Part shown: positions 1 through 51,552 of the stretch, piece after piece
How the letters are laid out: every line of letters begins with the position of its first letter
How positions within the stretch are numbered: position 1 is the stretch's first letter
From: a virus
Taxonomy: Duplodnaviria > Caudoviricetes
Length of the DNA: 51,552 bases
IMG/VR virus record: IMGVR_UViG_3300027987_000379
Location: 1 to 51,552 of that record
Strand: one strand, 5' to 3'
The notes under the pieces: model-generated
Seen by the model: the letters and a program-made list of their open reading frames with translations, nothing else
Told to the model about the DNA's origin: nothing
The model's database searches: none
Program-made: the position numbers and the translations under genes

Positions 1-54
1 ATGAATCTAATCTAACGCCGCACGGTTACCAAATCAACCCCAAAGGACACCGCG
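1..54. repeat. Terminal direct repeat, left copy (circular overlap)
   Basis: 1-54 equals 51499-51552 except position 17 (G) vs 51515 (A). Confidence 0.95.
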
Positions 55-112
55 AAGGACTTTTTTGGGAGAAATCCAACCAAACCGTGGTGCAGATTAC
101 AAAAGAAACACG

Positions 113-141
113 TTTACACTGGTAACCATATATGGCACAAT
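113..141 (+). promoter_or_regulatory. Sigma70-like promoter for RHH gene
   Basis: TTTACA(113-118)-17 bp-CACAAT(136-141); GGAGGG RBS at 163-168. Confidence 0.55.
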
Positions 142-178
142 AGGCACCATAAACAGTTGTCTGGAGGGACGCGGATAG

Positions 179-352
179 ATGGGACGCAAGCCAAGTAAAA
201 GCAAGAACAAGGAAAAGCGCATCAATATCAGATTGTCTGAGCAGGAGCTGCAGACGGTCCAGAGGGCGGCAGAGCTAAAGAGCCTAACGCCTGGCACCTA
301 TGCTCGTATGGTTGTTTTGGAGCGCGCCAGGCTAACGATTCGCGACGATTAG
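179..352 (+). CDS. Ribbon-helix-helix DNA-binding protein (MobC/DUF1778-like), 57 aa, not in ORF track
   Basis: MGRKPSKSKNKEKRINIRLSEQELQTVQRAAELKSLTPGTYARMVVLERA: alternating beta strand plus two helices; RBS present. Confidence 0.75.
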   Translation: MGRKPSKSKNKEKRINIRLSEQELQTVQRAAELKSLTPGTYARMVVLERARLTIRDD

Positions 353-362
353 GTAGGCTGAT

Positions 363-563
363 ATGTTGCACAAGGAGAGCGGAGGGTCATCGATGCTGGA
401 CAGGTTGTTGTTGGTAATTAGCATCATGATATTGATTCTCTGCGTCGCTGTATGTGCTGGATACCTAATCCTGGCTTTTCATACATCATTGTATGAGGAC
501 AAAAATGGGTTGCCAATCATTATTGAGAGTACTCATCGCCAACAGGCTGAAGAAATCCATTAG
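363..563 (+). CDS. Small membrane protein
   Basis: One long hydrophobic segment; start may be the downstream ATG after GGAGGG. Confidence 0.5.
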   Translation: MLHKESGGSSMLDRLLLVISIMILILCVAVCAGYLILAFHTSLYEDKNGLPIIIESTHRQQAEEIH

Positions 564-658
564 CAATCCCATTGATAATATTGGACAGCACGCATCCGCG
601 GTGTCATGACAGGTATGATTTTGATATCCTTTGATTAACGCGCCGAAAAAGACGCATC

Positions 659-1138
659 ATGACATATAGATGGTATTATTTCCCAGGATATTTGATGGCT
701 CTCCCCGCAACGCTGATTGGCCTCTTATTCGCCATCATATATCGCCCCAAGAAATGGCAATGGTCGGATGGATGTCTCGAGGCTATTACCAGGCCATTTG
801 GTGGATTCCAGGCTCAAACTCATGGATGGATCATCTATTATCGTGACGATAGCTATAGACGAAACGAAAGCATGCGGGTGCATGAGCGTGTGCACGTCTT
901 GCAGGGATTCGTTGGCGGCCCCCTTTTCTTGCTGGCCTATGGGCTCCACTTCATATGGTTGTTTGCCAAGAAGCGTAGCTTTCAAAGAGCATACCGAGCA
1001 GTATGGGCTGAAAAAAAGGCTTATGACATCCAATGGGAATTCAGCGTTGGATTAAGGCCATATGCGTGGGGAAGTTACCAAAGGAAACAACTATCTTCAT
1101 CATCAAAATCATATGACTTCGATAGGCCTAAGTCGTAG
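659..1138 (+). CDS. Membrane-associated HExxH zinc-metallopeptidase-like protein
   Basis: RVHERVHVLQ motif, two hydrophobic segments, downstream WAEKKAY. Confidence 0.6.
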   Translation: MTYRWYYFPGYLMALPATLIGLLFAIIYRPKKWQWSDGCLEAITRPFGGFQAQTHGWIIYYRDDSYRRNESMRVHERVHVLQGFVGGPLFLLAYGLHFIWLFAKKRSFQRAYRAVWAEKKAYDIQWEFSVGLRPYAWGSYQRKQLSSSSKSYDFDRPKS

Positions 1139-1290
1139 AGGTCATCAAGCTCTTGCAGGAAGACATCTTTTGGCACAGCGCAAGAGGTGGCAAGTAGTAC
1201 AAGCTCAGCGCAGAGGATTGGGATCATATCTGCTGGCGGATACATTGCGATGATGCGACGAACTTGTTTCATTGCGATTTTGTCTATCAT
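1075..1290 (-). CDS. Hypothetical helical protein, probable paralog of 15833-16063
   Basis: Start at MIDKIAMK immediately after the 1292 stop; manual similarity to the 15833 ORF. Confidence 0.55.
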   Translation of the reverse strand: MIDKIAMKQVRRIIAMYPPADMIPILCAELVLLATSCAVPKDVFLQELDDLYDLGLSKSYDFDDEDSCFLW

Positions 1291-1291
1291 T

Positions 1292-2389
1292 TCAATAGAC
1301 CACCAGAGATGGGTATAGATACTTAATCCAGTCAAGCACTTTTTGGTGCTCTGGCGAGGCATCTGTGACATATGTGTTTGTTATGAATATCTGTTTAACG
1401 TTACCTTCAAGCTCCTGTAGGGAGCCGACCCGTCCTACAGGACCCCAGGTATTTGCCCCTGGCGCCCAGGCAGTAGCAAACGTTGACTCCGTACTGTTGT
1501 TGACTGCTACGGTCAACGTATTAGCGACATCGTTCGCGCTAAACCGCAGCAATGTCCATCCAAGCACTGCAGATCCTCCAATTTGGTTCCAGACGCCAGA
1601 AAAGATTCCTGGTCGTTGGTTGCCACCGGGGGATGCGTGAGGAAAGAACCCTATATTGCCGCCATCGCTCCATAATAAGTTTTTGATCCCAGTATTGTTA
1701 GGCAGCTCCATGAATACATATGCTGTAGTATTCGCTCCTATCGATTTTGCGCTGACGAATTGCAGAGAATCGGTTTCTGCTGGGTCATACCAGACAGTAG
1801 GAGTGCCATCGACATCCGATGCAATATATTTGGGGTCAAGCGCTGTGGGCACCCCATTGGTTAAATCGTTATTCGACAGGCTCCTGTCCTCCCAATCAGT
1901 AACCCTACCTGTTGATATCGTGACGCCGAAACTCGCATCAAACCACGCTGTCAAATTTACGCCGAATATTACGGACGGATTATCAGGTATCGGCTTTGGA
2001 AGTCCGAGGTCTGCGCGAACTACATTTGCTGCTTGCGCTGCCTTGGCCTCAGCCTTGATCGTAGCTATCTCTGTCGCATCAAGGTAATTGAGGACAACAT
2101 CTACACCGAGCTCATCGAGCGTCGGCGGCGAGACCCGTGCTCCCTGGCTAACTGTTACGATTTCACCTTCTGGCCTGTTAGAGTCTTTCCAAAGCCTCAG
2201 TAGCGGCCAATCGTTGACCACCTTGATTCCGGATCTGAGGACATTGTCATCAGTATCAAGGATGGTCATAAACCAAGCGCTTCCTCTGTCATTGTATCGA
2301 AGGTCAATTTTAAACTCGACACCATCCAGCTCTACCTCAAAGCTGTAGTTTGGTACGCCGACTGAGATGGGCAACTGCTCTATAGCCAT
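1292..2389 (-). CDS. Baseplate plug (DUF6983/Pam3 gp18-like) domain fused to LamG/concanavalin-A-like domain
   Basis: N-term PNYSFEVELDGVEFKIDLRYNDRGSAWFMTILD...GIKVV; C-term LTAWFDAS..VTDWEDRS...LEGNVKQIFI. Confidence 0.75.
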   Translation of the reverse strand: MAIEQLPISVGVPNYSFEVELDGVEFKIDLRYNDRGSAWFMTILDTDDNVLRSGIKVVNDWPLLRLWKDSNRPEGEIVTVSQGARVSPPTLDELGVDVVLNYLDATEIATIKAEAKAAQAANVVRADLGLPKPIPDNPSVIFGVNLTAWFDASFGVTISTGRVTDWEDRSLSNNDLTNGVPTALDPKYIASDVDGTPTVWYDPAETDSLQFVSAKSIGANTTAYVFMELPNNTGIKNLLWSDGGNIGFFPHASPGGNQRPGIFSGVWNQIGGSAVLGWTLLRFSANDVANTLTVAVNNSTESTFATAWAPGANTWGPVGRVGSLQELEGNVKQIFITNTYVTDASPEHQKVLDWIKYLYPSLVVY

Positions 2390-2435
2390 ATAAAGAGATT
2401 ATACCAGAAAACCTTTTGATCCACCGATATGTGGG

Positions 2436-2945
2436 TCATTTGGCGCATGATAGTTCGATCGGTGGGATCTGGATCACTATTTCAGACTTGCCGCTTCCGA
2501 GCAGTGAGGTAATTTCCTGCCCGTCAATTGCATCCGATATTACGATCTCAGACCCAAGGAAGAATCCATTGGGGCCAGAAAATCGTGAACATTGTTGCCA
2601 AATTTCATGTTCTCCCTCTACCTCGATGGTACCGGAAATCCTCGGTGCTGTCTTGGATGCTGATAGCGCTATGCCAGTTAACCACGTGAACAATATCTGA
2701 TTGTTGTCGATATCGTATGCTTCGACGCACACAGTAACATCACAAGGCTTGGCGTGTGTAAGCAAGCGATAGAATGATGGTTTGCGGTTTAGGATAATAC
2801 CGTCGATCTCGATAGCGCCAGCAGGGAGGATGCCTGCATCTGTGTTTAGTCGTCCAAAGTCACTGTGGCAGCCAGAGACAACAGCGATGAGCAATATAGG
2901 TGCACACCTAGGCCGGTGGGTTATATGAATAGAATGATCACGCAC
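2436..2945 (-). CDS. Hypothetical beta-rich protein (weak tail-tube resemblance; possible lipobox)
   Basis: 169-aa ORF, start uncertain. Confidence 0.5.
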   Translation of the reverse strand: MRDHSIHITHRPRCAPILLIAVVSGCHSDFGRLNTDAGILPAGAIEIDGIILNRKPSFYRLLTHAKPCDVTVCVEAYDIDNNQILFTWLTGIALSASKTAPRISGTIEVEGEHEIWQQCSRFSGPNGFFLGSEIVISDAIDGQEITSLLGSGKSEIVIQIPPIELSCAK

Positions 2946-2978
2946 AGATATTACTCATCGCAAAACATAGTGATGACT

Positions 2979-3182
2979 TTACATGCAAGAACGTCTGACG
3001 CTATGATGGAAAAGCCATGCAGTCCTTCTCGGGCCGGAGGGGTAACAGGGACCTTCCGGCCCAAACTCTTTCGAAGAGGAAAGCGAGACAGCGGACGGAA
3101 TGTATACAAAATCATCCGACACGATTATTGTTTTGGCTAAGGAACACCCGTCCACTGTCTCAATAATGAAACTTAACCCCAT
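2979..3182 (-). CDS. Hypothetical protein
   Basis: Overlaps the end of the upstream gene, same strand as operon. Confidence 0.4.
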   Translation of the reverse strand: MGLSFIIETVDGCSLAKTIIVSDDFVYIPSAVSLSSSKEFGPEGPCYPSGPRRTAWLFHHSVRRSCM

Positions 3183-3618
3183 TCCGTTTTAGATGCATAT
3201 CGATCGCGCCCTCGAACGCTTCACGAAACATCCGTCTAACTTTCATGACGGCATTGGGCACTGTCATCGGCAGCTTCCACTGATGCGCCACGTCGATGCT
3301 GAGCGATTCATTAATATGCAGCTTAAGACCAACATGCGTATTCATCTCCGCTGTCCAGGCACAGACAGCGAACTCGAATGATATCCACTCAGGCATGGAT
3401 AATTCACCAAGAAACGCTTCCAAGTCTCCGTTGCAGCGTATCTCATTATTTGGAAACATTGCCCCTTTGACCACCCCGTCCGATTTACAGGATGACATTG
3501 TGCCATTGACATCAAAAAAATGCATCCTCACGGTGTTTCGACGGATAACATTCTTATTGGTGACATGGCGTGGCCTAATCCCATTCGCCGTATTCATCAA
3601 GTCTGTCCTCCCAGTCAA
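3160..3618 (-). CDS. Hypothetical protein (start possibly 3525)
   Basis: Fills the leftward operon. Confidence 0.55.
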   Translation of the reverse strand: MTGRTDLMNTANGIRPRHVTNKNVIRRNTVRMHFFDVNGTMSSCKSDGVVKGAMFPNNEIRCNGDLEAFLGELSMPEWISFEFAVCAWTAEMNTHVGLKLHINESLSIDVAHQWKLPMTVPNAVMKVRRMFREAFEGAIDMHLKRNGVKFHY

Positions 3619-3760
3619 CTAGCATCATCTTTATAGGCCACTCTTTAGGCGAAAGCCGGAACTCTCCAGCATAGAACTCTTCAAACCTGTCGATCATGGA
3701 CTTTTTGAGACGAACAAATTCATCTATGGACAGTATGGTCATTGGGTTCATCAATTCCAC
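3575..3760 (-). CDS. Small phage hypothetical protein
   Basis: Operon packing; acidic/aromatic C-terminus. Confidence 0.55.
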   Translation of the reverse strand: MELMNPMTILSIDEFVRLKKSMIDRFEEFYAGEFRLSPKEWPIKMMLVDWEDRLDEYGEWD

Positions 3761-4020
3761 CGTTCCGCAGATGCGCTATATGCGGATTTAATCAGTAATT
3801 CAACTTGGCCATCAATCAACTCGACAATCATTAACGACATGGCCGAATAAGAAATGAACATCGCCTTAAGCGATTCAAGCATCCGCATCCTCATCTCCAG
3901 ACACTTGCCGCATCCTGGACTGCATGGTTTTTGTTTCAGCATCCCAATGGCATCTGCTGATGCTTTTGCTGCTCGTGGCATATATTGGACTATGAGGCTC
4001 TGGATGCGTTCAATGACCAT
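3751..4020 (-). CDS. Hypothetical protein with CxxxCxxC cluster
   Basis: MVIERIQSLIV...CSPGCGKC; start uncertain. Confidence 0.5.
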   Translation of the reverse strand: MVIERIQSLIVQYMPRAAKASADAIGMLKQKPCSPGCGKCLEMRMRMLESLKAMFISYSAMSLMIVELIDGQVELLIKSAYSASAERWN

Positions 4021-4350
4021 CGAGTCTATGTATACGCGAGCGCCGACATCTTGCCAAGCGAAAAAGCAAAGAAAATTACCACGCCATTCCACCATGTTTG
4101 CAGTGTTTTGCAGCTAACACTTCAGAAATATCTTGAGCTGAAGGTATAGCGACGCGTATACTGGTCTCATGAACACGAGTCCATTTGACCCAATACTTAA
4201 AAAAATGCGCGGGGAACGCTACCCGGAACAATCTTACACATCCATCAGGACGTATTCTCATAATGACCTGGGATGGATTGGGATGAGACTATTAGATATG
4301 TATTGTTGGCTTTGCAGGCGTGGGATATTGTAGTAATTATAGTAGTGCGC

Positions 4351-4539
4351 ATGGCAAAGAAGAAGACCACAATCAAGATTGCACGCCCGAGGCAACTCAA
4401 CCAGCGTTATACTGAGAGAGAATATGCCCTCATACAGGGAGCAATATTGAGATCTGGCAAAACTCAGAGCGAGTGGATAAGGGATATGCTCGTTTCGTCG
4501 GCTCAGGTATGTCCCTGCTGTCATCAAGAGATTGGGTAG
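4351..4539 (+). CDS. Second RHH-like regulator with C-terminal CPCC motif
   Basis: RQLNQRYTEREYALIQGAILRSGKTQSEWIRDML; TATAGT 7 nt upstream of ATG. Confidence 0.7.
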   Translation: MAKKKTTIKIARPRQLNQRYTEREYALIQGAILRSGKTQSEWIRDMLVSSAQVCPCCHQEIG

Positions 4540-5016
4540 TGGGAAAAATGTCAAAAGGAACCCTTGCTGTCTGTTGGTGATACGCTAAATGAAACGCGCT
4601 ATAGAATCACAGCCAATCATTGAACTCCCAGGTAGCAATAGGGTCATTATGGATTTCGCGATTGGCATGCATTTCAGCATCCTGCTCACGCAGAGTACGA
4701 AAATAGAAAAGCCAATAAATATCCCCTAATGGCAGCCCTTGTATCATCACGCTGATGATGATCCAGGATAGTAATTGGTGGCCATTTGGTATCATTTGAT
4801 GAGTCCTTCATATGGCCAATTTGCCATGCTAATTGCAGCAATGAAGAATATAATGATTTTGATCACGGATATGGCGAATACCCTCCAGGTCTACATGGCT
4901 CATTGGAGATGGTTTATGAACCAACAATTGAGCTCGGTCCTGGTTCTCGATCATTGCTGTCAATGATGACATGCAATGGTGATCGGTTCTGTGGAGAACT
5001 CGTACGGTTTATTTAG

Positions 5017-5319
5017 CTATTTGTTAGCTATCAGCTCACGATATACTTCAATTGTGCGGTCTAGGGCGTCTTTTCCGTTGCAGCAGATGATGACCGTCTC
5101 AAGGAGTTTGACATATGCACTGTCTCCTCCTCTGTGCTCTTCAATATACCTCTTGAGCTTACCGACTTCGATGATCAGTCTCTTTCTCTCTTCGTCGAGC
5201 CTGTTATTTGCATCGATCGCATTATTCAGACGAAACTGCATCTGATCGAACTCTTTAGCCATATCTTCTCTGCGCTTCTCAAGAAGACTTTCTACCACTG
5301 CCGATTTTTTTACGGTCAT
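5017..5319 (-). CDS. Coiled-coil hypothetical protein
   Basis: Heptad-like charged helix. Confidence 0.65.
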   Translation of the reverse strand: MTVKKSAVVESLLEKRREDMAKEFDQMQFRLNNAIDANNRLDEERKRLIIEVGKLKRYIEEHRGGDSAYVKLLETVIICCNGKDALDRTIEVYRELIANK

Positions 5320-5324
5320 TGAGA

Positions 5325-5477
5325 TTACCTGTATGGGTGCGCTTTGAGCGATTCTCGCTTTACACGTCGATAGTAAAGACGATGTTTAAGGAGTAAATTC
5401 ATTATTCCTAATGTAACGATTGGGACCTGAACGATTGCCCAAATCAAGATAGCCCATTCTGGGATAATGATGGTCAT
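5325..5477 (-). CDS. Small single-TM protein, 50 aa, not in ORF track
   Basis: MTIIIPEWAILIWAIVQVPIVTLGIMNLLLKHRLYYRRVKR; ATGA overlap with upstream gene. Confidence 0.5.
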   Translation of the reverse strand: MTIIIPEWAILIWAIVQVPIVTLGIMNLLLKHRLYYRRVKRESLKAHPYR

Positions 5478-5701
5478 GCCGCCCTTTTGCCACAAGTATC
5501 AAAATGGCAGGTATAGATATCCTTGATAACTAGTTCATTGGCGCGTGCCATGAATGCTGTTGGAATGCCATCATCCTCGTTATCGAGCCAAAACCCTTTG
5601 GCTGATGAGTTAGGAACTTCGTCCATAGGCATCCACTCCCCATTCGATGATTTAGCCCAAAAGATTGTCGCTGAACAATTTTTACATACTGTTGTACGCA
5701 T
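5474..5701 (-). CDS. Zinc-finger protein (CxxC...HxxxC)
   Basis: CKNCSATIFWAKSSNGEWMPMD...CHFDTC; strong RBS. Confidence 0.75.
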   Translation of the reverse strand: MRTTVCKNCSATIFWAKSSNGEWMPMDEVPNSSAKGFWLDNEDDGIPTAFMARANELVIKDIYTCHFDTCGKRAA

Positions 5702-5713
5702 CCCATCCTCCTT

Positions 5714-6007
5714 TTACTTGGGTCTAATCTCTATCCATTCCACCGGCGTCTCCGCCGCAATCAATTTCAAATCGTTAACTGTCTGCCCTCCGTCTATTCG
5801 GACCATGGCGTCGCCATTATTCATCGACCAGGCAACAACAACTTCTTTGAAGTCTCCATCAATATATGCCATGATGATATCACCGCCAAGACAGCGTGAT
5901 ATTGTTCCGGGAGTTCCCATTTGGGCAGTTTTATCCTTTGGTGACGTCCTTCTCGTGACACTGTTCGGGAATGATTTTTTATCTATGTCTTCTAGCAAAA
6001 TTGTCAT
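5714..6007 (-). CDS. Hypothetical protein
   Basis: ATGA overlap with the DUF3310 gene. Confidence 0.6.
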   Translation of the reverse strand: MTILLEDIDKKSFPNSVTRRTSPKDKTAQMGTPGTISRCLGGDIIMAYIDGDFKEVVVAWSMNNGDAMVRIDGGQTVNDLKLIAAETPVEWIEIRPK

Positions 6008-6252
6008 TTTGTCTGCCCTTCTGCCTTGGTGGACTCAAGGGTCTCACGCATCCACCGGATATAATCTTCAGCCTTTCTCGCTTCATATAAAGAGTCATCC
6101 TTCTCGCCAAATCTAAATAAATACTTAAAGGCAGTAAGACGGCAGAATGCTACGAACTCGCTCGGGGTAGCAATGGCTCGCATAACATCGATACATTCGA
6201 TTCCTCCACGCATATAATGCGTGACATCTCTGAATTTGGTGGTTGATTTCAT
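6004..6252 (-). CDS. DUF3310 (SaV/T7 gp1.7-like) protein
   Basis: HYMRGGIECID...KYLFRFGEK...EARKAEDYI. Confidence 0.85.
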   Translation of the reverse strand: MKSTTKFRDVTHYMRGGIECIDVMRAIATPSEFVAFCRLTAFKYLFRFGEKDDSLYEARKAEDYIRWMRETLESTKAEGQTK

Positions 6253-6728
6253 ATCTCTCCTATGACCACGGTAACGCCAATAATAGGCCCGCCCTCCTCC
6301 TTTTTTTGGGCCGGAGTAAACTCAAACATCTTATGGGCGGAGATGGCTACGAGCTGGCTATCATCCTCCCAGAGTCCAGAATCGGTAATACTGTCCTCCA
6401 CTGCTCTCACCAGCTTCGATAGGTCTGGCTTTGTAATCTTGGTATTCGGGTATCCAGCCCGAAACTCACCATTTTTTTTAAGATAGTTTGCTGGGATCGG
6501 AAAAACGAACTCGAAATGTCCATGCAATGGCCCTATCATCATTTGTCCATCTAAAAGGCGTGATCTTGCTTGGGCCGCATATAGCGTTACGGCTTTCCTC
6601 CATTGAGAATGCCCTTTGGTGGATTCATAAAGCCTATGCCTGCGGGGGTCATACCTATGGTTCCCCTGCGAAACAGGCACACCAGGGACGATAAAGCGAA
6701 TGGTCTTTTTATCTTTTGTGGTACTCAT
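6249..6728 (-). CDS. rusA: RusA-family Holliday junction resolvase
   Basis: VPGVPVSQG; KPDLSKLVRAVEDSIT..LWEDDSQLV. Confidence 0.9.
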   Translation of the reverse strand: MSTTKDKKTIRFIVPGVPVSQGNHRYDPRRHRLYESTKGHSQWRKAVTLYAAQARSRLLDGQMMIGPLHGHFEFVFPIPANYLKKNGEFRAGYPNTKITKPDLSKLVRAVEDSITDSGLWEDDSQLVAISAHKMFEFTPAQKKEEGGPIIGVTVVIGEI

Positions 6729-6738
6729 TTTTTATTTT

Positions 6739-6999
6739 TCAAAATATGGTGACAATTATGAGACATAATAGAAAACCAATGCCGATCATCCTAACCATTG
6801 GCCATGGCATAGGCTTGCTAAGCTTGCTTTCCTGATTCCAGCGTGCCCACTCGAACAATTGCCCTCTCGTCATTCGCCAATGTCTACTAGCGTCAGGCCT
6901 CCATCCGCTATCTTTCAACTTCCATGTGACAGGAGCATGATTGGGTCGCAAAACAAATGGTTTCGATTCGATCGATAACAGCTTCAATTCTGGTTTCAT
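6739..6999 (-). CDS. Hypothetical protein with C-terminal TM helix
   Basis: RBS GAGGA; hydrophobic C-terminus. Confidence 0.55.
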   Translation of the reverse strand: MKPELKLLSIESKPFVLRPNHAPVTWKLKDSGWRPDASRHWRMTRGQLFEWARWNQESKLSKPMPWPMVRMIGIGFLLCLIIVTIF

Positions 7000-7010
7000 A
7001 GGTCCTCATT

Positions 7011-7562
7011 TCAGCTAGTCCTAAAAATCGCGCAGTCGCACGGAGGCGTCGCAGGAGGAACATTTGTCCAAAACACTGCACAGTTTCCGGGTGCAACTGA
7101 AGGTTGTCCATGTACTCGCTGTTTGCGAATGATCTTGCCAGTCTTGTCATGCTTCTCTTCTATGGTCTCGCCTCCCCATATAAAGGAAATGCGATTCCTT
7201 GGCCATATGAGCCATCCTGATACAAAAAATGGCCACGGATCTAGCTGCCTTATCGCTTCCACGTTGAATTGACACCACACAAAGCGCATTCGACCCTGAT
7301 GGCGAATTTGTTCCTCAATGTACTTTCGCCACCACGCTTGGCCCGATCGTCGACTTCCAGGATGATTGCAATATGCAACATCACCCCAATCGCAGGCTAG
7401 ACCATCGCCATCATCAGGACTCCATGCGGCAGGACACGGATCATATATCTGGTGAATCGGTGCTCCCAGCGTTCTCGATATCCAATCCCACCACTCAGGA
7501 GGTGTCCACCAATCAGGAGAATAGTCTCGATGCCGGAGACTGATGTTTTCAGGCTGCCTCAT
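7011..7562 (-). CDS. Phage Dam-like (PF05869-type) DNA N6-adenine methyltransferase with atypical NHPG motif
   Basis: DWWTPPE, YDPCP, DGLACDW, AYCNHPGS, WWRK, RISF. Confidence 0.75.
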   Translation of the reverse strand: MRQPENISLRHRDYSPDWWTPPEWWDWISRTLGAPIHQIYDPCPAAWSPDDGDGLACDWGDVAYCNHPGSRRSGQAWWRKYIEEQIRHQGRMRFVWCQFNVEAIRQLDPWPFFVSGWLIWPRNRISFIWGGETIEEKHDKTGKIIRKQRVHGQPSVAPGNCAVFWTNVPPATPPCDCAIFRTS

Positions 7563-7563
7563 G

Positions 7564-8073
7564 CTATATGCCATTGCCATGAATGAATTCACGACAGTCG
7601 TTGCAGCACTCCAGCATCCTCTGTCTCATTAATTTGATCGTTCTCGTCTTCGGATCCTTATAGACAGAATGCAACGAGCATGATTCTGGACATCCGCAAG
7701 AAAATGCAATGCGTTCTGTTTTGCAGAATCTCATTGCATTGCTCAATGACTTTCTCGTTACGAAGCTAATGCTAGCAAACTGCTTGCATGTGAGTCTTTC
7801 GATCATTTGTGCGATGATTTCCTCGATAGAAAGTGTTGGATCTTTCAGGATCGGAGATACCTTCGTTGCTAGAAGTCTAAGCACGTCTTGTCGTTGCTTA
7901 TTCGTTCTCTTTTTCCCTGAGAGAGGCGAGTGCAGAGCATCTACAACTTTCGTGATCCACGCCTTGTCGCGCTCTCCCAGCTGAGAGCATGATTCCTGTA
8001 GTCGCATTAATGTTCTTGTGCCGGGGGGCAGTCCGATTTTTCGTGCCTGCGCCCCGTTTTTGTGACCTGCCAT
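7564..8073 (-). CDS. Hypothetical Cys-rich basic protein
   Basis: RBS AAAGGA; 169 aa. Confidence 0.6.
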   Translation of the reverse strand: MAGHKNGAQARKIGLPPGTRTLMRLQESCSQLGERDKAWITKVVDALHSPLSGKKRTNKQRQDVLRLLATKVSPILKDPTLSIEEIIAQMIERLTCKQFASISFVTRKSLSNAMRFCKTERIAFSCGCPESCSLHSVYKDPKTRTIKLMRQRMLECCNDCREFIHGNGI

Positions 8074-8111
8074 TTGTCGTGTCCTTTCTTTTCTGGTGGG
8101 TCTGTTTTTTG

Positions 8112-8792
8112 CTACCGTGAAATTCTCCTGTCTCTATCAAAGATAGATTTCCATCTCCCTGAGCCACGCAATCGGGAAATGATTCGCTCACCATATCGTT
8201 CCTTGAATTCTGTTGATTTCAGATTGGTTGTTATGATTGTTCTAGCTTTGCGGCCACTGCAAACGTCGATCAGCTCATCAAGAACAGCGGTCAACCATCC
8301 TTTCGAATCGGCATACTCCGATCCTAGATCGTCAAGTATCATCGAACTGCTTGCATGCCATTTGCGTCTCAGCTCTTGATCATACTTCCATCCTGTCATT
8401 AGCTCGGTAGCTCTCAAAAAGAATGGAGATCGCCCGCCATGATCTCCCTGCCACCTCAATGACGCAAACGTTTTTCCGACACCTGTTCCACCAGACAAGA
8501 CTCGAATCCGCTTGTCATCATCCAGAAAACCATCAAGCGCTTGAACTGCAGGTGCTGCAAGATCGAAGGAGTGTGCATATACATGCTCGCTGATTAAGTT
8601 CGGGGCGCCACCAGACACAAGAACTGATACCCTGCATTTAAATTCCTCAAAAGCATTGCGACGCCTTATTGCATCTTCATTTTCTTTGATCTGCGCATCT
8701 CTCTCATCCCATTCCTCATCTGTGAGCTTGGGCGTTGGAAACTCTTGAAACAAATCTCCAACAGGGACCATAGACAGCTTTCTGTCAGTCAC
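8112..8792 (-). CDS. DnaC/IstB-like AAA+ helicase loader
   Basis: Walker A GGTGVGKT, Walker B MILDDLG, TIITTN, ERIISRL; GTGA overlap with initiator. Confidence 0.9.
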   Translation of the reverse strand: MTDRKLSMVPVGDLFQEFPTPKLTDEEWDERDAQIKENEDAIRRRNAFEEFKCRVSVLVSGGAPNLISEHVYAHSFDLAAPAVQALDGFLDDDKRIRVLSGGTGVGKTFASLRWQGDHGGRSPFFLRATELMTGWKYDQELRRKWHASSSMILDDLGSEYADSKGWLTAVLDELIDVCSGRKARTIITTNLKSTEFKERYGERIISRLRGSGRWKSIFDRDRRISR

Positions 8793-9622
8793 AGCTTCAC
8801 TTCCCCAGACGGATACGAATCGTGCGGATGTGGTTCGCATCTGCCAAACCTGACATCCTTACGAAAGGAGTCACCTCCCTGTTTTTTCGCCAGCAACTTG
8901 TCCCAGTGCTTTCTAAGACCCTCAGGGGAAACGATGACTTTTACCCAAAAAATATCGTTCTGGAACCATTCAATCATCTCGCCCATGTCTTCCCAGGAAT
9001 GCTTGTCTCGCTGATGCATGATCCGAAATACGTTCGACCACTGTAAAATTTTCGTCGCCTTCCTCTCTCCTGTAAGCTTTGCCAGTGTTGAGCCAGGATG
9101 GTTTTTGCAGATGGCAGCAACGAAACTGTCAGCAAGTTGCCTTGCTTCGTGAGGAGTATTCTTTTGCTGAGGGCTCATGGCCTCAGGTGAGGCGTCCCTT
9201 TTCGTCCCTAAAGCGTCCCTTTTCGTCCCGTTTGTCCCTTTTCGTCCCAGCTCCTTGTTTAATCTCCTCCACTTACGACTACGCTCTGTACTCGAATTGA
9301 AATGGAATATCGATTTTTCAAGGAGTTCTAAACCGTTATCTAGATTACAGATAAGCTCTGCTTTCGTTGCCTTTTCGATCCCAAATTGAATGAGTTTCAC
9401 AGGATCGGTGCAATACTTCACTTTTTGAAGTTTGAGGTAGCTGGCCAGGAACTCTGGCGATGAGTACTCCTCTGGGATTTTCCCCCCAAACCCGTTAGCC
9501 CTGCTAATCAAAATTAGATGCATATAAATGGTAGCTCCCCAAAAGCCTGCTTGTATGCATTTCGGATGTTCCATAAGAGCAGGGTCGATATATGCCCACG
9601 CTCTCTTCACTGCGCTCCCCAT
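8789..9622 (-). CDS. Replication initiator (lambda O / replisome-organiser-like)
   Basis: Upstream of DnaC; STERSRKWR linker; C-term FWVKVIVSPEGLRKHWDKL; internal repeats. Confidence 0.8.
   Translation of the reverse strand: MGSAVKRAWAYIDPALMEHPKCIQAGFWGATIYMHLILISRANGFGGKIPEEYSSPEFLASYLKLQKVKYCTDPVKLIQFGIEKATKAELICNLDNGLELLEKSIFHFNSSTERSRKWRRLNKELGRKGTNGTKRDALGTKRDASPEAMSPQQKNTPHEARQLADSFVAAICKNHPGSTLAKLTGERKATKILQWSNVFRIMHQRDKHSWEDMGEMIEWFQNDIFWVKVIVSPEGLRKHWDKLLAKKQGGDSFRKDVRFGRCEPHPHDSYPSGEVKL
9194..9248. repeat. Iteron-like repeats, putative origin
   Basis: GTCCCTTTTCGTCCC at 9194, 9215 and 9234 inside the initiator gene. Confidence 0.75.
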
Positions 9623-9852
9623 GCTTTTCGCGTGAGAGGGACTTGCCCGTCCGTAATCTCTTCAATCGTCCAGCCCATAGCTCTGGTTGGCCGCAATGAC
9701 CCATTCGCAAGACCATAAACAGTTGACGCACTACAATCCAAAAGCGTCATGATTTCAGCGATTGTCTTTTTTTCTTTGTTGATCCAGCGCCCAAACGCTG
9801 TGTTTTCCGAAACCCCTCTGGGTCTCCCCCTGCGCTTTGCTTTCCTACGCAT
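9607..9852 (-). CDS. Cro-like HTH regulator with AT-hook-like N-terminus
   Basis: RRGRPRG; IAEIMTLLDCSASTVYGLANGSLRP...IEEITDGQV; TGTATAAT upstream. Confidence 0.8.
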   Translation of the reverse strand: MRRKAKRRGRPRGVSENTAFGRWINKEKKTIAEIMTLLDCSASTVYGLANGSLRPTRAMGWTIEEITDGQVPLTRKAWGAQ

Positions 9853-9899
9853 CCCTTAATCCCAATAACATTATACAATGTTTTTGGTCAATCAGAGAC

Positions 9900-10859
9900 T
9901 TATACTTCTTTCACCTCGCCTGTTTCCGGATCAATGCTCTCTGTCTTTTTCAGCTTATCCTTTACAGCCTTGACACCTTTTGCAGCAGGCTTTGACTTCT
10001 GTCCTCTCTGCGCTCTTTTGAAATCGATGGTTTCTTGCCAGGTCGTCTGTCCGTCCTTGATGGTTGTATAGACCTCTCTCAATTCAACAAGCTCAGCAGG
10101 ACTTACTTTCCCAAGGTCATGACCCAAAAACTCGGCCAGATCTTGAGGCATGATATTCAGATCAGAGAATGCATCAGATAGCCTTCTCTTTTCTGCGTCC
10201 GGGTCTTTCGCGGTATTGTCTGAGTTTGTCTGAATAATAACTTGTTCAGCTTCATCTTGAAGCCATCCAGGAATCAGGCGTAATCCATTGGTTCTGATCG
10301 CCTTTGAGACAAGGGCCGCCTGCTTATTCAGGAGCTCATCTTCGCTAGCTTTTACGAGATAGACCGTTTGCCCTGAGCTATTGGTTCGCTTTGAAACGAT
10401 TTCCTGCCCAGATCTAGGGCTGCGCCTTTCGACTGTTTTGGCGATTGTAAGCTGTGTCGTATGGCTCGCATTGCGTTCGTAATCGGTTACGCTTACCGAG
10501 ATGATGCGCTTTTCGTTGTCTTCATAAATCGTAGACTGTGTAGATTTGAGATTTCCCATGATTTGCATTGCTTGCTCAACAAAGCGAATGGAAAGACCCT
10601 CTATCCCTTGTCCGATAGGCTTTCTGTATCTAGCAACCTGCGCAAAGGAAGGCCGTCGACATTCTCTTAAAAGCTCCGAACGAACCTGGTCTAGGTTCCT
10701 TGGTCTCTGCAATGCCATCAGGTACGAAGCTTCCTCGGCGGCTTTCGCCTGTGCAGCCATGGCGCCTGATGCAGTCTCTACGATCGTTGAAATTTGCTTG
10801 CCAGCAAACTGATCTTGGACCACGAGCGCTTTTTCTTCTTGCTGATTATTTGGTGTCAT
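9900..10859 (-). CDS. Probable ssDNA-annealing/recombination protein
   Basis: ALQRPRN..ARYRKP..GLSIRF..KAIRTNGLRLIP; acidic tail IDPETGEV; same operon as YqaJ. Confidence 0.65.
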   Translation of the reverse strand: MTPNNQQEEKALVVQDQFAGKQISTIVETASGAMAAQAKAAEEASYLMALQRPRNLDQVRSELLRECRRPSFAQVARYRKPIGQGIEGLSIRFVEQAMQIMGNLKSTQSTIYEDNEKRIISVSVTDYERNASHTTQLTIAKTVERRSPRSGQEIVSKRTNSSGQTVYLVKASEDELLNKQAALVSKAIRTNGLRLIPGWLQDEAEQVIIQTNSDNTAKDPDAEKRRLSDAFSDLNIMPQDLAEFLGHDLGKVSPAELVELREVYTTIKDGQTTWQETIDFKRAQRGQKSKPAAKGVKAVKDKLKKTESIDPETGEVKEV

Positions 10860-11091
10860 TTTTTCGCTTTCTTTTCGCTAGATGTTCGAGCGCAACAAAA
10901 ATCATTGATATCACGATCAATATTATCGCGAATAACATGACCAGTCCCAGAGCGATCAGTGTCGGGGATAACACCCACCACCATGACCAGGCGATCACGT
11001 CAATGAGCTTTAGAACTACAAAAATCGTGGTGAGAACGCCGAAGATTCCCATGCCGCCGCCAGCGGCGGAGCCTGCTTTCCTATTGTCCAT
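10846..11091 (-). CDS. Small phage membrane protein (WSWWWVLSP family)
   Basis: IFVVLKLIDVIAWSWWWVLSP; RBS GAGAGG. Confidence 0.75.
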   Translation of the reverse strand: MDNRKAGSAAGGGMGIFGVLTTIFVVLKLIDVIAWSWWWVLSPTLIALGLVMLFAIILIVISMIFVALEHLAKRKRKNDTK

Positions 11092-11191
11092 GATTGTCCT
11101 CTCTTGGGTAACTTCCTGAAACCTGCAATGCGACAAAACCACCACGAGGCGGAAGCACTTCGGTTGCGACCCTTCGTTTCATTCCCACAGT

Positions 11192-11341
11192 TCACCCACT
11201 TCGCTTGTTTTCAAACCAACGTTTTGCAATTTGCCCAAGGATGTCTGATGTAAGCATCTTTTTGCGCGCCCATTTTTTGAGTGAGATCTCAGACCCCTCT
11301 TTTTTATGCGCTCTTTTCAATTTTCTCGTGTCTTTTTTCAT
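11192..11341 (-). CDS. Small basic hypothetical protein
   Basis: MKKDTRKLKRAHKK; GGAG RBS. Confidence 0.55.
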   Translation of the reverse strand: MKKDTRKLKRAHKKEGSEISLKKWARKKMLTSDILGQIAKRWFENKRSG

Positions 11342-11627
11342 TTTCTCCGTGTCCTTTTTTTGATGTCTCTCATAGAGAGAGCAGTCTACACTTTTGGGCC
11401 CGTTGCTTGGTAAGCAATCGCACCACGCAATTACATCTGTGCTTCGCTTGTTATTTCCATGATACACCACCCAGTAGGGACAATTGCGATCGCCTGCAGC
11501 GCATCGGATGTAGCCGCAGAAAGGCAAATAGGTGTCAGCACACCATACCAAAACCGTTTTTGCGTTCTGGCGGAAGCTTGGACCGTGGCTCTGCCGGCTG
11601 CGTCGTCGGTATCCAATCTTTTTTCAT
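11338..11627 (-). pseudogene. DUF551-like gene with apparent homopolymer frameshift(s)
   Basis: MKKDWIPTTQPAEPRSKLPPERK then frame change at the A5 run to VLVWCAD...VIAWCDCLP. Confidence 0.6.
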
Positions 11628-12703
11628 TTGCTCCATTTTCGAGGAACACAAAACCTGCGCGTCCCTTCCGTTTTTCTTGTGCTTCGCTTCTGGATTTCAT
11701 CCACTTCACTGTCAAAGGCAGACCTTTTCATATCAGTCACAGAAAGCCTTAGTGCAGCCCATGTCTTCAAATCATGAAAGGCTTCTTTCCAGTCCGTCCG
11801 TAAGGAGTCCTTCGCTTTCTTCCAGGTGATTTTTCCACCCCCATCTGCATCATCGAACACGATGCCCTGATGGTCGCCAATTCTTTCTTTGAGGCTCTGC
11901 ACTAACATTGCCTCTTCTTTGGAAAGAGTCTTTAGCTCCCCTCTGCATTCCTTTAGCAATTCTATCAAACCGCTCGATTCTTCATCCGCACGAATCATCT
12001 GGTCGTCATGTCTGGGGAACCTGCTCTTTAGGTATGCTGTGTAGCTATCCGAGCCATCTGGGGATAGTGGCTGTTTTTCCACGATATGCCTGGCCCAGAA
12101 CTCTCTTGCGGCTGTGATCAGCATATCTTCCAGCCCTTTATCGTGCATGATCACGTAATCAGTTGGGACCCCATCGACAAAAGCGACCAAATCCCATCGG
12201 TCGATATCCGCCCCATAGTAGGCCCTGGCTACGTAGAGGTTCCACGCGCATTGCACCAGCTCCCACGCAGGCACCTCATCTGTCCCTGGCTCGCCATAAA
12301 GGTCTGAGAGCCACGCAGTATGGGTCTTAATTTCAAGGCCCCTGATGGGCTTCTCGGCGGTTTCGATGGACACTGGAACATGGCGCCATGGAATGAAAAA
12401 TGAGTAAACCACCCCGTCAGGCGTTGCCATTGCCCATGGCTCATCAGGATGAATCAGGGTTCCAGGGACATCGACAGCACGCTGATGCCTTATCGCATAA
12501 TCATCCCTGATTGGACCCTCTAGAAGATTCCCCCATTTCATGCGCTCTGTTTCCACAGCTGGGGTCTCTTGTCCCCACTCGTCGTTCAGTTTGTCCATCT
12601 GAACATCGATTGCTGATCCAAACTGGGACACTCCGACAATTTTGGAGATATCGGTTGCGGTGATTCCTTTACGGCGCAATTCCAGTTGCTTATTTGTTAG
12701 CAT
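11624..12703 (-). CDS. YqaJ-like viral recombinase exonuclease
   Basis: RRKGITATD, WGNLLE, ATPDG, LEIKT, Q..W motifs. Confidence 0.92.
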   Translation of the reverse strand: MLTNKQLELRRKGITATDISKIVGVSQFGSAIDVQMDKLNDEWGQETPAVETERMKWGNLLEGPIRDDYAIRHQRAVDVPGTLIHPDEPWAMATPDGVVYSFFIPWRHVPVSIETAEKPIRGLEIKTHTAWLSDLYGEPGTDEVPAWELVQCAWNLYVARAYYGADIDRWDLVAFVDGVPTDYVIMHDKGLEDMLITAAREFWARHIVEKQPLSPDGSDSYTAYLKSRFPRHDDQMIRADEESSGLIELLKECRGELKTLSKEEAMLVQSLKERIGDHQGIVFDDADGGGKITWKKAKDSLRTDWKEAFHDLKTWAALRLSVTDMKRSAFDSEVDEIQKRSTRKTEGTRRFCVPRKWSK

Positions 12704-12704
12704 T

Positions 12705-13058
12705 TTATCCCCTGTCTCGTTTCATCTGCCGTTGTAGCCGTTCGAACTTTTGCTCATTTCGGTCCTGCTCCAACTGTGCTTCCGTTTTTGGCCTGCAGGT
12801 TTCGCGATGGCATTCGAATCGTGGCGCTTCTGGGTCTTCACCTCCATCCAGTCTGGCAATTGGAACGTCCCTACCCTTGTAAAGCACGTGTGTGCCCGCC
12901 TGGCTTGGCCTAACGTCCATCGGAATCCAATTCCCCAAGCTGGACTTAGCCCACAGCATAGGGGCTCCACACCGCTTACAGCGACCCTTCCTAAGCCCTG
13001 CCGTGGACCTAAGCAAGACTCCTCCGAGGTTCTGCTTGGTATCCATTTTTGATGACAT
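12705..13058 (-). CDS. Zinc-finger protein, paralog of 5474-5701
   Basis: CKRCGAPMLWAKSSLGNWIPMD...CHRETC; RBS GAAAGGG before 13058. Confidence 0.7.
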   Translation of the reverse strand: MSSKMDTKQNLGGVLLRSTAGLRKGRCKRCGAPMLWAKSSLGNWIPMDVRPSQAGTHVLYKGRDVPIARLDGGEDPEAPRFECHRETCRPKTEAQLEQDRNEQKFERLQRQMKRDRG

Positions 13059-13619
13059 ATTGAACGCCCTTTCTGTTTTCAAAAAGTTCGATTTTGATAC
13101 CCCCACCCTGCTCGCAACTTGCTGCTTTCTTTCAAAAAACCTATTGAAAATGTCCAACTCAGGACCAAAGTGTCCGGTGAACGTCATTTTTTGGCTTTGA
13201 ACGAATCTCATAAGCGTTCAACTTTTACTAAACACTCGCTGCTGACAGCTGGTATCACTATGGTATTCAAAATACCCACCTTTGGCCATTGACAGGTTTT
13301 CGGCCGATCACATATTTTGCTGATATCGTTTGTATGGGCAGATTCGCTCGTTGCTTGCACTGCCTGGCAGGTTCTGGCGAAAGCGTAGCGTTGAGCCAAG
13401 TAGTTTCCCCTCGAAGAGGGAGGATGCCCGCAGGGCTTTCTTTTCTTGCTCCGATAGGAGCTTTGATCCCCTGTATAGGGGAATAGAAATATATTTTTGT
13501 CGTCACTTTGCCGCATCAAGTTTTCTTTTATCTTCAGTCGACATAAAGCCAGTGATGCTATCTCGACCTGGGGTTATTGTTACAGAGCGGGCCGGAATGT
13601 CGGAAAAGGAGGCCCGTTC

Positions 13620-13898
13620 TCATCGCCGGAAGGTTGATATTTGAAGTAGTGTGCAAATTTGATTGATTGGGGCAGTATGAACCATGCCACTTTGGTTGTT
13701 TATGAACAAAACCTCAGCTTCGATTATGGAGCGACTGAAATCGTCAAATTCTTGGTCGTTTCCCAACTCAAAGTAAACTTCTCCAAGGGATGGGTTCACA
13801 GTTCCAGCCTTGGTGATACTCTTCCCATTCCGAAGCCTCATGAGAAGGCTTACTTCATAGCCAAAAAGGGTGGAATCTGTCTTCAGTGTTACTTGCAT
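13620..13898 (-). CDS. Stand-alone BppU-like domain, paralog of tail proteins 39738 and 44243
   Basis: LFGYEVSLLMRLRNGKSITKA..G..YFE..EAEVLF. Confidence 0.65.
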   Translation of the reverse strand: MQVTLKTDSTLFGYEVSLLMRLRNGKSITKAGTVNPSLGEVYFELGNDQEFDDFSRSIIEAEVLFINNQSGMVHTAPINQICTLLQISTFRR

Positions 13899-14233
13899 TG
13901 GTTCTCTGCCACTTTCTTCTCCTGTGTTTCCCCAAGGATGTACTCGACGTCAATCACCTCGCCTGGTTTGAATGCATCGAAGCCATCAATGATTGCTTGA
14001 TGGGCAATCGTCATGGTTCGTCCGTATTCCCAAGAATATGGATCTGAGCTAGCAGCACCACGTCCTCCATCAATTTGAATCACGAGGATGTACTCAGCTT
14101 GAGTCTTTGGGAAGGAGCTATACCCAGCCCTCTCAAAAAGAACCCTGTCGCGCTCGCATCCTGGCTCCATCTTAATGGCCAAGATCGGAATGAAAGTGCC
14201 CCTGTCTCGAATTTCGAAGGTTTTGCAGATCAT
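13889..14233 (-). CDS. Phage hypothetical protein
   Basis: FEIRDRGTFIP...DPYSW..RTM..AH..VIDVEYILGE; ATGA overlap. Confidence 0.75.
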   Translation of the reverse strand: MICKTFEIRDRGTFIPILAIKMEPGCERDRVLFERAGYSSFPKTQAEYILVIQIDGGRGAASSDPYSWEYGRTMTIAHQAIIDGFDAFKPGEVIDVEYILGETQEKKVAENQCK

Positions 14234-14403
14234 TCTCGTTCTCCTTCTCCGCTCGCCAAATTAACAGCTTGCGCAAGTTTCCCTCTGATCTCGGCCAGAA
14301 ATCTCACATCATCGAGATGAGACAGGCAGTATCCCTCGTTCAATACCTCATGTTTGTCGCATTCTGGCATTTTGCATATCATTGGCTGTTTTGCATTAAT
14401 CAT
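14230..14403 (-). CDS. Small C/H zinc-finger protein, 57 aa, not in ORF track
   Basis: MICKMPECDKHEVLNEGYCLSH; RBS AAGGGGGG. Confidence 0.6.
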   Translation of the reverse strand: MINAKQPMICKMPECDKHEVLNEGYCLSHLDDVRFLAEIRGKLAQAVNLASGEGERE

Positions 14404-14487
14404 CTGCCCCCCTTACGGTGGCTAGAAACACTAATTGCATTAAAAAGAGTTGCACGTGCAGTTTCCGTTTCTTTTTGAAACTGTTCT

Positions 14488-14847
14488 CTATTTGTCATTC
14501 CTTGACTCCCCAATGATTTTGTCAATGGTGACCTTTTTCCCGTTGAGAGTTAAATAGAATCCATCTTCGCTTAGCTCTATTTCATAGAATGAATCAGTCA
14601 AGCCAAGTGCTTTCATCGCAAACGTTAATCGTCGTCCGTCTGTCAGCTCTAGAGATATATATCTTTCGCCATCCTGGCAGCTGGTATCGAAATCGTACGC
14701 TTGGCAAGCGTTACGCAAACGTTTAACCTTGCAGCTCTTGCATAATTCTTTACGGAATCCACACCGGCATGGATGCATGCCAAGTAACATCTCGACCATT
14801 TTCTCTAAAAGAGAAACTCTCAAGGTTAGATTTCTAACGTCGTCCAT
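14488..14847 (-). CDS. Hypothetical protein with Cys cluster
   Basis: RBS GAGGA; CRC..CKSC. Confidence 0.65.
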   Translation of the reverse strand: MDDVRNLTLRVSLLEKMVEMLLGMHPCRCGFRKELCKSCKVKRLRNACQAYDFDTSCQDGERYISLELTDGRRLTFAMKALGLTDSFYEIELSEDGFYLTLNGKKVTIDKIIGESRNDK

Positions 14848-15139
14848 TAGTTTCTTCCTCGTTGATTACAAAAACAGCATAAGGACAGTCATCTGCCTTC
14901 ATGTCTGCAGCAGTGCCAGACCCTGCCAGATATGTAATCTCAACGCCTGAGATGACGATATCCCAACCTTCTTGTTGAAGGATGCCATTCAGGTAAATGC
15001 CTACGAAGTAATCGTCACGCAGATCTAGCCTGTCAGCGAGAATCGCATCAACTCCGGTGATGCTTTCTGCGCATAGGGACTGCCTGCGCTCATTGAGCAA
15101 ACGAGTCGGAGACCATCTTTTCGTTAAAGGTTCACGCAT
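14834..15139 (-). CDS. Stand-alone copy of the tail-fibre C-terminal domain of 40700-42061
   Basis: ITGVD..L.D.L..YLNGILQQEG.D..ISG..IT.LA..GTA.DM. Confidence 0.75.
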   Translation of the reverse strand: MREPLTKRWSPTRLLNERRQSLCAESITGVDAILADRLDLRDDYFVGIYLNGILQQEGWDIVISGVEITYLAGSGTAADMKADDCPYAVFVINEEETNGRR

Positions 15140-15292
15140 CGTGTCTGATAGCCACTGTAATACACAGTTGGTATTTTTCCCAGCGATTTTGTAAAAAATC
15201 GAGAAGGGCCATACAAGTCAACTTTTACACGAGTGAGTGGTAATATCCCCTACAGAAAATGCAATCATACTGCATCTTGGGGGGTATGGATT

Positions 15293-15592
15293 ATGATCAT
15301 CAACGCGCAAAGGCTGTATCGTACATTTTTGCGTATTCTTCCCGATTACGATCGAAACCCAAAGTTTATCGAGATGTTCGCCTTTTTCTGCGAAGCACTA
15401 GAAATCGAATCTGAAGACGCCGCGATTAACCATCGACGAAAAGGGACAATTCACGATTCGAGGATCGATCGTCTGATAGACCCATATGCACCTGTTGATG
15501 AGTTCGAAGCTGCAGACACTTCTCCCATTTGCAAGTTCTGTGGGAAAGTCTGCCAGAGGGCAGGGATTTGTGATGATTGTGGGATAGGATAG
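15293..15592 (+). CDS. Hypothetical protein with C-terminal C4 zinc ribbon
   Basis: CKFCGKVC...CDDC; G-rich RBS. Confidence 0.65.
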   Translation: MIINAQRLYRTFLRILPDYDRNPKFIEMFAFFCEALEIESEDAAINHRRKGTIHDSRIDRLIDPYAPVDEFEAADTSPICKFCGKVCQRAGICDDCGIG

Positions 15593-15596
15593 AAAT

Positions 15597-15836
15597 ATGG
15601 CCAATGACCAAGATGTTCAAGGCATGATGGATCGGATAAGGCATTGGGCAATATCTATCTCAACGCATTATAAGCTCCGCCAAATGACTATTGCTAAAGG
15701 CGTGATCGTCGACGATGACAAAGCTATAGGTGATTACGAGTATGTTCTCGACAAGGAAAAGGAGCACGTAGTCATCAACGTCACTTTGGATGCCGAAATT
15801 AATCAAATTGAAATTAATGGAGAGATTTCTGTTTGA
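15597..15836 (+). CDS. Small protein resembling the sheath C-terminal domain
   Basis: Ends INQIEINGEISV vs sheath IHSLEINGKVTV. Confidence 0.6.
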   Translation: MANDQDVQGMMDRIRHWAISISTHYKLRQMTIAKGVIVDDDKAIGDYEYVLDKEKEHVVINVTLDAEINQIEINGEISV

Positions 15837-16063
15837 TGCGAAAACTGAGACGCTCAGATACTGAAGCATTGCGTGGTGTCGATGCAGTTTTTGATGCCAT
15901 AGATCAGGCAATGCATGGGATGCTTCCCGAAGACGTTGGTCCTGCGCTAGTCATATTTCTGGCACAAGTTGCATGCCGTCTAGGGATTTCGAAAAGGGAC
16001 TTGGTGCTTGCGCTCGATGAAGCATATGAGATTTGTGCAGGAAAGAACTCGATTGCGCCATAA
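15833..16063 (+). CDS. Hypothetical helical protein, probable paralog of 1075-1290
   Basis: Operon overlap; manual similarity. Confidence 0.6.
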   Translation: MMRKLRRSDTEALRGVDAVFDAIDQAMHGMLPEDVGPALVIFLAQVACRLGISKRDLVLALDEAYEICAGKNSIAP

Positions 16064-16140
16064 CGGCTTGTTTTTTCAGGTATATTCAATTGATGATGAT
16101 GCTTTGATTATATTCAAAAAAAGGTACAATTGTCTTGACT

Positions 16141-16536
16141 ATGTCGGATGCTCATAGCAACAAAAATCAGCAAAAGAAGAAACCGGGAAAGAGAAAACCT
16201 ACACCTGCATCCTGGAAACCAGGACAAAGTGGCAACCCGAGCGGCCGAAGAAAAGATGTTGGCCATGTCCAGTTGCTGGCCAGGGAGCACACAGAGTCCG
16301 CCTTGGCTACGCTCGTTGAGGTCATGCAGAATCCCGCAGAGTTGGGCGCTGCGCGTGTTCGCGCGGCGGAAGCTGTCTTAGATCGTGGCTGGGGTCGACC
16401 TCATGCGGCTGTCGAGGTAACTGGTGCGCATGGGGGACCCATCCAGTTTGAGGAGGCCCGAGATGAGCTCTCCAGCATTATTGCTGGCATCGCTGCCCGA
16501 GGACGAGAGGATAGCTTGGTTAAAGAGCCTCACTAG
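16141..16536 (+). CDS. terS: Terminase small subunit (DUF5681-type)
   Basis: WKPGQSGNPSGR; ARVRAAEAVLDRGWGRP; overlaps terL. Confidence 0.85.
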   Translation: MSDAHSNKNQQKKKPGKRKPTPASWKPGQSGNPSGRRKDVGHVQLLAREHTESALATLVEVMQNPAELGAARVRAAEAVLDRGWGRPHAAVEVTGAHGGPIQFEEARDELSSIIAGIAARGREDSLVKEPH

Positions 16537-17794
16537 CGAGCAAGCCGCACAGCTGCGATACAGCTGGGAGTTTTTTGCTAGGCCCTCACAGATGGCTCCT
16601 GATGGAGATTGGACGACATGGCTTATTCTAGCGGGCCGTGGGTTTGGCAAGACTCGTTCAGGGGCGGAGTGGGTTCGCAGCCAAGTGGAATCTGGCGAAG
16701 CGCGACGAGTAGCACTTGTGGCCAGATCTGCCCCTGATACACGTGATGTCATGATCGAAGGGGAAAGTGGCATTTTGGCGATTAGTCCTCCATGGTTCAA
16801 GCCGAAATATGAGCCAAGTAAGCGTCGATTAACATGGCCCAACGGTGCGATTGCGACGACCTATAGCGCAGACGAACCAGCGCTGTTACGTGGTCCTCAG
16901 CATGATGCAGCCTGGTGTGACGAGCTTGCGGCATGGCGCTATGAGGAGGCATGGGATCAGCTTTTACTTGGCTTGCGTCTTGGAACAAAGCCGAAGGTTG
17001 TTATTACGACGACACCAAGACCAACTGAAATTATCAAGAACCTCATCAAGGATAAGGCTACTGTAGTCACGCGTGGCTCTACCTATGAGAACAAATCAAA
17101 TCTTGCTCCTACATTTTTCACTCATGTTGTAGCGAAGTATGAAGGTACGAGACTTGGCAGGCAGGAGCTCAATGCAGAAATATTGTTAGACAACCCTGGC
17201 GCGTTATGGAACCTATCGCAATTGGATGCGCTTAGAATTCGGTATGCTCCGCCTCTTAGGCGTATCGTTGTGTCTGTGGACCCAGCAATGACTAGTACAG
17301 ATGAGTCAGATGAGACCGGGATTATTATCGCCGGAATCGACAGTGAAGATAATGGTTATGTATTGGATGATATCAGTGGTCATTATTCCCCAGATGAATG
17401 GGCTCGTATTGCTGTGACAGCCTATCGCGATTATGCAGCAGATAGGATCATAGGTGAGGTCAATAATGGAGGAGATCTAGTAGAGTTGACCATCAGGACC
17501 GTTGATAAATCTGTAAGTTACAAGGATGTTCGTGCCACTCGTGGAAAATACAGAAGAGCAGAGCCTGTTGCTGCATTATATGAGCAAAAGCGTATTTTTC
17601 ATGTGGGTAGCTTCCCGAAGCTCGAAGACCAAATGTGTAGCTATACTCCTACTTCCAAGCAGTCACCTGACAGGATGGATGCTTTGGTTTGGGCATTCAC
17701 CGATTTGATTTTAGGTAGCCAATCCTTTGCTGTTGAGCCATTTGACACCTCTTCCTTTGTTGCCGGCTTGCGAGATAGCTCCACGCGCCTATAG
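16463..17794 (+). CDS. terL: Terminase large subunit
   Basis: AGRGFGKT Walker A, LRGPQ..AWCDE, VDPA, PDRMDA; RBS GAGGAGG. Confidence 0.97.
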   Translation: MSSPALLLASLPEDERIAWLKSLTSEQAAQLRYSWEFFARPSQMAPDGDWTTWLILAGRGFGKTRSGAEWVRSQVESGEARRVALVARSAPDTRDVMIEGESGILAISPPWFKPKYEPSKRRLTWPNGAIATTYSADEPALLRGPQHDAAWCDELAAWRYEEAWDQLLLGLRLGTKPKVVITTTPRPTEIIKNLIKDKATVVTRGSTYENKSNLAPTFFTHVVAKYEGTRLGRQELNAEILLDNPGALWNLSQLDALRIRYAPPLRRIVVSVDPAMTSTDESDETGIIIAGIDSEDNGYVLDDISGHYSPDEWARIAVTAYRDYAADRIIGEVNNGGDLVELTIRTVDKSVSYKDVRATRGKYRRAEPVAALYEQKRIFHVGSFPKLEDQMCSYTPTSKQSPDRMDALVWAFTDLILGSQSFAVEPFDTSSFVAGLRDSSTRL

Positions 17795-17857
17795 ACTAAT
17801 CTGTATGGATACTTACAATGCTAACATGGCTTTATCGGTTAATCCGAAGGGGATGCG

Positions 17858-19414
17858 ATGCCTGAATTGATGACGTCTATGACCGATGTACCATCTCTGG
17901 ATGTTGCCGGATCGACTGGGCTCAAACATCACGACGGAATGATTGATGAGGAGCATTTGCTTAGACTCCGGGGTCGTAATGCGATCCGGCTGTATCGAGA
18001 GATGATCGATAACAGTCCTGCGATTGGCTCAGCTCTTAATGCAATCAAGATGCTGATACGTCAGGTCAAATGGCGCATTGAGCCGGCGAATGAATCAGAC
18101 GAGGCAAAAATAGAACAGGAGGAAACTGAGACAGCCCTTGAGGACATGAGCCATACGTTTCAGGATTTGATTGGCGAGTCACTTTCGATGATATGGGCCG
18201 GGTTTGCACCATTCGAGATTATTTATAAGTTGCGCAAGGGGCCAGATCAGTCGGATGGGTCTCTGCGTAGCAAATTTAGCGATGGGAAATGGGGGTGGCG
18301 AAAGATTGAAATTAGGGGGCAGGAGACGGTTTCGCGCTGGGTCTTCGATCCTGATGGTGGGATGAACGGCATGGTGCAGATGGATTACCACTCCATCAAA
18401 AGAGGTCCTGTGTTTATCCCTATTGATAAAATGCTCCTGTTTCGTATTGAGAGTTTTAAGGGAAACCCAGAAGGCAAATCCCTCATTAGGCCCGCTGTAA
18501 TCCCGTATTGGTATACAAAGCGCATCCAGGAATTCGAAGCGATTGGTATTGAGAGAAATCTGGCCGGTATGCCTATCATGGAGGTTCCGGCACAAATATT
18601 ACTTTCTAACGCATCTGCGCAGGACAAGTTAATTCGTGCTGCACTGAATAGGTTTGTTACTCAGATAGGGATGGATGAAAGATGGGGGGGCTTAGTTCCT
18701 TCAGAGCTTAGGCCAGACGGGTCTCCTAGCGGATACAAGTTTAAGCTCATGCAGTCTGGCGGAAGCAAGGTGGTCGACACCGATATCATCATCAAGCGAT
18801 ATCGCAGTGAAATGCTCATGTTGTTCATGGCTCAATTCCTCACTATGGGAACGGAAAAGGTTGGTTCATTCTCATTGGCGAGCAATATGACTGATTTGTT
18901 CGGCACTGCCCTTGGCACCATTATGGATAGTATTGCCGATGTAATCAATCAGTTCATGATTCCCAGGCGACAGCGTCTTAATAATAGACCTATTGAGCTA
19001 GATCCGTATATTGTCCATGGTGATATCGAAGGACCTGAGCTTGATAAGCTGGCAACATATATCAATCAACTTTCGAGCTCGGGCATGATTGGACCCAATC
19101 CGGCACTCGAACGCAGGTTGCTAGAGATTGGCAATTTGCCCCAGCCCCCAGAGGAGGAGGCACTGCCTGCCTCTCTCTCTGAAAATGTCGTCGACTCAGT
19201 AAGTAGGACAACGATTTCTTCCGATCAAGTTAGAATGATATTAGATGTCAATCGAGCACTGAAGAACGGAGAGCTCGATAGGCTTGCCGCAATACAGACA
19301 CTCGCTGTCTCTTTGGGAATTGAGACAAAAGATGCCGAGAAGTTCATCCCTTCAAATGTTGCACAAACGCCTGCAGGCACGGAGGAATCTAATGACCATA
19401 GCAACATTCCGTAA
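17858..19414 (+). CDS. Portal protein
   Basis: Follows terL; GNPEGKSLIRP, AIGIERNLAGMP, GSFSLA. Confidence 0.9.
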   Translation: MPELMTSMTDVPSLDVAGSTGLKHHDGMIDEEHLLRLRGRNAIRLYREMIDNSPAIGSALNAIKMLIRQVKWRIEPANESDEAKIEQEETETALEDMSHTFQDLIGESLSMIWAGFAPFEIIYKLRKGPDQSDGSLRSKFSDGKWGWRKIEIRGQETVSRWVFDPDGGMNGMVQMDYHSIKRGPVFIPIDKMLLFRIESFKGNPEGKSLIRPAVIPYWYTKRIQEFEAIGIERNLAGMPIMEVPAQILLSNASAQDKLIRAALNRFVTQIGMDERWGGLVPSELRPDGSPSGYKFKLMQSGGSKVVDTDIIIKRYRSEMLMLFMAQFLTMGTEKVGSFSLASNMTDLFGTALGTIMDSIADVINQFMIPRRQRLNNRPIELDPYIVHGDIEGPELDKLATYINQLSSSGMIGPNPALERRLLEIGNLPQPPEEEALPASLSENVVDSVSRTTISSDQVRMILDVNRALKNGELDRLAAIQTLAVSLGIETKDAEKFIPSNVAQTPAGTEESNDHSNIP

Positions 19415-19565
19415 TTACAAACTCACCGTTTTTTGCAAGGCGTGCGGCAAGGTTATCTTCATCGATGAACGTGGGGGCAAGATGAGTAAGAGTGAATGTC
19501 AATGCGATACCCCGAGTTATGAGGACGGGACGCAGCAAAACGATGACTTCCAAAGCCCCCTATAA
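19392..19565 (+). CDS. Small CxxC zinc-ribbon protein
   Basis: FCKACGK..ECQC; RBS GGAGG. Confidence 0.55.
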   Translation: MTIATFRNYKLTVFCKACGKVIFIDERGGKMSKSECQCDTPSYEDGTQQNDDFQSPL

Positions 19566-19695
19566 GGTATGCTTTTTCTGCAAGAAAAAGATAGATCCTC
19601 TGGCCAAGCATTGGACCAATGTCCCGGTGATTAGCGATGTCGTCGCAAATGTCTGTGCTCGTTGCCATATGCAATGGCTGGATGAAAAATGCTGA
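19543..19695 (+). CDS. Small C4 zinc-finger protein
   Basis: CFFC...CARC. Confidence 0.5.
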   Translation: MTSKAPYKVCFFCKKKIDPLAKHWTNVPVISDVVANVCARCHMQWLDEKC

Positions 19696-19826
19696 AATTC
19701 ATCATGATGGTTTGTGCGTTAACATGGCTCATATTCTTTGGTATATGGGCCAAAGAGCGCAAGAAGGTTCATGATGAGGATTGTGTGGTCCATTGCCGTG
19801 ACTTTTGCGAAATGGTTATTAGGTGA
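19689..19826 (+). CDS. Small TM protein, 45 aa, not in ORF track
   Basis: MLKFIMMVCALTWLIFFGIWAKERKK..CVVHCRDFC. Confidence 0.4.
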   Translation: MLKFIMMVCALTWLIFFGIWAKERKKVHDEDCVVHCRDFCEMVIR

Positions 19827-19833
19827 AGCCCCC

Positions 19834-20787
19834 ATGCCTTTAGTTACAAAAGCGTCCCGTCGCGTACGAAAACCGGCTTGGCAATCAGGACTTAGGGTTC
19901 CCGATAAGGCTCAGAGAGACTCATTGGCGATAGCGGCCAATCATGAACGAAAGTTGTCGGGTGCATTTTACACACTGCTCAGGCAGCTCGTAAGTGATGA
20001 GCTGTTGAAGCAAATATCCATTGCTGCACGAGAGCAGACGGTCACGTTGGCAATGTCGAAGATCCAATTCTTTGACGAGTCCAACCCAGAAACATTTGCT
20101 ATATGGAAACGTTTCGCTGACCGAATTGCCTCTGCATACAGACTCATCATCAATGAAACAATTGAGAACGAGAATCGCAAATATGGCTGGAAATTATCGA
20201 TTGAAAAAGTCGAGAGTCCCACTCTGCCTGTCAATCCTTCGGCCGCTGATTTTATTAGGATCAAGTCATTAAAGGATGCGGTGGGGTTGTCTGAGTCCGA
20301 AAAAAAACGCATCCGGGCAATCCTTACAAAGGGAATGGAAGAGCGCGTAGTCCCTGCATCCATGGTAGACGAGATCAGGGATACCGTTGGGTTAACTGAG
20401 ACTCAGCTGCTAAGAGTGCAAAAAAGAGTTGCTGCTGCTAAGGCGTCCGGGATGAAATCCTCACAGCTTAAAGTTCTGCGTGAGCAGATGTCTGATAAGA
20501 TTAGACTCCAACGTGCTAGAGCCATTGCTAGAACAGAAACAACAGCTGCGATATCGCAGGGATTATCAGAGGCATGGCGGCAAGCCTCTAATAATGGATT
20601 AGCGCCTCCAGAGACAAAGAAACGTTGGGTTGCTGTTCCTGATGCTAGTGAGATTTGCCAGGATCTGGATGGCCAGGAAGTCGGATTAAATGAGAATTTT
20701 TTCAGTAGCGCAGGACAGGGTTTTTCTGGAGACGGCCCCCCCGCGCATCCTAATTGTAGGTCTACGGTTGTGTTGATCTTCCCATGA
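19834..20787 (+). CDS. MuF/SPP1 gp7-like head morphogenesis protein
   Basis: RARAIARTET, KKRW, C..LDG, PPAHPNCRS. Confidence 0.92.
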   Translation: MPLVTKASRRVRKPAWQSGLRVPDKAQRDSLAIAANHERKLSGAFYTLLRQLVSDELLKQISIAAREQTVTLAMSKIQFFDESNPETFAIWKRFADRIASAYRLIINETIENENRKYGWKLSIEKVESPTLPVNPSAADFIRIKSLKDAVGLSESEKKRIRAILTKGMEERVVPASMVDEIRDTVGLTETQLLRVQKRVAAAKASGMKSSQLKVLREQMSDKIRLQRARAIARTETTAAISQGLSEAWRQASNNGLAPPETKKRWVAVPDASEICQDLDGQEVGLNENFFSSAGQGFSGDGPPAHPNCRSTVVLIFP

Positions 20788-20821
20788 TCAATGGGGGGAA
20801 TAAAAGGATTGAAAATTAAAA

Positions 20822-23164
20822 ATGCCCTTGATTGAAACATGCACAATTGACGCATTCCGCCAAAATATTCGGACCGAAATTGATTCAGGCTCAAAGCCAA
20901 ATCAGGCGGTGGCAATAGCAAGACGCGTTCTAGAGGAATCGTGCAAAAAGGAGAATAAGCCCATGCCTATGACAATGGCAAAAGCAAACGGCAAAGGTAA
21001 GAGTCGCGAATATCTCGAAGCGGCATTAGAACAGGTGAGGAAGCTTTTGCCGGGATGGGTTTTCGCTATGATTCATCAAGCAGCATTCCCATCCTCTGGT
21101 GGACGAGCGCGACGGAATCGCCGCATCTCTGCTGCAGAGAAGGTATGGATAGAGAAGCGCTCCGTATCCTCGCTGTCCGACACGGAGGTTAGGGAAATCT
21201 TATATAAGCTCAATGTTGCTTTTGCTGCGAACCTCCGGCAGGGAAAGGATGTTTCTCCGATCGTTCGAAGAACAAAGACCGTAGTATTGGAACTCAAACG
21301 AAGGGGTCTGCCATATAGTGGATCCGCCGTTGATGAAGCGATGAAGAAAGGTTTCATCAGGGCAGAATTGCGGCAGGATTGGACGGAAATCGCCAAGGGA
21401 TTCATTAGCGGCGAACCAGACGGCGGTATGCATGCGCACGGCCTGGACAGGATTAATAGCAAGACGCTTTTAGATGGTGGCCATATTCATATTTTTGTGG
21501 TCCCAGGTTCTGGCGAAATTCTTCTGACGGAAGAGGACGGTGCTCACGCTCATGTTATTGGGCGCGAAGGAGTGAGGACTCCATCGGATGGTGTGCATTC
21601 TCACAGGGTCGTCACGCCTAATGGGAGCTCATTGGAGACGAAACTGGACGGTGCTCATTCTCACGAATTAATGGTTGAGACCTCTGGGTTTGGCGGCCTG
21701 CACAATCATGTCTTGGTACTGAGCGATGGCACTGAGATTGAGTCAATGTCACCTGCTGAATTTATTGCCCGATTCGTTAACCTGCCAACGTTGCCATCAT
21801 TACCCATCTACTCATCAAGAGAGATATCCGATGCGCTCAATCAGAAGCGAGAATTGGAATCCGATATATTCGATCAGAATTCGCTAGCGAGTACAGATGA
21901 GGTTATTGCCGAATTCGCAAAAACAGGTGAGATGCCAGAATTTCCCAATACTCATTGGGAGGTTGTCGAATTGGCAAAGGGGGGAGCATGGTGCACTCTT
22001 CTTGATATGGATGAGCCGATCCTTCTTAAAGATGCAAATAAAATCGGCGTTGACGTTGGCGACATTGTCGAAGTGGACAACTTTGGACAAATCATCAAAT
22101 ATGCGCAATCCTGTGAACCCCATACATTGCAGGATGCAAATGAGATTGCATCCTATAATGCCATCATAGGCGATGCGATAGATTCTGTTTCATTTGTCGG
22201 TCCGCAGGATGCCAAGATTGTATTTGTCTCTGCGAGCCCATGCCCACTAGAATTTGCGCGCAAAGAAGCTCTTGCAGGTCCAGATGGTGAGATATTTCAA
22301 GATAGATATCTCACCCCGCTTGGGTTAACAAAGAGCGATGTTGCGGTTGGGTTCTCGATCCCTGTTCGATGTGAAAACCCGGATGATGAGCAAATTGATT
22401 TATGGAGAGATAGCCTGTTGAAATCATTGGCTCTATATGATCGTGCAAAGGTTGTTGCGCTGGGTCGCGTAGCGAAGCAAGCATTGGGTCCGCTTGCGGA
22501 ATTTTCACTTCCCCATCCAGCCGCCATTCGCCGTCATGGTGATAGAGGTGAGGTGAGTCGTAAACTCAAGTCGATCCGCAAAGTACTTGACAATATGCAA
22601 GGCAACGTTGATTCTGAATCAAGCTACAGCTCTGGACCGAGAGAAGGTCAATCTGCAGCGACCCTCGCTGATACCATAAGTGAGCTGAGAGGTAGCGGAA
22701 GTCTTCGCGTGGCAGTTACGAAGTCGTTACCAGAAAAGCAAATCGTTTATGGTGTTATCCTGGATCCATATCAGGTTGATTTGCATAACGACTGGATACC
22801 TCCCGCTGAGATTGAGGCTACAGCTCATGACTTTATGACTAAGTCACGTGTGATTGGCCTTCGTCATACTGGCAAGGCTCAAGCCGAAGTGGTGGAAAGC
22901 TGGGTTGAGGTATATCCAACAAAAGAAGACAGGGAGCTGGCATTGCAGAACCTTGCGCACAAAGCGTACCGAAGAAAGTTCGGCGATGACCTGGTGCATT
23001 CTGGAGCCTGGATTGCTGGCGTTAAACTCTCAGATGACTTGTGGGAATCGCACAAGCGTGGGGAGCTCGATGCGTTCAGCATCGGCGGATTCAGTTTTAA
23101 GACGAAAGTATCGACCGATGCGATGCCAGAGGTTGAATTCGTCGATTTACAGCCAGCTTCATAA
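20822..23164 (+). CDS. Multidomain protein: His-ladder repeats, UDG-like domain and XkdF-like prohead serine protease
   Basis: Six HxH repeats (~21420-21720); AKIVFV..P..E....AG..G...VVALGRVA..HPA (~22180-22540); QIVYGVILDP..D.HND..H..ESW..W..G..W..GEL.AFSIGG (~22720-23090). Confidence 0.85.
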   Translation: MPLIETCTIDAFRQNIRTEIDSGSKPNQAVAIARRVLEESCKKENKPMPMTMAKANGKGKSREYLEAALEQVRKLLPGWVFAMIHQAAFPSSGGRARRNRRISAAEKVWIEKRSVSSLSDTEVREILYKLNVAFAANLRQGKDVSPIVRRTKTVVLELKRRGLPYSGSAVDEAMKKGFIRAELRQDWTEIAKGFISGEPDGGMHAHGLDRINSKTLLDGGHIHIFVVPGSGEILLTEEDGAHAHVIGREGVRTPSDGVHSHRVVTPNGSSLETKLDGAHSHELMVETSGFGGLHNHVLVLSDGTEIESMSPAEFIARFVNLPTLPSLPIYSSREISDALNQKRELESDIFDQNSLASTDEVIAEFAKTGEMPEFPNTHWEVVELAKGGAWCTLLDMDEPILLKDANKIGVDVGDIVEVDNFGQIIKYAQSCEPHTLQDANEIASYNAIIGDAIDSVSFVGPQDAKIVFVSASPCPLEFARKEALAGPDGEIFQDRYLTPLGLTKSDVAVGFSIPVRCENPDDEQIDLWRDSLLKSLALYDRAKVVALGRVAKQALGPLAEFSLPHPAAIRRHGDRGEVSRKLKSIRKVLDNMQGNVDSESSYSSGPREGQSAATLADTISELRGSGSLRVAVTKSLPEKQIVYGVILDPYQVDLHNDWIPPAEIEATAHDFMTKSRVIGLRHTGKAQAEVVESWVEVYPTKEDRELALQNLAHKAYRRKFGDDLVHSGAWIAGVKLSDDLWESHKRGELDAFSIGGFSFKTKVSTDAMPEVEFVDLQPAS

Positions 23165-23188
23165 TCAAACATTCAATAGGGGGCAATC

Positions 23189-24037
23189 ATGCCCAGTGCT
23201 GTGAACATGCTTACCGCCGTTCAAACGGCAGAGGTGAGCCTTGTGAAGCGTGGTGCGAATAATAAACGTTTCGCATTAACGAAATCGGAGGAAAAGATGC
23301 CATTTAATGAATTGGCCAAGACGGTCTTGGAGGTTGAGGCAGAGGGTGAAAGTAAACTTGTTGAGACATTGAAAGCATCTGGCGTCGCGGATGATGTGAT
23401 CGATGTAGCTGTGGCTAACTTTCGCATTCAGAGCGGATTTAAGGACAAGCTCAGCAAGGACGCATTTGATGTAGTAGCCAAGTCATCCGGCTATGCTACT
23501 GCAGAAAAGAAAGCGGAAGAGAAGGTTATTGAGAAGGCTCATACGCCTATTGAGATGCCTGAGGAGATGCGCAAAGCATTCGATGACCAGCAAGCTGAAC
23601 TGGTTGCTCTTCGCAAGGAAGCTGCGGAAAAAGACGAGCGAATCAAAAAGATTGAAAAGGCAGCAGCCTTAAAAGAGTACATAACCAAATGCGAATCTCA
23701 GTATTCGCATGTCCCTGGCCTGTCCTCGGAAGAGATGGGCGACATGCTGCAAAAGGCTTATGCCATTAGCAGCGATATGGGCCAAAGGCTTGAGAAAACA
23801 TGGGCTGAAACATCGCAGGCACTAAAGAAGTCCAGACTGTTGGCTGCGCAGGGTGTGACGTCCATCAATGATGGAAGTGGAACAGCTTGGGGCAAGATGG
23901 AGACGCTTGCCAAGGAGCTTGTTTTAAAAACGAACGGTCTTTCTAACGGCAAAGCGATGAAGATTGTCATGGAACAAAATCCTGAGCTTTACCAAGAGTA
24001 TCTAAACGAGAATCCTGCCCAGCAGGGTCGTCGATAA
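23189..24037 (+). CDS. Capsid scaffolding-like protein
   Basis: Between protease and capsid; coiled-coil; N-term EVSLVKRGAN. Confidence 0.7.
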   Translation: MPSAVNMLTAVQTAEVSLVKRGANNKRFALTKSEEKMPFNELAKTVLEVEAEGESKLVETLKASGVADDVIDVAVANFRIQSGFKDKLSKDAFDVVAKSSGYATAEKKAEEKVIEKAHTPIEMPEEMRKAFDDQQAELVALRKEAAEKDERIKKIEKAAALKEYITKCESQYSHVPGLSSEEMGDMLQKAYAISSDMGQRLEKTWAETSQALKKSRLLAAQGVTSINDGSGTAWGKMETLAKELVLKTNGLSNGKAMKIVMEQNPELYQEYLNENPAQQGRR

Positions 24038-24058
24038 AAAAGGAAAGGAAGCTGAATC

Positions 24059-24433
24059 ATGGCATATGAAAATGTTAGTCATACTGTCCCCGGTATTGCT
24101 GCCGGTGCTGATCTGACCGGTTCGCAAAATCGGTTTGTATCTATTGACTCTACTGGTCGTGCTGTATTGACGGGCGCTGGCGCGCGAGTAGACGGTGTTG
24201 TTGGTAATAAACCAAATACTGGAGAGCCTGTATCAATGATTGGATATGGGTCTGTTGCTAAGGTGGAAGCTAGTGCTGCTATTGCGCTTGGTGCCTCCGT
24301 TGCGTCTGCAGCGAACGGGCAGGCGGTCACAGCAACCCTGAATGCATTTATTGCTGGCGTGTGCGTGAGCGCTGCAGGTGCAGCTGGGGAGCTTTGTTCT
24401 GTATACCTCGCATCTCATGGGCAGTCGCCGTAA
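24059..24433 (+). CDS. Capsid decoration/cement protein (DUF2190-like)
   Basis: Small Ala/Gly-rich beta protein directly before the capsid gene. Confidence 0.8.
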   Translation: MAYENVSHTVPGIAAGADLTGSQNRFVSIDSTGRAVLTGAGARVDGVVGNKPNTGEPVSMIGYGSVAKVEASAAIALGASVASAANGQAVTATLNAFIAGVCVSAAGAAGELCSVYLASHGQSP

Positions 24434-24485
24434 TAGCTAACGACAATTTTAGGTTTTCACTTCTAGCAAGAAAGGATAGGGGACA

Positions 24486-25454
24486 ATGCCTCAACCAACC
24501 GCATCGGATGTACATGTTAATGCTCCGCTCACAAACGTGAGTGAAGCATTTTTGCAGGACCTGAAAGGGTTTGTGGCCCGCCAGGTATTCCCTGTCGTTC
24601 CTGTGTCTAAGCAGAGCGACAGATATTTTAAATATGATAAAAAACAATGGTTCCGTACGGACGCCAAAGTGCGTGGACCTTCAACTGAATCAGCAGGTTC
24701 CGGGTTCACGATTGATAATACGCCGACATACTTTGCTGATGTCATCGCATTGCATAAGGATATTGACGATCAGATTCGTGCCAATGCAGATTCTGTTATT
24801 AATATGGATAATGATGCAACGGAATTTGTAACCCGCCAATTATTGCTGCAACAAGAGCTTGATTGGGCATCGAAATATTTTACGACTGGTGTATGGACAG
24901 GGTCCACGACTGGATCAGACGTAACACCCGGCGTTCTTTGGGATGTCCCCGCGACGTCTAATCCCATTGAAGACTTACGAGCGCAAATTACGGCGGTAGG
25001 AAAAAATTCAGGATTGGAAGCAAACACCCTAGTTCTTGGTAAAGAAGTTTGGGACGTTCTTGCAGATCATCCTGACTTTCTTGAGCGCATCAAGTTCACC
25101 CAGACCGCCGTTGTGGCTCCAGACCTGCTTGCCGCGGTCTTGGGTATCGATAGGGTTTTGATTGCCAAGGCAATTCAGGACACTGCCCAGGAAGGCGCTG
25201 CGTCAACCCATGCATTTGTACATGGGAAGAATGCCCTGGTAACATATGCTGCTCCACGTCCTAGCCTGATGCAGCCAAGCGGTGGTTACACCTTCGCATG
25301 GACAGGGTTCTTGGGGGCGAATGCTGCTGGGATGCGTATCAAGAGGTTTCGCATGGAGCATTTGTCTTCTGATCGCATCGAAGGCGAAAGTGCATATGAC
25401 CATAAGGTAGTGTCACCTGAAGCTGGTGCGTTCTTGACTGGTGTTATTTCATAA
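24486..25454 (+). CDS. Major capsid protein (lambda gpE-like HK97 fold)
   Basis: VHVNAPLTNVS, FPVVPV.KQSD.Y, L..HPD..ERIK, PSGGYTF. Confidence 0.92.
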   Translation: MPQPTASDVHVNAPLTNVSEAFLQDLKGFVARQVFPVVPVSKQSDRYFKYDKKQWFRTDAKVRGPSTESAGSGFTIDNTPTYFADVIALHKDIDDQIRANADSVINMDNDATEFVTRQLLLQQELDWASKYFTTGVWTGSTTGSDVTPGVLWDVPATSNPIEDLRAQITAVGKNSGLEANTLVLGKEVWDVLADHPDFLERIKFTQTAVVAPDLLAAVLGIDRVLIAKAIQDTAQEGAASTHAFVHGKNALVTYAAPRPSLMQPSGGYTFAWTGFLGANAAGMRIKRFRMEHLSSDRIEGESAYDHKVVSPEAGAFLTGVIS

Positions 25455-25469
25455 TTTGTGAGAACTCAT

Positions 25470-25510
25470 ATGAGGGCGTGGGCAAAATTTATGAAGGCTC
25501 ACGTCCTCAT
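25470..25510 (+). other. Stem-loop after the capsid gene
   Basis: ATGAGGGCGTGGGC pairs with GCTCACGTCCTCAT (14 bp including G-U); no U-tract. Confidence 0.6.
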
Positions 25511-25527
25511 CGATCAGGAGGTGACTC

Positions 25528-25950
25528 ATGTATAAAGCGCTCCGTCCCTTTAAGTATCAAACGGCTAATGGTGAAGTCAGGATGACGAAACCTGGGGATT
25601 CCATCCCCGAAGCTGGCGGGTGGAAGAATCTAAAAGTCTTCATAGAACGCAGATGGATTTGCCGGGAAGGTGAGGAAGTAAACAAGAAGCATTACTCTGC
25701 AAAAATTGCACCTCCTGCTGCAAAACCAAAGATCACGACAGAACCAATGGCGAAACTCCCTCGTGCTAAGACGGCTGATTTACCGGAGCCTCCTAAGCCT
25801 GCATTATTCAAAGAGTCTGCGCGCAAGCATACAGAGGAATCTCTTGGTAAAATGTCTAAAAAAGAGCTCAAGGAACTCGCCATATCCTTGGGTATCAACC
25901 CGCAACAGTCTAAAGCTGATCTTGTAATATCTGTCTTGGCTGTACAATGA
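25528..25950 (+). CDS. Rho-N/HeH-like domain protein
   Basis: LGKMSKKELKELAISLGI...KADLV. Confidence 0.75.
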   Translation: MYKALRPFKYQTANGEVRMTKPGDSIPEAGGWKNLKVFIERRWICREGEEVNKKHYSAKIAPPAAKPKITTEPMAKLPRAKTADLPEPPKPALFKESARKHTEESLGKMSKKELKELAISLGINPQQSKADLVISVLAVQ

Positions 25951-26414
25951 GCGGAGTCAGCCCCAGATTCTCTTATGCGGGTGACCCATCGGCTTCACCG
26001 AGGGACGCGGTACGTTTCTTGGTTGGCGATACGAATCCGTTGCGTCCATTGTTGGATGATCGAGAGGTTGATTATGCGATCTCCGAAAACCCAAATCAGA
26101 GTCTGGCGGCTGCACTTTTAGCAGAGCATCTATTTGGGCGCTTTGCTGCACAGGCGGATATTACTGTTGGGCCCGTATCCAAATCATTCAGTAAAGTTGC
26201 AGAGCTTTTTAAACAAAAGGCAGACCAGCTCAAAGATGATGCATACAGAGGTGCGATACCATCGTTTCCGGCAATCTATGTTGCTGATAAATCCGCATTG
26301 GAGCAGGATTCAAGCCTAACAAAGCCAAGCTTTCGTGTCGGGTTATCTGATAATCCGTTTGCTGTACAATTAAACGATAGTCTTGATGATGCGGGATTCC
26401 ATGGCTTCTATTAA
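25947..26414 (+). CDS. Head-tail adaptor
   Basis: RDAVRFLVGDT...LLDDREV; position. Confidence 0.8.
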   Translation: MSGVSPRFSYAGDPSASPRDAVRFLVGDTNPLRPLLDDREVDYAISENPNQSLAAALLAEHLFGRFAAQADITVGPVSKSFSKVAELFKQKADQLKDDAYRGAIPSFPAIYVADKSALEQDSSLTKPSFRVGLSDNPFAVQLNDSLDDAGFHGFY

Positions 26415-26859
26415 AGAAATAGATACGGGCTGGAATCGGTTCAAAAAATCATTGGCCAGGATTGGCGACAAGGAAGTTATTGTTGGTATTCCTGGCGAGG
26501 TTGATTTTTCAAAGCCAACCACTGCGGCGATCGGAATGATTCATGAATTCGGGTCTGCTGATGGAACCATCCCAGAGAGGTCGTTCATTCGTTCTACGTT
26601 TGACAAGAACGTCAACAAATATGAAAGAGAACTCAAAAAAAGACTTACTTCTTCTATCAGAAAGACAAAAATGGCGGATGATGCGGCACTATTTCAGGTC
26701 GGAGAGATCGCCAGAGCCGATGTTATCAACAGCATCGTAAAACGTGAGATTAAGCAGGATTTAAAACCAGAGACCATTGCAAGAAAGGGATCAAGCACTG
26801 CGTTGATAGATACTGGTAATCTCATTGGATCAATAGAGTCGAAGGTAAGGAGTAAGTGA
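26401..26859 (+). CDS. Neck/tail-completion protein
   Basis: HEFG..IPERSFIR..TIARKGSS.ALIDTG. Confidence 0.85.
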   Translation: MASIKEIDTGWNRFKKSLARIGDKEVIVGIPGEVDFSKPTTAAIGMIHEFGSADGTIPERSFIRSTFDKNVNKYERELKKRLTSSIRKTKMADDAALFQVGEIARADVINSIVKREIKQDLKPETIARKGSSTALIDTGNLIGSIESKVRSK

Positions 26860-26865
26860 TACCCA

Positions 26866-27225
26866 ATGCTCAATGACTTGTCGAGCGCTGTTATTGATTG
26901 CACTGTATGCGCAACCCTATGCAGATTTTCTTCAACTGCCCTTGAGAAGGGTCGTAAACAAGAGCCAATCAGGGAAGAGAAGGAGATTTTGGCAAGCATA
27001 TCTCCTTTGACGGCGCGAGATTTGAAAAGATTTCCAGAGGGGCAATTGGCCGAGGGGACGATTTTGATTATCACTACAGAGGAATTGCATACGGTATCCT
27101 CCAGCAAGTGCCAGATAGCCGATGAGGTTATTTATAAGGATACCTGCTACCAGATATCAACTGTGAATGATTGGTACGACCTGGGCGGTTTTTATGAAGC
27201 TATAGGGACCAGGCTTAAGCGATGA
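26866..27225 (+). CDS. Head-closure/stopper protein
   Basis: ASISPL..DL..FPEG..AD.V.Y; position. Confidence 0.75.
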   Translation: MLNDLSSAVIDCTVCATLCRFSSTALEKGRKQEPIREEKEILASISPLTARDLKRFPEGQLAEGTILIITTEELHTVSSSKCQIADEVIYKDTCYQISTVNDWYDLGGFYEAIGTRLKR

Positions 27226-27839
27226 TTGACTGGGAATCCATAGATAGCGCTTTGTTCGATTGGGTGCAAACATCATTTGATGGGATCGGCGAGGAAGTAT
27301 CGTTGAATAACGGACAGATTATCTGGGCGAATCAAAATATCCCACAGCCAGCATATCCCTACATAACACTTAGACGTGACAGCCTGATTCGATTGGGCGG
27401 TCGTGATGAAATAAGACAATCAGTTGATATGAGTCAACCCCAAGGCCAAGAGGTTGCGCTTGAAACAGTAGGCGTTCGCGAGTTTACACTAACATTGAAT
27501 GCTTTCGTTGATGAACAAACGGGAGCGAACAATCCAAATTGTGATGCGATTTATCTGCTCAGTGTTTTGCAGTCGAGCCTAAGCCAGCAGTCTATTATTG
27601 AGGCTTTTTGCCTTTCTGGAATTGCTGTCGTTGAAGAATTGGCCGTTACAGACCTGAGCGAAGTTGTGAATGGTCTGTTCATCAGTCGGGCGTCAATGGG
27701 CGTCCGGTTTCGTACTACTTTCACTTGTATTGAGCGTACTGGGTTTATTGATACGGTTGAAATCCAATCTGTCCCAAGCAATCCAAGTGACCCCAACGAT
27801 GTCAGCGGGGTGTCATTAACAGTGCAGCTCAATAATTAG
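27222..27839 (+). CDS. Neck/tail terminator protein
   Basis: IIWANQNIPQPAYPYIT; immediately before sheath. Confidence 0.75.
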   Translation: MIDWESIDSALFDWVQTSFDGIGEEVSLNNGQIIWANQNIPQPAYPYITLRRDSLIRLGGRDEIRQSVDMSQPQGQEVALETVGVREFTLTLNAFVDEQTGANNPNCDAIYLLSVLQSSLSQQSIIEAFCLSGIAVVEELAVTDLSEVVNGLFISRASMGVRFRTTFTCIERTGFIDTVEIQSVPSNPSDPNDVSGVSLTVQLNN

Positions 27840-27850
27840 GAGGGATACCG

Positions 27851-29230
27851 ATGAGTCTCCAAGATATTGTTGACGTCCAGATAAGCAAGGAAACCGCGAC
27901 TGTGTCGCGTGTGGGATTTGGTGTTCCGCTGATTCTCACCTATCACACAAAAGACGCGTCTAGGGTGCTAGAATTTACTGATGCACCATCAATGCTGGTA
28001 GCTGGAGGAGGGCCGTTCGCATCAACGGACATGGCGTATATTTTGGCCAATGCCGCGTTTTCGCAAAACCCGCGCCCCAGCAAAGTTATTATTGGAAGGC
28101 GTGTGCATCCCACAATCAGAACAGTCACGATAACGCCACGGTCTGGAACGATTGCGGGTGAGACATATCCATTAAATAATACAGCATACACAGTAACCAT
28201 CAACGGGACCGCATTCACATTTACGACCGACGCAACAGCTACGGTTGCTGAGATTACGGCTGGGTTAACAGCACTGATCAATGGCGGAACAGAGAACGTT
28301 CTTGCTACCGATAATACAACGAGTATTACGATCGCAAAGGCTGCCACTCCAGGAGGTATTGCAACCGCAGGCGTTCCGTTTACAATAGCGCAAAATCGTT
28401 CTTTGATGGAAATCGATGATATTACTCCAGCGGCAGCAGGGGGTACATTGGCATCAGAAATAGCTGCGATTAGGGATATTAATGATGATTGGTATGGGAT
28501 CTGTGGGGATTGGTGGGGGACTATTGAAATTACGGCAGTCGCTGCGGCAGTGGAAGGGCTAAGCAAGCTGCATATCGCGGCATCTCCAGACGATAATATT
28601 TATGATAACGCTGTTACGGATGATATCGGGTCTGATCTTCAAACTGCCGCATATGCCAGGACTGCTTTGTATCATCATATAACCCCCGAGACAGGTATCG
28701 CTTCTGCAGTGCTGGGCAAAAATTTGCCGAAGGATCCGGGCTCCATTACATGGAAATTCAAGACTCTTAATGGGATCGCTACCGTTACCTATACGGCCAC
28801 AGAAAAATCGACCTTGGTGAACAAGAATGTCGAGAGATATATTACTGTTGCCGGAGTTAATATCACCTGCGATGGGAAAACGAGCTCTGGCGAATTTATC
28901 GATGTAACCAGGTTTGTTGATTGGTTGACGGTGAGATTGCAAGAAAATGTGTTTTTCCGTCTCGCCAATCTCGATAAAGTCCCCTATACGGACCAAGGTG
29001 TCGGGGTCATCGAGAATGAGGTTCGCGGAACGTTGAATCTTGGGATTAGTGTAGGTGGATTGGCAGCAGATCCTGAACCTACGGTAACCGTTCCAAGCGC
29101 AATTGTTGGATCAACAAAGGGTGTATCGGCAAATGATAAGGCAAATCGTTTGTTGCCTGATGTCAATTTTACTGCAGTTCTTGCTGGCGCAATCCACAGT
29201 CTTGAGATTAACGGCAAAGTGACGGTATAA
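27851..29230 (+). CDS. Tail sheath protein (DUF3383)
   Basis: DIVDVQIS, FSQNPRP, PGSITWKFKTL, GEFIDV..DWL, KVPYTDQG. Confidence 0.93.
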   Translation: MSLQDIVDVQISKETATVSRVGFGVPLILTYHTKDASRVLEFTDAPSMLVAGGGPFASTDMAYILANAAFSQNPRPSKVIIGRRVHPTIRTVTITPRSGTIAGETYPLNNTAYTVTINGTAFTFTTDATATVAEITAGLTALINGGTENVLATDNTTSITIAKAATPGGIATAGVPFTIAQNRSLMEIDDITPAAAGGTLASEIAAIRDINDDWYGICGDWWGTIEITAVAAAVEGLSKLHIAASPDDNIYDNAVTDDIGSDLQTAAYARTALYHHITPETGIASAVLGKNLPKDPGSITWKFKTLNGIATVTYTATEKSTLVNKNVERYITVAGVNITCDGKTSSGEFIDVTRFVDWLTVRLQENVFFRLANLDKVPYTDQGVGVIENEVRGTLNLGISVGGLAADPEPTVTVPSAIVGSTKGVSANDKANRLLPDVNFTAVLAGAIHSLEINGKVTV

Positions 29231-29244
29231 GGAGGGGGTGACCT

Positions 29245-29667
29245 ATGAGTGTAAAGACATACGATCCGGCAGCCATTGCCATCATTTTCGCTGGGATTCC
29301 ATTCGATGGGTATGGAGATGGAACCTTCGTCACCATTGCTAGGGATAATCCATCATTCAACTCTATCGTGGGCAGCAACGGCGAAGGTGCCAGAGCAAAA
29401 TCAAATGACCAGTCTGGGACTGTGGTGGTCACACTTTTACAGACATCCAACACCAACGCATTGCTGTCTGAAATCTCCAGGATTGATGAATTAACAGGAG
29501 ATGGAGTTCATCCCCTCCTGGTGAAAGATAACTCTGGAACGACTATTTATCAGGCAGAGACGGCCTGGCTCGAAAAACCAGCGGATGCGGAATTCGCAAG
29601 AGAAATTACTAATAGGGAATGGACGATTAAGACTGATAAGTTACTCATGTTTACTGGAGGCAACTAG
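29245..29667 (+). CDS. Tail tube protein (DUF3277)
   Basis: KTYDP, VGSNGE, SGTV..TLLQTS..N, REW. Confidence 0.92.
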   Translation: MSVKTYDPAAIAIIFAGIPFDGYGDGTFVTIARDNPSFNSIVGSNGEGARAKSNDQSGTVVVTLLQTSNTNALLSEISRIDELTGDGVHPLLVKDNSGTTIYQAETAWLEKPADAEFAREITNREWTIKTDKLLMFTGGN

Positions 29668-29787
29668 CTTCCCTTTATCCTTATCGAGCGCTGTATTCCT
29701 CGTTTTCAGACGTCTCCCCCAAAAGCCGTCCTCTCTGGGAATGCAGTCGCTTGACGGATATTGCAGTACGCGTGTAAAACCCATTGT

Positions 29788-30288
29788 ATGGCACAATATG
29801 ATGGGGAAACATCGGAAGAAATTGACGGCTTTCGTTATCGGGTTCTGATGCTAGATCCGCTGAAAGCATCTGATATTCTTGCAGATTTGGGGTATCTCTT
29901 GGCACCTGTGGTGGGATCTTTGGGTGGTACCCTTGTTAAAGAGAAGGGTGATCTGCTAGAGCGGGCGATGGATGGTTTTGGCGATGACGATAAAACATCC
30001 ATTGATACGGCAATAGAAAGGGCTGTGACGGGCTTTTTCGATCGGTTCAGCAAGGACAAACAAAGGGAGCTCATGGACCTTATGGCCAAACAGACGATGG
30101 TCATCATGGGTGACGGCAAGGAGCCGAGATTGTCGGACATGTTTAGTACTCATTTCCGAGGCCGGGTTAAATCTATGTACCGTTGGTTCTTTTTCGCCAT
30201 TAAGGTGCAATTTAAGGATTTTTTTACTGGGCTGGACGGAGATATCGGCCACGCCGTCCAGCAAGCACTGGCGCGAGTAGCAACGTAG
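29788..30288 (+). CDS. Tail assembly chaperone
   Basis: Between tube and TMP; ends ..VQFKDFF. Confidence 0.8.
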   Translation: MAQYDGETSEEIDGFRYRVLMLDPLKASDILADLGYLLAPVVGSLGGTLVKEKGDLLERAMDGFGDDDKTSIDTAIERAVTGFFDRFSKDKQRELMDLMAKQTMVIMGDGKEPRLSDMFSTHFRGRVKSMYRWFFFAIKVQFKDFFTGLDGDIGHAVQQALARVAT

Positions 30289-30488
30289 AAATTCCAGAGC
30301 ATCTATTAAAACATTCGCATATTTGGCGGCTGGTAAATCGTAAGATCGCTACCTATGGTGATATAATTAAGGTCTGGGATATCAACGAGGTCATGACTGC
30401 AAACGAATGGCTTGATATCGCAGATGACATGGAGTGGCTCGAGGCTAAAGAGCAAGAACGCAAGATGAAGTCTCAATCACGGCGGTGA
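30219..30488 (+). other. Programmed -1 frameshift site and extension of the tail chaperone
   Basis: T TTT TTT at 30219-30225; -1 frame open to TGA 30486-30488, immediately before the TMP ATG at 30490. Confidence 0.75.
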
Positions 30489-30489
30489 C

Positions 30490-32046
30490 ATGGCCCTTCG
30501 AGAACTCCTATTAAAGCTTGGTATTGATGTAGACAAGAGCGGTGTCAAAAACGCCGATCAGTCTCTTGCCAAGATTAAGAAGGCAGCCATTGTTGCAGGC
30601 GCGGCCTTTGCTGCCATAAAAGCCGTTGGCGCGATCAAGGGTGTTGTCGATGATGTCCGTGCCATTGGTGACGAGCTAGATAAGACGTCTAAGCAATTAG
30701 GAATCTCTACTCAGGCGTTGCAAGAATTCAGGTTTGCCGCTGGATTGGCTGGCGTTAACGGAGGGGAGTTCTCGACATCTCTAAGATTCTTGCAGAAGAA
30801 TGCATTTGAGGCGGCTCGTGGATCCAAATCCATGGAAGAAGCCTTTGCCAAGGCTGGCGTTTCTGTAAAGGATGCAAATGGGCAACTGAAGAATGGGGAG
30901 CAGTTGCTGATCGAACTTGGTGATGGGCTTGCCAAGACCACCAATTCAACCGAAAAGGTTGCGATTGCTCAGACCTTGATGGGGCGCTCTGGCGCCAAGC
31001 TTTTACCTCTGTTTGAGGGTGGCGCTGAAGGCATGGCCAAGATGCGGGAAGAAGCTCGCAGTCTTGGCGGCGTGCTTGATCAGGAGCTGATTGATGCAAC
31101 AGTACAGCTTACGGATGACCAATTTCGCCTTGAACAGGCATGGCAGGGTGTTAAGAATGAGATAGCCACGCAGGTGATACCTGCGTTTCTGAAGGTTACA
31201 CATGCAATGACGCAGATTGCCAAGATGCTGCGTGGTCCTGTGTCGGTCGCATTCAAAATTATATCTGGCATATTTTCTGCGATTGGCAACATCGCATCGT
31301 TTCTGAATGAGAAATTGCAGGGGCTCGGTACCATATTTGGCACCGTTGCGACAGCTGCGGGAACCCTCGGTGTCGCGATGATTATCCTGGGTAGGAAATC
31401 TGTCTTCGCTGCCATCCGATTCGCTGCTGGATGGATAGCGGCTGCCGCACCTATTCTGTTGATTATGGGCCTAATAGGCCTGCTTTTACTCATTGTCGAT
31501 GACGTGGTCACTTTTTTCAAGGGTGGCGATTCATTGACGGGCAGATTTGTCAATGCGATTCGTAAATGGGTGAGGAAGATGGGTGGATTCACCAAGGCTG
31601 TTGGTGAGCTATTCAAAAAGTTCCTCACGGATGTTCTTGGTGTCTCTGAGGGAACTGCGATGAAGATGCAGAATGCCTTTGAGGCGATTTTAGAGACAAT
31701 TGGTAAAATTATTAAAGGCATTGGTACGGCGATTGGGTTTGCAATTGATTTGGCAACGAAGCTTACAGATGCTTTGGGGATTACAGATTCTGAATCTGCT
31801 GAACGAACAGAACAGAATAGAGCGGCGAAGGCTAGAGAGCTTCGACGAAGAAGAGGGATGAGCGCAGCAGCAGCAGCGCAGGTGAGAGCTATCAATCAAC
31901 TTAATACCATTAATAGCAGTGTTTCAGTGGCAGTTGATGCGAGAGGGCAATCCAATCCTGCCGCAATCGCCAACGCAGTGGGTGACAAAGTGTCAAGAGT
32001 GCAGGCGCAGCGGCAAACTGCCAATGCATTTGCAACGTCGAGATAG
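30490..32046 (+). CDS. Tape measure protein
   Basis: LRELLLKLG start, helical Ala-rich repeats, hydrophobic central segments. Confidence 0.9.
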   Translation: MALRELLLKLGIDVDKSGVKNADQSLAKIKKAAIVAGAAFAAIKAVGAIKGVVDDVRAIGDELDKTSKQLGISTQALQEFRFAAGLAGVNGGEFSTSLRFLQKNAFEAARGSKSMEEAFAKAGVSVKDANGQLKNGEQLLIELGDGLAKTTNSTEKVAIAQTLMGRSGAKLLPLFEGGAEGMAKMREEARSLGGVLDQELIDATVQLTDDQFRLEQAWQGVKNEIATQVIPAFLKVTHAMTQIAKMLRGPVSVAFKIISGIFSAIGNIASFLNEKLQGLGTIFGTVATAAGTLGVAMIILGRKSVFAAIRFAAGWIAAAAPILLIMGLIGLLLLIVDDVVTFFKGGDSLTGRFVNAIRKWVRKMGGFTKAVGELFKKFLTDVLGVSEGTAMKMQNAFEAILETIGKIIKGIGTAIGFAIDLATKLTDALGITDSESAERTEQNRAAKARELRRRRGMSAAAAAQVRAINQLNTINSSVSVAVDARGQSNPAAIANAVGDKVSRVQAQRQTANAFATSR

Positions 32047-32049
32047 AGT

Positions 32050-32697
32050 ATGGCCGGCTCATTCTTAGACAGTACAACCGATCAAAGGCAGCGCGTTGTT
32101 ATCGCTTGGGAAGAAAATAGTAGCGAGGTCGTGGAGTTTGATGCTGTCATCACCGAAAACCATCTATCTGCATCAGAGATTACAGATCACCCTGTCGAGA
32201 GTGGAGTTGACTTCACAGATCATATTCGTAGCGTCCAGGACGAATTGAGAATCACAGGAGTGGTCACAGATACGCCCGTCATTAGAGATGCGTCGATTAG
32301 TGCTGGTGCACCTAATACGGGCGGAGACTCAAAGGATAGGGCAGCGAGCGCATATCGATGGCTATTAGATGTTAAGGACAGGGCGAAACTTGTTACTATC
32401 ACTACTAAACTTCGTGATTACAGAAATATGGCTCTCGTATCTATGGCCGTTACGAGAGATGCGGGTTCATCACGCATCTTGAATGCCGATCTGTCTTTCA
32501 GGGAAATATTCATAGCAATCACAGAGAAGGTGGATGCTCCGATACCTACCGCTGCGGCGGCACCTGCACGAAACAAGAAAAGGCCGCAAGGAAAGAAAGC
32601 AAAAAGGTCTGAGACGCAAGCGAACCAGGACAAGGCGAAGACGACACAGCAATCTGTACTCGTATCTGGGGCCAAATCTCTTGGTCTTATTGAATAA
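32050..32697 (+). CDS. Dit-like baseplate/tube-initiator protein
   Basis: FDAVITENH..EITDHPVESG..TDH. Confidence 0.85.
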   Translation: MAGSFLDSTTDQRQRVVIAWEENSSEVVEFDAVITENHLSASEITDHPVESGVDFTDHIRSVQDELRITGVVTDTPVIRDASISAGAPNTGGDSKDRAASAYRWLLDVKDRAKLVTITTKLRDYRNMALVSMAVTRDAGSSRILNADLSFREIFIAITEKVDAPIPTAAAAPARNKKRPQGKKAKRSETQANQDKAKTTQQSVLVSGAKSLGLIE

Positions 32698-32702
32698 ACC
32701 CC

Positions 32703-33590
32703 ATGGCTGATAAGCTTTTCAAGAGAGACTTTGTTATTACTGTTGGAACGACGCGAATCGCAGCAAGATTGCTTGACAATACCCGTAAAGAGCTTGGGCT
32801 CATCAAGGATGAACTCACAAATATTTTGAAGGTTGAGTTTAATATCGTAAGAACCATCAAGGGTGAACCGAATAAATGTGATCTGTCTATCTACAATCTG
32901 AACAAGGATAACCGTATCAAGTTTCAGCCCAGGGGGCAGGCGGTTATCATCGAAGCGGGTCACCTGGATAATATGTCTCAATTGTTTTCTGGACAGATTG
33001 AATATGCATCCAACATGCTCGATGGTCGGGACTGGATTACAACAGTCCAAGCAGGGGATGGCACCAAAAAGATAAAATCATCAAGGATTAACACATCCTT
33101 AAAGGGACCTGTAAAGGTAAAGGATGCTTTAAGCATCGCTGCAGATGCACTGGGGGTGAATCCTGGCAACCTCGCAACAGCGATTCAAAAAGGTGCCTTG
33201 CGGGGAAATTTGACTGAGTTCAGCAATGGAATTGTTCTTTCGGGCAAGGCGGACAAAGTTCTCGCCAGCGTTGCATCATCGATGGGTTATTTCGCATCCG
33301 TTCAGGACGGGCAATTGATTCTGCTTGGCAAGGAAGATTTTCTTGGGAATACGGCAGCAGTTATTTCGCCTTCGCGCGGCATGGTTGGATCGCCAGAGCC
33401 AGGCGAAGATGGTTTTGTGAGTGTACGTACAATGGTGCAGCCTAATCTTCTCCCTGGATATAGAGTCAAGATTGAATCGGCCCAGGTGAACGGTTTCTAC
33501 CGCATTGACCGGGTCGAATTCTCTGGTGACACTTGGGGAACAGATTGGTATGCGGATCTGGATTGCAAGCCACTTTTGGGGGCATCATGA
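32703..33590 (+). CDS. Baseplate hub protein
   Basis: PNKCDLSIYNL, IEAG, LFSG.I, SVQDGQL, GMVGSPE, GDT.G.DW. Confidence 0.88.
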   Translation: MADKLFKRDFVITVGTTRIAARLLDNTRKELGLIKDELTNILKVEFNIVRTIKGEPNKCDLSIYNLNKDNRIKFQPRGQAVIIEAGHLDNMSQLFSGQIEYASNMLDGRDWITTVQAGDGTKKIKSSRINTSLKGPVKVKDALSIAADALGVNPGNLATAIQKGALRGNLTEFSNGIVLSGKADKVLASVASSMGYFASVQDGQLILLGKEDFLGNTAAVISPSRGMVGSPEPGEDGFVSVRTMVQPNLLPGYRVKIESAQVNGFYRIDRVEFSGDTWGTDWYADLDCKPLLGAS

Positions 33591-34285
33591 GCGCTGTGTC
33601 AAGAACGCCCGAGTTTGAGGAAGTGCTCAAGCTGGCAATTAATTCGTTCCTTGAGGATGTTCACACGGGCCTTCCTGGCAGGGTGACTGAGTATTTCCCG
33701 GCAACGCAGAGGGCGCATATAAAACCCCTGGTGAAACGACGTATTATCCATCAGGATGGCAGCGAATTACTCGAAGAGCTTCCTGTTATCCCAGATGTGC
33801 CAATCGCCTTCGCCAGAACGCAAAAGTTTTTCTTCACACTCCCGATCAAGCAGGGTGACTTAGTCACGCTGCATTTCATGGAAAGGAGTATTGATAATTA
33901 TCTGTCTGGAACCGGAGAGGATACTGATCCGGATGAGTTCAGGCGTCATGATCTGTCTGATGCGGTGGCAATACCAGGATTTTATCCATTCAAAAAATCA
34001 ATCAAGGACATCAGTTCTGACAATACTGTCATCGGCTATGACAACGGTGGGATTCAGCTTCATCTCACACCCAATGGAACGATGGAAGTGAAGCTAGGTG
34101 GATCTTCAAATGAAGCGGTTGCATTAGGGAACGCGCTGCAATCATTTTGGACAAACCTCGTAAAGCCATACATAGATAGCCATTTTCACCCTACTGGTGT
34201 AGGCCCTTCTGGGGCTCCGACCACACAGCTCCCAAGTTTTGATGAATCAATTATTTCTAAAGTCATCTTGGTAAAAGGACCGTAG
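33587..34285 (+). CDS. Central spike protein (Gp138-like)
   Basis: HTGLPG.V, DVP, PIKQGD, RRHDLSDAVAIPG, C-terminal HFHP. Confidence 0.9.
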   Translation: MSAVSRTPEFEEVLKLAINSFLEDVHTGLPGRVTEYFPATQRAHIKPLVKRRIIHQDGSELLEELPVIPDVPIAFARTQKFFFTLPIKQGDLVTLHFMERSIDNYLSGTGEDTDPDEFRRHDLSDAVAIPGFYPFKKSIKDISSDNTVIGYDNGGIQLHLTPNGTMEVKLGGSSNEAVALGNALQSFWTNLVKPYIDSHFHPTGVGPSGAPTTQLPSFDESIISKVILVKGP

Positions 34286-34287
34286 CC

Positions 34288-34791
34288 GTGGCGTTTTCTC
34301 AAACTAAATTAGCAGCAATGTTTACGGGGCCTCCGACAGCGATAGAATCCGAAGTCATTGATTTTATGGCGATAAAATGGTTGGATTTTTTCTCGGATTC
34401 GACGGTTGCTGGGTCTGGAGCGATCCCCTCAGCTCTGTCTGGGGCTGATGCAGCATTCCGGTCTTCAGCTGTAGGCCTGTCGGTGTCCGGTCAAGGTGCC
34501 CAAAAGATGCAGGATGCAATGTCTGCGTTTTGGGCGGCGGCGATGGCGAGTGCGCCATCAGTATGGATTACGGTACCGACCATTGTCCCTGGTACGGGCA
34601 TAGTACCTCCCGGACTCTCAGGGATGGTATCATCGTTGTCGCCCGTGTTTGCCTCAAATACTTCGGGGTCGGTTGATACAGCGGCGGCGGCGGCGAACCT
34701 CGCGTCTGCAATTATAGCGGCACAATCTGGCGCAACTGTAACTTTGGGTCCCCCGCCCCCTGGCGGAACGCCGTTGGTGCCGGTACTCTAG
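34288..34791 (+). CDS. Hypothetical Ala-rich baseplate/spike-associated protein
   Basis: Between spike and wedge; GTG start. Confidence 0.6.
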   Translation: MAFSQTKLAAMFTGPPTAIESEVIDFMAIKWLDFFSDSTVAGSGAIPSALSGADAAFRSSAVGLSVSGQGAQKMQDAMSAFWAAAMASAPSVWITVPTIVPGTGIVPPGLSGMVSSLSPVFASNTSGSVDTAAAAANLASAIIAAQSGATVTLGPPPPGGTPLVPVL

Positions 34792-34813
34792 CGGAAGGGA
34801 AAGGGGTTATTCG

Positions 34814-35179
34814 ATGTCTGATATTGCATTAGATGCCGATGGTGATTTGCTCATTGCCACGAACTCACTTTCGCTCGTGACTGGCGACGATGCTATTGTT
34901 CAGAATCTGAGGATACGGTTCCAATTTGTCCTTGGGGAATGGTTTCTGGATTCAAGGATTGGAATCCCTTATTTTGCAGAAATTTTAATCAAGAACCCAG
35001 ACTTGACCAGAGTGAGAGGCATCTTCCGGCAGGCCATACTAACAACACCGGGTATTGATTCTCTCGAAGAGTTCACTCTAGATTTTGATCGTGCTATCAG
35101 AAGGCTAACGCTGGAATTCATTGCACGAAAAGATGACGGTGGGATCCTGGAATTCAATGAGGAGTTCATAATCGAATGA
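34814..35179 (+). CDS. Sheath initiator / gp25-like wedge (DUF2634-like)
   Basis: GEWFLDSRIGIPY..I...PG. Confidence 0.85.
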   Translation: MSDIALDADGDLLIATNSLSLVTGDDAIVQNLRIRFQFVLGEWFLDSRIGIPYFAEILIKNPDLTRVRGIFRQAILTTPGIDSLEEFTLDFDRAIRRLTLEFIARKDDGGILEFNEEFIIE

Positions 35180-37383
35180 CATTTGGAGTTACACCCGAAG
35201 GATTCAGGGCAAAAGATCTTGAAATAATCATCGATGAGCTTGAGCAAGACCAGCGTAAAGAGATTAGTGCGGCGATCAATACGCAAGCGGACAGCCTGCT
35301 GGGGATTTTGAATGGTATCTTTGGCGACAAAATAGCGGAGCTGTGGGAAGTACAGGAAGATCTGTATCGCGCCAATCATCCTGACTTCGCTGAAGGGGAT
35401 GCACAGGATAATGTTGCCGCAATTACTGGCGCTGAGAGGTTGGCGGCAGCATCGAGCGAAGTGACATTGAGCTTAAACCTTGATGCGGCAACAACGGTTC
35501 CGATCAATAGTATCGTTCGTATTGGTGCAACTGGGGAGAGGTGGCTAACTTCGGCAGCTGTCACAAATGGGGGATCAGACCAAGCGACGGTTACTGTCGA
35601 TGCTACATCCGAGAATACAGGTACTATTGCTGGTAATGCATATTCGATTGATTCAATCGTAACACCAGTGTCTGGATGGTCGGCGAAAGCGGCAATCAAC
35701 AATCTAAATGTAGAGCCTTTCCCTCTAGCTGATCTGTATACGTTATTGCTTGAAGTTGATGAAGGGCAAACTCAAACTGTGGTATTCAGGTCGGCAGACT
35801 TTATATCCATCGCAGCGGCGACAGCACAGGAGGTGATTGATGCAATTGCGGCAGCGACGACAGGCATATCGGGTCTGGACGTATCTGGGTTTATTCGTAT
35901 CTTTAGTGACACTGATGGGAGCGGCAGTGCTATACGCGTGGTCGGTGGTACGGCTGCTGAGGCTCTTGGGTTTTCCCAGGATATTTTCAAGGGATTTAAT
36001 CAAAGCTCATCGGCAAAAATAATCAATGCCAATAACGAACCATATAACTTATCAGGCGGGCCGACATTAGCGGTTGCCATCGATGGTGGCACCTCTCAGG
36101 TTATTTCATTCACGAATAGCGACTTCGGAGTGCATGCAATCGGCAATATTGTTGTTGTCGCGGCGAGTGCTCTTGCTTCTGGGGTTGATACAGATACGTT
36201 TGTATTAAATGATGGGGCCAATCCGGCTGTTACATTTATTTATGATGATGATGGATCGGTAGTAGAGACAGCCACGACTAGAGCCATCAACCATAATGGG
36301 ATTGAAACTATAACGCAGATAAGAGACCTAACGATTGCCGCAATCAATAATGCGCCGACACTAGCGATTACCGCGTCTAACGGTCCAACCATCTCTGATT
36401 TAAATCTAATCAACGATGCAACAGGGGTGGCTGGCAACGTTGCAATCATAGAGACTGTTGCAAATGTTTCATTCATTGTCGCCGGAATGGCCGGAGGTGT
36501 AAACGATGATGCGGCCAATGCGACAGCAATATTGGTTGCTAAGGCCATTAATTCTCAGCTGTCTGGCGGTGTTGCTTATGAGGTGGGTGGTAAGGTTCAG
36601 ATTGAGTCTCTTACGGTTGGCCTGAATAGTAGGATAGAAGTAACCGGAGGGACGTCGAATGGTGCACTTGGTTATACTCTCAACGACGAGAAGGGTGGAT
36701 CTACCGGTGACGCGACGGAAGGTAGAGAAGTAGAATCATCCTCTGCTTTTCGTTTGCGCCGAAATCTATTGTTGCAACTAGCCGGATCTGGAACTGTTCC
36801 AGCGGTTAGGTCTGCCGTCCTAAAAGTGGATAATGTTTCCCAGGTTTTTGTCTTTGAGAACTATACCGATATTACTAGTTCAGACGGTCTCCCACCGCAT
36901 TCAATCGAAGTGGTAGCAGAGGGCGGTGACGATACGGAGATTGCTCAGGCCATATCAACAAACAAGCCTGCCGGCACACAGACATATAAGGTTCCTGGGC
37001 CAAATGGGGTAACCGTCTCATTGGTTGATTCTCAGGGTGTATCGAACGACATCAAGTTCAGCAGGCCGAACAAAATAGAGATGCACGTTATTGTCGATGT
37101 AACCGTCAACGCATCCCTGTTTGGCAGTGGCAGCCAATCGGCAGGCGAGCAGGAAGTTCGAGACGCAATCGAAGAGACAGGAGGGAACCTGGAGATTGGT
37201 CAGGATGTTGTCGTATTGGTATTTAGATGTGCGCCGCTATCCGTTGCCGGCGTTCTTGATGTTACCTCGATTCTTATCGAAGACGTAGATCCCCCAACAA
37301 ATAGCAGCAATATTGCAATCGCAGGCAGGGAGCTCGCGACCTTCTCAACCGCAAACATTGATGTAAACGTCACATTCGTCTGA
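35176..37383 (+). CDS. Baseplate J-like wedge protein with large inserted domains
   Basis: FGVTPEGF, AEG..QD, G.E.ES...R.R, ENYTD..GLPPHS, KPAG. Confidence 0.88.
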   Translation: MTFGVTPEGFRAKDLEIIIDELEQDQRKEISAAINTQADSLLGILNGIFGDKIAELWEVQEDLYRANHPDFAEGDAQDNVAAITGAERLAAASSEVTLSLNLDAATTVPINSIVRIGATGERWLTSAAVTNGGSDQATVTVDATSENTGTIAGNAYSIDSIVTPVSGWSAKAAINNLNVEPFPLADLYTLLLEVDEGQTQTVVFRSADFISIAAATAQEVIDAIAAATTGISGLDVSGFIRIFSDTDGSGSAIRVVGGTAAEALGFSQDIFKGFNQSSSAKIINANNEPYNLSGGPTLAVAIDGGTSQVISFTNSDFGVHAIGNIVVVAASALASGVDTDTFVLNDGANPAVTFIYDDDGSVVETATTRAINHNGIETITQIRDLTIAAINNAPTLAITASNGPTISDLNLINDATGVAGNVAIIETVANVSFIVAGMAGGVNDDAANATAILVAKAINSQLSGGVAYEVGGKVQIESLTVGLNSRIEVTGGTSNGALGYTLNDEKGGSTGDATEGREVESSSAFRLRRNLLLQLAGSGTVPAVRSAVLKVDNVSQVFVFENYTDITSSDGLPPHSIEVVAEGGDDTEIAQAISTNKPAGTQTYKVPGPNGVTVSLVDSQGVSNDIKFSRPNKIEMHVIVDVTVNASLFGSGSQSAGEQEVRDAIEETGGNLEIGQDVVVLVFRCAPLSVAGVLDVTSILIEDVDPPTNSSNIAIAGRELATFSTANIDVNVTFV

Positions 37384-37952
37384 TGCCCTATACATACAAA
37401 TCAAATCATGTAGAAGAGGGCCTATCGAGGCTCATTAGCCAGTTTCGAGATAAAAAGAACATCACTAAGCTAGTGACGACATATCTGAGGAAAATTCAAG
37501 AACTCGAAGATGTCGCCGCTGATATGCATTTGAAGATTTATAGTATTGATAATGCTGAGAATGCACAACTCGATATGATTGGTGTATTAGTTGGTGAGCC
37601 GAGGGCAGGGCGAACGGATGTGGCCTATCGGGATGCGCTTAAGATACGCATTAAGCTAAACTCCTCAAACGGAACCAGGGAGGAGCTTATCGACCTCGCT
37701 GTATCGGTGGCTGGAACCCCTATTACGGTAACCATGGTAGAATCCCAGCCGGCGACATTCGAAATGTTTATTGACGGTGATATTGATCCATTGCTGGTTG
37801 ATACCAACAAGATGTCTTACTACATATCTCAAGGGCGCGGCGGTGGTATCAAGGGGCTGTTAACCTTCCATGTTGCCGGGTCTTTCCAGTATGATGGGAG
37901 TGGCTCTGTTGGATATGACGACGGCAAGTATGGAACAACTCTTAGTTCTTAG
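37383..37952 (+). CDS. DUF2612-like baseplate wedge protein
   Basis: LISQF, AQLDMIG.LVG..R..D..YR..L..I..N.S.GT. Confidence 0.85.
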   Translation: MPYTYKSNHVEEGLSRLISQFRDKKNITKLVTTYLRKIQELEDVAADMHLKIYSIDNAENAQLDMIGVLVGEPRAGRTDVAYRDALKIRIKLNSSNGTREELIDLAVSVAGTPITVTMVESQPATFEMFIDGDIDPLLVDTNKMSYYISQGRGGGIKGLLTFHVAGSFQYDGSGSVGYDDGKYGTTLSS

Positions 37953-37959
37953 GTGAATT

Positions 37960-39099
37960 ATGGCTAGCTTTTCAAAACCAGCAGATATTCCAAGATGGGC
38001 AGATACGGGAACAAAAACTGAGCCATCCGAAGCTCAGAAGGATTCTGGATGGACATTTCAGCAAATCCCATCGTCCGCACAGGAGAACTGGAAGGAGAAC
38101 CTTACCGGGGAATGGATTAAATGGTTAGACGAGCGTCTTGATGATGGCGGCACTGCGGATGTTTTTGTATTGAGCAACCCTGCTGCGGCGAACGACCTGA
38201 TTTCCTTTTCTAGGACTGCCGATGTCATCACCATGAGCTTCTCCGGTACCAATAACTTGGTATTCGATATTACTGCGGCATCTGAGTTTTTTGATATTCG
38301 AGTGGCGAGCGCGACACCATCTAGTCGCCACAGAGTCGATAGGGTTAATGTGTCAGGTGGATTAGTTGTAGGTAATGCCGACACTGCAGATCTTGGTACG
38401 GGTATTATTCTCGCTACTGTCGGATTAAACATGAACGGGACCACAGTACCAGAGTCTGGCGCGGGAATATTCACTGGGAGCATTGCTGTCGGGACCGATG
38501 CAAATGATCCAAATGCTGATACCGGCATCATCATCAATGATTCTAACTTTAGGCTGAGCGGAGCGAACGGATCTGATGTACGATTCTTGTTTGATAGCAA
38601 TGACAGTATGTTCTATCGAAGGGGAACGAACCGATGGGAGTTTCAGGTAGGCGGTGTTCAGCAATGGTTTATTGATAGTACCGCCATATGGCCAGCCTCT
38701 GCCGGCGCAAGGGACCTAGGTACAGATACGCTATACATGCAAACCATCCATGCAGAGAGGATAGAGCCGCATGGCATAGTTCAAGATCCAGTAAACACGC
38801 GTTTTGAACTTGGCCTAGTAAATATTCCTACGGCAGTTGTAAGGTTTGGATCAACCGGGACGATATTGGGGAACAGTTGGAATATTGCAACTGTAACCAA
38901 TCCTGCAACTGGTACGTATTCAGTAACATTTACCGAAGCGGTCGGGAGTAACCCGGCTATTATTGCTACGCCTAACAATGGTGTAGGTGTTGTTAGACGT
39001 GCGGCCGCAACTACAAATGGTTCCGCAATTGAAGTTTACATCAACGATGATACCGGAACAGCGCAAGCGTCAACAGCATCGTTGGTAGTATACGGATAA
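37960..39099 (+). CDS. Tail fibre protein (baseplate-anchored)
   Basis: KP..IPRWA..EPS...GW..P...NW N-terminus; C-terminal TGTYSVTF H-lectin-like domain. Confidence 0.8.
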   Translation: MASFSKPADIPRWADTGTKTEPSEAQKDSGWTFQQIPSSAQENWKENLTGEWIKWLDERLDDGGTADVFVLSNPAAANDLISFSRTADVITMSFSGTNNLVFDITAASEFFDIRVASATPSSRHRVDRVNVSGGLVVGNADTADLGTGIILATVGLNMNGTTVPESGAGIFTGSIAVGTDANDPNADTGIIINDSNFRLSGANGSDVRFLFDSNDSMFYRRGTNRWEFQVGGVQQWFIDSTAIWPASAGARDLGTDTLYMQTIHAERIEPHGIVQDPVNTRFELGLVNIPTAVVRFGSTGTILGNSWNIATVTNPATGTYSVTFTEAVGSNPAIIATPNNGVGVVRRAAATTNGSAIEVYINDDTGTAQASTASLVVYG

Positions 39100-39112
39100 A
39101 ATAGGGGGGGCG

Positions 39113-39445
39113 ATGTCGAATATCCTGATGATTAGAACAACGAGTGGAAAATACCTCACTCATCAAAGGGCTGATGATAATTATACCGATGCGAACGAAA
39201 TAGCAGCTAAATGCATTGAAATTCATTATCCAGGTGAAAAGATGGATACGTTCGCCATATGCGGCGCGCTCGCTCTGCATGAAGCAGTAGAAGAGGGGAA
39301 AAAATTTGTTCCTGGGATGACGTCCGGGGCGGGTGATTTTTCAATCAAGACAAAACGCCAGATTACAACACAGACAATCATTCCACCATTCGGTGTTGGC
39401 ATTTCAGCAATCTCAAGCGACGAGAATGTTGTTTGCTATCTTTAA
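39113..39445 (+). CDS. Hypothetical protein
   Basis: RBS, operon position. Confidence 0.6.
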   Translation: MSNILMIRTTSGKYLTHQRADDNYTDANEIAAKCIEIHYPGEKMDTFAICGALALHEAVEEGKKFVPGMTSGAGDFSIKTKRQITTQTIIPPFGVGISAISSDENVVCYL

Positions 39446-39468
39446 TAAAAGAGAGGGGATTCTTTTAG

Positions 39469-39738
39469 GTGCCTACTCATAAGATTCAGGCCGTAGAAAA
39501 AGATATCGATTCATTGATTGCAGATATGGTGTCTGGCAATGCTAGCCCAAAGAGCGAGTTGATTAGCTATTTCGTCGAGCAAATCAGATTACTGCTAAAG
39601 GAAGGGCAGGATGCTCAATCTGAATATGACAAAGTGCTCAAAAGAAAATCAGAGATTGAGCGAAGAGCGATAGAAATCCGTGCATCACTCAAAAAGTATC
39701 GTGATGATATTAACCATCATTCTGATGACATCGAATAA
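39469..39738 (+). CDS. Coiled-coil hypothetical protein
   Basis: Heptad pattern; TAATG overlap. Confidence 0.6.
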   Translation: MPTHKIQAVEKDIDSLIADMVSGNASPKSELISYFVEQIRLLLKEGQDAQSEYDKVLKRKSEIERRAIEIRASLKKYRDDINHHSDDIE

Positions 39739-40049
39739 TGTCTACTATACCAAAATTCCCAGTATGCTTTGTTGCGAATGACCAGTTACCAAATATGGTT
39801 GCGACTTTGGTCAACGTGGATTTGACTGGGTATACGATTACGCTGCATATGCGTCGTGCAGATGGAACCGTTTTGATTAAGGCCGCTACTGCTATTGATC
39901 TACTGCAGGGTCATTTTGCATTTGAGTGGTCAGCGGGAGATTTGCAGGCTGGCATTAATCAGGAGACGGAGATCCAATTTGTCGAGCCTGGGGGGAAGCC
40001 GCTAACCAGTTCACTGTTTTTGGTCGATGTTCGAGATGAGGTTGCATAA
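39738..40049 (+). CDS. BppU-N-like fibre adaptor
   Basis: DLTGYTITLHMR..G..FEW..GDL..E.E. Confidence 0.7.
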   Translation: MSTIPKFPVCFVANDQLPNMVATLVNVDLTGYTITLHMRRADGTVLIKAATAIDLLQGHFAFEWSAGDLQAGINQETEIQFVEPGGKPLTSSLFLVDVRDEVA

Positions 40050-40687
40050 TGGCATTTCCGTCTGGGACAGAATTAATCCTCACTGTTGAGGATACATCGC
40101 TAAATCTCACTGTTGAGCAGCAAGAATTGAGATTGACGATACCTGTCCCTGTTGATGTAAACCAGCAAACGCTTGCAGCGAATGTTGGTGGGGGTTCTGG
40201 AACATTCCGCGACAAGGTCGCCAACACGCTTAATTTTCGCAGTCTTGTTGGAAACTCCCCCATTACTGTCCAGCAGGTTGGCGACACAGTTGAGATTAGT
40301 ACGAGTGTTGGTTCGAGCCAGGTAACTATCGACACAGTTGACCCAACAGTCACAGACGACTCAAATGCTGGTTTTTCTGTTGGTAACTTTTGGATAAATA
40401 CTACGAATGACACAGGTTTTTTACTTGTTGATGCAACAATAGGGGCTGCGGTCTGGACGCCATTCGTGGGTCAAGTTTGGGAGGAGGATGAGTTTACGGC
40501 AACTGCCGGGCAGATAACTTTTATCCTGAGCAACGCTCCTAGCGACCCGGAATCTTTTGCGCTCTATGTCAACGGTGTTCTGATTAATGATGTTGTAAAC
40601 TACACACGTTCCGGCGTGACGGTGACATGGCTGAATATTTTATTCACCATGGGGGATGGGGATGAAGTCATCGCAAGATACAGATAG
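40049..40687 (+). CDS. Tail fibre-associated structural protein
   Basis: LNFRSL, PTVTDDS..G..W.N, C-terminal FTATAGQ..LYVNGV..Y..SG domain. Confidence 0.75.
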   Translation: MAFPSGTELILTVEDTSLNLTVEQQELRLTIPVPVDVNQQTLAANVGGGSGTFRDKVANTLNFRSLVGNSPITVQQVGDTVEISTSVGSSQVTIDTVDPTVTDDSNAGFSVGNFWINTTNDTGFLLVDATIGAAVWTPFVGQVWEEDEFTATAGQITFILSNAPSDPESFALYVNGVLINDVVNYTRSGVTVTWLNILFTMGDGDEVIARYR

Positions 40688-40699
40688 GGAGCTTTAGAA

Positions 40700-42061
40700 A
40701 TGGCAAGGATTAGAGGGAAGCAGCTAGCAGATAACACAATTACTTCTACGCAAGTAGATGTCACCAACGGGGCAATATCGACTATCAATGCTGGTGATGC
40801 TGCCGTTGAGGGAAGTGGGACAGGCCTCTCGAAGCGTGACCATCAGCATGCGGTGGCAACAGGTGCTGCAACTGTCCAGATTGACATTGGTGATTCTGCG
40901 GCAGAAGGGGTAAGTTCGAATCTGGCTCGCGAAGATCATCAGCATGCGCTTCCCGCGCCTGCGGCTCCTGCCGATGTCACAAAGGCTGCCGCATCTGCGG
41001 GTGCTGCAACAACTGTAGCAAGGGCCGACCACAAGCATGATGTATCAACGGCATCAGCAATCGAGCTAACGGATTCGACAAATTCTGAAGGCACGGCAAC
41101 ATCCTTAGCCAGGTCTGATCACACTCATGCCCACGGCAATAGAGGTGGTGGTTCTCTCCATGCTGCTGCAACGACATCTGTCGCCGGATTTATGTCGGCT
41201 GCAGATAAAACAAAGCTTGATACGCTTGTAGATCCGAATCTAAGAGACCCAAAAGACTCAATTCGCCTGCTGGCTACAGGGAATGTAACGCTATCCGGTA
41301 ATCAGACTGTTGACGGGGGGACAACTTCCCCTGGGGATCGTATCGGCTGTTTTCTCCAGACAACAACGACTGAGGACGGTATCTATATTGCTGCCGCAGG
41401 GGCATGGACGCGGGCACCAGACTTCCAAAATGGCAGCAATCAGGCTGGTGCTGTCATTCCGGTTGAGGAAGGTACATCGAATGCAGATACTCTTTGGCTG
41501 CTTACCAATAATGCTGGGTCTGACGTTGTTGGAACCAACGATCTAACGCTATTGCAAATTGGCTCTGGGTCTCCTCGTGGCGCTGGTGCTGGTCTCATTC
41601 TTAACGGGAACGATCTAGACGTCGTTGCGGCGAATGCATCAATCACTGTAAATGCTAACGACATCACTGTTGGTGTACTGCAGAACGATACGATGCATGG
41701 AAACCTTGGTGGTGGTGGGATCCATGCGGCTGCTACCACTTCTGTCAATGGGTTCATGTCCTCGACGGACAAGACAAAGCTTGACGGCATCGCAACAGGC
41801 GCGGAAGTCAATGACACCCAGCAACAAGAGGAAGTCACCACGCAGGTTATTACCGGGACAGACACTGCTCTTACCGATACTCTTAACAATACCCCAGTAA
41901 GCAATGCTAGCGTCCGCCTCTTTCTGAACGGTGTCTTTCAAAAGCAGGGGGCCGGAGAAGATTATACGATATCTGGAACGACTATTACCTGGTTAGCCTC
42001 TACAGGGACTGCGGTTGATATGGATACAACCGATGAACTCTTTGCGGCGTATGATAGCTAA
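40700..42061 (+). CDS. Tail fibre protein with RxDHxH repeats
   Basis: Four RxDHxH repeats, two GFMS..DKTKLD units, DGIY..GAWTRA domain. Confidence 0.85.
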   Translation: MARIRGKQLADNTITSTQVDVTNGAISTINAGDAAVEGSGTGLSKRDHQHAVATGAATVQIDIGDSAAEGVSSNLAREDHQHALPAPAAPADVTKAAASAGAATTVARADHKHDVSTASAIELTDSTNSEGTATSLARSDHTHAHGNRGGGSLHAAATTSVAGFMSAADKTKLDTLVDPNLRDPKDSIRLLATGNVTLSGNQTVDGGTTSPGDRIGCFLQTTTTEDGIYIAAAGAWTRAPDFQNGSNQAGAVIPVEEGTSNADTLWLLTNNAGSDVVGTNDLTLLQIGSGSPRGAGAGLILNGNDLDVVAANASITVNANDITVGVLQNDTMHGNLGGGGIHAAATTSVNGFMSSTDKTKLDGIATGAEVNDTQQQEEVTTQVITGTDTALTDTLNNTPVSNASVRLFLNGVFQKQGAGEDYTISGTTITWLASTGTAVDMDTTDELFAAYDS

Positions 42062-42564
42062 TGTCTTTGGTACGTTTAAAGCAGTTTGCGCAAGATGGCG
42101 CAACCGATGGCCAGTGCATGGTTTGGAACAATTCTTCTGGACTATGGGTACCAGCGACACGTCTGGCCAACATTGTCGAAGATACAACCCCCCAGCTTGG
42201 GGGGACTCTCGACTGTCAAAGCAATGAGATTGATAACGTCGAAGTCATCACTTATGAAGCTGAACACAGCAATGGAAATAGCGGCGCATCGTTTACTGTG
42301 AACTGGAACAACGGCCAGCACCAAAGCATAACGTTGACGGCAAACTGTACGTTCACGTTCACAGCTCCAGCTGGGCCAGGAAGCTTTATTCTTAAGGTGC
42401 TTCAAGATGCAACTGGTAGTAGGACTGCGACATGGCCTGCTACTGTTGAATGGTCTGGCGGTGCATCGCCGACGTTAACAACGACGGCTAGTGCAAAGGA
42501 CCTAATCGCATTCTACTATGATGGCACCAATTATCATGGACAGTTCTCGGGAGATTATAGTTAA
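42061..42564 (+). CDS. Tail fibre/adaptor protein
   Basis: DTTPQLGG.LD, QDATGSRT.TWP..W.GG..P.LT. Confidence 0.75.
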   Translation: MSLVRLKQFAQDGATDGQCMVWNNSSGLWVPATRLANIVEDTTPQLGGTLDCQSNEIDNVEVITYEAEHSNGNSGASFTVNWNNGQHQSITLTANCTFTFTAPAGPGSFILKVLQDATGSRTATWPATVEWSGGASPTLTTTASAKDLIAFYYDGTNYHGQFSGDYS

Positions 42565-42594
42565 TTTTGGGACAGGGCAGATAGGGGGTCAAAA

Positions 42595-43059
42595 ATGGCA
42601 AATGAGATTTTTATAGTTTATGTGAACGATGATAAGACATTGGACCCAGTCAGGATATCCGCGAGCAATTGCGCCATTCTTCAAGATACTCGACCCATCA
42701 TTATGGGTAAATTCAGACGCCCAAATCCAAGCGGGCCAGGATGGTTTCAGGATGAATTCTCTGGATGGCCGGTATTCGCAGTAAAGCGTTACCTTCCAAA
42801 AGGGCAATTGCCTGGAGGTCACACTATCACCAGGGCACGGGAGCGTGATGGTGCACAGCCTCCCGAGGCTAGAGAAATCCATTTTGATGATAATGGAGCA
42901 AACGGTAGACATGTGATATGGCCGGAAACGATTCCTCAGGCTGCAGTCGGTGGTGCTATAGCAGTATTGAGAGGATATGATTTCAATGAACCAGATTGGC
43001 AATCGCTGCTTGATCAGGCAAGGGCTATGGACCCGGATGACACTCCGCTTACCGAATGA
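42595..43059 (+). CDS. Hypothetical protein in fibre module
   Basis: RBS AGGGGG; 154 aa. Confidence 0.65.
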   Translation: MANEIFIVYVNDDKTLDPVRISASNCAILQDTRPIIMGKFRRPNPSGPGWFQDEFSGWPVFAVKRYLPKGQLPGGHTITRARERDGAQPPEAREIHFDDNGANGRHVIWPETIPQAAVGGAIAVLRGYDFNEPDWQSLLDQARAMDPDDTPLTE

Positions 43060-43063
43060 TTAA

Positions 43064-44230
43064 ATGAAAGTTCTCGTGCAGTGGTCGCAGGGAACCCCTG
43101 CAGACTGGGATGTTATTGATTCTTCCGCCTGGATGTTTTTGCCTACAAAGGCAAGGCCGCTCAACGGTGATCGGCGACTGATCGATGACGTCTCGGGGTG
43201 GATAACATCTGTTAACGTGCAAGGCAATATCTTCTCTGGGGATGTTATCGCGATAGAAGACATGCCCCACGGCGGTGTACGGGTCACTCAGCTTAATGAT
43301 GACCCATCGGATTGGAGCGGTTTCAGATATGCGCGCGTTTGGGATATCCCGCCCATTGGCCATGATCCGAATATGGGCAATGCAATCAACACGCTATGGA
43401 GGCAAACTGTCTATGCAGACTCGACAGCATTGAAGCGTATCGCAGGAATACCGTGCTGCAGGACCGAATATCATCCCTGGGATAAATTTGTCCCTCCGCC
43501 TGCAGCAACACAAAAATTCGGTGTTTGGTTAAGCGACGCGCTATATAATGATCATCTCTCATCAAGGTCGAGTTGCGGATGGAGGACGTGGTGCGAACAT
43601 CTTCCCACCGAAGAAGTGAGAAATGGCCGGCTAAAATCGCAAAGGGCAAGAGGGCGATATATTCCACCAAAGGGTACCTTGACATGGTATCATAACAACA
43701 CAGCACGAACACTTGGTGGTATCTCTGCAAACGTAGAACATACTGCCGCCACTACGCCAGGGGGTGCTGCAACTTCAAATAGCGGAAACATAGGCACTGG
43801 CGGGATTGATGCATATGCGGCTCAGACGCTAAATATAATCGGTCTATCACAATGGCCAACCGGTAATTATAGACATCAGATAGACGTCACGACAACAACC
43901 GCAGATTTGGTTTGTGGGTTGCTCACTCTCGGCTCCGGTTCTGGCGGTTTCGTTAGAGCACAATCGGATGGTACCTCGCTGGAAAAGAAGCAACAGCAAG
44001 AGAGCTCGTTTGCCGGTACTGGTCTGCACTTGGCCACCAGTGGTAGCGTCTCATGGTCATCAGGTGCAACAACTAATTATTACCAAGTTCTCATTGCTGG
44101 ACAGAAAACCGCTGGGCATGGAAATGACACAATGGATTTGCAGGTAGGGGAAAGCGATGATTTTCTTGATGGCCCCTTCCCTTCTGGGGCTGCTCCTGAT
44201 GTAACTCTTTTCTTTGGAAAAAATCATTAA
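43064..44230 (+). CDS. Hypothetical virion-associated protein
   Basis: 388 aa; Trp-rich N-half, G/S/T-rich beta C-half. Confidence 0.65.
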   Translation: MKVLVQWSQGTPADWDVIDSSAWMFLPTKARPLNGDRRLIDDVSGWITSVNVQGNIFSGDVIAIEDMPHGGVRVTQLNDDPSDWSGFRYARVWDIPPIGHDPNMGNAINTLWRQTVYADSTALKRIAGIPCCRTEYHPWDKFVPPPAATQKFGVWLSDALYNDHLSSRSSCGWRTWCEHLPTEEVRNGRLKSQRARGRYIPPKGTLTWYHNNTARTLGGISANVEHTAATTPGGAATSNSGNIGTGGIDAYAAQTLNIIGLSQWPTGNYRHQIDVTTTTADLVCGLLTLGSGSGGFVRAQSDGTSLEKKQQQESSFAGTGLHLATSGSVSWSSGATTNYYQVLIAGQKTAGHGNDTMDLQVGESDDFLDGPFPSGAAPDVTLFFGKNH

Positions 44231-44242
44231 AGAGGTAGACCA

Positions 44243-44566
44243 ATGGCAAAACCCAGAGCGGTACTAAATTTCGTTGAAAACAATCTGCTTCCAAACATTT
44301 CCGTGGAATGGAAAGATCAGGACATCACCGGATATACGATACTGCTTCATGTCCGAAAACCAAACGGATTAAAATTCACCAAGACCGCTGTCATCGACGA
44401 TGCCAATACAGGCAATGTATCTGGAATCGCAATGTTCCATTTTGAATGGTCAGCGGGTGACTTGGTCGCCGGCAAAAGCGATGCTGAGATCGAAGTCTTC
44501 GACGTATCATCGAAAAACGAAACATTCAAGGGGTTAATACTCGATGTCGATGAGGCCTTAGCATGA
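44243..44566 (+). CDS. Second BppU-N-like adaptor (paralog of 39738)
   Basis: Shares FV.N..LPN, D.TGYTI.LH.R and FEWSAGDL.AG. Confidence 0.75.
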   Translation: MAKPRAVLNFVENNLLPNISVEWKDQDITGYTILLHVRKPNGLKFTKTAVIDDANTGNVSGIAMFHFEWSAGDLVAGKSDAEIEVFDVSSKNETFKGLILDVDEALA

Positions 44567-45579
44567 CAAAGCTGTTACTGAAAACTGTTCGAGAAGTAAG
44601 CATTGGAGGATCTTTTTCCAATTCGTTCGTATTTCAGCCTGGTGGCAGCGGTAATGGTCCATCAGTATTTTCGGACTGGGGTGATCTGATCAACGCTCTG
44701 ACGGCAGCCAGAGTTGCGAGCGGAGGAAATGGTTTTTTTATTATTCAATTTGACGATTCCGTCGTCACACCATGCGTCATCCCTCCCGGCAATTACGATA
44801 TGATTAATGTTACATGGCAGGGTATCCCCCGCGATGGAGGATTATTTGCGGAAGTTTCAGTCCCAGAAGGTGTTACCTTTACAAGATTAAGGCGGCTTTC
44901 CGGACTCCTGTCTGTTACATTCACAGGAGTAACTCCACCTGTAAGTGATTTTGGACTTTTAAATACATTTCAAATCGATGACGGTTGCTCATTATCATGC
45001 AGCGGGACAGGTACATTTATAAGCATTGCTTCTGCGGTAACTGTGTTTGTATTTGTTAACAAGTCCAGCTCTTTTCAGACAGGGTCTACCGAATGCCTCG
45101 GGCTGCCTGTCTCTGGTGCATCTGTTATTTTGTTCCCGTTTAATGATAGCGCCATCAACCAGGACACGATATCCGGCGTCGCCGGCTCATCGCTAATAAT
45201 CCCTGTTAGCGACACTGCAAGTGTATTTTCTGTTGTGCAAACAAATTTCTTTGGAACAAAGACTCCCTCTTATGATGGATTCTGGCGGATGGAACCACGT
45301 GCCGCGGTAACAGCGCCAATAGGGTCTTTGAATGTAGGGAAACTATATAAATACAACACAACAGCAGGTGCTATAATACAGCCGCTCCCTTCTGCTGCAA
45401 CGATATTCCCTGGAGATACTATCGTTTTTAAAAAGGTTGCGGGTGCTAATACGCTGACGATATCCCCAGATGGGACTGATACTATCGACGGTGCATCTTC
45501 GCTTATCCTGTCTGGAACCACCGAAAGTGCTATTCTCGTAAGGGGGGAGCAGGCCAGCTCAGACTGGTCTGTTTTATAG
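44563..45579 (+). CDS. Putative receptor-binding/tailspike protein A
   Basis: Beta-helix-like core; C-term LPSAAT.FPGD..FKKV..LTI.P..DTID. Confidence 0.7.
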   Translation: MTKLLLKTVREVSIGGSFSNSFVFQPGGSGNGPSVFSDWGDLINALTAARVASGGNGFFIIQFDDSVVTPCVIPPGNYDMINVTWQGIPRDGGLFAEVSVPEGVTFTRLRRLSGLLSVTFTGVTPPVSDFGLLNTFQIDDGCSLSCSGTGTFISIASAVTVFVFVNKSSSFQTGSTECLGLPVSGASVILFPFNDSAINQDTISGVAGSSLIIPVSDTASVFSVVQTNFFGTKTPSYDGFWRMEPRAAVTAPIGSLNVGKLYKYNTTAGAIIQPLPSAATIFPGDTIVFKKVAGANTLTISPDGTDTIDGASSLILSGTTESAILVRGEQASSDWSVL

Positions 45580-45585
45580 AAGACG

Positions 45586-46647
45586 ATGAGCTTCGCTATC
45601 CTGGAAAACAACAATCAAACGTTACTGCTCAAGACAGTTAGAGACGTATTGGGTCGATCGATATCAACATCGTTTATCTATCAGCCGGGTGGAGCTGGGA
45701 ATGGTCCGGTAGTGTTTTCTAGTTGGCAATCGCTGATAACCGCATTGAATTCAGCAAGAGTAGCTGGCGGTGGAAATGTTGGCGGTCCATTTACGATAGT
45801 AATTGACGATTCTATCACCTCACCTGCAACAATACCTGCTGGCACATATGATATGACAAATGTTGCATTATCCGGGCTTCCTGTTGGCGCGTTTGCATCA
45901 GTTGCAAATGTTAGCGAAGGAGTCATCTTCACACGATTGAGAAGAGTCATTTCTAGCCTTGAATTGGCATTCACAGGTGCGACTGCCCCTATAGCAGATA
46001 TGCAAAGCAGTGATGTTTTTTTCATCCAAGATAATTCGACCATAAGAGCAGACGGGACAGGGCCAATGGTGGATATCTCTGGAGGGTCAAGTGCATTTTT
46101 TATTGTCAATAGCAATGCATTTATAAATCAGGGATCTGCTCCAGCAATTCATGCACGCGATTCTTCTGCGGCATTCATTATTGTTGGTAACGACTGCATT
46201 GTGTCGCAGAATTCATTGTCATGCACTGCAGACTCTTCGATTATATGCAGTGCGCAAGATCCAAGCGTCGCTATTTCAACAGACCATTCTGGCATACTAG
46301 GGTTTAGTCAATTCGCTTACACTGGGGTTACACGGTGGAGAGCAAATGCGAAAAGAACGACGCCGGTAACCACTGTTAACCCTGGATACATGTATAAGTT
46401 TGATACTACCTCTGCGGCTATCGCTCAGACTATGCCAAGTGCTGCCACTTTTTTCCCTGGCGATTCCGTAATATTCAAGAAGGTTGCTGGGGTAAACAGT
46501 TTAACTATTACGCCATTTAGTGGAGATACGATTGATGAATCATCAGCTCCGGTTGTCATTTCATCGCCTACGGGGGTAGCGACATTCGTCCGCGGAGATC
46601 TTCCTGGGCTTGATTGGTCGTTGATTCATCTAACTGGTATAATTTAA
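45586..46647 (+). CDS. Putative receptor-binding/tailspike protein B (tandem paralog of A)
   Basis: Shared LLLKTVR, QPGG.GNGP.VFS.W, FTRLRR and C-terminal domain. Confidence 0.7.
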   Translation: MSFAILENNNQTLLLKTVRDVLGRSISTSFIYQPGGAGNGPVVFSSWQSLITALNSARVAGGGNVGGPFTIVIDDSITSPATIPAGTYDMTNVALSGLPVGAFASVANVSEGVIFTRLRRVISSLELAFTGATAPIADMQSSDVFFIQDNSTIRADGTGPMVDISGGSSAFFIVNSNAFINQGSAPAIHARDSSAAFIIVGNDCIVSQNSLSCTADSSIICSAQDPSVAISTDHSGILGFSQFAYTGVTRWRANAKRTTPVTTVNPGYMYKFDTTSAAIAQTMPSAATFFPGDSVIFKKVAGVNSLTITPFSGDTIDESSAPVVISSPTGVATFVRGDLPGLDWSLIHLTGII

Positions 46648-46649
46648 TG

Positions 46650-47006
46650 ATGGCAGTTCCTCCACGTCGTCGGATATCTACAACAGAGCCCGGGTATCAG
46701 TCATCGGAGTTAAATGCATTGCGCATCGACCAACTTCAGCATGAGGCAGATAGTTTGCGATCAACAAGCTCCAGGATGACGTCAAAGATCGAAGAATTAC
46801 GCAATCTTCTGACTAGCCATACAGAGCGACTTGAGCAATTGAAGGAGTCTCGTGATAAGATAGGGGCAAGGGTCGGTCATATTGAAGGGCTCGTATCCGA
46901 CCTTGTCGGATGGAAGAAACTTCTATTATTTATAGGCGGGGTTGGTTCAATTGGGTTAGGCGCATTAATCAAATCACTGATTGATGCACTCATGGCAGGA
47001 GGATAG
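46650..47006 (+). CDS. Coiled-coil protein with C-terminal TM (lysis-module accessory)
   Basis: Heptads then hydrophobic tail; CTGGTATAAT 6 nt upstream; alternative ATG at 46647. Confidence 0.6.
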   Translation: MAVPPRRRISTTEPGYQSSELNALRIDQLQHEADSLRSTSSRMTSKIEELRNLLTSHTERLEQLKESRDKIGARVGHIEGLVSDLVGWKKLLLFIGGVGSIGLGALIKSLIDALMAGG

Positions 47007-47013
47007 AGAGAAA

Positions 47014-47247
47014 ATGGCTGATACGACAATCATGAAACCTGGATACAAAACAACAGAGTTTTGGCTCATTGTGGCCGTTATGACTCTCTGCACCCTTGTC
47101 TCATCTGGCATCCTGGGCTCGGGTGGCATGGTTGAGACTGTGGTTGGTATTGCGGGACAGATTCTGAGCGGACTTGGATATGGCCAGTTCCGCGCCACGG
47201 TAAAGAAGGAATTTGAGAAACGTCTTGGCCAAGGTTCTGAGGAGTAA
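47014..47247 (+). CDS. Holin-like two-TM protein
   Basis: KPGYKTTEFWL followed by two hydrophobic helices. Confidence 0.7.
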   Translation: MADTTIMKPGYKTTEFWLIVAVMTLCTLVSSGILGSGGMVETVVGIAGQILSGLGYGQFRATVKKEFEKRLGQGSEE

Positions 47248-47465
47248 TGTGGGCCATCATCGCTATCTGTCTTGCTGCTGTCGTTGGCGGCTTGGGGGTT
47301 CTTCTGTTTAAAAAAGTTCGCCAGGACAAAGCAATTGAACAGACAATTCAGGACAGCGTTGACCAGAAGGTTAGCGGCTGGATTGCAAGAGAACTGCAAA
47401 GACGAAAGACAGAGGATGATGCATCAGCGCTCGATGATTTCACAAATCGTTTTGGTAGGGATTAA
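47247..47465 (+). CDS. N-anchored membrane protein (possible i-spanin)
   Basis: N-terminal TM plus helical charged domain. Confidence 0.5.
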   Translation: MWAIIAICLAAVVGGLGVLLFKKVRQDKAIEQTIQDSVDQKVSGWIARELQRRKTEDDASALDDFTNRFGRD

Positions 47466-47468
47466 GAT

Positions 47469-47831
47469 ATGATGTCAAGGATAATCTTGGCGTTCGCATT
47501 CCTTCTTTCTGTTTGCATCGCTCAGGCGGATGATGCACGAATACTCCCTGAGGGGACTTTGGTAATTGTCAAGAAGCCAGACAACCCAATGCCAATCGAG
47601 TTCAGTGTTATAGATCAGACTCACTTTATTATCACTCGTGACGAGCTCGACAGAGCCAGCGCAGTCGATGTGGTCAACAACGAACTTAAGAAGTATTTGA
47701 TTGACTGCCAACATCAATTAGTTCAAGAAAGAAACCGGGATAGGGGCACGAGATTTACGTCTGTTTTGAAGTGGACCGGTGTCGCCGCGTCCATCGTGGG
47801 GGCATTCTATCTTGGAACACGAATCCGATGA
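47469..47831 (+). CDS. Secreted/membrane lysis accessory (possible spanin)
   Basis: Signal peptide, coiled segment, C-terminal TM. Confidence 0.5.
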   Translation: MMSRIILAFAFLLSVCIAQADDARILPEGTLVIVKKPDNPMPIEFSVIDQTHFIITRDELDRASAVDVVNNELKKYLIDCQHQLVQERNRDRGTRFTSVLKWTGVAASIVGAFYLGTRIR

Positions 47832-48009
47832 CTCTTTATACCATGCGTTTCAAGACGCATACCTGGAAGTGCAGCGCTTGAGAGATGAACTCCATAGTAT
47901 ATTGTACATTGTAAGAACGCAGAAGGATCGTGACATCTGGCTTTCTATCATTGAGAAGGCATTGCGCCGTTCGCTGCAGAGATATTCGGCTCCAATACGA
48001 CTCAGGTGA
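47812..48009 (+). CDS. Hypothetical protein
   Basis: TTG start with G-rich RBS; fills the gap before the endolysin. Confidence 0.45.
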   Translation: MEHESDDSLYHAFQDAYLEVQRLRDELHSILYIVRTQKDRDIWLSIIEKALRRSLQRYSAPIRLR

Positions 48010-48012
48010 AAT

Positions 48013-48735
48013 ATGGACTGGTTGGCAAAATTTCTGCATTGGCTCCTGGCAAAACGTGACACAGGTATTGTTCCGCCGCGAGAGCCTCGCCAGGAAGATC
48101 ATCCCGGCGAGGCGGATAGCTCCATCGGTCCCGTTGCGATTATTCGAACAAGAGAGTGGAAACCATTCGATGGCCCATTGGACGCGATGCCAACGAATCG
48201 TCGAGAAGTATATGAAATGTTCGGAAATCCCGGATCTGGATCGGTCAATCCGAAGTGGCGCAAAGAAAATATAGAGACATACAGAGACCTGCCTGGGATT
48301 CCACGCAAATGGTACTTTCAATTTCATAGGCTTTGCGAACCTTATCTGCGAGAGGGGTTGCGAAGGGCGCAAATAGCCTCGCCGGAGCATGTCATCACGC
48401 GGGCGGCCGGATTTGTGTTTCGGCACATGCGGCATGACTCATCGCAGCCATTATCTATGCATTCGTTTGGTATTGCCGCGGATTTTAACCCCAAGGAGAA
48501 TTCTGCGAAGTGGTTCAGGCCTCGAGGGACCGCCCCAGAGGCGTGGAGCGACCAGTATTGGGATATCTGGCCCAAAGGATTGCCAAGACCATGGACAGAG
48601 GCCATGCAATCTGTTGGGTTCGCCTGGGGAGGTGACTGGGATGAGGACGGGTCTTCCGTTGATCACACTTTCTTTGATGGCATGCATTTTGAATGGATTG
48701 ACCGCAGCAGGGGGAAATTTCCACATAAAGTGTGA
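48013..48735 (+). CDS. Endolysin, M15 family peptidase
   Basis: R..R, LSMHSFGIAADFN, WGGDW, DGMHFE. Confidence 0.9.
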   Translation: MDWLAKFLHWLLAKRDTGIVPPREPRQEDHPGEADSSIGPVAIIRTREWKPFDGPLDAMPTNRREVYEMFGNPGSGSVNPKWRKENIETYRDLPGIPRKWYFQFHRLCEPYLREGLRRAQIASPEHVITRAAGFVFRHMRHDSSQPLSMHSFGIAADFNPKENSAKWFRPRGTAPEAWSDQYWDIWPKGLPRPWTEAMQSVGFAWGGDWDEDGSSVDHTFFDGMHFEWIDRSRGKFPHKV

Positions 48736-48757
48736 ACATAGTATTACAATGACTTCA

Positions 48758-48825
48758 GGGCCATCGTGGGGCTCGTGTCTGCCAGGAGATTCCCATCTGT
48801 AAACTCCTGGTTCCCACGATGGCCC
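48758..48825 (+). ncRNA. Candidate small structured RNA
   Basis: Perfect 13-bp outer stem plus 7-bp inner stem; TACAAT 7 nt upstream. Confidence 0.4.
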
Positions 48826-48831
48826 GCCTAA

Positions 48832-48847
48832 TGTTTCATGTGGAACG
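48832..48847. promoter_or_regulatory. parS-like palindrome
   Basis: TGTTTCATGTGGAACG vs bacterial parS TGTTNCACGTGNAACA. Confidence 0.4.
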
Positions 48848-49065
48848 GCTGCTTGGTTGGATTGGACAAAACCACAGAGGTTACCACAAACTTGCAATCT
48901 CCATTAACATCATTCAATCTGTTGACATTATGATGTTACAGATGCATTGCAATCCGCTGCTAAAGCAATGGCTGCTACGCCAGAGTGACAAAATGGCTCA
49001 TGATCTGGGCTGGGGCCTGAGTATAGAGAAACAACCGGAAGCTGCTCCAGGGGTCGCCAAGATAT

Positions 49066-49767
49066 CTATTTCTCGTTCTGAGTATCGATATCAACCATCT
49101 CAATGGTGATGGCCTGGCGACTGCCTATGACTGTTCTGTAGTGCGTGGTGCCTGTGATTGCAAAATAGGGCTTGTTCAAAGCCGTGATTGATGCGCCTTG
49201 AATGACAGCTCCCTCATGGTTGGGCAATATGAATATGATGCCTCTGAGGTTTAGGCTTCTGAAAAACGCCAATGAATCGTTAGGGACCTGGAACGACTCA
49301 ATTTGCCTGTCCTCGTAAAAGTCGAGCTCAATGACATGATTCTGTAAATCTTCCAATGAATCAGTGCCGTCGAGTACGGATTGCATGACTGTCGTTAGTC
49401 CTGCATCGAAAATTACACCCTTGTATCCAAGCTTGATTGCCTGATTTACTACTTTCTGTTTTGCTTCATTCCGCTTTTTCTGGAGCTCAAGAAGTGCGTT
49501 AGCTTCGGATTCTCTGATTTGCGCGCGCCGCTCTTCTTCAGCCTGCTTTTCCTGCTCTAGTAACTGCTGCTTGCGTTCGTGTTCAGTGACCCGTTGCTGC
49601 TGTCGCTTGGCTGCGGCATCTCTTTCCGCTTGCTGCCTGTTGCGAGCGCGTTGTTCCAGCGCTTGGTATTCAGCCATGTTTTGGGCGCGATAGTCTTTGC
49701 GTGTGTTGCTATGGATTGGCGCGCATGAAGCCATGGTGAGAACAATTGCTATTGTTGATAGTTTCAC
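49066..49767 (-). CDS. Lipoprotein with long coiled coil
   Basis: MKLSTIAIVLTMASC lipobox; Q/E/R-rich helix. Confidence 0.7.
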   Translation of the reverse strand: MKLSTIAIVLTMASCAPIHSNTRKDYRAQNMAEYQALEQRARNRQQAERDAAAKRQQQRVTEHERKQQLLEQEKQAEEERRAQIRESEANALLELQKKRNEAKQKVVNQAIKLGYKGVIFDAGLTTVMQSVLDGTDSLEDLQNHVIELDFYEDRQIESFQVPNDSLAFFRSLNLRGIIFILPNHEGAVIQGASITALNKPYFAITGTTHYRTVIGSRQAITIEMVDIDTQNEK

Positions 49768-49913
49768 TTTTGTCTACCTTTCGAGAATGGGCCAATAAAT
49801 CCATATGACATCGCGGGATTGTTATCGATCAAATCATTTTTGATCTGGTCCATGACATCTGTCAATTGCTTTCTAAATTTAGTCTCGCCCTTGTCATTGT
49901 TGTTTGTCATCAT
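49764..49913 (-). CDS. Small hypothetical protein, 49 aa, not in ORF track
   Basis: ATGA and GTGA overlaps at both ends; RBS AAGGAG. Confidence 0.5.
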   Translation of the reverse strand: MMTNNNDKGETKFRKQLTDVMDQIKNDLIDNNPAMSYGFIGPFSKGRQK

Positions 49914-50422
49914 TTCTCTTCCTTTATAGGAAACGACGGGCTAACAAGGATTGGAAGGTGTAGGCCGGAAAATTCTGTATTGTCCAGCGCCTCGTATAAC
50001 TCTCCAAAGCATGAGCATTCATTTAGATCGATCTGTCTTTTGCAGTCCTCGAGTGCTTCAAAAGTCACAATCTTTCCAACAGAGAATCTTCTGTCATCTC
50101 GCAATATATTCCAATAGACATGGCGCTGCCATTTTGCGTATTTCTCCGAAGCTTTTACCTCGAATTCCTTTTCAGTCACTTTGATGACAGTGCCGATGGC
50201 GCGAGGTAGTTCAATGGGAGCATTGGGCACAAATCGGCGCCATGAGAATTTGATAGGCGCTGTAAACTCTTCAGGCCAAAGCTTACTGAAGATTACCTGC
50301 TTCAATGCTTCTATTGCTTGTCCGGTTACTTCCCTGGCTGTTCCCTCAAGATGAGGCTCCATGTCTTTCAACAATCTATGCACGTAATGCCGAAATATCT
50401 CATCGCTATAAATGTAGCTCAT
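49910..50422 (-). CDS. Hypothetical protein
   Basis: Start MSYIYSD with RBS AGGAAAGG. Confidence 0.65.
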   Translation of the reverse strand: MSYIYSDEIFRHYVHRLLKDMEPHLEGTAREVTGQAIEALKQVIFSKLWPEEFTAPIKFSWRRFVPNAPIELPRAIGTVIKVTEKEFEVKASEKYAKWQRHVYWNILRDDRRFSVGKIVTFEALEDCKRQIDLNECSCFGELYEALDNTEFSGLHLPILVSPSFPIKEEK

Positions 50423-50537
50423 GATTAAAACCTTTCCTGGGTTAATGGGAGTGCCTAGTTGGCGACGAGCGTGATGGATGCTGGTTTTCTGATAACTGTC
50501 CCAACAAATAACTGTGAATGCGCGGTATCTCCCATTT

Positions 50538-50843
50538 TTATCGTGTCCTTTCTGATGTTGTTTCATGTCTTTGGCGTCGCATATGGAGACGGGCTCCATG
50601 ATGAGCAAATGATCTGTCTGTCTTCGCAATAACCGATGCGAATTGTAACCAATGGCACTGGGTTGCCCTTGATTCGGGAGGGATGCTAAGAAACGCATCG
50701 GAAATGACGAGTACAATGTCCCGATGCGTCTTCAAGAGCTGAAATGCTTCCCGATTATCAATCGCGGTAAGAACCTCGTGATTTTTAAAAGATGGATGCA
50801 GGTGAAGATTTGATGCTTTCGTGTCAATAAGTAGTATTTTCAT
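50538..50843 (-). CDS. Single-domain response-regulator (REC)-like protein
   Basis: MKILLIDT..HEVLTA....EAFQLL...DIVLVISD; RBS AGGAG. Confidence 0.6.
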   Translation of the reverse strand: MKILLIDTKASNLHLHPSFKNHEVLTAIDNREAFQLLKTHRDIVLVISDAFLSIPPESRATQCHWLQFASVIAKTDRSFAHHGARLHMRRQRHETTSERTR

Positions 50844-50897
50844 TTTTGGGGGTCTCCTGTGGTTTTTTGCAAGGGGATTAAGCTGCGCGCTCACCGG

Positions 50898-51128
50898 CTA
50901 GACGCCGGCATCTATTTTTGCGACGAGCTCATCGAGGTCGTCCTGTGATAGCCATTTGCCTTCGTGTGGATTTCGTCCGATCCATACGGCGCCATCGTCG
51001 GTGATTTCGACGTGGGGGCAGTTGGTGGCTCGCACAATCCACGTCTCAAGCGTATCGTCGCTCCCCATCGCGTTGATGCGGCAGTCGGTGATCCAGTCAT
51101 TGTCTAGGGTGGCGATTTCTGTGGTCAT
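50898..51128 (-). CDS. Early hypothetical protein
   Basis: RBS AAGGAG; acidic. Confidence 0.7.
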   Translation of the reverse strand: MTTEIATLDNDWITDCRINAMGSDDTLETWIVRATNCPHVEITDDGAVWIGRNPHEGKWLSQDDLDELVAKIDAGV

Positions 51129-51173
51129 TGTCTTGCTCCTTTTTGCAGTTAGGTGACGGAGGGCAATAAAAAT

Positions 51174-51500
51174 TTATGCGGCGAGCTGATGCAACCATGG
51201 ATCGTCCTCCTCAAAGGAGGACTCAAAACCCCATTCGGTTGCGACTTCAGCCCAAAAATCTTTTTGCTGTATAGGAGCGGTCTTGCGGCTAGAGCCGCGG
51301 GTAATTACAGCTGTTGCTGGAGCTTGGATAAAATCTGAGTTGCCTGCTGCCAGGACCCATCCATGGTCCCATTCGGATTGAGCATCTGACCAGAATTCGT
51401 TTTCGGCGAGCACCTCATCACGATAAGCCTGGGAAGTGGCTGGAACCTGAAAGAAGGGGGAAAGTCCGATTCGCGTCCTTTGGGTTTTTGTCGTGTCCAT
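51174..51500 (-). CDS. First early hypothetical protein (apparently leaderless)
   Basis: ATG 6 nt below a -10 box; acidic/aromatic. Confidence 0.6.
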   Translation of the reverse strand: MDTTKTQRTRIGLSPFFQVPATSQAYRDEVLAENEFWSDAQSEWDHGWVLAAGNSDFIQAPATAVITRGSSRKTAPIQQKDFWAEVATEWGFESSFEEDDPWLHQLAA

Positions 51501-51552
51501 GAATCTAATCTAACACCGCACGGTTACCAAATCAACCCCAAAGGACACCGCG
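51499..51552. repeat. Terminal direct repeat, right copy
   Basis: 53/54 identity to positions 1-54. Confidence 0.95.
51507..51535 (-). promoter_or_regulatory. Leftward sigma70-like early promoter
   Basis: TTGATT-17 bp-TAGATT-6 nt-ATG on the minus strand (also positions 9-37 in the left repeat copy). Confidence 0.65.

Follow-up and report, generated by a model that had tools for sequence, protein, structure and literature searches.

A probable polyvalent-type prohead protease of an uncultured tailed phage with a twelve-histidine domain and a remodelled UDG-like fold ahead of its XkdF core

Proteins packaged in the virion decide the first minutes of an infection, and few of them are known beyond model phages. 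Polyvalent proteins, in the main text of the 2017 study of Iyer (PMC5512222), are multi-domain products of head genes in portal-terminase phages, with an assemblin-like peptidase at the extreme C-terminus and enzyme domains in front that are predicted to be packaged. Fusions of a methylase with an XkdF-type protease are known in cultured phages, namely the Lactococcus ul36-like phages and Rhizobium RHph_Y1_11. The tip of T4 gp37 holds seven iron ions by HxH motifs, as given in the part of PMC11705849 that cites Bartual 2010, and the apex of P2 gpV is described as holding a central Fe ion; such fibre and spike sites are built from three chains of a trimer. The uracil-DNA-glycosylase (UDG) fold occurs in viruses as a free repair enzyme and as a domain fused to phage family-A DNA polymerases. 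The polymerase-fused UDGs, of which that of phiLo is represented by 9qhs, are active in the SPO1- and SP15-like groups and inactive in the N4-like group, which is said in the cited part of PMC13697223 to be without catalytic residues. Poxvirus D4 is a UDG fold that acts as a polymerase cofactor. Family 4 UDGs carry the four Cys of a 4Fe-4S cluster.

Here we describe a head protein encoded in a 51,552-nucleotide stretch of DNA (the window) of a Caudoviricetes genome, IMG/VR record IMGVR_UViG_3300027987_000379, whose completeness is estimated at 97%. Like the polyvalent proteins, P0001 is a multi-domain product of a head gene with enzyme-like domains in front of a C-terminal peptidase (Table 1), and its unrelated domains and virion-gene context correspond to the definition given in the cited part of PMC5512222. 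The words UDG, ‘DNA glycosylase’, HxH, YmaF, XkdF and ‘DNA ligase’ are absent from the main text of PMC5512222, in the available part of which we found no chassis of HxH and XkdF that frames a slot for cargo, and none of the literature titles and abstracts found describes the architecture of P0001. Our results suggest that P0001 is probably a capsid-maturation protease made as a polyvalent head protein, in which an HxH-XkdF chassis holds a slot for cargo.

Table 1. Features of P0001 and of the neighbouring head genes (coordinates in the window, residues of P0001).
Feature	Residues	Coordinates	Strand	Basis
Mu-type portal protein		17858..19414	+	PF06074, E 4.4e-37
MuF-like minor head protein, upstream neighbour		19738..20787	+	PF04233, E 1e-11; synteny
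P0001, whole ORF: probable polyvalent prohead protease	1-780	20822..23164	+	full-length relatives; conserved gene order (60 loci)
Small helical N-terminal domain	1-45	20822..20956	+	phrog_2423; helices 9-21 and 26-43 in model
Helical domain, EYLEAALE..LPGW..IHQAA..SGG motif	60-180	20999..21361	+	pLDDT ~80-93; family-conserved
12-His domain, predicted metal binding	196-315	21407..21766	+	invariant His, repeat homology, model
Helices and small five-strand beta domain, packs before UDG fold	316-434	21767..22123	+	
UDG-superfamily fold, remodelled pocket	435-592	22124..22597	+	nearest family 4 and UdgX
Disordered linker	593-637	22598..22732	+	pLDDT <50
XkdF-type (Peptidase_S78_2) prohead protease core	638-780	22733..23161	+	Pfam, PHROG, invariant H682 and S753
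Scaffold-like protein		23189..24037	+	separate gene after P0001
Major capsid protein		24486..25454	+	phrog_1005, E 2.7e-84

A preliminary description of this DNA had placed an XkdF protease at the C-terminal end of a 780-aa ORF, with extra domains fused ahead of it, and both Pfam and synteny bear this out. PF14550 (Peptidase_S78_2, XkdF) matches residues 632-758 (E 1.1e-18, 67.8 bits, cut-off 24) and is the sole match in the record in the genome-wide search (71.1 bits); the core also matches phrog_3017 and phrog_1530. No second protease family was detected when the head-module proteins were scanned with Pfam and PHROG. Because no other protease was found in a record with an estimated completeness of 97%, the fusion has to come together with the prohead. 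H682, S753 and S727 are each invariant in 51/51 sequences, and by analogy with HK97-type proteases a conserved His and one of the conserved Ser could form the catalytic pair. A sequence search found no solved XkdF structure, and searching the PDB with the single P0001 sequence returned nothing meaningful; PADLOC assigned the protein to no family. The protease part has tblastn matches in 163 phage records, some of them annotated ‘DNA methyltransferase/prohead protease’. The XkdF fusions of cultured phages differ from P0001, since the HxH domain is without a tblastn match in 50,697 phage records. Neither did blastn of the head module match any of these records, nor did tblastn find a cultured-phage record covering at least 80% of P0001.

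The gene order portal-MuF-P0001-scaffold-(cement)-capsid is kept in 60 related loci as far as their flanking sequence extends. The scaffold N-terminus (residues 1-25, 23189-23263) is conserved and contains ‘EVSLVKRGAN’. When P0001 residues 596-780 were modelled with the scaffold, the predicted complex scored 0.71, the best of three controls scoring 0.00; the mark for this score was reached by 58/80 solved complexes and 2/110 mismatched pairs, a rough calibration in which own alignments were used. The runs share at least 72% of contacts with a partner pLDDT of at least 62, and the predicted contacts join scaffold residues 1-25 to residues 677-682 and 747-765. The model thus predicts that the scaffold N-terminus sits on the H682/S753 active-site face of the protease. 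The pass may echo a single-chain fold rather than a contact in trans, because scaffold and core share phrog_3017, a head-protease family in which the scaffold N-terminus corresponds to positions 5-53 and the protease core to positions 41-158.

The linker ahead of the core keeps the motif TLADTISEL..LRVAVTKS (614-635) across the family and is a candidate self-cleavage or docking site. Homology of the linker (600-645) to the scaffold N-terminus was considered and rejected (hhalign probability 0.6%, E 0.099), the resemblance being limited to 10 residues, RVAVTKSLPE against RFALTKSEEK. Read-through from P0001 into the scaffold was likewise rejected: P0001 and the scaffold share a reading frame, but the stops TAA and TAG separate them, and the frame relation differs in some related loci, as judged from coordinates compared by hand. 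Besides these two in-frame stops, a G-rich stretch (GGGGG) precedes the scaffold ATG.

Three smaller domains complete the protein. The short NIRTEI..QAVAIA piece recognized earlier at the N-terminus corresponds to phrog_2423, a family with no assigned function that matches residues 1-35 (E 4.2e-9). Residues 60-180 gave no match in Pfam and PHROG searches, and residues 316-434 gave no family match in the Pfam search; the strands of the beta domain (377-427) are modelled with pLDDT above 90.

The six HxH motifs noted at the outset are MHAH 203-206, GHIH 220-223, AHAH 241-244, VHSH 258-261, AHSH 278-281 and LHNH 293-296. They belong to one domain made of three homologous repeats of ~38 aa with two HxH apiece, and the repeats are related to one another with an hhalign probability of 97-98.5%. 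Since all 12 His are invariant in alignments of 51 and of 149 sequences, the pattern is not a product of chance. The monomer model of the domain has a pLDDT of 96.7 and a pTM of 0.86, and predicts that the domain folds alone as a single chain. Foldseek gave a best E of 0.2 against the PDB and 0.21 against BFVD, and every Z in the VIA wide search was below 5. Small beta barrels rank highest there, led by 6gyb_c (Z 4.4, rmsd 3.5 Å, 97 aligned), and 7xy1 and 8x8m, which are phage fibre and tail-spike structures, score no higher than Z 2.8. Failure to find a match is no proof that the fold is new. No PHROG matches the domain at E<=0.01, and the domain is previously undescribed.

Like the iron sites of T4 gp37 and P2 gpV, the 12-His domain has paired His in a structural-module protein; the fibre and spike sites draw on three chains of a trimer, whereas P0001 has three repeats in one chain. 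It is tempting to regard the domain as a single-chain mimic of a trimeric fibre site, which may hold two or three metal ions in two His6 or three His4 sites. The only Pfam link of the domain is to YmaF (PF12788, uncharacterised, from Bacillota), a weak match in 2/114 HxH relatives (E 2.9e-4 and 4.9e-5) that P0001 itself does not match at E<=1. YmaF also comes up in the ESM-Atlas feature search, in two of the best three matches (0.78 and 0.77), to be taken as leads only, and among papers containing the word it is absent from titles and abstracts. Because a confident model here comes without a structural relative, without a PHROG and with only a weak link to YmaF, the domain is a good target for structure determination and metal analysis.

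Relatives show how these parts are combined. A search with the HxH domain retrieved 282 protein clusters at E<=1e-3, and Pfam detected XkdF in 63/72 and 32/42 HxH proteins, or 95/114. By our own HMMs, both domains are present in 112/145 HxH proteins, and HxH lies upstream of XkdF in 112/112, with a spacer of 37 to 1500 aa; the 33/145 without XkdF may be incomplete or differently built. The spacers contain a UDG, a D12 methylase, a 2H phosphoesterase or a DNA ligase, and LigD 3'-phosphoesterase is also among the cargo of relatives. Counted at any position in the 114 scanned proteins, UDG occurs in 14, D12 methylase in 8, 2',5'-RNA-ligase/2H in 8, ATP DNA ligase in 5, MuF in 8 and portal in 9. 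Some relatives have more canonical UDGs (best E 1.1e-19). HxH and XkdF occur together even in minimal cargo-free proteins of ~270-340 aa, and thus the 12-His domain belongs to the chassis. The idea of a histidine ladder as loose cargo or metal store gives way to a folded, triplicated domain that accompanies the protease. We describe this arrangement as a widespread chassis, with HxH on the N-terminal side, the protease on the C-terminal side and a variable slot between them. That different enzyme domains fill this one slot among relatives fits the reading of its contents as cargo.

In P0001 the slot is occupied by a UDG fold. It was proposed for 22180-22540 (residues 454-574), where Pfam and structural comparison agree: PF03167 (UDG) matches residues 460-575 (31.8 bits, cut-off 24.3), Foldseek gives E 1.3e-7, and VIA superposes the domain on Tth UDGa 1ui1 with Z 18.0 (rmsd 2.5 Å, 149 aligned). 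UdgX 6ajo_A aligns with Z 16.6 (rmsd 1.8 Å, 139 aligned) and phiLo 9qhs_A with Z 12.9 (rmsd 2.6 Å, 131 aligned). The NCBIfam models for family 4 (TIGR00758, 21.8 bits) and UdgX (TIGR03914, 15.8 bits) fall below their cut-offs of 125.3 and 189.95. As in the polymerase-fused UDGs, the fold lies inside a larger phage protein, but here its partner is a structural-module head protease and not a replication enzyme, and no polymerase gene is present among the ORFs scanned in this phage. The fold, met in viruses as a free repair enzyme or joined to a polymerase, gains a third viral context with this UDG-like cargo.

Motifs were read from a profile alignment to solved family 4 UDGs and from column counts over 51 relatives, with the residue roles in the Tth UDGa pocket taken from the cited part of PMC5387724. 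Motif 1, GEAPG, reads SASPC (470-474), the Phe of PFVG is Leu484 and the Asn of ‘TN’ is Phe511, while E477, VVALG (543-547) and HPA (565-567) are retained, which upholds the motif readings first given. The column of the motif-1 Glu (Tth E41) holds A 27, S 12, G 8, T 2, E 1 and P 1; that of N80 holds F 47, L 3 and Y 1; and that of F54 holds L 37, I 8, V 3, F 2 and M 1 (n=51 each). In contrast, H565 of motif 2 (Tth H155), P566 and G510 are each conserved in 51/51 sequences, R570 and the E47 equivalent in 50/51 and Phe511 in 47/51. N519 is variable (D 16, E 6, K 5, S 5, N 4, gap 6; n=51). No Cys column is invariant or reaches 90%, in keeping with the reported absence of Fe-S cysteines. Compared with family 4 (Tth 1ui0/1ui1, Sulfolobus 4zbx), P0001 therefore shares the fold, the E47 equivalent and the His-Pro of motif 2; the GE[AG]PG Glu, F54 and N80 are replaced, and conserved Cys for an Fe-S cluster are absent.

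The label ‘degenerate’, applied earlier to this domain, is misleading because conservation extends to the positions that have been replaced (Phe511 in 47/51, Gly510 in 51/51). Judged from the alignment columns, the pocket is constrained and re-specified, not decaying: a UDG fold without the residues of uracil recognition, in which the His of motif 2 and the basic residues that follow are retained. The domain most likely binds DNA or a flipped non-uracil base instead of serving as a canonical uracil glycosylase. Loss of the E41, F54 and N80 equivalents could also mean that it is a mere spacer. In tblastn against the phage records, the UDG part gave one weak match (E 2e-3), to a PolA-intein protein, the DNA polymerase of Microcystis phage Mvi-JY20. 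A word-based search of shorter proteins for free-standing copies of this UDG subtype, which could miss distant ones, found only 3, of ~417 aa, two with XkdF and one with UDG only.

We propose a model in which the XkdF serine-protease core (638-780) would be the working head enzyme, brought into the prohead during assembly through its hold on the N-terminus of the scaffold encoded by the next gene, as the predicted complex suggests. The domains fused ahead of the core would enter the prohead along with the protease, and in this phage the slot would bring in the family-4-like UDG fold as cargo. After assembly, the protease would be expected to cleave both the scaffold and, within its own chain, the disordered linker (593-637). 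The N-terminal ~600 residues would thereby be set free in the head; these could then exit with the DNA, by analogy with other virion-packaged polyvalent proteins. Release in the head and ejection, like metal binding by the 12-His domain, are steps that we infer. The recurrent rule proposed here is that whatever is inserted between the 12-His domain and the head protease is carried towards the prohead. Such a rule could help to spot effectors that phages inject, by way of metagenomes, and to fill capsids with foreign proteins, and the series of UDG cargo, from near-canonical to remodelled pockets, offers natural material on how specificity changes within the superfamily.

A bolder extension of this model, which we hold to be possible and rather doubtful, is that the 12-His domain is a new fold that mimics a fibre trimer, cages metal and serves as the fixed handle of a delivery platform by which thousands of uncultured phages inject interchangeable nucleic-acid enzymes, the UDG being a reader or excisor of a non-uracil lesion. 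The cargo of such a platform would comprise the UDG-like protein, DNA ligase, 3'-phosphoesterase, 2H phosphoesterase and adenine methylase, injected with the genome as a virion-borne kit for repair and counter-defence.

Alternatively, the N-terminal 640 residues could act in assembly only, either as part of the inner scaffold or core of the prohead or by holding the protease in check up to assembly, and be digested later so that nothing is delivered; the UDG fold would then be an exapted structural or DNA-independent module. Several observations point this way: the HxH domain stands beside XkdF in the cargo-free proteins and so would have its use in the protease or head and not in the host, the family as a whole has lost the uracil-pocket residues, and the gene directly precedes that of the scaffold, which the protease is predicted to bind. 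By our own estimate of capsid room, degradation after assembly is also favoured because a 51.5-kb genome leaves little space for many ~70-kDa cargo copies. However, the D12 methylases, ATP DNA ligases, 2H phosphoesterases and canonical-like UDGs in the slots of relatives would make poor filler, and the UDG pocket is under constraint at H565, P566, G510, F511 and R570. We therefore consider a role confined to assembly unlikely.

Still less probable is an active glycosylase with a new specificity, which would excise a deaminated, oxidised or modified base other than uracil. Such an enzyme could work on the DNA of phage or host, at packaging or just after injection, and belong to a kit for repair or counter-defence carried in the virion. 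Both the His of motif 2 and the E47 equivalent are kept, and H155S is the costliest loss in Tth UDGa (k2/Km 9.4e1 versus 2.4e5) in the portion of PMC5387724 cited here, according to which families 4, 5 and 6 are still enzymes without the water-activating Asp/Asn of motif 1. Repair enzymes, namely DNA ligase and LigD 3'-phosphoesterase, are also found as cargo in relatives. Against this, the positions equivalent to E41, N80 and N89 offer no conserved polar residue for positioning water or reading a base, N519 being variable, and the scores with the NCBIfam family 4 and UdgX models are far below the cut-offs. Pfam on 20 early and other ORFs, many of which have no family at all, found YqaJ, RusA, an IstB-like ATPase and terminase, and no polymerase or base-modification family; on the same grounds, we set aside the idea of modified phage DNA.

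Finally, an artefact, in which mis-assembly or an uncorrected frameshift fuses separate genes, is already contradicted and can practically be dismissed: although the sole run covering the whole stretch (X2) may be the source of the record's DNA, so that its Logan contig, which covers 20700-23300 with 0 differences, gives no independent read support, the 780-aa ORF has no internal stop and is open across every domain border, and the identical architecture recurs in many contigs and sources. No RNA run is indexed for this DNA. At least 52 further full-length relatives share 34-66% identity with P0001. The 60 related loci comprise 56 on viral contigs and 4 in MAGs, and in six of them one frame matches residues 1-778 or 1-780.

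The protein encoded by the protease ORF of the head module (P0001) contains all the features that the preliminary description had read from its sequence. An XkdF-type prohead protease lies at the C-terminus (Pfam Peptidase_S78_2, residues 632-758, E 1.1e-18), where several PHROGs head-protease families also match. A short N-terminal domain matches phrog_2423 at residues 1-35, six HxH motifs fall within residues 203-296, and a UDG-like region matches the Pfam UDG superfamily at residues 460-575 (31.8 bits; cut-off 24.3).

Genes of the head module and the position of the P0001 ORF
Feature	Coordinates	Strand	Remark
Large terminase	16424-17794	+	head module
Mu-type portal	17858-19414	+	head module
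MuF-like protein	19738-20787	+	head module
P0001 ORF	20822-23164	+	780 aa, stop-free
Scaffold-like protein	23189-24037	+	head module
Cement-like protein	24059-24433	+	head module
Major capsid protein	24486-25454	+	head module

Judging from sequence and model, the "His ladder" is a discrete domain (residues 196-315; pLDDT 96.7, pTM 0.86, AlphaFold2 with a 91-row alignment). It consists of three homologous repeats of ~38 residues with the pattern DG-x-H-x-H ... G-x-H-x-H-x-hydrophobic-x-LPDG, which align with one another at probabilities of 97.2-98.5% (hhalign, E 4e-11 to 2e-15). All 12 histidines are invariant in 51 sequences and likewise in 149. Foldseek found no structural relative of the model in the PDB (best E 0.2) or BFVD (best E 0.21), and the Foldseek-independent VIA search gave none at Z >=5, its best rows being small beta barrels (Z 4.4, rmsd 3.5 Å, 97 aligned). 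No family covers this stretch of P0001 in Pfam (E<=1) or PHROGs (E<=0.01), and the uncharacterised YmaF family offers no more than a lead to a distant relationship. For this triplicated 12-His domain, which is modelled confidently but has neither a structural match nor a family model listing it in P0001, we found no description in the literature on prohead-protease fusions, HxH or YmaF. Since the 12 histidines are invariant and HxH iron sites are known in T4 gp37 and P2 gpV, they are predicted to bind metal.

An exhaustive phmmer search found this domain in proteins of 161-1877 aa, which form 282 clusters at E<=1e-3, with 160 reaching E<=1e-10. Among the matches listed, purpose-built HMMs detect HxH and XkdF together in 112 of 145, with HxH upstream in 112/112 and a spacer whose length varies continuously between 37 and 1500 residues. 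At the short end, proteins of 266-336 aa comprise HxH, a short linker and XkdF, and nothing more. Because HxH always lies upstream of XkdF, even in these cargo-free proteins, the sequences identify it as part of the protease chassis, with variable material in a slot between the two. A Pfam scan of 114 HxH proteins found XkdF in 95, together with UDG (14), portal (9), D12 adenine methylase (8), 2',5'-RNA-ligase/2H phosphoesterase (8), MuF (8), ATP-dependent DNA ligase (5) and one case each of intein, PI3/4-kinase-like, LigD phosphoesterase and lipase-like domains.

Polyvalent head proteins that end in a head peptidase are a kind already published. The HxH-XkdF architecture with its slot fits the "polyvalent protein" concept that Iyer et al. 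2017 put forward and makes it more precise; the main text of that paper mentions neither UDG nor an HxH domain. We found no description of the tight HxH-XkdF coupling with a defined cargo slot in the literature on prohead-protease fusions. The boldest possibility, and a rather doubtful one, is that HxH-XkdF serves as a modular, metal-caged platform that loads a virion-borne kit for repair and counter-defence.

In giant relatives (up to 1877 aa; P0096, P0137, P0194, P0190 and other long ones), HxH and XkdF are accompanied by ATP-dependent DNA ligase, portal, MuF, intein, PI3/4-kinase-like or LigD 3'-phosphoesterase domains, and some of these proteins look like entire head-accessory gene sets merged in one polypeptide.

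P0001 is the sole XkdF-type protease detected in the window, one IMG/VR virus record that is 51,552 bases long and has an estimated completeness of 97%, and H682 and S753 are invariant in the family. A motif that the scaffold homologues have in common, EVSLV-x-RGAN-x-K-RF, lies within the first 25 residues of the scaffold protein. A predicted complex of protease core and scaffold scored 0.71, whereas the best of three controls scored 0.00; of 80 solved complexes 58 reach the score mark, as do 2 of 110 mismatched pairs, counts that are approximate here given the custom alignments. The runs share at least 72% of contacts, partner pLDDT is at least 62, and contacts fall at residues 677-682 and 747-765, around H682 and S753. 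The protease core is thereby predicted to bind the first 25 scaffold residues. In the head-protease family phrog_3017, positions 5-53 match the scaffold N-terminus and positions 41-158 the protease core, and the complex model may rebuild a fold that elsewhere is a single chain. Either substrate docking or strand complementation would tie the protease to the scaffold, and therefore to the prohead.

We propose a mechanism in which the protease core would grip scaffold residues 1-25 and the N-terminal 637 residues would be carried into the prohead along with the protease. The linker 593-637, which is disordered in the model and holds a conserved stretch (TLADTISEL..LRVAVTKS), would be the likely self-cleavage site, and the freed N-terminal part would be either kept for co-injection or degraded. 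A role in assembly only, with later degradation, would suit the limited capsid space and the HxH domain being a chassis component, but we consider it unlikely given the enzyme families in the relatives' slots.

The UDG-like domain (residues ~435-592) does have the proposed fold: it matches UdgX and family-4 UDGs in Foldseek (E 1.3e-7) and Tth UDGa 1ui1 in VIA (Z 18.0, rmsd 2.5 Å, 149 aligned), and a profile built from 51 family members aligns with the Sulfolobus family-4 UDG 4zbx (E 1e-7). Aligned to solved family-4 UDGs, this profile confirms that GEAPG reads SASPC and that the PFVG Phe and "TN" Asn are replaced, by Leu484 and Phe511. According to Xia et al. 2017 (PMC5387724), the uracil pocket of Tth UDGa is made up of E41, G42, E47, F54, N80 and H155, N89 positions water, and H155S brings the largest loss of activity. 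Among the 51 relatives, the equivalents are A 27, S 12, G 8, T 2, E 1 and P 1 (E41); S 24, A 19, T 5, E 1, R 1 and L 1 (G42); E 50 (E47); L 37, I 8, V 3, F 2 and M 1 (F54); F 47, L 3 and Y 1 (N80); and H 51 (H155), and the N89 region is variable. Past the motif-2 His-Pro, R570 is present in 50/51 and position 571 is R 35, K 15 or E 1. The Fe-S cysteines are absent, with no conserved Cys column in the family alignment, and P0001 scores far below both the NCBIfam family-4 and UdgX cut-offs.

Since pocket columns are changed, cysteines lost and both cut-offs missed, the domain is placed in the UDG superfamily, nearest family 4 and UdgX, yet in neither. Canonical uracil reading is, by these columns, lost. 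The earlier label "degenerate" is misleading: the substitutes are themselves conserved, and the pocket is therefore re-specified, not in decay. An active glycosylase of new specificity would accord with the motif-2 His being invariant and with repair-type cargo among relatives; it is nevertheless distinctly improbable, as the other catalytic positions lack any conserved polar residue. A re-specified UDG fold as head-protease cargo was not found described in the literature on phage UDGs and maturation proteases.

No free-standing copy of this UDG type was found among shorter proteins; the search gave three matches of ~417 aa, two of them with XkdF. The sole cultured-phage match comes from Microcystis phage Mvi-JY20, where a UDG-like domain forms the N-terminal part of a family-A DNA polymerase, whereas the partner in P0001 is a head protease. 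UDG domains fused to polymerases are already known in active and inactivated forms (PMC13697223). The Mvi-JY20 polymerase gene (L062:4980-8345) adjoins DnaB-like and DEAD-box helicase genes. UDG-type cargo of distant relatives shows transitional forms of motif 1, namely AEQP in P0064, AHQP in P0112 and PQP within the P0064/P0112/P0106/P0137 set. A distinct GDGPG...HPAA unit at the N-terminus of P0137 may have kept its activity.

That the fusion is an assembly artefact can be dismissed, being contradicted by many independent homologues: the architecture recurs in 52 further full-length proteins (34-66% identity), and in 60 related loci the gene holds the same head-module position wherever flanks extend far enough. 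Within the P0001 frame the domains follow one another without an intervening stop or frameshift. A Logan contig of run X2, which may itself be the record's source, spans 20700-23300 with 0 differences.

Some close relatives (P0037, P0041, P0046, P0034) carry an extra ~100-residue insertion behind the N-terminal domain (after P0001 residue ~50 in the alignment of close relatives), and P0050 and P0051 a different one bearing a WGGDAG..W motif. Four related MAG contigs (L001-L004; two of 47-49 kb, two of 7-17 kb) are binned to widely separated lineages, namely Methylococcaceae, a deltaproteobacterium, Thiohalocapsa and Dehalococcoidales; since the contigs probably belong to phages, the bins are weakly informative on host.

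Scaffold residues 1-25 (23189-23263) read L..L...EVSLV.RGAN.K+RF..K, strongly kept in ~30 of the homologous loci L001-L061, and homologues sharing this motif have an overall identity of only 26-69%. The P0001 and scaffold ORFs share a reading frame, with two stops (TAA 23162, TAG 23177) in the stretch 23162-23188 between them, and a G-rich stretch (GGGGG) precedes the scaffold ATG; by coordinates compared by hand, the frame relation differs in some related loci. Between the portal and MuF genes, a 67-aa ORF (19492-19695, +) with two Cys pairs (CFFC ... CARC) may encode a small zinc-ribbon protein. Near the record start, a Pam3_gp18 baseplate-plug domain protein (1292-2389, minus strand; E 8.6e-20) is encoded far from the plus-strand tail genes.
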